Below are positions 1 through 64,000 of a stretch of 64,000 bases of DNA, one piece after another. Every line of letters begins with the position of its first letter. The stretch's first letter is position 1. This DNA is from Prasinococcaceae sp. CCMP 1430 (lineage: Eukaryota; Plantae; Prasinodermophyta). The notes under the pieces are model-generated. The model was not told where the DNA came from. It ran no database searches and was given only the letters and a program-made list of their open reading frames with translations. The stretch is taken from contig RQSC01000027.1 of assembly GCA_013416795.1 (NCBI GenBank), positions 652,416-716,415 on the forward strand. Reading direction: 5' to 3'. A program made the translations under genes and the position numbers.

Positions 1-1756
1 GTGTCAACGCCGACGGCAGTTCGCTCATCACATGGTTGGGCCCTCCGCCGTAGCCCATGGACTGGGCGGACATGGGTGGCATCGGCAGCGCACCCATCGG
101 CGCGCCGCTTCCTCCCATGGCTTGCCCAGGCGCCCCGCCCATGGCGTTGTATCCCGCCCAGCCGCTCATCTGCGCGCCGTACGCGCCGCTGCTGCTGCCG
201 CTCGCGGCCATCGCTGGCAGCCGCTGCTGCGAGTGCATCGCCATCACGTCGCCGCCATAGGCGTTGTACTGCCCCGGCGGCACGGCGCCGGCGCCCAACG
301 GACCCTGGAGCTGCTGCTGCTGCCCCTGCTGGTACACGCCGGCGCTCTCCTCCGGAGACAGGGCACCCACGAACGGAAGCATGCCGTCCACGTTGCCAAC
401 GGCGCCCGCGCCGCCCATGGCAAAGCCCATGCCCGGCGCCGCGTGCTGCATACCCATGACGTGCCCCATGCCTGACGGCCCGGCCAGCCCCTCCGCCATG
501 TCACTGAGCATGTTGCCGTCCGCGGAGCTCTCGATGCCGCCCGAGGCGGAGTCCGCAGCTGAGTCCGTCGACGTCACCGCCTTCAGCGGAGCCTCCGACA
601 GCGCGGCCGCCTTTCGCGCCGCGCGTTGGATGGAGGCAGGGCCCAGGTGGTTGGCCACCAGCGCTTCCTTGAAGTTGACGCGCGCCTGCACACCACGCAG
701 CGCAACGGCCACGTTGTCGTACGCTCGCGCGGCCCGCATCTCGTCGCGGAAGTAGCCGATGTGTCGCAGCTTGCCGTCGCCCAGCGTGCGGATGGTCGCG
801 CGCCACTTCTTCTGCGAGCGGTCGAAGTACACGCCGAGGTACTTGGACTGTTTCTTGGGCTCGGTCGCCTTGACGATCGAGTCGTTGGCCGGATCCTCGA
901 CGTCCGGGCCCTGGCCCTCGGGGAAGTTGCACAGCGCGTCGGGGCCGAGGTGCTTGCGCGCGAGCGCGTCGTGCGCGACGGCCGCCTGCTCCTCGGTGCG
1001 GTACGAGCCGAACTGGTGTCGCGACACGTCGGGGATCTTCTTGTAAAGCCGCCACGACTTGGAGTGGTGGTCGCGGTACACGCCGCGGTAGATGCTCACC
1101 TTGCGCTTGGTGGGCTCGCGCAGCGCGCCGCGCGTCAGGTCGGCCGCGCCAGCGCGCGGCGTCTTGCTGGCCGCCTTCTTCGCCGGCGCCTTGGCGTCCC
1201 CCCCGTCCGCGTGGCCGCCGTCGTCGCCCGCGGCGGCGCCCTCGCCCGCGTCTGCCGATTGCTCCGCGGGGCCGCCCACGGTCTGCACGCCGGTGCGCGC
1301 GTAGAACTCCGGCTCGAAGTTCGTCCTCGCGCCGGGCACCCCGAGCTCGATCACGGCCTTGTCGTACGTCTGCGCCGCCTCCTCCTCGTCGACGTAGTAC
1401 CCGAAGTGCTTGTTGTTGCCGCCCATGCGCACGAACACCTTCCACTTGCGCGACTGCTTGTCCCAGCAGACGCCCTTGTACGCGCTGCTGGGCTGCTTGC
1501 GGCCATCCGCGCCGCCGCCCTCGTCCGCGCCCTTGCCGCCGCCGCCCGCCTCGGGCTGCTTGCCCTTGTCGGCCGCCTTGGCCGCCTTGGCCGCGGCGGC
1601 GGCGGCGGCGGCGGGCGGCTTGGCCGAGCCCCTGTCCCTCCTCGCGCCTCCGGACCTCGACTTGTGCTCGCCGCTGCGCCGCGGCTTCTTCGCCGGCGGG
1701 GGCTTCGCCTCCGCAGGGGAGGGACGCTTGGCGGACGCGCGCGCCGCGGGCGCTCC
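1..1756 (-). CDS. AP2-domain transcription factor with three AP2 domains; partial (5' end lost at N1757, 3' end runs off the window)
   Basis: Minus frame not shown in the ORF track reads SAYKGVCWDKQSRKWKVFVRMGGNNKHFGYYVDEEEAAQTYDKAVIELG, SIYRGVYRDHHSKSW...EEQAAVAHDALARKHLG and SKYLGVYFDRSQKKWRATIR...DEMRAARAYDNVAVALRG, then a Gly/Met/Ala-rich low-complexity tail. Confidence 0.85.
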
Positions 1757-1757
1757 N

Positions 1758-2520
1758 GGACGGGACGGGGGCGGAAATATGCGAGCAGCTCGAGGCGCAG
1801 TGGGGCATGCGGCCGGCGGACGGCTCGCGGCTGGCTTTCATATGCGGCGCGGGCACGGGAGGCACGCTCGCTGGCGTGCACGCGGCGCTGTGCGAGCGGT
1901 TCGCAGGCGCGCGAGCGTTCCTCGCCGACCCGCAGGGTTCGTCCCTCTTCAATCGCGTGGTGAAGGGGGTCCTGTACACGCGCGAGGAGGCCGAGGGGAA
2001 GAGGCGGGCGAATCCGTTCGATACGGTCGTCGAAGGTGTGTGCGCGCGACGCTGCGGCCCCAGGGCCGCGCCTGCAGCAGTGGCCGTCGCGTCAGGTGCT
2101 GCCGTCGAAAGCTCACCCCACACCCTCGCGCGGCACTGCCCTCCTCGCCATCCCCGCGCGGCGCAATGCCGCCCTGCGCGTAGGGGTGGGACTCAACCGC
2201 CTGACGGCCAACTTCTCGCTGGTGGTCGACCAGCTCGCCGGCGCCGCGCGCGTGAGCGACCGCGAGGCCGTCCTGATGGCGCGATACCTCCGGGCGCGCG
2301 AGGGACTCTGGGTGGGCTCGAGCTCCGCCATCAACGCCGCCGCCGCGACCAAGCTCGCGCGCGCCCTCGGTCCGGGGCACACGGTCGTCACGGTGCTGTG
2401 CGACGGAGGGCACAGGCACCTGAGCAAGTTCTGGAGCGACGAGTACTTGGCGGGCGTCGGCCTGGGCGTCGAGGAGGCGTTCGAGAGGCGGATGCTCGAG
2501 CGCGCGTGCGGCGCCGAATT
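1758..2520 (+). CDS. Cysteine synthase-like PLP enzyme, C-terminal half (5' end lost at N1757; true stop uncertain)
   Basis: TGAEICEQL, GAGTGGT, LADPQGS, DTVVEG|VGLNRLTANF (intron 2036-2183, GT..AG), EGLWVGSSSAIN, GHTVVTVLCDGGHRHLSKFW match the cysteine synthase family. Confidence 0.8.
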
Positions 2521-3992
2521 GTCGGAGCGCGGGGGGGTTTCGCGTCGACGGCGCCGCGAAACCGCGGGCGATTCGCAGTGCTCGTCGATGCGCGCGGCGA
2601 GCGCGCGCCTTCAGCGGCTTTTCCCGCGGCATCTGGAGGGGCGCGCGCGCGCGCGTGGCGCGCCGGGCTCCACGTGGGCAGCGCCGTCGCGCTCCCATCG
2701 TTCCTTCACCCAAAATAAAGATGAAATGTACCCACGGGAGATCATGTCTGCGCATGCGGCGAGTGCGGGCGCTCCCGCCGCGCTGGCGCGTGTGGCCCGC
2801 GTGCGCCCTGGCGCCGCGAGCGCTTTTCCCCCTCGCCCGCCTCGCCCCCGCCCTCCGCGCGCCGCCGCCGACGGGATCGAATCCTGCGGCCGCGCGCCCC
2901 AGTGTCCCGGGGTCGGTCCCAGCGGGCGCCGCGGCCACACGCGCGGCCACACTACCACTCCGCCCGGCTCGACCGACCACACGCGCCGGGAGACACGCGC
3001 ACAGACACACGCGCCACGCGCAGACGCACACACACGACGCGAGAGCGCATGCAGCAGCCTGTGCCTCATCACAAGGACTGTAAGCCGGTGCGAAGTGCGA
3101 AGCGCGGTACCGCGGGAAAACATCCAACGTACCGTCAGGGTTCGAGGTTTGGTATCGTCGCAATTGGATGTGACGGCGGGGTCGTCGCCGGATGGGTCGG
3201 GGTTGGGCTGAAACGTGTGGCCACCGCCCGGCACACGCCTCTGCAGCAACGCCGAGCCTGCCGAGCTGGCTGCCGCTGCCGCTGCTGCTGCTGCGTGTGC
3301 ATGGGCTCACGTTGGGGAGGCCGCAGGGGCGGCTCGCTCGCAGGCTCGTGCCGCGCATGCTCGCGCGTGACGACAACGTGTGCTGCGAGCGTCGGCGTGC
3401 TGGCCCCTGCACGCTCGGCCCCATCCCTCCCTGCGGTGTGTGCAGGCGACGGACCCGCGCGGCCTCGCGGGAGGATCTTCGGCCCGCGGCGCGTCACTGC
3501 CGCGAGTCACTGCTGGGGCCTTTGAGGTTAAATTAAAAACGGGTTTGAACTTTGTATATAATTTCATTCATTTTGAGCTACGGCGGCGTGGGTGGGTTGG
3601 GGTTGGGGGCGCGCGCGGCGGCGCCGCGCGCAGCACTTCGGCGAGCGCGCCCGCGGGGTGACGGTCGCGCGTACACCCCCGCGTGCGGGGGGGGGGGGGG
3701 GNNNNNNNNNNNNNNNNNNNNNNNNNNNNNNNNNNNNNNNNNNNNNNNNNNNNNNNNNNNNNNNNNNNNNNNNNNNNNNNNNNNNNNNNNNNNNNNNNNN
3801 NNNNNNNNNNNNNNNNNNNNNNNNNNNNNNNNNNNNNNNNNNNNNNNNNNNNNNNNNNNNNNNNNNNNNNNNNNNNNNNNNNNNNNNNNNNNNNNNNNNN
3901 NNNNNNNNNNNNNNNNNNNNNNNNNNNNNNNNNNNNNNNNNNNNNNNNNNNNNNNNNNNNNNNNNNNNNNNNNNNNNNNNNNNNNNNNNNNN

Positions 3993-5089
3993 GCGCGCGC
4001 GACCCGGTGCGCGCGAACGCGTCGAGCAGGAGGCGTCGCTCGCGCCACTTCCTGGCGCGCGACGTGAGCACCCCGGCGCAGCTGCGGTGGGCCGCGCGCG
4101 AGTGCATGTGGGCGCAGCCGCTCGGCGTGGGGGACACCCGCCCGCCGCGCGACCTGCGCGACCCGCGGCTCACGGCGGCGGCGGCCCGCAGCGGCCACAC
4201 GAGCGTGCTCAAGTACCTCGTCCACGAGCGCCGCTGCCCGGTGGACGAGCGCGCCTGCGCGGGGGCCGCCGCCAACGGCGACCTGGAGGCGCTGCGCTGG
4301 CTGCGCGAGCAGTGCAACTGCCCCTGGGACCGCCGCACGCCGGCCCTGGCGGCCGAGGGGGGGCACCTCGACGTGCTCAAGTACTGTCGCAGCGCCGAGG
4401 ACGAGGCGCAGCGCTGCCCGTGGGATAGCTGGACGTGCGCGCAGGCCGCGCACAGCGGACAGATGGAGGTGCTCATGTGGGCGAACACGAACGGCTGCCC
4501 GCACGGCGACTCGAAGACCATCACGGTGGCCGCCGGGCGCGGCGACCTGGCGATGGTCATGTGGTGCGAGCGCAACGGCTTCCCGTGGGACGACCGCACC
4601 GCGATGGCGGCGTGCGAGGGCGGGCACCTCGAGGTGCTCAAGTACGTGCACGAGTACGGGTGCCCGTGGAGCGAGGCGTGCTTCGCGATTGCGGCGGCCG
4701 AGGGGCACGTGGAGGTGCTCAAGTACCTCCTGGAGGAGGGCTGCCCGTGGAACACGGACGCCGTGAACGAGGCGGCCGGGGCGGGGCAGCTCGGCGCGCT
4801 CGCGTGGCTGCACGAGGAGGGCGCCCCCTGGGACGCCGCCGTGTGCGCCTTCGCCGCGCGCAACGGGAACCTCGCGGTCCTCAAGTGGCTGCGCGAACAC
4901 GGGGCGCCGTGGGACTTCCGCGTGCGCGCGTTCGCGGACGCCCGCGGCCACACCAAGCTGCTGCGCTGGGCGCTCGATAACGGCGTGCCCGCCCACTTCG
5001 ATCCCGCGAACCTCGAGGAGATCGACGAGGACGCGCTCCTGGACGCCGAGGACGGCTTCGCGGAGGTCGAGCCCCAGCAGATGGACTGA
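3993..5089 (+). CDS. Ankyrin-like repeat protein of the GHLEVLKY..GCPW type; 5' end in gap 3702-3992
   Basis: About 8 repeats such as AAEGGHLDVLKY, ACEGGHLEVLKYVHEYGCPW, AAAEGHVEVLKYLLEEGCPW, AARNGNLAVLKWLREHGAPWD. Confidence 0.85.
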
Positions 5090-5825
5090 TGTGCAGCTCC
5101 CGCAAGCCAGCGGTTGAGCGCGACGGAGAGATGAGGGCGCCCGCGCGACCATGTGGAGTGCGCGCAATTAACGCGTCCCTGCGTGAGGACCAGCCAAGGC
5201 AACAGTTTTCCTCGTCATGCGCCGCCTCGCGTGCGGCGACGCTTGTTGTCTCTATCAAAGTATGTAACGCGAAGAAGGATACTGCCAACTAGTACTACAC
5301 GCGCGCAGCGCATCCGCCGATTGGCGGCCGAGCTCGAGACCTTGGCCGGCGCCTCTTTCCCAGCAGCGACGAGGATGGCGTCGCGCTCGATGCCCCCTGT
5401 GAGGACAGTGAGGCGCGGCAGCAGGCGGTGGGACCCGCCGATTCTTGTGAGGTGCGAGGCGACCCTCGAGGCCTCGACGCCCCGGCACGCGCCACCCCTC
5501 GCCGACAAACTCGCCCGTGGTTCACTCTCACAACAATTTGAACATACGAATGTCGTCTTTGTTTTGCGTCGCGGCGCGATGCGAATGTGATGACATGACG
5601 ATGTGATGGCGGTTGATTTTGATGGCGGCTTCAAACGTTCGTGTGCCGGTGACTTCGGGTTGGGGGGAAAGGGGGGCACACGCGCCGTGCCGTGCCGCCC
5701 CGGTGGCGTGCATTTTGACCTCGCTTTGGCGAGATGGGAGATCCGCCTGCGCGCGAGGGCGAGCGCGCGCGCGCTGCTGCCACACGGTGCGCGGGGCGCG
5801 GGCGGGCGCGGGACGCGCGGCGCGC

Positions 5826-6473
5826 AAGCAGGCGGTCGAGCTGACCGACGCGGCGGTGCGGCGCGTGCGCGAGCTGCTCGAGGGGCGCGGCGCGGCGTTC
5901 CTCAAGCTGGGCGTGCGCACGCGCGGGTGCAACGGCATGACGTACACGATGAACTACGCCGACGAGAAGGCCAAGTTCGACGAGGTGCGTTCGCGACGCG
6001 CTGCGGTGCGCCCCGCGCCTGCGACGGGCGCGCCACTCGCTCCGCCTGGCGCGCTCTGTGAAAGCTCCGATGTCGAGCTCTACTCGAGCCACGCGGCTGC
6101 GATGGGCGCACGCGATCGGCGTGTCCGTTGCTGACCGAATGCTCGCCTTCCCTGCCACCGAACCCCTTCTCACCGCACGTGTTGGCGTCTGTGTGCGTGT
6201 ATGCGTGCGCGCGCGCGTGCGCACTCGCGCATGTGCATGTGCATGTGCATGTGTGTGCGTGTGTGTCTGTGGGCCGCGCAGGTGGTGTCGCAGGACGGCG
6301 TCACGGTGCTGATTGAGCCCAAGGCGCTCATGCACATCATCGGCACGCGCATGGACTACGTGGAAGACCGGATACGCTCCGAGTTCACGTTCGACAATCC
6401 GAACGCGGCCGGCAGCTGCGGGTGCGGCGAGTCGTTCAACCCTATCGAGAACCCCCTGAAGATCCGGCGATGA
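5826..6473 (+). CDS. ISCA1: Iron-sulfur cluster assembly protein, IscA/ISA1 type (start codon unresolved, upstream of 5826)
   Basis: [25 protein letters not shown], intron 5985-6281 (GTGCGT..CAG), then [18 protein letters not shown]...[15 protein letters not shown]. Confidence 0.9.
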
Positions 6474-6638
6474 GCGGCGAGCTGCGCCACTGGCGCCCCC
6501 GCCACGTGCGGCCCCGCACGGCGATATTGAGAGGGCGCACGGCGCCACGGGGCGCGCCCAGGCGCCGGCGCGGACTGGAAGCGCGCGCGCACACACATAG
6601 GCGAGATGTACATTATTTTTTGTTACTTGTTCGGGCGC

Positions 6639-8622
6639 TCAGTACCTCCCGCGGCCTCCGCGACCGCCGCGACCCCCACGCCCGCCGCGGCCACGGCCGC
6701 GCCCGCGGCGATCGCCTCCACCTCGGCCGCGACCAGCACCGCGTCCGAAAGACTGCCCCTCGCTGCTGCCCCAGTCCTCCTCGCCGGGGTACCGCTGCGG
6801 CCTCTGCCTGCGGGACGTCTGGGGCCGCCACGCGTCCGCGTAGCCCTCGGCCACCTCAGTGCCGCCGTACCCACTGGTCTCGGCACGGTATTCGCCCTCG
6901 ACCTCAGGGCCGCGGCTGCGATACTCACCGCGTCCGCGACCTCCACTGCCGCGCCCTCCGCGCCCTCCGCGCCCTCCGCGCCCGCCCTCGCGCGCGTGCG
7001 CGTTGTAGCTGAGCTGGTCGCCGTATTCGCCCCGGCCACCGCGGCCGCCGCCGCCACCACGACCACGGTCGCGGCCGGCGTACGCTCCCCTTCCGCTGCC
7101 ACGGCCTCCGCGGCCGCGCCCTGCGCGGGCGCCTCCTCTGTAGCCGTACGCAGGATCCGCCTCCGCATCGTCGACCTCGCTGTGGTGCGCGCGCGCACCA
7201 CCACCGCCCGCATTGCGCTGCTCGCGCTGCTGGCGCCGCGCGTCGAGCGCCTCGGCCTTCATCTCGCGCGTGACCTCCTGCAGCTCCCCCTCGCGCAGCA
7301 CGACCTCCATGAAGCGCACGTCGCCGCCGAGCTCGCGCTCGAACTTGTTCACGACGAAGGCCTCCGCCGGGTCGACGATGGTGAGCACGAGCCCCTCGCG
7401 GTTCATGCGCCCCGCGCGCCCAGCGCGGTGCACGTAGTGCCTGCCATCCGCTGGAAGCTCGAGGTTGAAGACGCCGTCGCACTCGGGCACGTCGAGCCCG
7501 CGCGCGCCCACCTCATTCAGCAGCAGCACGTCCACATCGCCGCGGCGGTACTTCGAGAGCGCGTTACCACGCTCTATTTTGTCCATGCCGCCGTGCAGGC
7601 TCACGCAGGACACACCCGCCGCCTGCAGGCGCTGCTCCGCGTCGGGGAGGCGACGCGCGTAATTCATGAAGACAGCCGCGCGCGAGACGCCGCTCGCGCG
7701 GAGGGAGCGCCGAAGCGCGTCATACGCGTGACGTCGCGGCACCACCAGGTACGCGTGCGTCAGATTGGGGGGCAGGCTCTCCCCGAGTCCTGCCTGCGCT
7801 GCGCGCTCGCCAGCACCGACGCTCGCGCCGCCCGCGGCCCCCGGAGCGACGAGCTCGATGTCCGCGTGGCCCGCGGCGGCAGCGGCTTCCAGGGTGCGTT
7901 GCGCCAGCGTGGCGGACACGAGCACGAGTTGCCTGCCTTGGTCGCCCGGCGCGTTCTTGCCAACGTGCGCGAGCAGCCTTCCCATCGGCTCTGCGAAGTT
8001 GTCTGCGGCGAGGTCGTCGGCCTCGTCGAGTACCAGCACGGACGCGCCGTGCGTGCGCAGCGAACCCTCGCGGCTGAGGTCGGCCAGGCGGCCGGGCGTG
8101 CCCACCACGATGAGCGGGCGGTTGGTGCGGAGCGCGTCGATCTGCCTCGGCATCGACGCGCCGCCGATGGCCTGCTGCACCATGCGGTGGCCGTCGTCGC
8201 CCGCGCGGCGCCCGAGCAGGCTCTGCCCCTCACGCACAATCTGCATGGCGAGCTCGCGGCTGGGGGCCACGATGACCGCGTAGGGGCCGCCGTCGCCAGG
8301 CGAGGCACCCTCGCGGGCTGCCTCCGCCGCGGCGGCCAGAGCGCGCGCGACCACCGGCACGAGGTACGCGAGCGTCTTGCCCGAGCCGGTGTAGCTCTTG
8401 ATCGCTACCGAGCGGCCCTCGAGCAGAGCTGGCACACTCTTAGCCTGCACGGGGGAGGGAGAGGGCGCGCCGAGCTCGGCCAGACGCGCGGCCAAGCCCG
8501 CGGGAACGCCCGCCGAAGCCCATGTCGGCGCCTCGCCCGCCGCCTCCCCCGCGCGACCGTCGGCGTCGGCGGTCGCGGACGGCGGCCGCCGCCGTCCGCA
8601 GGGCGCTCGCCCTCGCCGCCAT
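6639..8622 (-). CDS. DEAD-box RNA helicase, plant organellar RH47/ISE1-like, with a long RG/RGG-rich C-terminal tail
   Basis: SYTGSGKTLAYL, IVAPSRELAMQIVRE, VVGTPGRL, VLDEADDL, LVSAT, ARGLD, YVHRAGRAGR. Nearest plausible ATG (8622) is one base out of frame with the body. Confidence 0.85.
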
Positions 8623-8849
8623 GCGTCCCTCGCGAGAGGTGTGCCGCCCTCCGCCGCCGCCTCGGCGAGGGCTTCGGGCGGACAGTTTCGCCCCCGACAA
8701 AAAAAAAAAAAAAAGTTGGGGGGCGCGGCGGCGCACTTGCGATCATACCTGCAACTGAAAAAAAAGACACCCAAAAAGTCCAACCGTTCAGAAGACTGGA
8801 AACGGATTTGAATCCACCTGACCCCGGTCTGATCGAGGCGTGACCGGAG

Positions 8850-11126
8850 ATGCACTGTACGCCTCGAAAGATCCGGGTTATGGAGGGACGGCTGACCGGG
8901 GCAGCTGGGGACGTGTCGAGCGGGTGCGTTCTGATGGCGCAGGGAGGCGGTGGTGGCAGCGTGGCGGACGAGCTGTTGGCAGTCGTCGAGACTGGCGCCG
9001 GCGGCGGGGGCGCGGCGGAGGCGGAGGCGGCGGACGGGAGCAGGGTGTTCGCCACGGTGGCTCTCACGCTGTGTGACCCCTCGCGCGACGGGCTGCGCAA
9101 GGAAGGCCGCGTGTCGGTCACGTTCGGGCGCGCGCCGCTGTGCAGCGCGCGCGCGTCTGCCGGGGGCGGCGCCGCGCTCGCCGATGACGAGCTCGAGGCA
9201 GGCAGGCAGCTCGAGCGCGCGCTGGTGGGCACGGGGGCTGTGGACGTGGAAAGCCTGTGCGAGTGCCCTGGCCGCGCGGCCTGGCGTGTAGATGTTCGCT
9301 GCGCGGTCCTCGACGATGGCGGCGCCGCGCTCGACTGCGCGGCGGCGGCGGCGGCCGCTGCGCTGCTTGCGACGCGCGTGCCGCAGGTCACCGTGGACGA
9401 GGAAGGGGGCGAGGTCACGGTGCACTCTCCCGAGGACAAGGAGCCGCGCGCACTCACCCTCCACCACCTCCCCGTGTGCGCCACCTTTGCCGTGCTGCCG
9501 GTCGATCCGTCGCACAGCAACAGCGGCGGCGGCATCCCGGCACAGGCGGGCGGCAAGGCGGGAGCGGCGGGCGTGTCAGTGGACGAAATGCTGCTTCTGG
9601 ACCCCAGCGTCGAGGAGGAGGCTGCCGCGGCGGCAGGTGGGGCCACCATTACGGTGTTCGTCACCAAGCACGGCGAACTGTGCGGGCTGCGCCAGGCGGG
9701 CGAGCTTGGCGTGCCGCGCGACCTCGTGTCGCGGTGCGTGCGCATCGCGTCCGCGCGCGCCGGGGAGCTCTCGGACGCCATCCGAGAGGCCGCCGAAGAA
9801 CACGCCAAGGCCGAGGTCAAGCGGCGCGTGAGGCGCGCGGCGGACGAGGTGGGCGAGCCGCAGGAACCCTTCGTGGTGGGGTATGTCTGCGCGCCGGGGC
9901 GCGCGCAGTCGCTGCGCGAGCGCGGCCTGCTCGCGGACTGCGACGCGGCGCAAGGACCGGAAGGCGCCCCGGCGCGGGCACACGCACACGCACACGGCCA
10001 GGCGCAGGGCGCAGGGGCCGGGGGAGGCCGCAGCAGCGACGGCGGTGCAGGCAGCGTGCGTTTCCTGGCGCTGACGGAGGCGCGGCGGCGCGGCATTCCA
10101 GTCGCACTGGTGCTGCACAAGCTGTCTGACTTCCTGCACGAGGAGACTTCCGACGGAGCAGCTGCGGCAGTGACGGCGGCAGCTCGATCGCTGAAGAGCG
10201 CCACTCGACTCCGAGTGGCGCCATCGGGAAGTGATGGCTTCTACGCGGTGCGAGGCGAGGTAATGGAAGCGATCGAGGCTGCCCGCGCGCCGCAGCTGGA
10301 CGTTCTCGAGCGCGTAGCTGTAGTGCTCGACCGCGCGGCGCTTCTGGACCTGCTCGCGCGCGGCACCAACGGCAGTGCGCTACCCAAGGGCGTGCGGCTG
10401 CCCCGATGGGGCCACGTGCGCGCGCGGGTGGGCGATGGCGCAGGCTCAGGCGTCCACGTTGACGCGGCCGCAGCTATTGCTGCCGCCGAGGCTGCTGGCG
10501 TGGTCGGCGCCGGCTTGCAAGTATGCATGGTGAAGCCACGCGTGGCCGCTGGCGCGCCCGGAGCACACGCTATCTCGCTGGTGCCCGCGTCGGGGCCCGC
10601 CGGTGCCACTGCGCGCAGTTCTCTCTCGTCGCTGGGGGTTCCGCCCCCCGCAATCGTGCAGGAGTGCGTGCTGCACTCTGGCGTGCTGCACAAGGTGTAT
10701 TGCATCGGTGATGCCACACTGCATGTGCGAAAGGGCTCGTTGCTCAACGCTGCCGTGCGCGCTATCGGCAAGCCCCTCACATTCGACTCGCAGATCAAGG
10801 CGGCGCCCGACAGCGGTGCGATCGAGCGCGTTGGCTCGTCTATCACCTCGATGACGGAGTTATGTGCCATCGATGTGTCACATGCGGAACCGAGCGCGCT
10901 CCCCGCGGACGAGGCCAAGCTGCGCGCGTCGGCGGACGCGTTGCGGCGCGCTCTGGGTCTGACGCTCTTTGGCTTCGATGTGCTCGTCGAGGACGGCACC
11001 GGCGATCATGTAGTCGTCGACGTCAACTACTGGCCCTCGTTCAGCGGTGCTGACATTGGCGACGAGGAGATGGCAAAGCTGTTTCGCCGGGCACTTATCG
11101 GCGCGCACATGAATCGCGTAGAATAA
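8850..11126 (+). CDS. Single 758-aa ORF: exosome subunit RRP45/EXOSC9-like RNase PH domain (~8850-9830) fused to an ITPK4-type inositol phosphate kinase (~9870-11100)
   Basis: RRP45: AVDVESLC..GRAAWRVDVRCAVLDDGGAALD, VTVHSPEDKEPRALTLHHLPVCATFA. ITPK: VVGYV, VLHKLSD, MVKPRVAAG..AHAISLV, IVQECVLHSGVLHKVYCIG, LTLFGFDVLVEDGTGDHVVVDVNYWPSF. Confidence 0.85.
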   Translation: MHCTPRKIRVMEGRLTGAAGDVSSGCVLMAQGGGGGSVADELLAVVETGAGGGGAAEAEAADGSRVFATVALTLCDPSRDGLRKEGRVSVTFGRAPLCSARASAGGGAALADDELEAGRQLERALVGTGAVDVESLCECPGRAAWRVDVRCAVLDDGGAALDCAAAAAAAALLATRVPQVTVDEEGGEVTVHSPEDKEPRALTLHHLPVCATFAVLPVDPSHSNSGGGIPAQAGGKAGAAGVSVDEMLLLDPSVEEEAAAAAGGATITVFVTKHGELCGLRQAGELGVPRDLVSRCVRIASARAGELSDAIREAAEEHAKAEVKRRVRRAADEVGEPQEPFVVGYVCAPGRAQSLRERGLLADCDAAQGPEGAPARAHAHAHGQAQGAGAGGGRSSDGGAGSVRFLALTEARRRGIPVALVLHKLSDFLHEETSDGAAAAVTAAARSLKSATRLRVAPSGSDGFYAVRGEVMEAIEAARAPQLDVLERVAVVLDRAALLDLLARGTNGSALPKGVRLPRWGHVRARVGDGAGSGVHVDAAAAIAAAEAAGVVGAGLQVCMVKPRVAAGAPGAHAISLVPASGPAGATARSSLSSLGVPPPAIVQECVLHSGVLHKVYCIGDATLHVRKGSLLNAAVRAIGKPLTFDSQIKAAPDSGAIERVGSSITSMTELCAIDVSHAEPSALPADEAKLRASADALRRALGLTLFGFDVLVEDGTGDHVVVDVNYWPSFSGADIGDEEMAKLFRRALIGAHMNRVE

Positions 11127-11157
11127 TACATACTAGCGCTAGACACCCGAGCCCTCG

Positions 11158-13580
11158 TCAATACGGCGCGGCGCTGTACTCTCTGTACAAGTCACCCGCG
11201 CGATTGCAGTCGTGGATGCTGCAGTCCCACTTGGGCCGTTTGCATACGAGCCGGTGCCCCCCTTCCTCCCAATCCTTTCGTTGGCACACCGCGTCGCAGT
11301 AGAAGGCGGATTTGCACACCTGCCGTGCGAGCAGAGGACGGTGGGCGCGCAGGATGATGTTAGCTCCACGCCACCAGCAGTCGCGTTTTGGCTGCGGTGA
11401 CTGCACGCGCATGTTGCTGGCCTACGCACTTTGCACCTCTTAGCGTCGAAGAGAAATTTGCCGCATCCCTTCCATGAGCATTGCCTTTCTCTGGCGATCT
11501 CGCGCACGCGGCGAGCGGCCATGGCCTTACGCACGTATCGCAGACTCGTATGCTCCATCACGCTCGTGTAATCCCAGCGCGCCTCACCGACCGCGCCCTG
11601 GCGTTCCGCCTCCCAGTCACGCGTTGGCGGCGGTCGTGGGGGTGCATCGCGAGCAGCGATTTGCTTTGGGCTCTCACCGGTTGCATCGCGGTCGGACTCA
11701 TCGAGTCCTATCTCAACCAAGGCCTGTGGAACAAATGCGCAAGGGCGAAGACGCGCCCATCGCACAAGCGCGCGGTGTCAGCCTGACCGCGCGCAGCAGG
11801 TTTGCACGATGCGCCGCGAGTAGCCGCACGCACACACCCACCCCTCTGCCCCCTGGCCCCACGCGCGCGCCCCCCACGCGCGCACCTTGAACGTGCGCCT
11901 CGCGCCGAACGTGGCAGCGTAGTGCAGCGCGGTGCGCCCGCGAGAGTCTGCGCGGTGCACAGCGCTGGGCCACGCCTCCACGAGCGCCGCGAGCGTCCTT
12001 GGCGCGTCGTGAATAGCTGCGAGCATGTGTGGGGTGCGACCACCGCGCACGGTCGGACATTCGTCAGGGCCGTAACGCTTCGCGTGTATCTCACAGAGCT
12101 TGGCCACCAGCGGGATCGTCTTGGACTCGATTGCGTAGAAGAGTGCCGGCCATCCGGCGGAGTCGTGGTCCCAGGTAGAAACGAGATCTCCCTCGTCTCC
12201 GTCCCTTTCCTTCGCTTGTCTCGCAGCCTGCCCACATGCGAGCGAACGCATCAACGGATTCGCTCCAAGCGCCAGAAGCTCGTCGAAGGCCTCGACGCAG
12301 TTAGGTCCAGCGTAGTGCGCGGCGTAGTGCACAGGCGCGCGCCCGCCGTCGCCATCAGCACGCTGCGCGGGCGTGCGAGCGTGAACATCTGCGCCTGCCT
12401 GCGCGAGGTCACCAAAGCATCCGCTCGCGCCTACGGCAGCCGCAACATGCAGCGGCGTTAGGCCAGCGTCATTGGTCGCGCGAGCGTCCGCGCCGAGCTG
12501 CAGGAGCCAGCGCACGAGCTCCGTGTGGCGGCCCTCCACCGCGCGCATGAGCGGCGTATCACCACCTTCGTCTCGCGCATCGATATTGGCGCCCGCCGCC
12601 GCAAGCTCCTCGGCAACTTCGACATGGCCGCAACGGCAGGCGATATGTAGTGGCGTCGAGCCATGTGGCCCACCCGCGTGGTCGGCACGCGCACCCGCCG
12701 CGAGCAGGGCGCGCGCAACCCCGAGCCGGTCGGCGGCGGCGGCCACATGCAGCGGCGTGCCACGACGCGCCACGTAGAGGCTGGCGCCCGCAGGCACGGC
12801 ACGCTTGAATCCTAGCCTGCGTGCCGTGTTGATTTCTTCCTGGGTCGCACCAGTGGCACGCATGCGCTCCTCAAGGTCGGCGTCGGCGTCGCCGTCACCG
12901 TAGTCGACCGCGTCGACGTCCGCCCAGTTGTCTGCGAGCATCGTGACGACTGCCGCATGGCCGTTGTTCGCCGCGAGATGCAGCGGCGTGAGCAGCTCAG
13001 CGTCGGCCTCGGAGGGGCGTGCCCCAGCCTTGAGGAGCAGGGAGACGCACTGTGGCTCGCCTGCGGCGGCTGCGCAGTGCAGAGCCGTCGAATCAGCGAG
13101 GTCGGTTGCGTCGACGCTCACGCCCTGTGCGAGCAGGTAGCCGACCATGCCGAGGCGCGCGCTCACGCCGGCGCCCGAGCACGTCGCGAGATGCAGGCAT
13201 GTCATGCCGCACGCCGACCTGTCCTCGTCGCGCCACTCGAGCGAAGCCCCCGTGCTGACACAGGTCGCGACATCGGCCACACTGGCGTGCACCCCGATGG
13301 CATTGTGCAACGCCGCGCGCAGCGTGGCGGGCGTCCAGCGAACGACGCGGCCCTTGCCCTCGTCATGCCGCCGGAAGATGTCGGCGTCCTCTCGCTCGAG
13401 CTGCGAGCGCGTACCGAGCAACTCGTCGACGCGCTCCGTCGCCTCGCGTGCCAGCTCCGCGGCCGCTCTCGCCCGCCGCTCCCCCTCGCCGCGTTCCTCG
13501 TGCGCCGGGCCATCTGGATCGTACTCGCGCAGCCGCCACGCCGGCCAGCGCACTCGTCGCGGCGCCACGCGCGACGCCAT
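11158..13580 (-). CDS. Ankyrin-repeat protein with C-terminal MYND zinc finger (3 exons)
   Basis: Multiple TPLH/TALH ankyrin repeats. Introns 11724-11885 and 11320-11429 join to CSWKGC...KRCK|VCKSAFYCDAVCQRKDWEEGGHRLVC (MYND). Confidence 0.85.
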
Positions 13581-13605
13581 CGCAGCCGTGCGCCGGGGCG
13601 AGTGC

Positions 13606-13737
13606 GTGGTGGTCTACCCCGAGGGCACCTGGTACACCTATGTGGACGCAGCCGATATCGACGAGATCGTCGAATCGCACCTCAAGAACGGCCAGGTGGT
13701 GGAACGCCTGGTCACGCCAGCGGAACTTGGTCGCTGA
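13606..13737 (+). pseudogene. 3' fragment of a bacterial thioredoxin-like [2Fe-2S] ferredoxin gene
   Basis: VVVYPEGTWYTYVDAADIDEIVESHLKNGQVVERLVTPAELGR* matches the family C-terminal pattern (vvYPeg.WY..v...D..EIv..Hl..G..VerL). The Cys-containing N-terminal half is absent. Confidence 0.8.
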
Positions 13738-13756
13738 TACGGGCTCCATCCCGCTT

Positions 13757-13822
13757 CGGTTTTTGAATGATTTGGCTGCTTGCGCCTGATGGATAAGCGT
13801 TTGCAGCTATTAATAGAGTAGC
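13757..13822. repeat. Imperfect palindromic intergenic element resembling Comamonadaceae REP-like repeats
   Basis: GATTTGGCTGCTTGCGCCTGATGGATAAGCGTTTGCAGCTATTAATAGAGTAGCA has arms GCTGC..CGC / GCG..GCAGC. The GATAAGCG..GCAGCTAT motif matches my recollection of Acidovorax/Variovorax/Comamonas intergenic repeats. Confidence 0.6.
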
Positions 13823-13828
13823 AATCCC

Positions 13829-13877
13829 GTGAATGCCCAGACCGAACGCCTGACCCTGACCGGCCCCGCAGGCGCCA
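13829..13877 (+). pseudogene. 5' fragment of a bacterial alpha/beta hydrolase gene (GTG start)
   Basis: GTG AAT GCC CAG ACC GAA CGC CTG ACC CTG ACC GGC CCC GCA GGC GCC = MNAQTERLTLTGPAGA, resembling the N-terminus of the hydrolase that I recall follows this ferredoxin in Burkholderiales. Similarity stops abruptly. Confidence 0.6.
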
Positions 13878-15024
13878 ACATTAGATATGCACGCTGGGTG
13901 CCTGCGAAGAAGTTGCTCCATGGATAGATGTCCGAGAGGTTACCCGGGAAGAGTCCTGCAAACGAGCTCCCCGCCCCGGGCCCACCCACAACTCCGCCAC
14001 TCGAGACCAGCGCCGCGCCCCACCGCACTTGCTCGTGGGAAAAATTGGTTAGGGTTATGATTAGGGTTAGACCCCGACAATACAAATTATCGATGCGTGC
14101 ACGCGATCTTTTTTGCACGCCATCAAATGAATCATTGATGGCGGAGGGACCCTGTGCGCGTTGACGCGGGGACCCGCGGCATCGGGCGGGACTCGGACCC
14201 TCGGCGCACCGGTTTTGACGCCAGGACCCGCGGATGGGTGACGGGGGCGCGAGCGCCAGCCCGTCTGCATGCATGCATGCCTGCATGCGAGCCCTCGGGC
14301 CGCCGAGGTCCTCCGGTCGGCCGCCCGCGTGACGCACGACCTTCGTGGTACACACACGGTAGAAGCGCGTGCGCCCATCACACCAGCACCCTGAGGTCGC
14401 CGAGGGAGTCGCAAAGGCGCTTAGCCCTGTCTGTGCAGGCGCAGGCGCCGATTGCGGCAGCAGCGAGTCTCGCGTAACGCCGCTTGCTGATGGCCGCGGC
14501 GCCACGCCTGCGCCTGCTCCTCGACGCGCGAAAAGATACGTGACAGTGCCGCCGCGCGTGCGCTCGCGACCATGTCAGCCGCACACCGGTCAGCACCGGG
14601 ACGGACGCGTGGTACGCACACACGCTCTCACCTCGGGTCGCCGACGAACGAACGATGGTGGCTCACGAACGCCGAGTGACCTCGGAGGGAGCCGCGCGCG
14701 TGGCACACAGTCCGACCGGGGCGTGGGGGGGCGCAGCCGGCGCCGAGCCGAGGTCGCGCGGTCGCGTGGGGGCCGTGGGAGTGCGTCTCCGCGCGGACAA
14801 TGGCAATGTCACGCGATGCGCCGCGTGCGTTTTGATACGAGGAAAATATGAAAAATGGATGGCTTCGGCTTGCCGGGAAAACGCCGCGAGCGTGCGCGCG
14901 CCCGCAGTTACCTGCTGCGATGGCGAGCGCCGCGCCGCGCCGCGCTGACGCGCGGCGCGATCCTCTCCCCGACCTCTTTCCCGTGTGCGCACTACCCCGC
15001 ACGCGCTTGCGCGCGCACCCACAG

Positions 15025-15731
15025 AGGCCGTCCTCGGCTCGGGTAAGGCCTCCATCGTCAAGTTCCTCGCTCCTTGGTGAGGTCACTGTAAGGCCATGAA
15101 GCCCGATTGGGACAAGCTTGGCAAGAAGTACGCAGACAACAGCAACGTGATGATCGTTGATGTTGACTGCACCGCGGCGGGGCAGGGTACCTGCCAGAAG
15201 GTCGGCGTCAAGGGCTACCCGGTGCGTGCGCGCGAAAGCGCATGCTTCGCACTCGCGGGCTCAGCCGGCTGCTGCCGAGCCGCGCGAGGTCGGCGCGGCC
15301 AGCGCACGGCTGACGCGTGCGCGTGTGTGCCATCGCGCTTGCTGGCCGCGCAGACCATAAAGTATTACTTGCCCAACGAGAAGAAGGGCAAGGACTACCA
15401 GGGCGGACGTGACTTCGACTCGCTGGCATCGTTCGTTGAGTCGAAGCTCAACAAAGCCACCTGCGACGCGGTCACGAAGAAAGGCTGCGCGGCGAACGAG
15501 ATCGCCTTCCTCGAGAAGCACGCCACTTCCACGCTCGACGAGATCAAGGAGGCGCTCAAGGGCAAGAACGACGACCTCAAGCAGATTCGCAAGGACAAGT
15601 CGAAGGCACAGGCCGAGGCCAAGCAGAAGGAGAGGGAGTTCACGAAGAAGGAGAAACTCACGCAGAAGTCCATCGGCCTGCTCAAGCAGCTCGAGAAGGC
15701 CGGCGGCGCTCCCAAGAAGGAAGAGCTCTAG
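15025..15731 (+). CDS. Thioredoxin/PDI-like selenoprotein with UGHC active site (first exon not located)
   Basis: After acceptor CAG at 15024: AVLGSGKASIVKFLAPW-TGA(15078-15080)-GHCKAMKPDWDKL...VDCT...GVKGYP|TIKYY...YQGGRDFDSL (intron 15222-15353). TGA sits at the first Cys position of the WCGHC motif. Confidence 0.85.
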
Positions 15732-15863
15732 CTCGCGGCCTCGCGGCAGTCGTGGGCGTACGCCGAGCCCAGCGCTCCAGCGCTTGCGCGATGGCTTCCC
15801 ACGCAGCGCCCGCCGGCGCCACCCGCCCCGCTGGGCGGCTCCTTCCCGCAATGCCACCACGTG

Positions 15864-15924
15864 CACGGTGCTCATGACGCCGCCTCCCACAGGCCATTGT
15901 GCCGGGGGGAAGGCCGACACAGTG
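15864..15924 (+). promoter_or_regulatory. Candidate SECIS element in the selenoprotein 3' UTR
   Basis: ATGA (15874-15877) and GA (15916-15917) can form the G.A quartet. Helix II: GCCGCCTCCC/GGGGGAAGGC with 2 mismatches. Helix I: CACGGT/ACAGTG. Apical mini-stem GGC/GCC. The apical AA motif is non-canonical (ACA). Confidence 0.5.
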
Positions 15925-16338
15925 AATCATCATCACTGACCGCGCGCGGCAGCGAGGGGAGGGGTCGGACGGCTGGCGGCGGGAGGCGGCGGCGCTGTGC
16001 TGCGTGTGCTGCCTGCCGGCGCTGAGACGCACACGGTTTTCCAGTCAAGAGAGGGTAGGGCGGCCCTCACCCACTACTGTAATCGGGGGGGGCACGCGCT
16101 GCCAAATCTCAATCCGTTCACTTCGAGCGCGGCTGCGTGTGTCGACGGCTGCGCGCTGACGATGCGCGCTCGAGGGCCCAACCCCCAAGCGCGAGCTGCC
16201 GCGCGGCGCTGCGCAGCGCGACGGCCACGTGCGCCACGCACTGTGTCACTTGTGCAAGTCGAGGTCTTAAAATTTAGCTCTCCGAGTCGGTAGCACTGCG
16301 ACTCGTTCCCATCTGTGTCGCCGTTCACATTCGACGTA

Positions 16339-16986
16339 TTAGAACGGCCCGTTGCTCGCGCTGGGCTGCACAAGCAACTCCGTGCTCTGGTCGCCAATGA
16401 GCGGGTTTGCTTCACCGCTGCCGACGGGAACCATCAGGTCGTCGTCCTCGCGCACAGCGCAGCACGCGAGCGCGGCGGTCGCGCCCTCTCGAAGGGTGCC
16501 GCCATGATTTCTCCGGACGGAAGGTCGGTTGAACACCATGTGGCCCACTGCCAAGCCAACCGCCACAGCGAGGAACAGCTCCAGCTGGTATGTCATGGCC
16601 ACCAGCATGAGGGTGTAGCCCAAGATGACCTGCACGAGGTAGAGCATGCCTTCCACGAGCGTCCAAAGCATCCTGCTGGCGTTGCTATCGATGAGGGAAG
16701 CACCGCTGCCCTGTGCCGACGCCAGCGCGGAGACCCCCCCCCAGTGGCCTCCGCCGGCGACTGCCGCGCGACGCAGCGCGACGCACGCCTCTGCCATCAC
16801 CGAGAGCACGAACGTGCCCGCCACCGCGTACCAAAACTTGTAGGGCGTGTCGATCACCCACTTCGGCCACAGGTACGCGATGCAGCCCACGTCGCCGTCG
16901 CCGTATTCTGAGTACATGCGGAAGCCCTGCATGGACATGTCCATTGCCATGCCCTGCACGCAGAAACCGCCATCTCCCGCCGACAT
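16339..16986 (-). CDS. Ctr/COPT-family copper transporter
   Basis: Met-rich N-terminus (MAMDMSM), three predicted TM segments, GYTLMLVAMTY (MxxxM) and AVGLAVGH (GxxxG). Confidence 0.85.
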   Translation of the reverse strand: MSAGDGGFCVQGMAMDMSMQGFRMYSEYGDGDVGCIAYLWPKWVIDTPYKFWYAVAGTFVLSVMAEACVALRRAAVAGGGHWGGVSALASAQGSGASLIDSNASRMLWTLVEGMLYLVQVILGYTLMLVAMTYQLELFLAVAVGLAVGHMVFNRPSVRRNHGGTLREGATAALACCAVREDDDLMVPVGSGEANPLIGDQSTELLVQPSASNGPF

Positions 16987-17022
16987 CGCCGCGGCGTGGC
17001 CACGGCCGCGGCCGCGGCCGCG

Positions 17023-17132
17023 GCCACCTCCTGCGCGCGGGCGCCAACCGCGCGCTGCAGGCGCCCCCTACCCCCTACAGCGGCCGCAGCCACCTCCTGT
17101 GCGCGGGCACACGCCGCGCGCTGCAGGCGCCC
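17023..17132. repeat. Two ~44-bp direct repeats with a 66-bp period upstream of the Ctr gene
   Basis: GCCACCTCCTGCGCGCGGGCGCCAACCGCGCGCTGCAGGCGCCC (17023-17066) vs GCCACCTCCTGTGCGCGGGCACACGCCGCGCGCTGCAGGCGCCC (17089-17132). Confidence 0.8.
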
Positions 17133-17265
17133 TTTCCCCCCCCGCCCCACCCCACCCCCGGGCGCGCGCGCGCGTGAGAGAGCGAGGGAGTGGGTGCACG
17201 GGCAAGCGAGCCAGCGAGCGCGAGAGAGCGCTGGCGGAGCGCGTGGCCGCCTCCGACTGGCCTCC

Positions 17266-17358
<93 letters not shown>

Positions 17359-17359
17359 N

Positions 17360-17550
17360 CGTGCTGGGCGTGCCCATGGTGGTCGTGCTGCCCACGCAAG
17401 CGCTGGAGGTCTTCAAGGGCGGCGCCGGGGGGATCGCCGGCCTCTTGTGCCGCCTCCCAGGCGCGCTGGGAGACTTCTTTACACGTCGCGTCAATGCTGC
17501 CCTTCTCGCTGCGGCGGGTGCGTTGGCATGGCCGAACCGATGGGCAGGTC
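17360..17550 (+). CDS. Fragment of a cyanobacterial/plastid-type lipid-A-disaccharide-synthase (LpxB)-like glycosyltransferase
   Basis: LGVPMVVVLPTQAL...GIAGLLCRLPG...LAWPNRWAG matches the LGvPMiVllPTQqL...GlpGLLanLPG...aWPNiWAG segment of this family as I recall it. 5' part lost at poly-C/N17359. Confidence 0.6.
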
Positions 17551-18292
17551 GTGTTTGGTGCGTGGCGGGCGCCGCGAGGGCGTGGGCGTGTGCCAATGCA
17601 CTCGCGCGTGGCTGACCGTGCGCACCACGACTTGCCGCCACCGCGCGCGGGTTCGCGCGCCCCGCCGAACAGACCTCGACGGCCTGCTGTGGCGGCCTGA
17701 GCTCTATCAGATGCGCATGCCGTTGAGAAGAACGAAGGAAGGCACGGTCGTCGACGCCACAGGCGAGGAACTGACTTTGTATCCTGCCGCGCGGCGCGTG
17801 CTCGCTCAGCTCGCCTTTGACGCGCGCTTTGAGAATACGAAGGTCGCGTGGGCCTCACGAACGCACCAGAAAAAGGACGCCACGCGGGCATTTGACTGGT
17901 TCTTCGTGAGCGAGGCTGAGGCCCCAGGCAGCGCGGGCGACAGCGGCGACGCGGCGTCACTGGCGCTGTCGGAGATTGCTGCACACTGCCAGATCGCGAG
18001 CGGCACTAAACAGGTGCACCTGACGAGGCTCTCCGAAGCCTCCGGCGTGCCACTCTCGGAGTGCGTCTTCCTCGACAACGAACGCTGGAACATCACCGAG
18101 GTGTCCAAGTTGGGCGTCATCTCCATTTACTGCCCACGGGGGCTGACGGACGCGCATTGGGAAGAGGCGCTCTATGAGTACGAGAAAAAAGTCGCGCGTA
18201 GAGGGGGCGGTGGTGGTGGTGGCGGCGGCGGCGGCAGTAGGAAGGCTGGCGCCACCGTGAAGCGCCAGAAGGGGCGCTCGCGCCGGCGATAG
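17494..18292 (+). CDS. MDP1: Magnesium-dependent phosphatase 1 (MDP-1), HAD family
   Basis: VVF|DLDGLLW across intron 17558-17672, ELTLYPAARRVL, AWASRT, TKQVHLTRL, VFLDNERWNITEVSKLGV. Start codon tentative. Confidence 0.8.
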
Positions 18293-18309
18293 GGACTTGT
18301 ACACATATC

Positions 18310-19806
18310 TTACAACACCGGAGGCGCAGAGACGTCGAGCAATTGCGCACACAGCGGCGCCACGCAGGCAGCGTCGGCGTCCCCCAAGACGACCGCGAGA
18401 AAGCGGCGGTCCGAGCGGCACACGCTCACCTCGATCACGCCACTGAATCCGAGCGCCTCAAGAGTAGGCGCCAGTGGCGCCGGCGAGAAGAACGCGTGCG
18501 CCCTGGCGAGCGGGCGCAGTGCGACCAGCAGCGAGCGCAGGGCGGTGCAATTGTCACCACCGCCCATTGCCCTCGCCGCCGCGCCTCCGACGTGCACCAT
18601 GCGGCCATGCGGCAGGTTGCTGACGCACGCGTCGGCCTGAAATCCCAGCCCCTCACAATCGAGCGCGGAGGCATCCCAAACATCGACATGCGGGCGAGAG
18701 GACGCAGCCTGGGCGTCTTCTCCTGCTGCCATGCCGAGGCGTGTCACGTGCGCCTCGTCGACGGCGTCTTCGAAGGCCGCCAGGTTTGCCGTGGCCGTCG
18801 CGGCCATCGCGGGCACACAGTCCCCGCCCTGGGCGATGGCGCCGCGCAGCCATGCCGCATGCAGCACGCCGCCGCTGCCGCAACAGGGGTCGAGCACGCG
18901 CGCGCCGTGCGCCCTCCCCGCGGCGGCGCGTGCACGTAGCGCGGCATTCACCGCCACACCCGCCAGGTCTGCCTTGATCCCCGCGCAGTACACGGTCGGC
19001 GCGAGCGCCCAGTCGGCCGCAGCTGGCCAGGGCGCGCGGGCAGCCTGGGTCACGAGGCCCAGCAGGTAGCCAAAACGAGTCTCAACACAAGCGACCCGCA
19101 TCGGTGGCGCGGTGGCTGGGGCGCTGCCATCGCACACGCGCGGCGGTGTTGGCCCGAACGCACGGCGCAGCGCGTCGTGTAGCTGAGTCTGCGAGCTGTC
19201 GCGGTGCGTCGAGCACCGCTCAATCGTCTCGTAGTGCACAGCCAACCCCACGCCGCCCAAATGCGCCGCCACGTCGTGCGCAGCAGCGACGATGCCGTCC
19301 GGCGTCGCGCTGGCACCGAGTGGCAGCAGCTCAGCGCGCAACGTGACGGCCGCGGCGAGCGTTCCCGGCGCCAGTGGTAGCGGCATGGCGACCAGTGCGC
19401 GAGACAGAGGAGCACTGCCCGGCGGGGCAAATGCAGCCGCCTCGAGCGCCGCCGCACCTCCGATATCGACGCGGCGGCTGAGGAGCAGCCAACGCCGTGC
19501 TGTCACTGCAGCTGCCGATGGCGGCGCTCCTCCAGCGCAGAGTGCTGCAGCGGCGGCGGCCGCGCGAGCTACCACGTCGCAGGCCTCCAGCGCGTCAACG
19601 TGCCCAGCGGCCGGCGCAGCCGCGGCCGGAAAGCGCCCGCGCCGTGGGCCGCAGCGCGTGCGCCAGCGAAGCGCCCCCACAGCCGCGGCATCCGCCGAGG
19701 GCGCGCGCTGCGCGCGCCCCCACCGGCGCCGCCGCAGCGCGCATTGCGGCGCGTGTGCCGCGGCGAGAGAGCCTGCCGAGCGGATCGGCGCGAAGGTTTT
19801 TGACAC
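18310..19806 (-). CDS. Class I SAM-dependent methyltransferase, probably an RNA methylase of the UPF0020/TRM11-like type
   Basis: VLDPCCGSGG (motif I), GGD (motif II), DACVSNLPHG (NPPY-like motif IV). Start uncertain. Confidence 0.65.
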   Translation of the reverse strand: MSKTFAPIRSAGSLAAAHAPQCALRRRRWGRAQRAPSADAAAVGALRWRTRCGPRRGRFPAAAAPAAGHVDALEACDVVARAAAAAAALCAGGAPPSAAAVTARRWLLLSRRVDIGGAAALEAAAFAPPGSAPLSRALVAMPLPLAPGTLAAAVTLRAELLPLGASATPDGIVAAAHDVAAHLGGVGLAVHYETIERCSTHRDSSQTQLHDALRRAFGPTPPRVCDGSAPATAPPMRVACVETRFGYLLGLVTQAARAPWPAAADWALAPTVYCAGIKADLAGVAVNAALRARAAAGRAHGARVLDPCCGSGGVLHAAWLRGAIAQGGDCVPAMAATATANLAAFEDAVDEAHVTRLGMAAGEDAQAASSRPHVDVWDASALDCEGLGFQADACVSNLPHGRMVHVGGAAARAMGGGDNCTALRSLLVALRPLARAHAFFSPAPLAPTLEALGFSGVIEVSVCRSDRRFLAVVLGDADAACVAPLCAQLLDVSAPPVL

Positions 19807-19997
19807 GCTCGGGGACGGGGACGCTCACCACACGGCGCGCGCAAGGCGTGCGCTCTGTGTGTGTGTGTACTCGCGCCGAGCGCGCCCGCGCGCTTGCGTG
19901 CCTGTGCGGCGCGCCCTCCGCCCTGCTCGGTGCGCGGCTGGCGCGGGCGCCCGGCAGGCGCAGGAGGGACCTGCGGGCTCCCCCGCGGCGGCTCGGC

Positions 19998-22124
19998 ATG
20001 GAGGTCACAAAGGAGAATGTGTTCAGCGAAGCGGTGCCCTCGCTGCGGTCGGCGCTGTCGTCGGCAGCCTTCGTCGCCGTCGACCTCGAGATGACGGGGA
20101 TCCACGCGCCGACGCGCGCCGATAGACCCGACCGGTTCGACGACGCGGCCGAGCGCTACGCCAAGCTCCGCGCGGCGGCGGCCGCGTACCGCACGGTGCA
20201 GTTCGGAGTGTGCGCTATGCGCTGGGACGCCGCAGATGCCAAGTATGAGGCGACCAGCTTCAACGCGCTCTGCTGGCCGCGCGCGCAGAAGTTCACCGTG
20301 GACGCCGGTGCCATGGAGTTCCTGGTGGAGCACGGCTTCAACTGGCAGGAGCTTGTCACTCGTGGCCTGACGTACAGCGACCAGCGCTCCGAGCGCCGCC
20401 TGCGTGATCAGCTGCAGGCGGAGCTCGATGGCGGGCGCGAAAGGGTTGTCATCGCGCGCGCTGACGACGCCAAGTTCATCGAGGGCGTTGGGGCCAAGGT
20501 GACAGCGTGGCTCGCACTCGGCGATGAAGATGCAACCGCCGCCGCTGCGCCGCCGGCTGAGCTGCTGCTAGACCCGTGCCCCAATCGCTTTCTGAAGCGA
20601 GCTGTGTACGAGATGCTGGAGGTCTCGTTCAAGGGGAAGCTCACCGTCGAGAAGGCAGACAGTTACAAGGAGGGCGCGCTACGCCTGCTACGCGGAGTCG
20701 ACGAGGCCGCCGCCGCCGCCGCTACCGCCGCGCGCTGGGAGGCTATCGACCGCCAGTGCGAGCTCAACGCGCTGTGGGTCGAGCTCGTGCGATCGGGGAA
20801 GCCGCTCGTTGTCCACAACGGCCTGGCGGACGTCGCTTACATGTTCCACCACTTCCAGCAGCCACTGCCCGAGCTCGTGGAGGACTTCAAGACGCTGGTC
20901 GCGGAGACCTTCCCGGGCGGTGTTTACGACACCAAGCATGTGGCCTCCCTGCCGCAGATCGAGGCGTACGGCTTCACCCGCGGGATGCCCCTCGGTGAGG
21001 CTTACCAAACCGCTTCGCAGAAGACCAGCACGGGCACACCCAGGCTCGCCACGCGCTGGTTGGACACTCCCACGAGCGCAGCAGACGTTGCGGGCAGCAG
21101 CGATGGCGGCGCCGTCGGCGGGGGCGCGGAGGGCGGCGCGCAGGGGCCAGAGGTCGCGCCACCGCTGCGGCAGCAGGTCAACTGCCCGCTTCCCATCGCC
21201 ACGCATGGTGAGTGCACCAAGGCGAGTGCCGCGGCGCGCGCATGGTGCGATTGCCGCGCGCGCTACCACGCACGCGCGCGTGTTCAGCACTGACGCACGC
21301 GTCCGTGGGCACGCACGTGCCCCCGTGCCCCCGCGCGCGCTGCTCGCGCAGCGACGCTCTCGCCGCGCTATGGCGAGGCGAACAATGGCGGCTCGGCGTG
21401 CCACGAGGCAGGGTTTGACGCATGGCAAACCGCCTACGTCTTCGCCTCGTATCTACGTTTACTGCACGCGGCGACGCTGCCCGCGGGCGAAACTCCCATC
21501 TCCCTTTTCAAAGTTGAGCCGCCGCTCACGCTTGCCGCCGAGCACGTCGGTCGCCTCGCTCTCCCGCGCCGCGACTTTCCATATCTGAGCTTGAGAGGAG
21601 ACGATCCGCTCGAGGACCAGAGCAACGTCTTTGTCATCACAGGCACGGTACCACTTGCACCACAGCCAGCTGCAGGGGGTCAGGACGCGCAGGAGAGTGA
21701 GGTCCCAGCAGACGGCGAGGCCAGCGTCGCGGCCGTAGCTGCTGCGCAAACTCCCGTGCCCATGCCCAGGTCGCCGCAAGAGGCGTCCAGGGCGGCTTTT
21801 GGGCTGGGGCTAGGAAGGTGGGACGCGTTTTGGCGTCCAACAGGGGAGTTCGTGCTGGCGCTGCAGGACCGTTCCAAGCTCGAGGTGCGCCTACCCTCTC
21901 GCGCACGCTGTTGTGCGCGCGAGCACTTGCGATTGCCCCGCTGACCTGCGCCCCCCCGCCCACTCGCACCGGTGCGCCACCCATTTCAGGGCGCCGCGGA
22001 GCTCCTGCTGCGAAGACTCGGATGGGAGGTAGTTCCGCTGCCCGAATATCGCGCCCAGCAACGCTCGTCTGCTGCCGCCGCCGGCACGCCTGGCAGCTCG
22101 CGCAAGCGCCGCCGCGAGGAATAG
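19998..22124 (+). CDS. PARN: Poly(A)-specific ribonuclease PARN (CAF1/DEDD family), 3 exons
   Basis: MEVTKENV, FVAVDLEMTGI, YAKLR, QFGVC, FLVEHGFNW, VVHNGLAD, YDTKH, HEAGFDAW. Introns 21208-21351 and 21885-21989. Confidence 0.9.
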
Positions 22125-22241
22125 CGAGCCGGCGCGCCCGCGGCACGCGCACTGCTTCTAAACGTCGCTACGAGCCGTCAAAATCGTCCTGCTGCATACA
22201 GAAATCGCGCTGAGACGCGTACGCGCTGGAGCGTCTCTCAC

Positions 22242-24509
22242 TCACTTCGTCGCCTCCATGTAAAACTCGAGCGTGACGGCGGTGTCGGAGTCAGGCTCGA
22301 CAGTGTACGGCGTGGCGGGTGGCACAAGGCGCAGCTGACCCTCTCGCATCTGCACGCCGCCCACCGCGGCGCTGCCCGCCGCCTGCATGATGAAAGTCTC
22401 GCCCGCGTGCGAGACCGTTTGGCCGCCGCCCGCCTTGCGCGTCACCATGCGCCCCTGGAACTCGGCGCCCTTGAAGAGCGGCGCGCGGCCCGCGCTCGTC
22501 GAGCGGGCGTCATCCAGGCAGCCCGCAAGCGAACGCGGCGCCGCCACGTCCACCGCGTCGTCGATCGCCACGGGCGGCACGTCGAGCACCTTGCCCGGCA
22601 CAGCAGCGCCACTCTTGGACGCCTCGGACGCGAAGTACGCCTCGATGACGGGCTTGAGCTCCTTCCCCAAATCCTGGCAGTGCCACCACTCCTCGTACAG
22701 CACCTTGGTGGCGTCGGCGCCCTCGCCGTAGAAGCGCAGGCCGTCGAGTTCTCCCTCCAGGCGCTTGCGCTCCGCCACCAGCCCGATGGTGTGCGCGCCG
22801 CGCTGCGGCGAGTGCGGCACGCGCGCGGGCAGCAGAAAGATCTCGCCTTCGCGGATGGGTATGTCGCGCCGTGCGCCGTGCTCGAGCACCTGGAGCACCA
22901 TGTCGCCCTTGAGCTGGTAGAAGAGCTCCTCGCCCTCGTTGATGTGGAAGTCCTTGCGCCGGTTGGGGCCACCCACAGCCATAACCAGCCAGTCGCCCGC
23001 GCCGTATACCATCGCGTTGCACACGGGCGGCGCGAGTCGCGCGGCGTTCACCCGCGCCCACTCGCCGAAGTGCACCGGGGCGTCCGCCGTCGCCGCCGCC
23101 TCCATCTTGGCGAGCTCCTCCTTGAGCATGAGCACGAAGAGCCTGCAGTCCTCGTAGGTGTTGTACAAAGGCACGGGCGCCACGCGGATGACGTCCGGCT
23201 TGCGCGAGTCGACGACGGCGCCGCGTGCGCGCAGCGCCTTCTGCACGGCGGCGGCATCGCGTCCCTTGATCACCACCGACAGCATCGCACCGCGGCGTGC
23301 CGGGTCCCGCGGCGTGAGCACGTGCACCCTGCTGCTGCCGATCTGCTCCTCGAGCAGCGCCTCCAGATAGGCGGTGAGGCGAATCGACTTGGCGCGGAGG
23401 GCCGCCATGCCAGCCTCATCATGGACGTCGAGCGACGTGCGCAGCGCGACCATGGACAGGGTGTTGGGGTTGGACAGCATGAACGAGTACGCGCCCTCCT
23501 GCGGCACGAACTCGAGGCCCATGTCGAAGCGGTCGGAGCGGCGGTGCCCCCACCAGCCGGCCAGGCGCGGCAGCTCGTCCAGGCTCGCCTTCGCCCAGCG
23601 CTCGTGCACGAAGAGCCCCGCCATGCCGCCCGGGCCGGAGTTGAGGTACTTGTAACTGCACCAACACGCAAAGTCAACGCCGTCATCGTGCAGCGACAGG
23701 TCGACGTTGCCGGCCGCGTGCGCGAGGTCGAAGCCTGCGACGGCGCCCACCGCATGGGCGGCGTCAGAGATGGCCCTGAGGTCGAAGCGCTGACCTGTGT
23801 AGTACTGCAATGCGCCCATCATGACCACCGCGAGCGTTTCTCCGAGCTCCGCTATCTTGGCGAGCACGTCCTCCTCGCGCAGGTGCACCTCGCCCTCGCG
23901 CGGCCACACCCGCACGAGCACATCCTCGTGCTTCAGCCCGTGCAGGCGCGCCTGGCTCTGCAGCGCGTACTCGTCCGATGGAAAGGCCTTGCCCTCCAGC
24001 AGGATGACGCGGCGCGTTTCGGTCGGCCTGTAGAAGGCGCACATGAGTATGTGGAGGTTGGCGGTGAGCGAGTTGCAGCACGCGACCTCAGCGGGCGTCG
24101 CGCCGAGCAGCCGCGCGCACTGCTCGCGCACGGTGTCCTCGATCGTCCACCACGGCGTCGCGCACTCGGCGCGCGACTCGTCGAAGTGCCCCTCAACGCC
24201 CATAGCGGCCCACTGATCCAAATCGGCGTCCACGGCGGCGCGCACGGCCTTTGGCTGCAGCCCGAGCGAGTTCCCACACAGGTACACCAGCCTCTCCGCG
24301 CTCTCGTCGTCGGCGGCAGCCGGGTCGCGCGGCGGCACGGCGTAGCGGGCGCGGAAGCGCGCGAGCGCGTCGGCGGCGTCGAGCGCTGCGGCCAGCTTCA
24401 CGATCCCGGTGGCCGCGCCCGCGCCGACGCCGGCGTCGGCCAGCGCGCCCGCGAGGTGCCCCGCCGCAGGCAGCCTGCGCCAGCCACCCCGTCCCGCCAT
24501 CGTCACCAT
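22242..24509 (-). CDS. KYNU-HAAO: Kynureninase fused to 3-hydroxyanthranilate 3,4-dioxygenase (KYNU-HAAO), single exon
   Basis: KYNU: YLCGNSLGLQPK, AFPSD, DLAHAAGN, WCSYKYLNSGPG, GWWGH, IRVAPVPLYNT. HAAO: PPVCN, VGGPNRRKDFHINEGEELFYQLKGDM, EGEIFLLPARVPHSPQR, ERKRLEGELDGLR. No stop or intron between them. Confidence 0.95.
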   Translation of the reverse strand: MVTMAGRGGWRRLPAAGHLAGALADAGVGAGAATGIVKLAAALDAADALARFRARYAVPPRDPAAADDESAERLVYLCGNSLGLQPKAVRAAVDADLDQWAAMGVEGHFDESRAECATPWWTIEDTVREQCARLLGATPAEVACCNSLTANLHILMCAFYRPTETRRVILLEGKAFPSDEYALQSQARLHGLKHEDVLVRVWPREGEVHLREEDVLAKIAELGETLAVVMMGALQYYTGQRFDLRAISDAAHAVGAVAGFDLAHAAGNVDLSLHDDGVDFACWCSYKYLNSGPGGMAGLFVHERWAKASLDELPRLAGWWGHRRSDRFDMGLEFVPQEGAYSFMLSNPNTLSMVALRTSLDVHDEAGMAALRAKSIRLTAYLEALLEEQIGSSRVHVLTPRDPARRGAMLSVVIKGRDAAAVQKALRARGAVVDSRKPDVIRVAPVPLYNTYEDCRLFVLMLKEELAKMEAAATADAPVHFGEWARVNAARLAPPVCNAMVYGAGDWLVMAVGGPNRRKDFHINEGEELFYQLKGDMVLQVLEHGARRDIPIREGEIFLLPARVPHSPQRGAHTIGLVAERKRLEGELDGLRFYGEGADATKVLYEEWWHCQDLGKELKPVIEAYFASEASKSGAAVPGKVLDVPPVAIDDAVDVAAPRSLAGCLDDARSTSAGRAPLFKGAEFQGRMVTRKAGGGQTVSHAGETFIMQAAGSAAVGGVQMREGQLRLVPPATPYTVEPDSDTAVTLEFYMEATK

Positions 24510-25199
24510 CGCCACCCGCCGGCGCCCGGAAAATTTGAAAAAAAAATATGTGGAAGGGAGCGCGCGAGGCGGAGGGCCTCGAGGGGCACGTCGAGGCGCT
24601 CGAGTCCGGAGCGGACGCCGACGCGCGTGCGCGGTGCAGGGTGGGGGGTGGGGTGGGGTGGGGCGGGGGGCACGCGAGCGCGCGCGCGCGCGCGCGCGCG
24701 CGCTGAGTACCGCAGCAGCGATGGGACCGCGGCGTTCGTTCCCCCTCCTTTTTTCAAGGGTCGTCTCCCATTTCTTTCCCGCCACGACTCGCCGCGCGTA
24801 CGTTTTCACCACGCATTCCACAACTCACCTCCAATTCAACTCTTCTTCCGTGAGTTGTGGCGGTTACACAAGAAGCTGCGGTTCCCGCGTGAATTGGCGC
24901 GCGAATCGACGCGCGTTCAATTTGACCTCCAGAGTGCTCGCGCGTGCGATGTGACGTGTGATGTGTGACTAGTCTACTGAGGTCGATGTGATGTGATAGG
25001 GCGTCACCAAGCCAAAATCTTTTTTTTTTATTTACTGTACATTGTTGTGTATGGGCTCTTGAATTCGGCACACAAAAAAGAGCGGCAGCGGCTATTCGAA
25101 CACTGCGCCACAGCGCGCGCGCGGCGCGGTGACGGGCGCTGCGGGCGCTGTGCGGGAGGAGGGGGGGCGCCCTGAGGCGGTCGCCCCTCCCGCTTCGCG

Positions 25200-25769
25200 G
25201 TGCTCCGCCGAGGCGCATGGCGCGGCGCGCATGCGCCACGCGCACACGCGCCTGGCGGCCTGCGCGAGCACCTGGCGACCATCGCCGCCACGCATGCCGC
25301 CAGCGCCACCGGGCCGCAGGCCGTGCTCCAGGGCGTCGTGAGCGCCGAGGAGGAGGTCCTCGATACCGAGGACGGCGCGCTGTACACCGAGCACATCGAT
25401 GAAGGTGGCGATCAGGACATCGAGGAGCTGCTCATGCACGGGGGCGAGGACGATGAAGCGAGGTGCGCGCTGAGGAACGGTGCGGTGCCCACGCCCGCTC
25501 GGCGGCGCGCCTCCAGCGCGGCCGAGGGGGCGCGTCGCGCACGTTTGGCGGCTGCGAGTGCCTCGAGCTGTAGGGGGGAAGGAAGGTGTGTGGGGACGTT
25601 GGCACAGCATGCACGTGCCCCAAGCTCGCTCGGGGAAACTGGGCAGCGGCTGGTGCGCAGCGCGCCGGGTGTGTGCACAGCGCACGCTGGGCGCAGCAGC
25701 GCAGCGCTCGCACTCTCGCGTTCGCCCGCCGCGCGCGACGCGCGCTCTGCATCTGAGAAGGGGGGTTGA
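25200..25769 (+). CDS. Hypothetical small acidic protein between KYNU-HAAO and TDO (structure uncertain)
   Basis: GC3-rich, acidic segment GVVSAEEEVLDTEDGALYTEHIDEGGDQDIEELLMHGG. No recognisable domain. Confidence 0.3.
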   Translation: MLRRGAWRGAHAPRAHAPGGLREHLATIAATHAASATGPQAVLQGVVSAEEEVLDTEDGALYTEHIDEGGDQDIEELLMHGGEDDEARCALRNGAVPTPARRRASSAAEGARRARLAAASASSCRGEGRCVGTLAQHARAPSSLGETGQRLVRSAPGVCTAHAGRSSAALALSRSPAARDARSASEKGG

Positions 25770-26458
25770 GGAGGCAGCCAAAGGCACGCACGGACGCGAA
25801 GCGCTCCAGGCGCACTCGGCCTGGTCGACCGAGGCGCGCGGCGAGGCATCGGAGCTGTCACGAGCGCGCTCCGCCCCCGCGCCGGCGCTGCCGCCCCCAT
25901 GTGAGTTCGTTCGATTTCGGTTTCAAACGGTCCAAAATTTTCACGAGTAAAGGTTCAATTAAAGGGTCTAATTTCACATGTACTTTGACCACCGAACAGC
26001 GCCTGGCCTCGTCTCGTCAAAACGCACCCTCCCGCGTCGCAGCGCCCCGCCCAATGGGAACATACGTCGCCTCGGAGCTGCCGCCGCCCCACCCCAGCGT
26101 ACCGCCGTCCCGTGCCTCGCCGTGCCGCAGCAGCGCCGCACGCGGGGGCCGAAACGTGCCGGCGTGCGTTTCGAACTGCGCAGAAGCACCCCCGGTTCGA
26201 AGAAGCCGCGGACCGGCTTCCCCCCCCTCGAACGCCCCACGTTGCCCCGAAAGGCGGGTGCCTTCCGCCGAGTTTGGGGCTGGTTGGCTTAGGGTTTTAA
26301 GTGTAGGGTTTATACATTTGGAAGGAATGAGGAATTCCTTTTGGGAAAAAGAAAAGGGAAATGGGATGCTGCCACTTTCGAGCAAGGCTCAAAGGCGCGG
26401 GAAAACACCCTCCGCGGCCATCAACATCAACGTCAACCGAACGGGGATGCGCCGTTGA

Positions 26459-28552
<2,094 letters not shown>

Positions 28553-28765
28553 GCCACGCGCCCGAAGCGAAGCTACGAGCTGGGGCGGACACCACCGACA
28601 CAGATAGAGAGAGAGAGGGGGAAGGGAAAGAGATGCCTAAGCTTTACGCTTTCAAATTGTTCCGGTGGGAGGCGCGAGCTCGCGTGGGGCGGCGTTGCCG
28701 CTGCGTCCCCGCCGCCTGAATGGAGCGGCCGGAGCTGCGCGCGCGCGCGCGAAGGCCCCTCTGGC

Positions 28766-29707
28766 TCACTCCTTCGGCTTGAGCCCCAGCCTCTCCTCGA
28801 AGTCAGCCTTCATCAGCCCGAGCCCCTCCTTCAGCGGCACCTTGGGCTCCCAGCCGAGCACCCGCTTGGCCTTCGAGATGTCGGGCTTGCGCTGCGTGGG
28901 GTCATCCTGCGTGTTCTCCACGAACACAATCTCGGCGTCCGGGTTGCACACCTCCCTGACGAGGTTGGCGAGCTCTATCATGGTGAACTCGCCGGGGTTG
29001 CCGATGTTCATGGGGCCGGTGTCGTCGCCATCCATGAGTTTGGTCATGCCCTCGATGAGGTCGGACACGTACTGGAAGGAGCGCGTCTGCTTGCCGTCGC
29101 CGTAGATTGTGAGCGGCACACCCTTGAGCGCCTGCGCCACGAAGTTCGACACGACGCGACCGTCGTCGAGCGCCATGCGCGGGCCGTACGTGTTGAAGAT
29201 GCGGATCACGCGCACCTCGACGTCATGCTCGCGCATGTAGTCGAAGGTCAGCGTCTCCGCCACGCGCTTGCCCTCATCGTAGCACGAGCGCACGCCGATG
29301 GGGTTGACGTTGCCCCAGTAGTCCTCGGTCTGCGGGTGGACGGTCGGGTCACCGTACACCTCGCTGGTCGAGGCCAGGAAGAAGCGCGCCCCCACGCGCT
29401 TGGCGAGGCCGAGCATGTTCATTGTGCCGATGAAGGAGGTCTTGACGGTCTTGATCGGGTTGTGCTTGTAGTGAACGGGAGACGCCGGGCACGCGAGGTG
29501 GTAGATTTGGTCGACCTCGAGCAGGATGGGCTCGACGATGTCGTGGCGGATCATCTCGAAGTTGGGCTTGTCCAAGAGGTGCGCCACGTTCGCCTTGCGG
29601 CCCGTGAAGAAGTTGTCCAGGCAGATCACATGGTCACCGCGCTCGACGAGGAAGGTGCACAGGTGCGAGCCCACGAAGCCAGCGCCGCCCGTCACCAGCA
29701 CGCGGTT
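28766..29707 (-). CDS. UXS: UDP-glucuronate decarboxylase (UDP-xylose synthase), main exon; a short 5' exon probably lies upstream (~29790-30185)
   Basis: [62 protein letters not shown]. Confidence 0.95.
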
Positions 29708-31859
29708 CTGCGAGGACGAGGGCGGCGCGAGCGCCCGGGTCAGCCTCAGCACCGCTCACAGCGCGCGGGCGCGACGCGACGCCGCTGCGCACGGCCGTGC
29801 GAGCCTTGGGCAGCGGGGGGGGGCGAGCGCCAATGCGCCAGGGGGTGCGCAGAGGGAGGGCCGGCAGCGGACCACATAATGTACTGGGGCCGCCCGTCGG
29901 CCCTCGAGCGCCGCGGCGTCCGCGGGACCCATCTCGGCCGAACCAGCCGCCCGCGCGCCCGCGTGGATCGAGCGCTGGCCACGCCCCCCAACAGCCCCCT
30001 TCCGCTTCCCCCCGCCCCCCCCCCTTCTCTCTCGCGCCCAACGCTGCCGTCGCAGGCCGCCTCCGCCGATCGGCGCGCGGCGCGCGCGTTCCGCGAGCCG
30101 CCGCCGCCACCGCCGCCGCCGCTGTCCGCTCCCTCGGGGGCGGCGGTCGCCGCGCGGTCCACACATTCGACGCCAATAGGGACATTTCGACGCGTCAATC
30201 CGCATTTCCTCCGCGCGCGCGCGTGAGCCCCGCGACCTCCTCCGCCGAAGCCGCGGAAGGGCATTTCGATCCCCGCGCCAGCGCCCAACAACTCCCAGTG
30301 CGCGTTGCATCGGCAGCATATCACAGACCCTAATATCCAAAAACCTTTACGTAGTGTGAAACCATCTGGACCCTAACCCCATCCCCACCCCGTTGTCGCG
30401 CCCACAGCGCGGCGGCGCGGCCGTGCCCCGTCCGCGGCTCGCCAGACCGGGTCTGTCACGGGTCAGACCGGGTCTCTTCTGGCACCGCCGCGGATCGAAC
30501 CGGTTCCACGCGCGCACTCGGCCGTCGAACCGGGTCCAGCGCCCGGCCGAACCCGGGCCCACACGCACGCCCACGCACAGGCTCTCCTACATGTGCACAC
30601 ACGATACCATCTGTGCTCGAGCACCCACACACGGTTCACAGCCCCCACACCCAACCACACCGGCGGGGGTGCGGAAAGTCTCCATGAGTAGCGCGCTCCA
30701 ACCTGGGCGCCCTCTGGCCAAGCGGCGCGCGCTGGAGCGATTTTTAGGCGGGCGTACATCCGCCTGGCGAGGTTGCGACGATGGTGCAGTCGACATCTGT
30801 ACAACTAACTACGCGCACGCGTTGTGACCGCGCCCGTCCTCGTCACCGCCGCGTGTGCCGCGCGCGCGCGCGCGCGGCGCTCGCCGATCTGTCGCGCATT
30901 TCGCCTCCGCGGGATCGGGTTTTGTAGGTTCGTTCGCACCTCGCGGCGCGCGCGTTCGCCGCGGTTCGCCCGCGCGTTTCGCCGCGCCGCGCCGCCGCGG
31001 ATTGGGGGGGATTTTCGGCGCGGGCGCGCATCCGCGCCCGCGCGCGGATCTGCGGAAGGCGAAACGCGGCGCCGCGGACGAAACGCACGCGGCCGAACCT
31101 GCGCGCGCGCGCGGGAAAGGGGGAGGGCAGAAAGCACCGAGGCCCCCGCGGCCCGAGCGAAGCGCGTGCGAAGTGATGGCGACAGGGGGCGCCCGCCGCG
31201 CGACCGAGCAACCACAGCGCATCTCCAACCCAAACCGACGCCCCTCATCACAACGAGTATGTTTCCCGTGGGTATATGTAACGACTTCATCAAGGATTCG
31301 TCGGAGGCCGCGCGCGCGCGCGGCGCGCTCCGATGTCAGGTGAAGGTGCGCACCGCGTCATCAGATGTGATGCGCGCGCGTTGCGCGAGGAGGGTTTAGG
31401 GTTGGGCGTCCTTACCGTAGAAAAGACTCTGAGGTTTTCTCACGAGTGCGCTTGACATACGTGTTCATGAATCATGTTTATAAACCCTATTGCGACGCGC
31501 CGCGTCACGGGGGGGGGGGNNNNNNNNNNNNNNNNNNNNNNNNNNNNNNNNNNNNNNNNNNNNNNNNNNNNNNNNNNNNNNNNNNNNNNNNNNNNNNNNN
31601 NNNNNNNNNNNNNNNNNNNNNNNNNNNNNNNNNNNNNNNNNNNNNNNNNNNNNNNNNNNNNNNNNNNNNNNNNNNNNNNNNNNNNNNNNNNNNNNNNNNN
31701 NNNNNNNNNNNNNNNNNNNNNNNNNNNNNNNNNNNNNNNNNNNNNNNNNNNNNNNNNNNNNNNNNNNNNNNNNNNNNNNNNNNNNNNNNNNNNNNNNNNN
31801 NNNNNNNNNNNNNNNNNNNNNNNNNNNNNNNNNNNNNNNNNNNNNNNNNNNNNNNNNNN

Positions 31860-32372
31860 GAGATCATCCACGGCCGCTTCGCCATGCTCGGCGTGACCGG
31901 CGCGTGGGCCTCGGAGAACGGCACCGGCATCCCCTGGTTCGAGGCGGGCGCCCTGTGCACCCCCGACGACTGCACCGCCGTCGCGGACAAGTTCCCGGGC
32001 GCCATCGCCCCCCTCGCGCCGGAGGGCTCCGGCTACCCCTCGTACTGGGCGGTGATCGGCATTGAGATCGTGCTCATGGGCCTCGCCGAGGGCTACCGCA
32101 CCGGCCTCGTCGACCCCGCGTTCGACGAGCTCACCGTGGGCGACGCCAACCCGGGCGGCCGCTTCGACCCCCTCAACCTCGCCGAGTCGGGCGACCTCGA
32201 CGAGCTGAAGCTCAAGGAGCTCAAGCACTGCCGCCTGGCCATGGGCGCGTGGTTCGGCTGCATCTGGCAGGCGATCGCCACCGGCGAGGGCCCCATCGCC
32301 AACTGGCGCGCGCACGTTGCGGACCCCGTCCACAACAACCTGATCTCCGCCCAGTACGCCCCGTGGCTGTAA
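31860..32372 (+). CDS. LHCP: Prasinophyte-type light-harvesting chlorophyll protein Lhcp; 5' end in gap 31520-31859
   Basis: EIIHGRFAMLG, EAGALCTPDDCTAVADKFPG..APLAPEGSGYPS, PGGRFDPL.LAESGDL.ELK.KELKHCRLAM, as in prasinophyte Lhcp sequences. Confidence 0.9.
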   Translation, partial: EIIHGRFAMLGVTGAWASENGTGIPWFEAGALCTPDDCTAVADKFPGAIAPLAPEGSGYPSYWAVIGIEIVLMGLAEGYRTGLVDPAFDELTVGDANPGGRFDPLNLAESGDLDELKLKELKHCRLAMGAWFGCIWQAIATGEGPIANWRAHVADPVHNNLISAQYAPWL

Positions 32373-32513
32373 ATTTTGCGAACGCAGTATAACTTCTTGA
32401 TCCGCCCCGTCCCTGCGCTCCCCTCTTGAGCACCCGCACACCCAGCAGGTGCTCTCTGGCGTGCGCGGCGCGTGCGTGCGTGCGCACGAAGGAGCGCCCA
32501 GTCTTTTACCTCA

Positions 32514-33846
32514 TCACGCCCCGAGCATGCGCGGGACTGTAGCGCACTCATCGCGCCAAGCGTTACGGCGGCCTTTGCTGTGGCTGTTGAGCACGTCCTT
32601 GAGCACCGCGCGCGTTCCGTCGGGCAGCGCGCCGTCGGCACACAGGCATGCAATCGCCATGTCGCGTGGCGTGCGCGCGCTCGGGGAGGTAGAATCGGCA
32701 GAGCCGTTGTCTGCGGATGACTCAAACGTCGTGTCCGCTGGCTCCGCCTCGAGCACTTCCTGGGCGAGCCCCGCGGGCGCCGCGAGCACGCTGGCCGGCC
32801 CGAACATGGCCGCCACGCTGACCCACGCACCCGCCGGCAGTCGCAGCATCTCAAGGGTCGACAGGGTGGGCGCGACCGCCTCAGGAGGTAGGGCCCCCAC
32901 CATGTGGCATGCCTGTGCGGGCGGGCACGCGCGCGTGCGCGCGAAGGCCGCGCGAGCGTCAGCCCTGGGCCCCGGACGCACGCGCACACGCTCCAGAGCG
33001 CCCGCACGCGAGCAAACGCACGCCGCACCTCAATGTTCGGCTGGGCACCCTTCCCATCGGCGCTGTGAGCAACGAGCACTGCGCCGTGGGCTTGGGCGAT
33101 CGTCAGCGGGGCGCGAAGCGGCGCACGCGACGCGCGCACCGCCTTGCCGCCAAGGCCGTGCAACGAGAGACCGTCGGCGCCGTCCATGGGCATCTGCTCG
33201 AATCGGCGACTGTGGCGCACGCGCATGTGCGATTGCGCATGGCGGTGTCAGCGCGCACGCGCGCGCGCTTCCGCGTGCGCGCGCCGGTGTGCGCGCGTAA
33301 AGACGTGCGTGCTGCACACCTACGAGGGCGTACGGTGCGCGCGTGCTCACTCACGCGCGCGTGTTTGAGCGCCCTCTCACCTCTCCCCGCCCTTGCCGTC
33401 CTCCATCGCCTGCGCGCGCTTTGCCATGCGCTTCGCTGCCCCACCGGACGCACCGGCGGCGCCCGCGCGCAGCTCCTCCGTTGCAGGTGCGTTGGCGGTG
33501 GCTATGTGCGTTCGAGTACCGCGCGTGCACGCGCGCGCGAGCATGCGCGCGTCAGGATGGGCGCGCAAAAGGCGCTTGTGCATGCGCGAGCGCACTCGGG
33601 TGTGTGCGAGCGAGCTGCATGGCACGGTGTCCGCTCGCACGCACCCTTGGCGGCGCTCTCGCGTGCGCGGTCCCTGGCCGCGTTCACGACGCCGCCCTGC
33701 TGCGGCTTCGCACGCTTGTGCGCTTGCGTGCTGCTGAGCAGCGCCAGCCCCGCGACCACGAAGACCAGCGCGCACACGAGCACCACGCGCTCGCGCATCG
33801 AGAGGTGTACGAAGTCGCGGCTGGGGCGGCGGCGGGTGCGCGCCAT
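32514..33846 (-). CDS. Hypothetical multi-exon type II membrane protein
   Basis: ATG at 33846 gives MARTRRRPSR..RVVLVCALVFVVAGLALLS (one TM). Several GT..AG introns with GC-repeat composition are plausible. Final exon ~32514-32890. Exact splicing unresolved. Confidence 0.35.
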
Positions 33847-34188
33847 GGTGCGCGGGGGCGTGGGTTCGGGCGCTCGCGCGCACGGGTGACCGTCTCGAGG
33901 CGCGCACACGTGCGCGCGCACAGGGCCGTGTGGCCACCGCCGCTCGCCCGCCCCGCGGGGCACCGGCGCCAGCGCGGCGCAGCCGCCTGCGCCTCGGGGA
34001 ACGGCGCGAGGTCAAAGCGAACGCGATTCGCGATTCGCTCGTCGGGTTGTGCAAACAAACACACAAACACAATTGATGTCACATTCAAATCGACAGCCAG
34101 CAGGTCGGTCGCTCCGAGGTCTGAAATCGTGCAGGGTTGGGGTTGGAATCGAGGTCACACCCTCCTGTGCAGTGAGAGGAAAAATGGT

Positions 34189-35605
34189 TTACGCTGGGCG
34201 GGTCCAGGACGTCTCGCCCGAGGCAGGGTTGCCGTAGTACACGCGCTTCGACGCCTCGTCGTACATCGCGCGCCAGCCCAGCGGCAGCCCGACGGTGAGC
34301 GTGACCAGGTCAGGTGCCCCCGCGGCGGCGACGACAGCGCGAACCTGCCGCGCTTCCGCGCCCTTGGACCCCTTGACACGCTTGCGATCAGGGGCCTCCT
34401 TGGGGTCCACGAAGGTGGTCTCGCCTGCCAGCTCGCGGCTCTTGGCGGCCCATTGGCTGATGAGCTTGTCCGTCTTCTTTCCCTTTGAGACCGAGCGCTT
34501 GCCACCAACGGCCGCTGCTGAGCGTTTGGCCGAAACGCTCGCTTGCTGCTGCTGCTCCTGCTCCTGCAATTGCTGTTGGCAATCGTGTCGCTGTTGTTGC
34601 TCGCGTCGGCGCTCGTCGGCCTCGTGCAGCAGCTGCTGCTGCTGCTGCAATTCAGCCGGATCCTGCTCGTGGGCTTGCCCTTGGGCGTTCTCGCCGCCTT
34701 CAGGCCCCGCGTTCTCGGCAGCGTCCGGTTGTGCGGCTGCAATCGAGGACGCGTGCGAGGCAAGCTGCGCCTGCACGGTGCGCGCAAGCTCGAGCGCGGC
34801 ACTCGACAGGAAGGCAAAGCCCGTCGCAGGGCCTTCATCCTCGCACATTCCGAGGGCTGCGTGCGCGCGCGCGTCGGCGTGTCAGGTAATTCAGCAACGC
34901 CCAGCGACGCGCGCGCGCGCGAGCACGCACAGGCACACGATCCGCGACCGCGCGACCGCGCGGCTCACCCCTCCAGTCAGCCACGCGCATCTCGAGTTCG
35001 ATGGCAAGGCGTACAGCAGGCGGTACCGCAGCCGCCATGGGTGCGAGCGCGGCCGCCGCGTCCGACTGCAGCGCGGCCTCGCCGAGCGCAACTGCCTCGC
35101 GCAGCGATGCAAATGCCGGATCGGGGGCAGCCGCGGGCGCGGGCGCGTCCGAGCCCGCGCCGGCGGCTGCTCCCGAGGCTGTGCCATTCGCCGCTTCGAT
35201 GTGTTCCACATCGTCGACCTGGACGCGCGTACTTTCCCCTGTGCCGCCCGCTCGAGCAAGTCGCTCGCCCTCGCCGGCCTCCGCAGCGGGAAGCTCCCAT
35301 TCAGACGCGCCCGTCGCGGCGTTGTAATAGTAAGGCTGGCCAGTCTGATCGTCGAGGTGCTGCTCCCATCCTGTGGGCAAGGCTGGTGCCACCGCGCTCT
35401 CGGGCTGAGCTGCTCGCTCGGCGGTGTCGCCGTCGTCGAAGCCGCCGCCATCGTCGTCGTCGTCGCTGCCCGCGCCGTATGCCTGCACCAACGAGAGTGC
35501 GCCAGCCGTCGCCGCGCCTCCGTCTTTGCCGCCAGAGTCTGCGCCTGCGGCGGGCGCCGTGTCCCTAGCCGCCGGCGTGCCGCCGTGGCAGGCGTGCGCG
35601 ACCAT
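34189..35605 (-). CDS. Two-WW-domain protein, FNBP4-like (start uncertain)
   Basis: ALSLVQAYG..SDDDD; WW1 LPTGWEQHLDDQTGQPYYYNAATGASEWELP; intron 34857-34968 (ELEMRVADWR|ALG); KLISQWAAKSREL; WW2 LPLGWRAMYDEASKRVYYGNPASGETSWTRP. Confidence 0.75.
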
Positions 35606-36164
35606 CCACGGCGAGGGCGCCGCTGCCTGGGCGTCGGCGGGTGCGGCGCGGGTCGGGACGGCCGCGCCACGCGGCGTCGCGGCGCTTCTCCTCGAGCACG
35701 GTGCCGCCAATGCCCGGCGGCGGCGCGGCGTCGACCGCGGCCGCGGACGCGGGCGCGCGCGGCATGACGGCGCGGCGTCAGCCGGTGCAGGTGTGGCATC
35801 CACGCAGAGGTGGGTAGGGAGGACCACGGAGCATTTTTGGAGCTGGCGGCGTGGCCACTGAAAAGGCCGACGGTATGTACTTGAGCGGTTGTACTCATGG
35901 TGTGTATGTGCATCAACGGGACGTGTGCCGCGTCGATCGACGACGTGCGTTCGCTACGCCCCCCTCCTCCCCCGACGGTAGCTCGCCGACGTGTGCAGGC
36001 TGGGCGCGACCGAGCGTGGGCTTGAGCTCGCTCGCGACAGGCCGGTACAGGAATGGGCAGTGTCGCCTCAGGAGTTGCAATTACAGGAGCGTGTGGAGGT
36101 GGGCTGGGGCGCTTACTACTGTACAGTGAGGCCCACCCCGTCCGCGGCTGGCGAGCAGCGCATA

Positions 36165-39100
36165 TTAGGCATTCTCGAGCAGCTGCAGCAGGCGCTCGGC
36201 GGTGGAACGGCGCGCCATGCAGACGGTGCCACCCTCGCGGAGGCGGCCCGCCAGCTGGATGAGGTCGCCGTCGGTGAGCAGGCCCTCAGCGTCGGGAAAG
36301 GTCGACACTCGCGTGAGCGCCTTGCAGTCGAGGCCGTACACGCACGAGTAGTCCACGTACAAGCGGCGTACGGGCGTGGCGCCGGCAGACTTCGCCGGCG
36401 GGCGCAGCAGCAGCGGTGCGAGGTGCAGGCGCAGCGCGCGCGCGTTCTCGCCGGTCTCGCGCGAGTCGATGTACGCCACGCCCGCGCTGAGCATGCCGGC
36501 GGTGTCGTAGCCGAGCGAGTCGACCGAATCGACGTACAGCGTGGCCTTGCCGGCCTGGAAGGAGCGCGGCGGGCCCTCGTCCTCCTGCCCGGGCTCGGAC
36601 TTGAGCTTCGCCAGCCTCTTCTGGTACTTCTCGAGTGCCTTGGTGGTCTCAGCGTGCAGCTTGCGCACCTCGGTCTGGCGCTCGTGCGTGGCGTAGCGCA
36701 GCGCGCGTTGCGCGGGGTGTGCGCACAGCACCAGCTCGATGCCGTTGTGCTCGGCGGGCTCGGCGTACTTCGGGCCGACCACGCCGACTTCCACCTCCTT
36801 CTTGTTCTCGCCATCCGAGTCAATGTACGTCACGCGCACGGCGAACTCCTTGGTGCCGCCGCCGACGCCCGACTCGAGCTTGAGCGGGCGCTCGGGCGGC
36901 AACAGCCACTCGGCCTCGGCCGGCGTGAGCGTCGCCGACGCAAGTACGCTGAAGTCCGGGCACAACTTGAGCAGCGCGCGCATGCGCTCCTTGACGCCCG
37001 GCCACCCGAAGGCGAAGTTGGGCTCATCGATGAACAGGCACACCTTGCCGCCGTTGATGCTGTTGCTCTGCATGAGCAGCTCGCCGACCGAGTCGATATC
37101 GCAGACGATCATGCCCGGGTTGCCCACAGGAATGCCCTTGGCGAGCCGGTCCTTGTGCTCCTTGGCCTGGAAGGCCGCCAGCTCGAGCTGCTGCGTCATC
37201 GAGCCGCTGGTGCCGCCAGCGCCCTTGGTGCGCAGCGTGCGCACCGAGTACGGGCGGCGTACCTCGAACTGCCCGGCCGACGCGCGGGTGACAACCCAGT
37301 ACACCACACCCGCGACCTCGCACTCCTGACCGACGCGGATGAGCACCTGCTTGGTGGGCACACTGTACACGAGCACGTAGCCCATGTCGTTGAGGACCTT
37401 GTGAAGCAGCACGGCACCGCACGTCTTGCCACTGCCGGGCGGCGTGGCCAGGCCGAGGATGGGCGGCGCGTCCTTCTCATTGTTGATGTACTTGGCGAAG
37501 TGCTTCGCGTGCTTCAACATGAAGTTTTGCGTCTGGTTTGGTTCGTACGACCCATCGAGAAGCTTCTTGCCAGTGATCATGCGCTGGCGGATCGCGCGCG
37601 ACGCCTGCTTGGCAGCCTGGTGCCTGCCCCTGCCGTCGAGCTCGTCCCACTCCTCCTTGGTCACGCGCCCGACCTCGGTCATCTCCTCCGAAAGCTCGTA
37701 CGCCGAGCCCTCGTGGCGGCGAAGGCGCCGCAGCACGTCCACATCATCCTTGGCGAATGTGGGCGCGATGGCCTCTAGAGCGTCCATCTTGTCCTCGTCC
37801 GACCCGCCACTCGCCCAATAGCTGAGCAGCGTGTGGAAGGTGTCGCACACCAGGACCTCCCAAGTCTTCTCCTTGTGGCGGGGCGGCGCGGCGGCGTCCT
37901 CGGGCGCGGGCTCTGATGCGGTGTGCTCCACGAGGACCTTGGCCGTGGTGGCAGAGAGCTCCTGCAGCGTATCGCGGCCGCCACGCTCGAGCACGGGCTG
38001 CAGGCATCGCCTGCGGATGGCCACGTTGGCCGGATGGTTCCACGCCTCCCGCGGGCCACCGCGCTCGGTGGTGGTGCCCGTGGCGAACATGTGATGGATG
38101 TACGCGGGGCAGAAGGGATCGCGCAACGGCTTGACCATCCAGAACATGGCCTTGTATGCGGCCTTGTCGTCGACCGTCTTGGCGGTGACCCTGTCGACGG
38201 CCTCGCCAAACGCCTCGCGCCTGTCGACGTCGGCAAGCAGGTTCTCAGCGCCCTTGCCGGTCATCTTCAGCTCCTTGGTCAGGAATGCCGCCTCGGGGCG
38301 ATCCAGCTTGCCCGCGTGCACGTGCTCGAGCAACGCCTTGCAGGCCGCCGCGAGGCCGCCCTTCTTGCGCCACTCGCGCTCGATCTTGCCGCGGTTCTGG
38401 AGGCCCTCGTCGGCCTTGTACAGAGCACCCACGAGGTGCATGTCCAGGGCGGTCTTGCATCCCAGCATCATGCGGCACGCCTCGCCGTCCCACACCTCGG
38501 CGTCGGCCTGAGCGTCGCCGAGGGTGAGCGTCTCGATCATCGCGAGACGGGTCACGCCATAGCCGAGCAGGTCCGGGTTGCTCGTGAGCACCGCAGCGAT
38601 GCGGTCCTGGTGGCGGCCCCAGTACGCCAGCATCGCGGCGTCCGACCGGCCGCCCTCCATGCGCGCGAGGTACACCTCGTGCGCGCCTCCCTCCATGAGG
38701 CCAACCTGCGCGGCGCCCAGCGCGGCAGCTGCAATGTCAGCGCCCCGCACGAACGCACGGGCAGGGCAGGAGCGAGCGGCGGCGCGCCAGCGCGCGAGCG
38801 CGTGTGCCTCAGACATCCAAGGATGGGGCCCCAGCCGCGCTCAAGCCCCGGCAGAGGCGAGCACGATCGGTTGCTGGTACTGCGAATGTGTTTGGAGAAA
38901 TGGAAACCAGACTTGTGTGTCTTCCTCATAGGCAACGCAGCGCTCCGCGCACACGCTCGCCCCTGCGCGCACTTCAAGCGACGAGGACGTACCATGAAAG
39001 CGACATTGGCGAGCGGGCCGTGGTCGATGCCCTCCCGCTCGCGCGCGGTGCCCTCATCAGCGGCAGTCGCGGACGCGTCCATGACGACGACGACGGCGAG

Positions 39101-39565
39101 GCCCGACTGGCGGAGCTCCTTCACAGTCTCCTTGGCCGCATGGCGCATGAGCGTGTACGACACGGGCTGGCCGTGCTCGTTCTGTGGCGGCAAGCGCCCG
39201 CAGCGAGGCGGCGCTCATGTCAGCACACGCCTCGGGCGCGATGACGCGACCAGAGAGCGCACTGCAGCACGCCAAGCGGGCGACCGCGCGAGCGCACTGC
39301 CTGCAGGCACGCTTGGCCCAGCCCCCCGAATTAGGGTTGTCGGTGGTCGGCGCAGCCGCCTCGGCGCAACGCCCACGGCGCTCGGCACAGCGCGCGGCCG
39401 CACCTCTTTGTAGTCCAGCGGCGCGCCAGAGTCCCTCCATAGGCGATGCGCCAGCGCGGGCCCGTCCACGAGCAGCACGGAGCGCTGCTCGGTCGAGACC
39501 TTTGCGAGGCGGCCCGGGATGTACGAGTGCTTGGCGAGCGCCGACAGCAGCCCCGAGATCGGCAT
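36165..39565 (-). CDS. PIN (XPG/Asteroid-like) domain fused to a divergent SF2 helicase-like P-loop domain, 3 exons
   Basis: Exon 1 MPISGL...LLVDG; intron 39182-39403; ..GLAVVVVMD..; intron 38706-38992; RSD..AVLTSNPDLLGYGV. C-terminal half: PPGSGKT, YSVPTKQV, IVCDIDS, FIDEP, VLASATL, QLAGRLR. Confidence 0.65.
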
Positions 39566-40296
39566 GGCGGCCGGCCGCGCGCGCGCCGCGCGGGGACGCG
39601 CGGCGCGCGCGGGGAGGGGAGAACGGGGGGGCGGTCGGCGGCCGAGGGCCGAGGCGCGATCGCCCTCCGCTCGCTGCGAGGGGTGCGGGGGGAGACTGAG
39701 GGGTGGGTGGGGGGCTTTGACCAGCGTTCGGCTGCGCGGTGTGGCGCACCCAGCCGCCAGCCAGCGCCGCCCGGGTGCGCGGATATACGCGCGCTTATCC
39801 CCGCGCGCAATTGCCGCGCGTTTCCCCTGTGTTTAAACCTATGAACGCTTCGGAGCGGCGCGCCGAAATGCCCGCGCGGACAGCCGCCGCGAGCACCGCG
39901 CGCGCGCGCGCTCGCGCGCTTTGCTTGCGCGCGAGCGCATTTCCATCCCATCGCGGTGCGGTCCAATGTGCGGCTGGGCGAGAGGGCCAAGAAACGCACC
40001 TCGACGGCCGCTGGATCGCAGCGGAGCTGGATGTACTCGCCGCCCACTTTTTGACGCGCGTCGTCACATTTTGGCTGGTCTGTCTGTCCTGTCGCCGGCG
40101 TGCTGAATGGACTACTTGTACAAGCGTGCTTAATGTGACACGCAATTGGTATCAGTGCGGCAGAGCGCAGCATCGCTGGGCGGCTACCTGAGCAGGGGAC
40201 GCGGAGGGGGGGAGAGGGGGGAAGGGGAGTGGGAGCGAAGGGGTTCGACATCGCGGCTCGCGCGCCCGCCACCCAGCCTGGGCCCACTACAGCCTG

Positions 40297-42237
40297 CTAG
40301 TCATCCTCCACGAGCGCGCTGGCCTCCTCCGCAAGAGCCTCAAGCTTCATCGCAACCTTGGGTTTCAGGAGCTCCATTGCGCGCTCGGCGCCCTCGGCCG
40401 CTGCCTCAGCTGCTCGCGCCGCGTCGCCCTCGCCCCCACGAGCGAGAAGAGCGCGCGCGAGCCGCTCAAGCACGTGGTACTGCGCGTTGCCGAATGCAGC
40501 TGCCTCGACGTCCTGTTCGTATCCCCAACCGTCGACATTCGCGGCGAGTTGAAGGTAATGGACCTCGTCGTCCGCACTAGTCGCGAGCCCCGCGAGCTCG
40601 AGTGCGGCGTCGCGGTCGCCACGAGAGGCCATCTCGCGCGTCAGCCGCTGCACGAGCGCCGACGCAGTGCCTGGGTCGGCAGAGGTGTCCACGGAGAGCT
40701 CGGGACAGTTTGCCCATTCCTGACCACCGAGCAGGCACTTCAACGCAGCGCAGGCCTCGACGCAGGGCACCCCCGGCGCGCCCGCGGCCGCGCTGCACAA
40801 GTGGAAGAGCGCCGCCGCGGGATCAGGAAGCTGATTCTCGTTGCACGCCGCTTGGCCACAGCCGTGAAGACGCGCGAGCTCGAAGTGCACGTCGGCCTGA
40901 TGGGCCAGGCGCTGTGCGTCAAGCGCGACAGCGCCCTCGCCCTCGCCGGCGCCCTCGTCCGAGCAGCCCCACGCGGACTCAGGCGCGTCTCCATAGAAGG
41001 GGGCGAGGTCGTCCAGCGTCACCACCAGGTCGGCCACGGCCTGCGCCCTCTCACGCGTCTCCACCGCGCGCGCTTCGCAAGAGCGCACGGTGCCAAGCGC
41101 CGTCCGTGCATCGAGCGTAGACGAAGGTGTGGCAAAGTGCGCAGAGTGCGTGGCGAGCGCCGCTGCCACGAGCGGCGCGAGCGGGAAGCGCGGCAGGCCG
41201 AGCCGCGACGCCAGCGGGCGATGAACGTACGTGCTGAAGAAGTGCGCGAAGCCTCGAACGCCTAAGTTGCCCTCTCCGTAGTTCTTCTTGTCGCGCGAGT
41301 GAATCTGGGGGTCGGTGTAGAGGTCGCCCACGCCTTGAATGTCGACGATGATGAGCTCGCCGCCGCTGGCGTGGTACGTGAAGTGCGAGAAGAGCTGCGG
41401 TGTCGTGCGCATGTGCTCATCGACGAATCCGCTGTTGTTGTTGTGCTTGATGTACTCCCCCTCGACGAGGCGTTCCACGGCGAACAGCGAGGGCTCGCCG
41501 CACGCCGCTCGATTGGGCATCTCGAAGTACGACCCTTGAAGGAAGTCCACTTTCTTGGGCGGATCCAGGTCGTTGAACCGCTCCGCCCACAGTTTGGATT
41601 CCATTTGCAGCACGACATCATCCGCGTACGCCTCGCGCCCGACGCCCTCTTGCTTGTACTGCTTTGCCACGTAGTTGCTCGCGTGCTCCCAGTCCATTGA
41701 GTAGCAGGCCTTGGAGCCTGGCTGCTGGGACAGCTTCTTTAGTCGGTAGCACTGACGCATGGCACCCTCGGCGAACGGTTCGCGCTCCATCTTGATGAGC
41801 ATCTCAATGGTGGACCACGTGCGAGTGGCGGCGTTGTAGTCGTGCCGCAGCGCGAGCTCCGTGGGCAGGTGCGTAATGCCGCGGTCCGCCCACGGGTCGA
41901 AGCGCGCCGTGTTCAGCCATACCTCGGTTGCCTTGCGCTGGGCCGCCTGCCAGCGCGCAGCAACCCCCACGGCATCGCTCACGCAGGTGACCTCGCCATC
42001 CCCCGCCCCATCCGCCGCACCTTCATCCCCTGCGGCGATGCGAACCGCCTCGATGGCGCCGGCCTCGGCAAGCAGCGGCACGAGGTCCGCCTCTGCGACG
42101 GTCGCGCGCCCGCCGAGCAGCGCGCGCAGCGCCGCGTCGGCGACGCGCAGCCGCTTCGCGCCCGCACGGCCGGGCGCGTCGACATCGGCCGCGTCGTCTA
42201 TGTCCAGCAGCTGCACCTGGATCGGGGAAGGCCTCAT
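40297..42237 (-). CDS. EEF2K: Alpha-kinase, eEF2 kinase-like, with C-terminal SEL1-like helical region
   Basis: RHDYNAATRTW..IKMEREPFAEGAMRQCYRLKK, YVAKQY, VVLQMESKLWAE.FN...PPKKVD, EGEYIKHNNNSGFV, TPQLFSHFT, IVDIQGVGDLYTDPQIHS, GEGNLG. C-terminus: HFELARLH..AALFHL..AA, AERAME. Confidence 0.85.
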   Translation of the reverse strand: MRPSPIQVQLLDIDDAADVDAPGRAGAKRLRVADAALRALLGGRATVAEADLVPLLAEAGAIEAVRIAAGDEGAADGAGDGEVTCVSDAVGVAARWQAAQRKATEVWLNTARFDPWADRGITHLPTELALRHDYNAATRTWSTIEMLIKMEREPFAEGAMRQCYRLKKLSQQPGSKACYSMDWEHASNYVAKQYKQEGVGREAYADDVVLQMESKLWAERFNDLDPPKKVDFLQGSYFEMPNRAACGEPSLFAVERLVEGEYIKHNNNSGFVDEHMRTTPQLFSHFTYHASGGELIIVDIQGVGDLYTDPQIHSRDKKNYGEGNLGVRGFAHFFSTYVHRPLASRLGLPRFPLAPLVAAALATHSAHFATPSSTLDARTALGTVRSCEARAVETRERAQAVADLVVTLDDLAPFYGDAPESAWGCSDEGAGEGEGAVALDAQRLAHQADVHFELARLHGCGQAACNENQLPDPAAALFHLCSAAAGAPGVPCVEACAALKCLLGGQEWANCPELSVDTSADPGTASALVQRLTREMASRGDRDAALELAGLATSADDEVHYLQLAANVDGWGYEQDVEAAAFGNAQYHVLERLARALLARGGEGDAARAAEAAAEGAERAMELLKPKVAMKLEALAEEASALVEDD

Positions 42238-42824
42238 CGCGCGCCCGCGCGCCCGCGCGCCGCGCGTCCGCTGTGGCGGGCGACACAGCCCCCTTCCCCC
42301 CCACCCCCTCCTCCCACCCCACCGGCGCGCGCGCCCGCCCAACCGCACCTCGCCGGCGTCCGGTGTCGAGGTTTCCTTCTCGAGCACTTGGGGTTATCAT
42401 TTAGGGTTCAATTCCCAGTCGCGACCCGACGTCGCACACCCGATCCATTGAATCATTTCCCCACGGGAGCGTCATCCTTGCGCCGAAGCACCATCGCGGC
42501 GAGCAGCTGGCAGTTCGCGGTTGACCCGTGCTCTCACCTGGCTGTGACCTGGGCCTTCGTAGGGCGACGCGTCCGCCTCCGCCGGCCGAGGTCCAGCCAG
42601 CCGGCCGCGTGGAGGAGGGTTCATGGTCCAACCCTAAACATCCAACCCCACGTTTTTTTTTTTTTTTGCGCGCGCGAGCGCCGCGTTTTTCCGGCGGCCG
42701 AACTGCGCGCTGCTGTGACTGACTGCGGCGCAGGCGCGGTGTTGATGCTGACGTCCGGCACACCGCGCGCCGCAGACGCCGCCGCCCCCGCCCCGCCGGC
42801 CCGATCGCCCACCCCCCCGCCGCG

Positions 42825-44509
42825 ATGGCGTCGATCCAGGAGTACATCGACAAGCACGACATCTCGAAGAAGGTGGAGGAGGCCGTCAACGCCACCGTCA
42901 AGGCGCGCGCCGCCGACCCGTGCGCGGCGCTCGCCGCCGAGTTCTCGCGCATGGCGCCGGCGGCGATCTCGGGCGTGCGCGCGCGGCAGGTGTTCGACTC
43001 GCGCGGCAACCCCACCGTCGAGGCGGACGTCACCACGGGGAAGGGCATGTTTAGGGCCGCCTGTCCCAGCGGCGCGTCCACCGGGATCCACGAGGTGAGA
43101 GAATGGGGGGCCGCCCGCGCCGGCTGCGTGCTGCGATGCGCCGCGCCGGTGGTGCGCGAGAAAACTCGTAGGGGTGGGCAGCCAGCGCAAGCGATGGGCA
43201 GTCAATACCTGCACGGCCGACGCGGCGACGCGCGCGCTCTCCGGCACACTCGCGATGCTCACGCCCTCTCTGGCGGCGCTGCCACCGGCGCCTGCGCGCA
43301 CGTGTGCCCCTCACCCGCTCCTGTCCGCTTCGCGCGCAGGCCGTGGAGCTGCGCGACGGTGGCGATGCCTACATGGGCAAGGGCGTCTCCAAGGCCGTGG
43401 CCAACGTGAATGAGATCGTCGCCCCCGCGCTGATCGGCCAGGACCCCAAGGATCAGCGCGGCATCGACAAGATCATGTGCGATCTGGACGGCACGGACAA
43501 CAAGGGCAAGCTGGGCGCCAACGCCATCCTAGCGGTGTCGATGGCCGTGTGCAAGGCGGGCGCGGCCGAGCTTGGCATCCCGCTGTACAAGCACATCGCC
43601 GAGCTGGCGGGCAACCCCAAGCTCGTGCTGCCCGTGCCCTCGTTCAACGTGATCAACGGCGGCTCGCACGCTGGCAACAAGCTGGCCATGCAGGAGTTCA
43701 TGGTGCTGCCGGTGGGCGCCGCGACGTTCACTGAGGCCATGCGCATGGGCGGCGAGGTGTACCACAACCTCAAGAAGGTGATCAAGGCGAAGCACGGCCA
43801 GGACTCCGTCAACGTGGGCGACGAGGGTGGCTTCGCGCCGCCCATCCTCTCCAACGAGGAAGGACTCGACCTGCTTGTCGAGGCCATCGAGAAGGCGGGC
43901 TACACGGGCAAGGTGAAGATCGGCATGGACGTGGCCGCCTCCGAGTTCTACACCGAGGACAAGATGTACGACCTCGACTTCAAGACCGAAGACAACGACG
44001 GCTCGCACAAGAAGTCGGGAGCGGAGATGATCCAGCTGTACAAGGACTTCTGCGAGAAGTACCCCTTCGTTTCCATCGAGGATCCCTTCGATCAGGACGA
44101 CTTCGACAACACCGCCCAGCTCACCGCCGACCTCGCGGGCGTGCAGATCGTCGGCGACGACCTGCTGTGCACCAACCCAAAACGCGTGGCCGCGGCCATC
44201 GAGGGGAAGACGTGCAACGCGCTGCTGCTGAAGGTCAACCAGATCGGTTCGGTCACCGAGGCCATCGAGGCCGTGCAGATGGCCAAGGGCGCCGGCTGGG
44301 GCGTCATGACCTCGCACCGCTCCGGCGAGACTGAGGACACTTTCATTGCTGACCTCGCCGTGGGCCTCTCCACCGGCCAGATCAAGACCGGCGCGCCCTG
44401 CCGCTCCGAGCGCCTTGCCAAGTACAACCAGCTGCTGCGTATCGAGGAGGAGCTCGGCGAGGCCGCGACCTACGCCGGGGACGACTTCCGCTTTATCGCC
44501 ATTAAGTAA
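42825..44509 (+). CDS. ENO: Enolase with plant ENO3-like N-terminal extension, 2 exons
   Basis: [23 protein letters not shown]; [13 protein letters not shown]; [10 protein letters not shown]|AVELRDG (intron 43095-43339); GDEGGFAP; SHRSGETED; [18 protein letters not shown]. Confidence 0.97.
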
Positions 44510-44592
44510 ACACGCCCTCGCGGCACACGCGCGCTCACGCGCACGCGTCCGACACATTTTGTAAAAACCCGGAAACGGGGAGTTTAGCTTCC

Positions 44593-45410
44593 TCAGGCGT
44601 CGGCGTAGACGACGCCCTCCGTCGCCTTGGCGGCCAACGCCAGGATCTCGGCGTCTGTCTCCGCGCTTAGAGACTGCAGGTAAGCGTCGTAGGCGATGCC
44701 CGCCGCTTCGAGGTCGTCTGTCTCGGTGTACACGTCCGCGAGGGATCCCAGCGCGTCTGAAACGCCGACAGGGTCGTCGTTACGCACGCTGATGACGAGC
44801 GCGTGCTTGAGCTTGGTGATGGCCTCCGGAAGTCGGCCGAGGCGCCGAAGCGCGGCCGAGGCACCCCGCTCGGCCTTCCTCTCCGCCTTCCACGCGCAGT
44901 CGAGGCTCTCGCGGATCGCCGCGTCAGTGCGCAAGTCCTTGACGACGCCCTCGAAGACGGCGAGCGCCTTCGCGGAGGCACTGTCACCGGCGCCTTCGTC
45001 GCACTCTCGCAGGAGCTTTTTGCCTGCCTTCAGGCGCGCGACAACGTCGAAGCGCGCGAGCTCGGCGTCGGCATCCACGCGCTCGCCATCGCTCGTAAGA
45101 TTGACTTTCACCCCGGCCTTAGCCTCGCGCTCGCGCTGGCGCAGCTCGGCGTTCACGGCGACGAGCGTCGCGTTGAGAACCTCGAGCTCCTTCTTGCGCC
45201 GCCGCAGGCCGACACCCGTCACGGAGGCGCCAACAAAGCCAACAACCTGCCCGAGCACGAGGTACCCTAACAGCGACTCGTGGGAGACGGCCGTGCTGCC
45301 GAGCAAGGGCAGATCGACCACAAAGTCCGGCGCCTTCTCCAGCGTCGCCGATGCGGTCTCGGCGAGTGCTCGGGCGGGATCGCCGAGCGCCGCAGCGAGC
45401 GCCACGCCAG
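44593..45410 (-). CDS. FLU: FLU/FLP-like tetrapyrrole synthesis regulator (TM + coiled coil + TPR); start unresolved
   Basis: VGASVTG...RRRKKELEVLNATLVAVNAELR, LKAGKKLLR, ERKAERG..AALRRLG, ALGSLADVYTETDDLEAAG..YDAYL parallel Arabidopsis FLU. Confidence 0.8.
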
Positions 45411-46050
45411 CGACTGCGCCCCCCGCGCCGCTGGGCCCTCCCGCGCACCGCGCCGGGACACTCACGCGCCCTCCCTCCCTTCCCACCTCGCTGCGCCTCG
45501 CAACGCCTCGCAACTTCCCGCCCCCGCGCCACCCGCCCCTCCCACAACAGCCGCCGCGCGCAGTGAGTGGCGCGCGCGCGCGCCCGCGCGCTGCTGCCCT
45601 CGCGCGACAAGATTACGGTTTAAAATGAAGGGTTTATACTACCCATCGCATCGCGTTTGCCAGGTGCGGGGTTTGGGGAGGAGGTTGAGGTTGCGGGCGC
45701 GCTCGCAGAGAAAATCCGCCAGCGCGCCGTGCAGGATATGGTTCCTCCAGTACATAGATACGGGGGCCAATACCCCAGCCGCGACGAGCGTGGCCTGATG
45801 TAGACTCCGGTCGGAACGCGGCGGCATGGCGCTGCGCCTGGCGTGACTGAGCTGCCCGAACCAGGTAATGGATTGGATTTCCGAGGGACGCGAGTCGCGC
45901 GAGATCGAAAAGGGCGGCAAACGCGGGATTCGAAACGGCTGCGGCGGCACGGAGCGCGCGAGGGCGAGGGGCGCCCCCCCCTCCCGTCGCCGCGGGAGGT
46001 AGGGGAGGTGCGCGGCGCGGCGGCACTCGCGCGGTCCGCGGCGGGAGGCC

Positions 46051-48009
46051 ATGGCGTCGCCGAGCGTGCTCGAGTCGTACGCCGCCGACCACGCGCTGCG
46101 CGCCGAGGGGCACGCGCGGGCGCGGCGGGGCGCGCGGTGGACGCGGCCGACTACCACGCGTACCTCGAGGACAGGCTGGCGGCGGACGAGCGCGCGCGCG
46201 CGCGAGGCGGAAGGCACGGCGGCGCCGGTATCGTCGCCGTGGTGGAGGCGGAGGATGCTGCGTCGGAGGCGGTGGCCTCGCTCGAGGACAAGGTGCTCTC
46301 GCTCGCACGGCTCGTGCGGGCGCAAGCCGACGCTGCCACCGAGCGCGGCGTGGCAATGGCGGCACGCGTGGCAGCGCTTGAGGAAGAGCGCGCGGCGGCG
46401 GCGGAGCGAGCCGCGAGAGCTGCCGCAGATGCAGTGTGCGCACGCCTCGATGACAAATTGCGCGCCGCCGATGGGTTGGAGGCGCGAGCACGCGACGCCG
46501 CCGAGGCAGCTGCAGAGGCCGTGCGAGCGACGCTAGCAGGCAGCGCGGCCTCCGCTGCGGAGGAGAAGGTCGCGTCGTCTCTGACGGCTTTACTTCCACG
46601 CATGGAGCAGCGCTGCAGAGCTGCGGCCGACGCGGCTGCGCGCACGCTCACGGAGGAACGCCTGGCGCGGCAGGCAGAGGTACGTGCAGAAGCGTGGCGG
46701 GCATTGTTGCTGATCGTCTGTTTCCCCGTGGTGCTCTCCCTCTCTCCCTCTCTCTCTCTCTCTCTCTGACGCGCGCGATCCTGTGTGCGTGACCGATGTG
46801 CGCACACTTTCGCCACAGGCAAACGACAGGGATTTCATGTCTCTCGCGCAGCGGTTGGAGGCGTTCGAGGCTAGGCTAGACAGGCACGCTGAGGCGCAGG
46901 CGGCAGCCATCGAGGGCGCCGTGCGCCGACAGCTGGAGCTGGCGCGCGCGGGGCATCCGGCGCAGCCGCGCGCGGAACGCACGCCTTCCGAGGCTGAATT
47001 GCCGAGGGGTGAGATTTTCGGCCTCGCGGGCGAGGTACGCGCTGCGCTGGCGCGCGCCCCCGCTGCAGCTGAGCCCGTACCCGCCGGCGTCGAGGCCAGG
47101 GGAACCAGCGCGGAGGGCTCGCAGGGCGCAGAAGGCTCGGGTACATGCATCAGCGCGGACGAATGCGCGCATACGACCAATTCGGACGCGACGGGATCAC
47201 TACCGCCCGCGGTGCAGCCAGACATGCATGGAGCGCTCTTGCGCAGCCTCGCTGCCGACGTGCAGTCTTTGCGCGCCTCGCAAGCCGCCGAAGCGGCGCG
47301 CTTCGAGAGTGCAGTTGAGTCGTTGCGCGGGAGTGTCGACGAGGTTCGCGCACGCGCGCGCGCTCTGGACGATGGCGTCAGCGCTCGGGATGCAGACGGG
47401 ACGATAGGCGCAGACGCAGAGCAAGGTTCGGGCAAAGACTGCAGTGAGAGCGAGGTCAGCGACAGCAGCGACGGCTCGGAAGACGTGGAAGAGGACGAGC
47501 ACGTGCATGTACCGGCAGGCCGAAAGGATGGCGAGGATGAGCGCAAGGAAGCCGCCACGGGGGTCCAGTCACCGCTGCGCACGCCGCCACGCGCGGCGAC
47601 GGCCGCCGTGGGCCCCACGCAGCGGTCAGCACGCAACGCGCGCACGCGAGTAGGCGATGGTCCGCTCGCGTCGCTCGCCCTGGCCGCGCCCTCGCGCGCG
47701 CCACCGCGCAGGCGCGAGGGCAGCGCGCGTGGCAAGGCATCGGCCGCCTCGGTGCGCCGTGCTCCCTACTACGGGCTGTACTCAAAGCCTCCCAAGGGCG
47801 CCGGCGCCAAGGGCGCCAAGGCACCCAAAAGGGTTACAGAGCGCGACGAAGGCGCGGCACCCACTGCCGCCGGCGCGGGCGACGCGGCCGCAGCGCAACG
47901 CGCGGCGGGTCTCGAGGGCGCCAGCGGCACGAGCTACGCCGGCGAGCGCTCTGAGCGCTTGGGCCGCCTGCGTGAGCTCTACGCCGAGCTCACGTCGCTC
48001 GAGGAGTAG
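46051..48009 (+). CDS. Hypothetical coiled-coil protein, 2 exons, apparent frameshift near 46125-46140
   Basis: Ala/Glu-rich heptad-like sequence. Intron 46680-46818 (GTACGT..CAG) joins QAE|ANDRDF in frame. Confidence 0.5.
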
Positions 48010-48549
48010 CGGTGCCCGCGACCTTCTAGCTCCGGCCGGGCGGCGGCCATCCGAAGGGAAGTCACCAAGCGTGCGCGGAGGCGGCGGAGGCTCGTTGCGC
48101 GTGGCCGCACGAGCAGGCGCACCCTCGAGCCCGTTTAATAATTCTCCGAGGGCGCAGGTAAAATGTAAACGTTCTTCAAGGAATCAGATGATCAAAGCCT
48201 GCGGGCACACACGGCACACGGCCGCGCGCGGTGGCGGCGCTCTCGCTCTCGCAGTGAGATATGTGACAACATTTTACTGCAACATGAAGTCTTGGCCCGC
48301 GCTCGCCGGGAAGGCATATGCACTCCCCCTCGCTCGTGCCCTCGCACGTCTCTCTCAATGCTGTGTATGCTATCGTACAGGTGTTTTCAGGGTTATGGTA
48401 AGCAAGGTACTGTAGTGGACAATGGTAGTCGATGGTACAAGGTGGGCTGACGCAGGAATCTTGAGCCCGGTGGTCCCTGCAGTGTGCGCGCTCGTGCCGT
48501 CGTATGCGACGGCGCGTGCGCGACGCTCTGGCAAACTTGGCGGGGCGTC

Positions 48550-49867
48550 TCAGCCAAAGACGCTACTGATGAATCCTGTAGCCATCTGGACCGCTTCTGC
48601 GGCGTGCTCGTCGTGCTGCGCGTGCAGAACAGCGATGCCGATCGACGCCGCTGCCAACGAGCCCATCAGCCCGCGCTCGCGTGGCGACACCGCCACGCAG
48701 TCCTGCCCGCCACTAAGCTCGCACACCTCGTCGAACTGCTGCTGCCGAAGCCCGAGAAGCATGAGCGGCGGTAACAGGCCGAAGAGCACCGTCATGCCAT
48801 AAGCGCCAGCGAACTCGGTGATGACCAAGAAGTCCGCCGGGTGCTGAAAGGTGGCGTATAGTGGCGGCAGCACGGTGCCGGCGACGCTGATGGCCGCGAC
48901 GGAGCTGGCCAACGCCTTGGACGAGGCGTCGACGAAGGGCACGCGCGCCATGGCCGCCTTGCCGAAGTCGGTCAGGTGCAGCGCGTTGCCGAGGTATGAG
49001 GTGGCGACAGCACCGAGCGTGAACGCGGGCAGGGCGGCCCTGAGGAAGGGACCACCGGTCGATTGGATGAGATCCAATGGGTCCACTCCGGCCGCGGACG
49101 CGCTGCCGCCGGGCACCATCGAGAGACACACGGACGTCCACGCGAGCAGAATGCCAAGCGGCATCAGCGACCCGAGTCCGAACGCGAGCCGGATGCGGTC
49201 CTTGTCGCCGTCCAGGCCCGAGCACACTGTCGGCACGAGCTTGTGGAAGACCATCGCCAGGAAGGCGATGGGCATGACCTCGGGCGCCCCCGCCCAGTCC
49301 GCTCGCGAGAGGTTGGACGGATCGCCCGCGTGCCAGCCGCCCGCGCAGAGCGCGAGGAACGAGACGAGCAGCGCGCCCGTGGCTGGCCCGTTCGCCTTGG
49401 CGACGGCCGCGCGCCCGCCGCTCAGCAGCAGCCACGCGACCGCGGCCGTGAACGCCGCAGGCGCGAGGTCGCTGCCGAAAAGCTCCGCCAGCTTGACGTC
49501 GTACGCCACCATCACCGTGTACGTGAGCACGAGGTACAGCCCCGTGGTCAGCGCGGCCCCGGTCGGCCCGAGCGTCTCGCCCGCCATCGCGGTCAGCGTG
49601 ACCGTGTCCGTGCTACCCCTGCGCTCCATGAGGGCGACGTTGACCTCGGTGAGCAGCAGCGCCTCAGCGTAGAGCAGCGCCCACGCGCCCACGAGCACAG
49701 CCGCGGACGGCTCGAAGCCCGCTGGGAGCGCGGCGGACGGAAGAGCGAGCGTGCCCGCGCCGACCGACGTGCCGGTGATCAGCGCGATGGCGCCGGGCAC
49801 GCCTATTCGCTCGCGGCTGCCCTCGCCGCCCTCGCCGCCGTGCGCCACGCCCGCCTGCGGCGGCGCG
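48550..49867 (-). CDS. Aromatic amino acid permease, TyrP/Mtr (Trp_Tyr_perm) family; 5' part disrupted at N49868
   Basis: GAIALITGTSVGAGTLALP, EALLLTEVN, PIAFLAMVFHKLVPTVC, GAVATSYLG, AGAYGMTVLFGLLPPLM; many TM segments. Confidence 0.85.
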
Positions 49868-50760
49868 NGGGGGGGGGGGGGGCACGGGGGGACTGAGCGA
49901 GGGAGGGAAAGGACTGGGTGAGGGGCGGGGCGCGCGCGCACGCGCGCGCTGTGCCCCCCCTCTCCACCCCCCGCCCCCCCCCCTTTCGCCTCACTCACCC
50001 GCGTTGCGTCGCGCGCCCAGTGAGGGGTACTTTCCGCCCGCGCTCGCGCACCCCTGCGCTCCCGCGTTTTCTCCCCCGCCCTTTTTCCCCGGAAGCCGCG
50101 CGGCGCTTCCGTCGAAACGCCCCCGGAAGCGCACCCCAACGCACGTGCCCCGCCGCGCGCCCGGAAGCGCCGCGCCGCCGCGAAATATCCGCCGCGCAAC
50201 CGCCGGGTGGGGGGGAATTTACGGAAGCGCGCGCGCGCGGCGAGCGGCGCGCGGGGCGCTTCTTCCGCGCGGCGCCACAACAGCTACGCGGCGGCCGGGC
50301 GGCGCCGCATGCGTTTCGACCAGCGCCGAGAACCGATCACGAAGGGAGCTCTCACAGGACAATATCACCCACGGGAGAGCACCCCCGCGACGGCACGACG
50401 GACGTCACACTGACGCTCGGGCCGAGGGCGTCGCAATCGTTCTGATGATGGCGAATCGGGCGAATCAACGGAAATGATTTCAAAATGCACAAAACCGCGG
50501 TTGTGACGCCCAATGGAACCGGAGCCTGCGGCCCGGTGGATGGATGGAGGGCGGGACGGAGGGAGTGTTGCCTCATCACATTGCACTGAGCTGCGGGCCG
50601 TGATCAGAACGCATGCGCGCGCGCTCGCCGCGGAAAATTTGGCGGGAAGCGCGACGCGACCCGCGGGCCGCGGGCACAAAAGAGAGCGCGGGGGGGGGNN
50701 NNNNNNNNNNNNNNNNNNNNNNNNNNNNNNNNNNNNNNNNNNNNNNNNNNNNNNNNNNNN

Positions 50761-51488
50761 CGTCGCCCGCGCGGCGCGGCCGCGCGAGGGCGCCAGCGGG
50801 CGCGCTCCCCTCGGATCTCGCAGCGAGCGCCGGCGCTGTCAGCGCCGACGAGGGTTTTAGCTCACCCCCACGGCGGCGCGCGCGCCTCGTGTCGCGCGCC
50901 GGCAAGCGCCGCAAGGTGTGCTTCGCGCAGGCCGAGGCGGCACCTGCCGCAAGCGCGCAGGGGCTGGAACAGGACCAGGGGGGCGCGCTGTCTGGAGCAG
51001 GTCAGCGCCAGGGGGCTGCCGAGACCGATGCAGAGGGGCCTCGAAGCACAGGCTGGGAGACACGTGTAGGGCACATCGACACCCTCTTTGCACGCGGCGC
51101 CGAGCTGCTCGAGGGCCGCGAGCTAACGGGGTCGGTCTTTGGCAACGTCACGCGAAGCAAGCGTGTCGACTCTGAGGCGCACGGGCGTGCCGGGGCGTCC
51201 AGTGGGCCCGGCGCTGCGAGCAAGCAAGCCCTCGTCATCGCCGAGCGGATGCATCGCAACCGCGCGCGACTCCTAGAAGGAGACTACTGCGATGCGATGT
51301 TCGCTCGTGGCGCGGACCTCCTCGAAGGCCGCCAGCCGACCGGCTCGGTGTTCGGCGCGGTGGCCCGGGCGCCTGGGCGGTCGGCGGCACCTGCGGGCGC
51401 GGCTGGCCGAGGACCTGCGCGGGTCGGCAGCGCACTCGCACTCGCGGGGAGGATGGCGCGCGCGCGCTCGCGCGGGCCGTGCGCTTAG
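50761..51488 (+). CDS. Hypothetical protein with a duplicated ~28-aa motif; 5' end in gap
   Basis: DTLFARGAELLEGRELTGSVFGNVTR and DAMFARGADLLEGRQPTGSVFGAVAR, with mostly synonymous nucleotide differences. Confidence 0.55.
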
Positions 51489-51711
51489 CGAGAGTGGCCG
51501 CGCGCACGCTCGCTCCCGGGTGTGCCCGTAATATGATGCTGTGAATTTATGCGCCGGCGGCGGGTGCGATCGCACGAATTGCGCGACCGCAACAGCGCGA
51601 TACCAGCGGCGCACGATGCACGCGCGTCTGTCGCCACCCACCCAATACCCCGAACCGCCTCCCACGTTCGGCTCGTCCGCGCGTTGCATGGCAGCTGGTC
51701 CAAGCCATTGC

Positions 51712-53082
51712 TCAGTGCCTATTAGCTTGCGGCGCGGCCCAAGTGTCAGCGCCACGCAGGGGGCTGAGACGCGCGGGAGCGGGGGGGGATGCGAGGTGCG
51801 GTGCGAGCGCGGGGAGGTGGCGCATGCAACAGACCCGCGCTGGGATCGGGGCGCAGTCGGCAGTGGCGTGGGGCGCAGAATGCACGACACATACCTGTCG
51901 ATGTCCTCCAGAATGATGCCCGTGGTGGGCGACATCTGGCGCAGATACTTGAACACCCAGTACTTGAACAGCACATCGATGGTCACCGGCACGGTCGCCA
52001 CGAAGAGCGAGACGAACGTCTCCGACTCCTCCCAGCCGTAGTGCCCGCAGATCCCGTTGACGATGGTGATCCAGCCGTCCGAGGAGTGGTAGCCGACGGT
52101 GATGTCCGCGCACAGCAGCAGCGTGAACGCCTGCGCGGCGGGCTCCAGGCCGTAGAACTTGTTCTGGATGCCCGTCGTGAGGCGCCTCACGCCGGAGCGG
52201 TTGAGTGCCAGCAGCAGGGAGGACGAGAAGAACCACGTGGTGTCCGAAATCAGGTTCTCCACCGAGCGCAGGTTGATCTCGCGCTCGTGTTTCTCGAGCT
52301 CGAGCAGCTCGTTCCGGAGGCGATCGGGGGACTCGGACACCGGCGGTGCGCGGCCAGCGATGACGTCGAACTGGCGGCCCTTCTCCTCCATCAGCAGCTC
52401 GTCGACGGCCTCGCGCTTCTGCTCGGGCGTGAGCGCGAAGGCCGTCTCGTCGACCCTCAAGCGCCGCAGCATCAAGGGGTGGTACAGCGTCTCGCGCATC
52501 ACCGTGGAGAACAGCAGCGGCACGGCGATGATCAGGCCGGCGAAGAAGGTCACCTCGCGGTTCTCAGTCGTCTCGTCCTCGTTCGGCACGTCCGAAGGCG
52601 GCGGCGTGTACTGCGTGCCGCCGCGGAACTCGATCAGCTCCTTGTCGGACAGCCAGTCGCTGGGCTCGCCGAGCTCATTAATGGCGTTGTTGCCCGTGTT
52701 GCCACCGCCGAGGATGTCCCTCATCCCGCCGAGGATGTCATTATCGCCCTCCGGTCCCCTTCCCCCGCCCTCGCCCTTGCCCCCGGCGCCCGGCGTGGCC
52801 GCTGCGCGCGGCGCCACCCGCCAGTGCCGCGAGTGATGCCGCAGACCCCAGGGCAGACACTTCAGCTGACCCCCCCGCTTCGGCGTCGCGCTCGCCGCCG
52901 AGCGCACCCCCCGCACCACGCCCCTCCTCGCGCGGATCGCTGCCGCCCGCGCGCTGCTTAGCAAAATCGCTGCACATCGCCGCAGTTGCAGCGCGCCGCC
53001 CACCCCCGTCGCCGGCGCCGGCGGCGCGAAGCCGCGGCCTAGCGCTAGCACCGCCGCCGCCCCGCAGCTACTCCCATCGCCC
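51712..53082 (-). CDS. Nuclear-encoded CemA/PcxA-family envelope proton-extrusion protein; 5' end probably in gap 53083-53897
   Basis: AFTLLLCADITVGYHSSDGW, HYG, FVSLFVATVPVTIDVLFKYWVFKYLRQMSPT match the CemA C-terminal signature. Probable last intron 51719-51894. Confidence 0.85.
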
Positions 53083-53897
53083 NNNNNNNNNNNNNNNNNN
53101 NNNNNNNNNNNNNNNNNNNNNNNNNNNNNNNNNNNNNNNNNNNNNNNNNNNNNNNNNNNNNNNNNNNNNNNNNNNNNNNNNNNNNNNNNNNNNNNNNNNN
53201 NNNNNNNNNNNNNNNNNNNNNNNNNNNNNNNNNNNNNNNNNNNNNNNNNNNNNNNNNNNNNNNNNNNNNNNNNNNNNNNNNNNNNNNNNNNNNNNNNNNN
53301 NNNNNNNNNNNNNNNNNNNNNNNNNNNNNNNNNNNNNNNNNNNNNNNNNNNNNNNNNNNNNNNNNNNNNNNNNNNNNNNNNNNNNNNNNNNNNNNNNNNN
53401 NNNNNNNNNNNNNNNNNNNNNNNNNNNNNNNNNNNNNNNNNNNNNNNNNNNNNNNNNNNNNNNNNNNNNNNNNNNNNNNNNNNNNNNNNNNNNNNNNNNN
53501 NNNNNNNNNNNNNNNNNNNNNNNNNNNNNNNNNNNNNNNNNNNNNNNNNNNNNNNNNNNNNNNNNNNNNNNNNNNNNNNNNNNNNNNNNNNNNNNNNNNN
53601 NNNNNNNNNNNNNNNNNNNNNNNNNNNNNNNNNNNNNNNNNNNNNNNNNNNNNNNNNNNNNNNNNNNNNNNNNNNNNNNNNNNNNNNNNNNNNNNNNNNN
53701 NNNNNNNNNNNNNNNNNNNNNNNNNNNNNNNNNNNNNNNNNNNNNNNNNNNNNNNNNNNNNNNNNNNNNNNNNNNNNNNNNNNNNNNNNNNNNNNNNNNN
53801 NNNNNNNNNNNNNNNNNNNNNNNNNNNNNNNNNNNNNNNNNNNNNNNNNNNNNNNNNNNNNNNNNNNNNNNNNNNNNNNNNNNNNNNNNNNNNNNNN

Positions 53898-54450
53898 GCG
53901 TCGTCGTGGGTCGGGCGGTACACGCCAAACACGGGCGCGACGGGCGGCCGCGGCCGCGTACGAGCCGTCGCCCGTCGACCCGGCGGTGGTGCGCAACCAG
54001 CTCGCCGTGCTCGGCGCCATCGGCGCGTGCACGGCGTACTGGTGGTTCGTGCTCGTGCCTGGCGCGCGCGTGAAGCTCGCGGTCAACAAGCGCTCGGGCG
54101 CGCTCGGCAAGTACCTCAAGGAGCTCGCGGCGGACGACTCGCCCGACCGCGCGGCCGAGCGATGGTTCTACTCGACGTGGCTCAGCAAGATCGACCCCGA
54201 GACGCGCTACCTGCTGCGTGACGAGGACCTCGATGGCATGCCGCTCGACGGCGCCGCGGAGGCGCGCACGACGCTGGGCGAGAGCGGCGGCGTGAGCGGA
54301 GCGCGCGAGGGCGAGACGCTCCAGGACGTCATCAACGCCGCCAAGCGCACGCCTGACTTCTGGTCGCTCGACAACCCCGTGCTCACAGGCACGGCTGCCA
54401 CCATCGGCGCGGGCGCGCTACTTGGGCTGCTCTCGGGCGGCGGCAGGTAG
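53898..54450 (+). CDS. Hypothetical membrane protein, probably plastid-targeted; 5' end in gap
   Basis: Strong GC3 codon bias; TM segments LAVLGAIGACTAYWWFVLVPG and IGAGALLGLLSGG; motif KYLKEL...AERWFYSTWL. Confidence 0.55.
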
Positions 54451-54762
54451 CGAGAGCGCACGCGCGCGCTCGTGCGCTTCGTCTCCCTTCGTTGTATCAT
54501 AACGTGTGTTACTACCGCGACGGCCGTGGCGTCGGCGCTGCCATGCCCCAGCCGCGGCGCACCGCGCAGTCCTCTCGCCGCCGTTCGCGACGCCCGCGCG
54601 CGCCGGCCATCCGCCGGCGGGTCGCGACCATCGGGCCGGACGGACGCGAGACGACCCCGTGAAGGCAGCGCCCTGCGTCGCCGCGTGCTCCGACGCGCGC
54701 GCGAGCTACGCATTGAGCGCGCGCCAGGCCGGCCCGCCGTCTTCGGACGCAGCTGGGCTGGG

Positions 54763-55895
54763 TCATGCGATGCCCTTCCTGCGCTTCTCATCGTCCGTGA
54801 CCGCATGGTTCTCGAGGAAAATGGCGTCGCCATCCTTGGTGGCCTGGACGATGACGTCCGGGTTGACGCCCGCGTCGTTGAGCATCTTGAGCGCTGACAT
54901 CTGCGCGCGTTTTGGCGACCGCGCGCGGCGACAGGGTCGCATTAGCTACGCGGCGGACCCAGGAGGCGTCTGCGCGCTCCCGCGCACCGGGCTCGCGCGG
55001 CGCGCGGCGAGCGCGGCCCATCGCACGCACCTTGAAGCCCGGGTCGCCGCCGTCGAAGACGATGGCCGCCGTTGCGTCCGGGTCGTACTCGAGGTCGTCC
55101 GCATCGAAGGCGTCCTGCAGCGCGTGCGCGCCACCCGCCCGCTTGACCGGGTGCACATCCACGTGGTACGCGTTCGCCCAGTTGGCGTGCCTGTCGGCGT
55201 ACGCCAGCGAGCCGTCCTGCTCCTCGCGCTGGTAGAGGCGCACGGCCTCGCGCATGTGGAAGCACAGCCCGCGGTCCGAGGCGCCGCACTCGATGAGCGC
55301 CTTGGCGGAGGAGATGCCCTCGCCGTTGGCACAGATGAGCACCGTCGGGTAGCCGAATATGAACTGCATGGGGCGAAAAGACATGCCCATGCCCGCAAAC
55401 GGGCCCGTCTCGACCTTGTCGCCCGGCTCGAGGCCGTAGAGCGCGCGGTGGCGCGCGGAGTCCACGCGAAGCGTAACCTCGGTGAGGGTGCTCACGGGCT
55501 CGAGCTGCACCTTGGAATCGGACGCCGCGATGTCGCCGCGCAGCCGGTCGAGCGACTCCTCGTACACCTCGACGGGCGGCGGCGCCGACGAGATCGGCAC
55601 CTGCGCGCCGGCGCCGTTCGCGCCCGCCGCGCGCACGGTCGCGCGCTGCCCGACCTGCTTGTACGCCTGCGTGAGAGGCACGAGCTCGCGGCTCACCTCG
55701 GCGAGCACAGTGACGTCGCGCACGCTCTTGGTGACCTGCTCCACGCGCACGACCTCCGCCTCGAAGTAGCGCGGCGTCTTCGTGTCCACCTCGGTGGCCA
55801 TGTTGCCCATGGCGGCCTCGAACTTGTCCGCGGCCGATTCGGCCTTTGCCGCCGCGAGCGCGCGCGCGCGGCGCGCGCGCCGCCCTGCGCGCGGC
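54763..55895 (-). CDS. FAD/NAD(P)-binding ferredoxin-reductase-like oxidoreductase; transit peptide probably spans gap 55896-55911
   Basis: YKQVGQRA, LEPGDKVETGPFAGMG, VLICANGEGISSAKALIE. Intron 54901-55030; final exon MSALKML...KGIA*. Confidence 0.7.
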
Positions 55896-56849
55896 NNNNN
55901 NNNNNNNNNNNNCCCCCCCCCCCCCTCCTTCCCCTGCTGCGCGGCGCCGCCTGCGCGCCCGCCAGGTCACCAACCCAAACCCCACCCAGCGCCATCCCAC
56001 CGCACACCGAACGCCATCCTCATCAAAAAGCGCCAAAATCAGGTGACATACAGACCCTTCTTGTAAAACCTCAATTATGCGCCGCGCCCGAAAAGCGCGC
56101 TCGTCTCGTCCTTATCGCGTCCGCACGCGTGGCGCGGGGCCGCGCGGAGCGCCGGGGATTCGCGCGGATCCCCGCGATTCGTCGCACCATAATGCAGGCG
56201 CGCGGACGTCTTCCCAAAAATTCGTGACGAATTTCAGATGGGGCGGACCGCGCGGAAATATCTGCCCGCCGCGCGCGCGCTCGCGAGGCGCGACGGCCGG
56301 CGGCGGCGCGATTCGGCTTTGGGTTACGGTATTTAGGGTAAAATTTATAGGGTTAATGTTCCATGCCGCCGCGCCGCGCGCGCCCCGCGCGCTGCGCGCG
56401 CTGGCCGCCCCTCGGCGCTCTCGCGTGGGACGGCGAGGACGCCGAGGCCTTGCAGTCGCCCTGCGCGCTCGGAGCGGGAGCGTCGGACGAGGAGCTGCAG
56501 GAGCCCTGGAGGCTCGACGGTCCGGTGGAGGGTCGGGGCCTGGAGGTGCTCGCAGGGGGGAACGGGCGTGGAAGCATGCTCGTGCGCGTGCGCTCGCGCG
56601 CGTGCGCGCACGAGCGGACATGAAGCTGTCGAACGGCCGTACTGTAGTACGGATGCAGGCGCGAGGCGCGAGACGCTCCGCGGGGGGAGGGGCTGCGTGA
56701 TGGAGGTGGGGTGGTGGGGTGGTGGGGCGGCGGCGGCGTGCTGCTGCTGCTGCCTTGGACGCGCACCGTCGATATTATTAGGCCGCTGCGGCGGCGCGGG
56801 CCGCTCGCCGCGTATTAGTCCGGTGCTCTCCGAGCTGCGTGGCCGGCAA

Positions 56850-57659
56850 CTATTTCTTCCGCTCGCGCTTCCACTTGTGCACGTTTGCCTTGGCGCCGGT
56901 TCCGGGCGCCAGCTCCTTCGCCCTGAGCTTGCGCTTGCGCCCGCCGCCCATGAGCTCCTTCTGGTACACCATCTGCTCGGCGGTCCTCCGCAGCTTGTCC
57001 TCCCTCTCGGCGGCCTCGGCGAGCTCGCGGTAGGCGGCCGCGCGCCGCCGCTCGGTCTCCTTGCGCGCCTTGGGGTCGGCCGCCACGGCCGCGCCCCCGA
57101 CGACCAGCGACGCGTTCGCGAGCTGCGCGTTGCGGGGCCGGTTGAAGCGCCGGCCGAGCAGCTCGGCGGGCGTGTCGAGCGCCTTGGCCGCGTCGAAGGC
57201 GTCCGCCTCCTCCTCGGTCTCGACGAACAGCGTGTGCTTGTTCTTCGGCTTGCCCTTGGCGTCGCCCTTGGCGCCGCCCAGCATGTGCAGCTGCGACTGG
57301 AGGCGCTCGAGCCTCTTCTTCTCGGCGAGACGCGCAGTCGTGACGTATCCGACGTCCTGCGTTTTCATGAGGCGGAGCTCGCCCTGGGTGTACTTGTTCG
57401 CCTGCGCGGTCTCCACCTGGTGCACGCCGTCCTTCGTCCGGGAGTTGACCATCCCGAAGTTGAACTCGTCCTCGTTGCGCATGGCCGCCTTCTCGCGCAG
57501 CGCCTTGATGGCATTCTCCTTCCTGTGGTAGTCCCTCGCGCGCTTGAGGTAGTCGCCCTTCTTCTCGAGCAGCCCATGCTTGCGCCTGTCCGCCGGCTGC
57601 GAGCGCTCCTTGTGGGTCTTGCGCTTGACCGCGTTGCGCAGAGACGCCGCCCCCGACAT
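56850..57659 (-). CDS. UTP11: U3 snoRNA-associated protein 11
   Basis: SLRNAVKRKTHKERSQP..R.K.GLLEKK.DY..RARDYH.KE, RNEDEFNFGM, LMKTQD, KWKRERKK. Confidence 0.95.
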   Translation of the reverse strand: MSGAASLRNAVKRKTHKERSQPADRRKHGLLEKKGDYLKRARDYHRKENAIKALREKAAMRNEDEFNFGMVNSRTKDGVHQVETAQANKYTQGELRLMKTQDVGYVTTARLAEKKRLERLQSQLHMLGGAKGDAKGKPKNKHTLFVETEEEADAFDAAKALDTPAELLGRRFNRPRNAQLANASLVVGGAAVAADPKARKETERRRAAAYRELAEAAEREDKLRRTAEQMVYQKELMGGGRKRKLRAKELAPGTGAKANVHKWKRERKK

Positions 57660-58696
57660 GGCGGCGCGCGCTGCTGCCGCTGCCGCCTCCTGCTACCGTA
57701 CCCCTAGCGCGGAAACGCGAGCGCCGCCGCGGCCCGCAGCCCGCCGGCCTCAACCCGGCTCCGCGGACGCCTCCAGGGACGACGGGGACGACGACGCTGC
57801 CGACGGCGGCGACNNNNNNNNNNNNNNNNNNNNNNNNNNNNNNNNNNNNNNNNNNNNNNNNNNNNNNNNNNNNNNNNNNNNNNNNNNNNNNNNNNNNNNN
57901 NNNNNNNNNNNNNNNNNNNNNNNNNNNNNNNNNNNNNNNNNNNNNNNNNNNNNNNNNNNNNNNNNNNNNNNNNNNNNNNNNNNNNNNNNNNNNNNNNNNN
58001 NNNNNNNNNNNNNNNNNNNNNNNNNNNNNNNNNNNNNNNNNNNNNNNNNNNNNNNNNNNNNNNNNNNNNNNNNNNNNNNNNNNNNNNNNNNNNNNNNNNN
58101 NNNNNNNNNNNNNNNNNNNNNNNNNNNNNNNNNNNNNNNNNNNNNNNNNNNNNNNNNNNNNNNNNNNNNNNNNNNNNNNNNNNNNNNNNNNNNNNNNNNN
58201 NNNNNNNNNNNNNNNNNNNNNNNNNNNNNNNNNNNNNNNNNNNNNNNNNNNNNNNNNNNNNNNNNNNNNNNNNNNNNNNNNNNNNNNNNNNNNNNNNNNN
58301 NNNNNNNNNNNNNNNNNNNNNNNNNNNNNNNNNNNNNNNNNNNNNNNNNNNNNNNNNNNNNNNNNNNNNNNNNNNNNNNNNNNNNNNNNNNNNNNNNNNN
58401 NNNNNNNNNNNNNNNNNNNNNNNNNNNNNNNNNNNNNNNNNNNNNNNNNNNNNNNNNNNNNNNNNNNNNNNNNNNNNNNNNNNNNNNNNNNNNNNNNNNN
58501 NNNNNNNNNNNNNNNNNNNNNNNNNNNNNNNNNNNNNNNNNNNNNNNNNNNNNNNNNNNNNGGGCGGCAGACCGCGCGCGGCGCCTCGGGCGCCGCGGGC
58601 TGCGCGCGCGGCGGTCCTCAAGGGATCGAGGGGGGCTGTGGGGGGTAGCGCGGAGGGGGCCCAGCCGGAGAGGGTGATACGCCCGGCCTGCGCGGC

Positions 58697-59578
58697 ATGG
58701 CGTCGCGCGCGGGCGGCGCTGTGAGGGCCGGCGCTGACTCTGCTGCCGCCCCTGCCGCGAACCTTCCGCGCGGCTGTGTTCCCGCCTGGACGTACCGCAC
58801 ACACCATCGCGCCCGCCCCCGCTGTGCGCCCCCGCCTGTGCAGATGCCGAAGCCGGTGCCGGAGTCCGTCCTCAAGAAGCGCAAGAGGAACGAGCAGTGG
58901 GCGGCCGACAAGCTCAAGGCCAAGGAGGCCACCCGCGCCAAGGCCAAGGCCGCTCGCGCGGACATCTTCAAGCGCGCCGAGTCGTACGTGAAGGAGTACC
59001 GCGCGCAGGAGGCTGACCTCATCCGCCTCAAGCGCGAGGCGCGCGCGAAGGGCGGCTTCTACGTGCCGGATGAGGCCAAGATCGTGTTCGTGATGCGCAT
59101 CCGCGGCCTCAACGACATGCACCCGAAGACCAAGAAGGTGCTGCAGATCCTGCGCCTGCGCCAGATCCACAACGGCGTGTTCCTCCGCGTGAACAAGCCG
59201 GTGATGAACATGCTGCGCATCGTGGAGCCGTACATCACCTACGGCTACCCCTCGCTGAAGACCGTGCGCGAGCTCATCTACAAGCGCGGCTACGGCAAGG
59301 TCGGCGCGGGCAAGCAGCGCATCCCGCTCACCGAGAACCAGATCATCGAGAAGGAGCTCGGTGAGAAGACCGAGGGCCGCATCATCTGCATTGAGGACGT
59401 CATCCACGAGATCTACACCGCGGGCCCGCACTTCAAGCAGGTGTCCAACTTCCTGTGGCCCTTCAAGCTGTCGGCGCCGCTGGGCGGCTACACCCAGAAG
59501 CGCACGCACTACATCGAGGGCGGCGAGGCCGGTCAGCGGGAGGAGGCGATCAACGCGCTGGTGCGCCGCATGAACTAA
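58697..59578 (+). CDS. RPL7: 60S ribosomal protein L7 (uL30)
   Basis: [66 protein letters not shown]. Probable 24-nt first exon with intron 58721-58843. Confidence 0.97.
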
Positions 59579-59798
59579 GCGGCTCGCGCGCGCGTCCTCG
59601 GGGTCGCCGACCCCGCCGGGCTGTGGGGGCTCGTGACAGCTCACACCGGCGAGCGGCAGGCGCCGCGCTGCCTGCTACTCGACCATTTAATCATTCTGCT
59701 GTCTCGTACCTCCCCCCCCCCCTCGCCCCTTTGGCGCGCAGGCGCGACTGCGGCGCCGCCGGGTGCGCGGCGAGGGGCGCGTAGCGTATTGTTACGGC

Positions 59799-62700
59799 CT
59801 AGGGCTTGAACGCCGCGCGCGCCTTGTCGAGGACGTCAGTCTTGATGCCCTTGTACGCGGGGAAAGTCTTGAGCACCTTGTGGGCAACGTTGACGGCGTC
59901 GACGTACCGCTTGGCCTTGAGGTAGTTCCAGCCCAGCTTGTAGCCAACCTGGGGGCTGGCCTGCGACGAGTACTTCCAGGCGTTCTCGTAGTGCTCGGCG
60001 GCATCGGCGTACGAGAGCTCCTTCTCCATGACGAGACCCATGTACTCCCAAGCCTGCGCGGAGCTCTTGTTGTACTTGAGCGCGCGCCGGCAGAGCTCCT
60101 GCGCCAGGTCGTACTTCCCTCCCTCGATGTGCACCTGCGCAAGCAGCAGCCATGCGCGCTCGAAGTTTTCCGCGTGCTTGACACTGTACGGCATCTTCTG
60201 GATGCGCTTGAGGAAGTTGCGGGCCTTCGGAAGCTGGCCGAGCAGTGCATGGGCGTTTCCGATGGCCAGCAGCACGCCCACGTCGTGCGCGTCCTCCTGA
60301 GCGTACTCGAGCAGGCGCTGCAGCGCCGCGCTCACGTCCGATTCGGTGCGGCGCGCCATGAGAGTCATCGCCTCCAGCACAACATGCTTCCCGCTTTTGC
60401 GCGCGGCCCCGCGCACCTCGAGCAGCAGGCGCTCTGCTGCCAGCAGCGCGCCCTCGTCGACTTCCTCGGCAGCAGGGTCTCCAAGCGCAGCGTCGAATGC
60501 TGAGAATGACCCGTCAGGATTGAGATAGATCATGACCATCAGGTATATGGCGTGCGTGCCCCACTCGCCATCTTGGCGAGCGGCATTGAGCTCCTTCAGC
60601 GCCTTGGCAGGGTCGTTCTGATATTGCGCGAGCAAGCCGCGCGCGTAGCGCAGGCCGCCCAGGCGCACGCCGCGCGGCGCGTTGCGCTCCGCAGAGGCGA
60701 TGACCTTAGGGGCCTCCTCCAGACGACCTGCGCGGTGGAGCGTCTGCACAAGGCTCACCAGCGCGCCGTGGTGTCCCGGTGATCGCTCGAGCAGCTGCTC
60801 GTAGTGGTAGACGGCCGTCTCGTAGTTCTCCTTCTGCAGCATGATCTCCGCCAGCATGAGCGAGCCCTCCTCGTCAGTGGCATTGACGCGCAGCAGCGCG
60901 GCGCACTGCGCCTGGCAGGAGTCGATGTCACCCTTCGCCAGGGACAGGCGCGCGCACGCGCGCAGCACACGCGGGCTGCCTTCCTGCCACTTCAGAGCCT
61001 CCTGGTAGCTCTGCAGTGCACCTGCAGTGTCGCGCAGTCGCTCGTGCTCTTGCCCCATGCAGTACAGGATGTCGCACATTCTCTCGCGTGCGGCGTCTGT
61101 CGCCTCCGACCCCGAACCTGACTCAGAGCGCAGCGCCTTCACCAGCTCGTCCTGTTCGCTCTGCGCCTGCTTGTAGTGTTCAAGCGCAGCGGACGCGCTG
61201 CCTGCGGCCTTGAGCATCTTGCCCATGGTGATGATCGTGGACACCCGCGTCTCGATAGACTTGGGGTCGCTGCCCTGCCCGACGCGGCCCATCAGGCCCT
61301 TGAGCGTTGCGTCGCACCGCTCGAAGCGGCCGAGCTTGGTGTAGAGCTCGGCGAGCTCGAGGTGCATCGACACTGCTCCCCCTTCGGCCCGGCAGGCGGC
61401 CTCGTAAAAGTCCACCGCGCGGCCATAGTCATGCGAGGCCACCAGCGCGCGCCCCACGCGGCTTGCGAGCCCCGCGTCGCGCGGTGCACGCTCGAGCGCG
61501 CGCTCGAATGCCGCGATGGCGCGCTCGGGCTCCTGCACGCGCATGAGGGCCTCGCCGAGCATGATGAATTGCGGCGCTTCAGGCTTGGCCTCAGCAATGT
61601 CCTCGTAGCACGAGCAGTACGCCTCGCGGTCGCGCTTGTGTTTGAGGTACACTTCGGCCATCGCCGCTCGAGCGCGTGCGTAAAACGGCGACGCCCGAGG
61701 GATGCCGCGAAGCATGCTGAGCGCGCTTTCCGGGTCACCCCTGTGCAATGACAGCTCGCAATTGGAAATGTGCACGCGCATCTCCTGCACTGTGCCTGCG
61801 AAGAGCGTCAACGCACCCTGTAGCACATCCGAGGCCTCGCCCAGCTTCCCCAGCGTGCCCAGCACGTCCGCGTGCAGGAGCAGCAGCGAGCAGCTTTCAC
61901 CCGCGCTCACCCCATCCGTGCCACCGCGCGCCACGCCGGGCACCAGCGTGGCCGCTTTGAGCACCCTGGCAGCCTCGTCGAATTGGCCGGACTCCTTGAG
62001 GACCTGTGCACGCACAAGGGCGTACTGAGGGGAGTCGCGCACAGAAAAGTCGTGCGAGAGCGCCTGCTCGAGCGCCGCGGCCGCCGCACGCGGCTTGCCC
62101 TGCGCGAGGGCCACGCGCGCGGCCAGCAGGTGGCTCCGTGCGTGGTTTGGGTTCAGTCGCAGGCATGTCGCGCACAGCGAGTGCGCCGCATCCAGCCTCC
62201 CCGCCAGAAAGGTCGCATTGCCCAGCGCTAGCTGTGCCGATAGCATGCCCGGCACGCTCTTGGAAACGACCTCGAGGAGAGAGATGGCCTTGCCCACGAG
62301 GGGGTCAACTGCCTCGGAGCCGGTGCGCGGCTCCGAGCCTGCGCCCTCGAGGTAGCACGCCGCCATCTCGAGCAGGAGGGCCGCGTCCAAGTCTGTGTAG
62401 TAGGCGTAGCCAGTTTGGCGCCCCCGCAGCGCACGGAGATGAAGACCCGCGGCTTCGTCGAGGCGCGCGGCCGCACCGCTCACATCTCCACCGCGTCGCC
62501 ACGCCAGCATGGCGCTGAGCAGCCCTGCACTGGTTGGCACAGCCCCAGCGCCATCTGTGCCATTGTCTACGCCCCCCCCGCCGAGACTGGCCTGCATTTC
62601 TTCCAGAAATTCGAGCTGCGACGCCGCGCTGTCCAGATCGCCGCGCTTGATCTGCACACGGATGGCGCCGAGCATGGCGTCGAAGTTCATCTCGTTCTCG

Positions 62701-63839
62701 ACGCCTGCCTGCGCATACAGCTCTGCTGCGCCGGCAAGGTCGCCGCTCAATTCGCGTAGGCGCGCCTGCTCGCACATGATCGGCGCACTGGTCGCGTCGA
62801 TCGCGCGCCCTTGCGCGACGATGCGCTCGCACACCTCGAGCACGCGCGGGTCGCCGCCAGCCAGACGCACGAATGGGCGCGCCACTGCGAGGTACAGCTG
62901 TGCGTTGCGTGGCTCGTTGCGTCGTAGCGCCTCTGCGAGCGCGCCCAAACGCGCCTCTGCCACCTCATATCCGCCCACGCGCACGAGCTGGTGCAGCGCG
63001 GACAATCGCAGCGCCTCGATGTTGTGCTTGTCCTGAGCGAGCACGCTGTCAGCCAGCTCTACCGCCTGCTCCCAGTCACCGCGCACCGAGAGCAGCCGCG
63101 CCTTCTCCGTGCGCGCAGGCATGAACCACTGGTGGTGCACCACAACGGCATTGAGGTGCTCGATTGCGGCTTCGTACTGCGAACGGCTCTCGCAGGAGCT
63201 CGCAAGGCCGAGTCGCGCTTCGAGATCCTGCGGGTTGACGTTCAGGACGGACTGGAAGTAGCTTGCGGCCGCCCCAGCATCGCCGTCGTTCTTGGCGCCG
63301 CCCGAGCCGCGCAGCGCCAGCCAGCCTTTGACGCATAGCGCCGTACGGCGGTTGGCCATCCCGCCGCCGTCGTTCTCGGCAGCGTCAAGGGCGCGGTCAG
63401 CGAGGTCGTTCGCCTTGTAGGTGTAGAGTTCGCTCTCCTGGTCCCTGGGGGCGTCGCGCGTGGCTCCCGGCACGCCCATCGCATAGTACACGGCCGCGGC
63501 CGTTGACAGCGCTTCTGTCCCGGCAGCCATCTCCTCGGCGTCGGCTCGCGACTCGAGCACGGCAATCGCATCGTCATCTTGCACGCGTGCGGCGCGGTGC
63601 GCCTGCACCGCGAGCGCGAGCGCGGCCAGTTCCGTCTGCCGCGCGGCCAGGCACGGCTCCAGCGCACGCAGCGCCTCCGAGGTGGCGCCCTCACGCACCA
63701 CGCCGAACGCACGCCACAGCGACAGCACCGCGTCGCCCGGTCGTTTCTTAAGCACCTCGGCGCACACCGTCTGCGGGTGGCGCGAGTAGCCGCCGCGCGC
63801 GTAGAAGCCCACGAGTGCAAGGATCTCGCTCGACGCCAT
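59799..63839 (-). CDS. IFT139: Intraflagellar transport complex A subunit IFT139/TTC21B, single 1346-aa exon
   Basis: All-TPR protein of the expected length. N-terminus VGFYARGGY..H; C-terminus KARNFLKRIQK, ERAWLLLA, YNKSSAQAWEYMG.VMEKE.SY.DAA..YE.AW, GYKL.WNYLKAKRYVDA. Confidence 0.9.
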   Translation of the reverse strand: MASSEILALVGFYARGGYSRHPQTVCAEVLKKRPGDAVLSLWRAFGVVREGATSEALRALEPCLAARQTELAALALAVQAHRAARVQDDDAIAVLESRADAEEMAAGTEALSTAAAVYYAMGVPGATRDAPRDQESELYTYKANDLADRALDAAENDGGGMANRRTALCVKGWLALRGSGGAKNDGDAGAAASYFQSVLNVNPQDLEARLGLASSCESRSQYEAAIEHLNAVVVHHQWFMPARTEKARLLSVRGDWEQAVELADSVLAQDKHNIEALRLSALHQLVRVGGYEVAEARLGALAEALRRNEPRNAQLYLAVARPFVRLAGGDPRVLEVCERIVAQGRAIDATSAPIMCEQARLRELSGDLAGAAELYAQAGVENEMNFDAMLGAIRVQIKRGDLDSAASQLEFLEEMQASLGGGGVDNGTDGAGAVPTSAGLLSAMLAWRRGGDVSGAAARLDEAAGLHLRALRGRQTGYAYYTDLDAALLLEMAACYLEGAGSEPRTGSEAVDPLVGKAISLLEVVSKSVPGMLSAQLALGNATFLAGRLDAAHSLCATCLRLNPNHARSHLLAARVALAQGKPRAAAAALEQALSHDFSVRDSPQYALVRAQVLKESGQFDEAARVLKAATLVPGVARGGTDGVSAGESCSLLLLHADVLGTLGKLGEASDVLQGALTLFAGTVQEMRVHISNCELSLHRGDPESALSMLRGIPRASPFYARARAAMAEVYLKHKRDREAYCSCYEDIAEAKPEAPQFIMLGEALMRVQEPERAIAAFERALERAPRDAGLASRVGRALVASHDYGRAVDFYEAACRAEGGAVSMHLELAELYTKLGRFERCDATLKGLMGRVGQGSDPKSIETRVSTIITMGKMLKAAGSASAALEHYKQAQSEQDELVKALRSESGSGSEATDAARERMCDILYCMGQEHERLRDTAGALQSYQEALKWQEGSPRVLRACARLSLAKGDIDSCQAQCAALLRVNATDEEGSLMLAEIMLQKENYETAVYHYEQLLERSPGHHGALVSLVQTLHRAGRLEEAPKVIASAERNAPRGVRLGGLRYARGLLAQYQNDPAKALKELNAARQDGEWGTHAIYLMVMIYLNPDGSFSAFDAALGDPAAEEVDEGALLAAERLLLEVRGAARKSGKHVVLEAMTLMARRTESDVSAALQRLLEYAQEDAHDVGVLLAIGNAHALLGQLPKARNFLKRIQKMPYSVKHAENFERAWLLLAQVHIEGGKYDLAQELCRRALKYNKSSAQAWEYMGLVMEKELSYADAAEHYENAWKYSSQASPQVGYKLGWNYLKAKRYVDAVNVAHKVLKTFPAYKGIKTDVLDKARAAFKP

Positions 63840-64000
63840 CGCGACCGGCCACGCGCGGGGCGGGACGGCCGCCCCCGGTCCCGATCCGGGCGCGGAATGC
63901 CCCCACCCACCACCCCACCCCCGTCACCGCCGAAACCGCGCGCGCACTTTCTCCAGGCCCCGACCCCCGTGCGCGCGCACGGGCGGAGCCCCCACGCCGC

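Follow-up and report, generated by a model that had tools for sequence, protein, structure and literature searches.

In the green picoalga Prasinoderma, RRP45, a non-catalytic subunit of the PH ring in the RNA exosome core, and an ITPK-family kinase, closest to ITPK4, form a true, tight, in-frame gene fusion at the level of the DNA, but the spliced messenger RNA that bridges the two halves encodes RRP45 alone. We give an even chance to the locus being an exitron-switched gene, in which spliced mRNA would yield RRP45 by itself and retained mRNA an RRP45-ITPK protein. Such a fusion has not been described before, and although the published annotation of Prasinoderma coloniale contains a model (PRCOL_00003091, 706 aa) that is already fused and carries all three Pfam domains, it has never been discussed: the only fusion named in the genome paper is KYU-HAAO, the RRP45-kinase model being unmentioned (PMC7455551), and a literature search found no link between RRP45 and an inositol kinase.

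The window, that is the whole 64,000-nt stretch of DNA analysed, carries at 8850..11126 (+) an open frame of 758 aa without interruption in the ORF listing, which is 99% identical to the 706-aa model PRCOL_00003091-RA and whose best matches among solved structures are human RRP45 (2e-24) and AtITPK4 (2e-19). A prior reading made from the sequence only had proposed one uninterrupted ORF with two domains and a helical linker; in the DNA both domains were borne out by Pfam and the quoted linker was present, while the first ~48 residues proved to be an artefact (see below). The accompanying caveat that stop codons are rare held for the window at large, where, with a composition at the locus of ~72% GC, long spurious ORFs are common in all frames, but applied less well to the 422 open codons of the kinase frame, for which the chance probability at local base composition is ~2e-4. 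The frame is open over the joint, and the join identical, in four independent DNA assemblies: the window, a separate sequencing of this organism's DNA (run X5), and two Tara scaffolds (L002 and L015) carrying near-identical alleles. The coordinates of the relevant features are collected in Table 1.

Table 1. Features of the RRP45-ITPK locus, numbered from the first letter of the window.
Feature	Position	Strand	Basis
5' leader	8850..8940	+	window and Tara scaffold L002 collinear up to ~8941
Unsupported 51-nt patch	8941..8991	.	independent DNA has ~258 nt there
RRP45 body: RNase_PH, RNase_PH_C, C-terminal helix to ~9839	8992..9839	+	Pfam, PDB alignments
RNase_PH (ORF residues 64-178)	9039-9383	+	Pfam 37.3 bits, above curated cut-off
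RNase_PH_C (ORF residues 244-302)	9579-9755	+	Pfam 32.0 bits, above curated cut-off
Linker of ~10 residues, AADEVGEPQE	9840..9869	+	sequence; alignment A3
Complete ITPK-family kinase domain, N-lobe from FVVGY	9870..11123	+	alignment A3, AF2 model, dN/dS
221-nt intron (candidate exitron)	9881..10101	+	L001; Logan assembly X1; splice signals
TGA ending the RRP45 frame in spliced mRNA (...EPQEPFVVG-RTGAAQAV*)	10127..10129	+	L001 ORF 34..897
First kinase-frame ATG past the junction (MEAIEAARAP...)	10263..10265	+	L001 1031-1894 / P0002
Ins134_P3_kin (ATP-grasp; ORF residues 550-733)	10497-11048	+	Pfam 76.9 bits, cut-off 23
Kinase stop codon	11124-11126	+	sequence

Comparison with independent DNA located a sequence fault at the 5' end of the ORF. 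Tara Oceans scaffold L002, which shares 99.1% identity with the window across 4.6 kb, has ~261 nt in place of the 51 nt at 8941-8991, and a 17.7-kb contig from the X5 run, dated 2024, consists of 8600-8940, 258 other letters, and 8992-11300 with zero mismatches throughout that last interval; window positions 8936-8990 lie inverted on a different X5 contig, and the second Tara scaffold, beginning at 9016, is uninformative for this segment. Because the P. coloniale genome is haploid (PMC11884799), the 258-nt version is ruled out as a second allele. As read in the Tara allele (the 258 letters of X5 being known by length), the replacement piece is 85% GC and holds both the true ATG (MSLEHSRASLG...), a start common to the annotated model (P0001) and P0004, and the motif ARRDGR, which is absent throughout the 64,000-nt window. 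The apparent lack in RRP45 of its first ~30 residues, including R.DGR, had been remarked upon in the sequence-only reading, and is thus attributable to the sequence fault rather than to the gene. L002 places the ATG at 8850 in frame 1, with the main ORF in frame 3; that ATG is not the true start, and opens a different, uORF-like frame overlapping the real one. The first intron predicted for PRCOL_00003091 would remove ARRDGR, and since the transcript contig L001, which starts at 9012, runs through the predicted acceptor at 9042-9043, the model is wrong at its 5' end. Correction is consequently needed both to the published model, whose first intron is spurious and from which the 221-nt intron described below is missing, and to the sequence of the window at 8941-8991.

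Upstream, on the opposite strand (6639-8700), lies a divergent DEAD-box helicase ORF with no in-frame ATG between its conserved Q-motif region and the gap that begins at ~8700; to place its true start requires an intron, a change of frame or, here too, a correction of the sequence. The AT-richer gap of ~160 nt between the helicase and RRP45-ITPK genes contains A(15) at 8700-8714 and A(9) at 8758-8766, and is probably their shared promoter region.

When the protein with its corrected N-terminus was aligned to chains in the PDB, the scores obtained (RRP45, 93.8 bits; RRP43, 52.8; RRP42, 32.6) placed the subunit nearest to RRP45, and not to RRP41, RRP42, RRP43, RRP46 or MTR3. The corrected protein aligns from residue 14-22 onward with the solved chains of Rrp45, Rrp42 and RRP43, and the N-terminal strand with R.DGR is complete once the Tara-allele sequence is used. 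The algal subunit shares with RRP45/EXOSC9 both RNase PH domains, the R.DGR N-terminus and a C-terminal helix that aligns to the human one, but differs in that the helix is followed, in the unspliced frame, by a kinase of 415 residues; in the RRP45 paralogues of human and plants the C-terminal tail is instead disordered. The linker is free of stops and ATGs and leaves no intergenic space, and the kinase starts ~10 residues past the last RRP45 helix.

In an alignment (A3) of plant ITPK4s with green-algal and other ITPKs, and in collinear, sub-threshold HMMER alignments, VGYVCAPGRAQSLRERGLL / VRFLAL / LHKLSD of the algal kinase matched the family motifs VGYxMKPSRE..RG / VxFVPL / LHKxTD. All of the residues K225, H236, Q267, H272, K278, D373, D387 and N389, which are invariant in A3, are present in the algal kinase, while the N-lobe Lys of MKPSR, conserved in the family, is replaced by Ala. 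An AlphaFold (AF2) model of moderate quality (pTM 0.67, pLDDT 63) contained the three-lobe ITPK fold, N-terminal lobe included, and VIA-align matched its residues 1-420 to AtITPK4 (7pup, chain residues 152-484) with a Z of 27.2 over 315 residues, human ITPK1 (3-325) being next at 25.9. Sequence scores ran in the same order (AtITPK4, 76 bits; HsITPK1, 59; ZmITPK1, 50), and the top named hits were plant ITPK4s. Comparison of the algal kinase with P0006, a marine relative 58% identical to it, gave a dN/dS of 0.33 (dS 1.19), a value that denotes purifying selection on the kinase, although the signal could stem mostly from the P0006 lineage. The kinase is apparently active.

AtITPK4 (7PUP) is the best match in both sequence and fold, and it likewise has an unrelated N-terminal domain directly before kinase strand 1: its kinase domain runs from residue 151, after a HAD-like domain some 150 residues long (PMC7614388). 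As the sequence-only reading had held, that domain has been replaced in the alga, with RRP45 in its position ~10 residues before the kinase. The description of the kinase as ITPK4-type is apt by similarity, less so in that the HAD-like domain is absent, as is the Cys320 of ITPK4 (a residue of the central domain, Asp in ITPK1; PMC7614388), whose VACG reads VAAG in the alga. The Arg of the PSR motif (the salt-bridge partner Arg165 of AtITPK4) is kept; further differences are the Lys to Ala replacement in MKPSR and an extra low-complexity loop of 35 residues between helix 1 and strand 2. Between RRP45 M247 and M472 of the 758-aa ORF there is no in-frame ATG, so that the kinase is without a start codon of its own, and the product initiated from the ATG at 10263 would have 287 aa and lack the N-lobe from strand 1 through LHKLSD.

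The sole transcript contig to bridge the joint was L001, an MMETSP contig of 1914 nt running from RRP45 to the kinase stop, which corresponds at 100% identity to 9012-9880 joined to about 10101-11146. The segment thereby skipped is bounded by canonical GT-AG signals (donor GTATGT, CTGAC at -27, acceptor CCAG), and the same 221-nt GT..AG skip was present in a Logan re-assembly (X1) of apparently the same 2015 culture data, at ~33x word depth and with no contig over 9881-10100. RNA over 9780-9900, for which the sequence-only reading had called, does bridge the RRP45-kinase joint, but it is spliced from 9881, and the claim of one ORF spanning both domains stands for the DNA while in the bridging transcript 9881-10101 is dropped and the frame shifts. 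As 221 is not a multiple of 3, splicing takes the RRP45 frame to a stop eight codons after the splice joint, giving a product of ~349 aa with the true N-terminus; an exact look-up of this spliced product in the protein collection did not return it. The segment removed encodes helix 1 of the kinase N-lobe, the low-complexity loop and strand 2, and the motifs VGY..R..RG / VRFLAL / LHKLSD lie partly inside it. No intron-retained RNA was seen in the bridging RNA of one culture library (two assemblies), the RNA evidence over the joint consisting of contigs from that library, which give no isoform ratios; in a marine metatranscriptome both halves are covered, with a gap at 9725-10141. Since the only bridging mRNA encodes RRP45 alone, an exosome-tethered kinase depends on intron-retained mRNA. 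Programmed ribosomal frameshifting on the spliced mRNA was considered and rejected, the product still being without N-lobe helix 1 and strand 2.

Downstream of the kinase stop, and ending within ~30 nt of it, lies a convergent zf-MYND gene (11139-11412, minus strand; 84 aa in the Tara annotation). Because L001 ends at 11146, the 3' ends of the zf-MYND and RRP45-ITPK genes abut or overlap.

For the exitron-switched gene, the mechanism would be as follows. With the intron spliced, the frame shift would produce a stand-alone RRP45 of ~349 aa and leave the kinase sequence as ~1 kb of 3' UTR, so that the spliced mRNA, predominant in the one available library, would supply ordinary RRP45; with the intron retained, the same mRNA would produce a 755-aa RRP45-ITPK protein, which would dock the kinase to the ring of the exosome. 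Retention of the 221 nt in some of the mRNA, followed by translation, is the most economical reading because the kinase is intact, constrained and without its own start. We infer that the retained form would be made and translated, would assemble into the exosome, and would be subject to regulation of its ratio to the spliced form. Counting against the retained form is the fact that the sole bridging RNA, from a single library, is spliced, while the Lys to Ala replacement in MKPSR counts against the exitron-switch reading. A more specific proposal, that under some condition the intron is retained and an inositol-phosphate kinase thereby loaded onto the exosome through RRP45, is doubtful; were it true, such a regulated switch would tie the local synthesis of InsP to the decay or processing of RNA and, as a 'Rosetta-stone' case, would hint that exosome and InsP are linked elsewhere too. 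The obvious candidate for the cue to retention is phosphate status, since ITPK products feed InsP6/PP-InsP phosphate signalling.

One rival takes the locus for two adjacent genes, or for a chimeric assembly, that pass for a single ORF through the scarcity of stop codons at 72% GC. The frequency of long spurious ORFs in all frames of the window would accord with it, but between the two folds there are only ~10 codons, without stop or ATG, the same join recurs in the window, in X5 and in both Tara scaffolds, and a single transcript contig covers the whole stretch between RRP45 and the stop codon of the kinase. This rival is effectively excluded, and the two separate transcripts that the sequence-only reading had named as a refuting outcome were not seen, both halves lying on one contig. 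Unlikely, though one of the two main rivals, is a constitutive intron that leaves RRP45 as the sole protein, with the kinase either an untranslated 3' UTR, recently silenced, or otherwise expressed, from an internal promoter with a non-AUG start or by reinitiation. The one bridging library, with its spliced form only and no intron contig at ~33x, agrees with this, as does the loss of the N-lobe Lys to Ala; however, a frame open for 422 codons (P ~2e-4), the retention of all the invariant catalytic residues and a kinase dN/dS of 0.33 are not what it would lead one to expect, the intron interior encodes the family-conserved helix 1 and strand 2, and the first downstream ATG gives a kinase without its N-lobe.

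The converse proposal, in which the fusion protein is the main product and the spliced contig a minor or condition-specific form favoured by the assemblers by chance, also appears improbable. The annotators, who had a transcriptome of their own, modelled this region as unspliced (P0001), and an intron of 79% GC would be under-represented in Illumina RNA-seq; yet the RRP45 part, at 75% GC, is well covered in X1 despite its composition, two assemblers gave the spliced path only, no X1 contig falls within 9881-10100, and the 5' end of P0001 can be shown to be wrong. We retain the exitron-switched gene as the best explanation, at the even chance given above.

The distribution of the fusion was surveyed in several collections. 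An exhaustive phmmer search with the corrected 755-aa protein against 1.84 billion representative proteins found none scoring on both halves, so that the statement that no such fusion was known holds outside the genus, for a library in which the query's cluster at full length did not appear and whose coverage of close relatives is imperfect. The strong matches were RRP45-only proteins (best 127 bits, 39-41% identity), together with two kinase fragments from the genus Prasinoderma. No large ESM Atlas cluster held both domains; a word search with the whole ORF, in which low-complexity words swamped the candidates, returned only the organism's own annotated protein, and one with the junction-spanning piece P0004:150-545 gave no match. 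A scan of JGI metagenomes with the kinase alignment yielded distant ITPKs only (30-41% identity), one of which, L011, bears the label of a contig from a human-gut metagenome and was left out of the comparison. In the P0006 relative, all five contigs break just upstream of the C-terminal half of the kinase, with the frame still open there, and a zf-MYND gene lies downstream of the kinase as in the window.

Across window positions 8992-11126 the marine alleles of L002 and L015 differ from the culture strain by only 9-10 substitutions in the gene, six of them common to both scaffolds (9404, 9843, 9872, 10316, 10801 and 10838); three of these, at 9404, 10316 and 10801, are also found in the marine metatranscriptome, which indicates that the gene is expressed in the ocean. 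The 99%-identical alleles show 6 non-synonymous and 3 synonymous changes, too few for a test of selection. An apparent frameshift in L015 was rejected as a mutation, being a 10-N scaffold gap. Both Tara scaffolds lose collinearity with the window at 13594, and 13595-14884 (1290 nt) is replaced by 620 nt identical in the two, L002 being collinear again from 14885; an insertion specific to the strain, or a further assembly patch, may account for this segment.

Inositol polyphosphates are cofactors of RNA machines, for example Gle1-Dbp5 and ADAR2. Should the RRP45-ITPK protein be produced, a functional connection of inositol polyphosphates with the exosome would be predicted, and the alga, compact and culturable, would lend itself to a test of it.

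Among the known systems close to this locus are exitrons, which are characterised as canonical introns lying wholly within coding sequence, with cases in Arabidopsis, human and Drosophila Or88a (PMC10990081). As in the exitrons of that account, removal of 9881-10101 changes or abolishes the downstream protein; unlike known exitrons, the segment lies on the seam between two fused proteins, and its splicing leaves a normal, single-domain essential subunit rather than an inactivated gene. A frame-shifting exitron at such a seam would be a way to keep an essential single-domain product and also to encode a fusion. P. coloniale has another lineage-specific in-frame fusion, KYU-HAAO (also written KYNU-HAAO; PMC7455551, Fig. 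6b), which lies at 22242-24509 of the window, ~12 kb from RRP45-ITPK. By way of contrast, whereas KYU-HAAO joins consecutive steps of one pathway, RRP45-ITPK joins functionally unrelated proteins.
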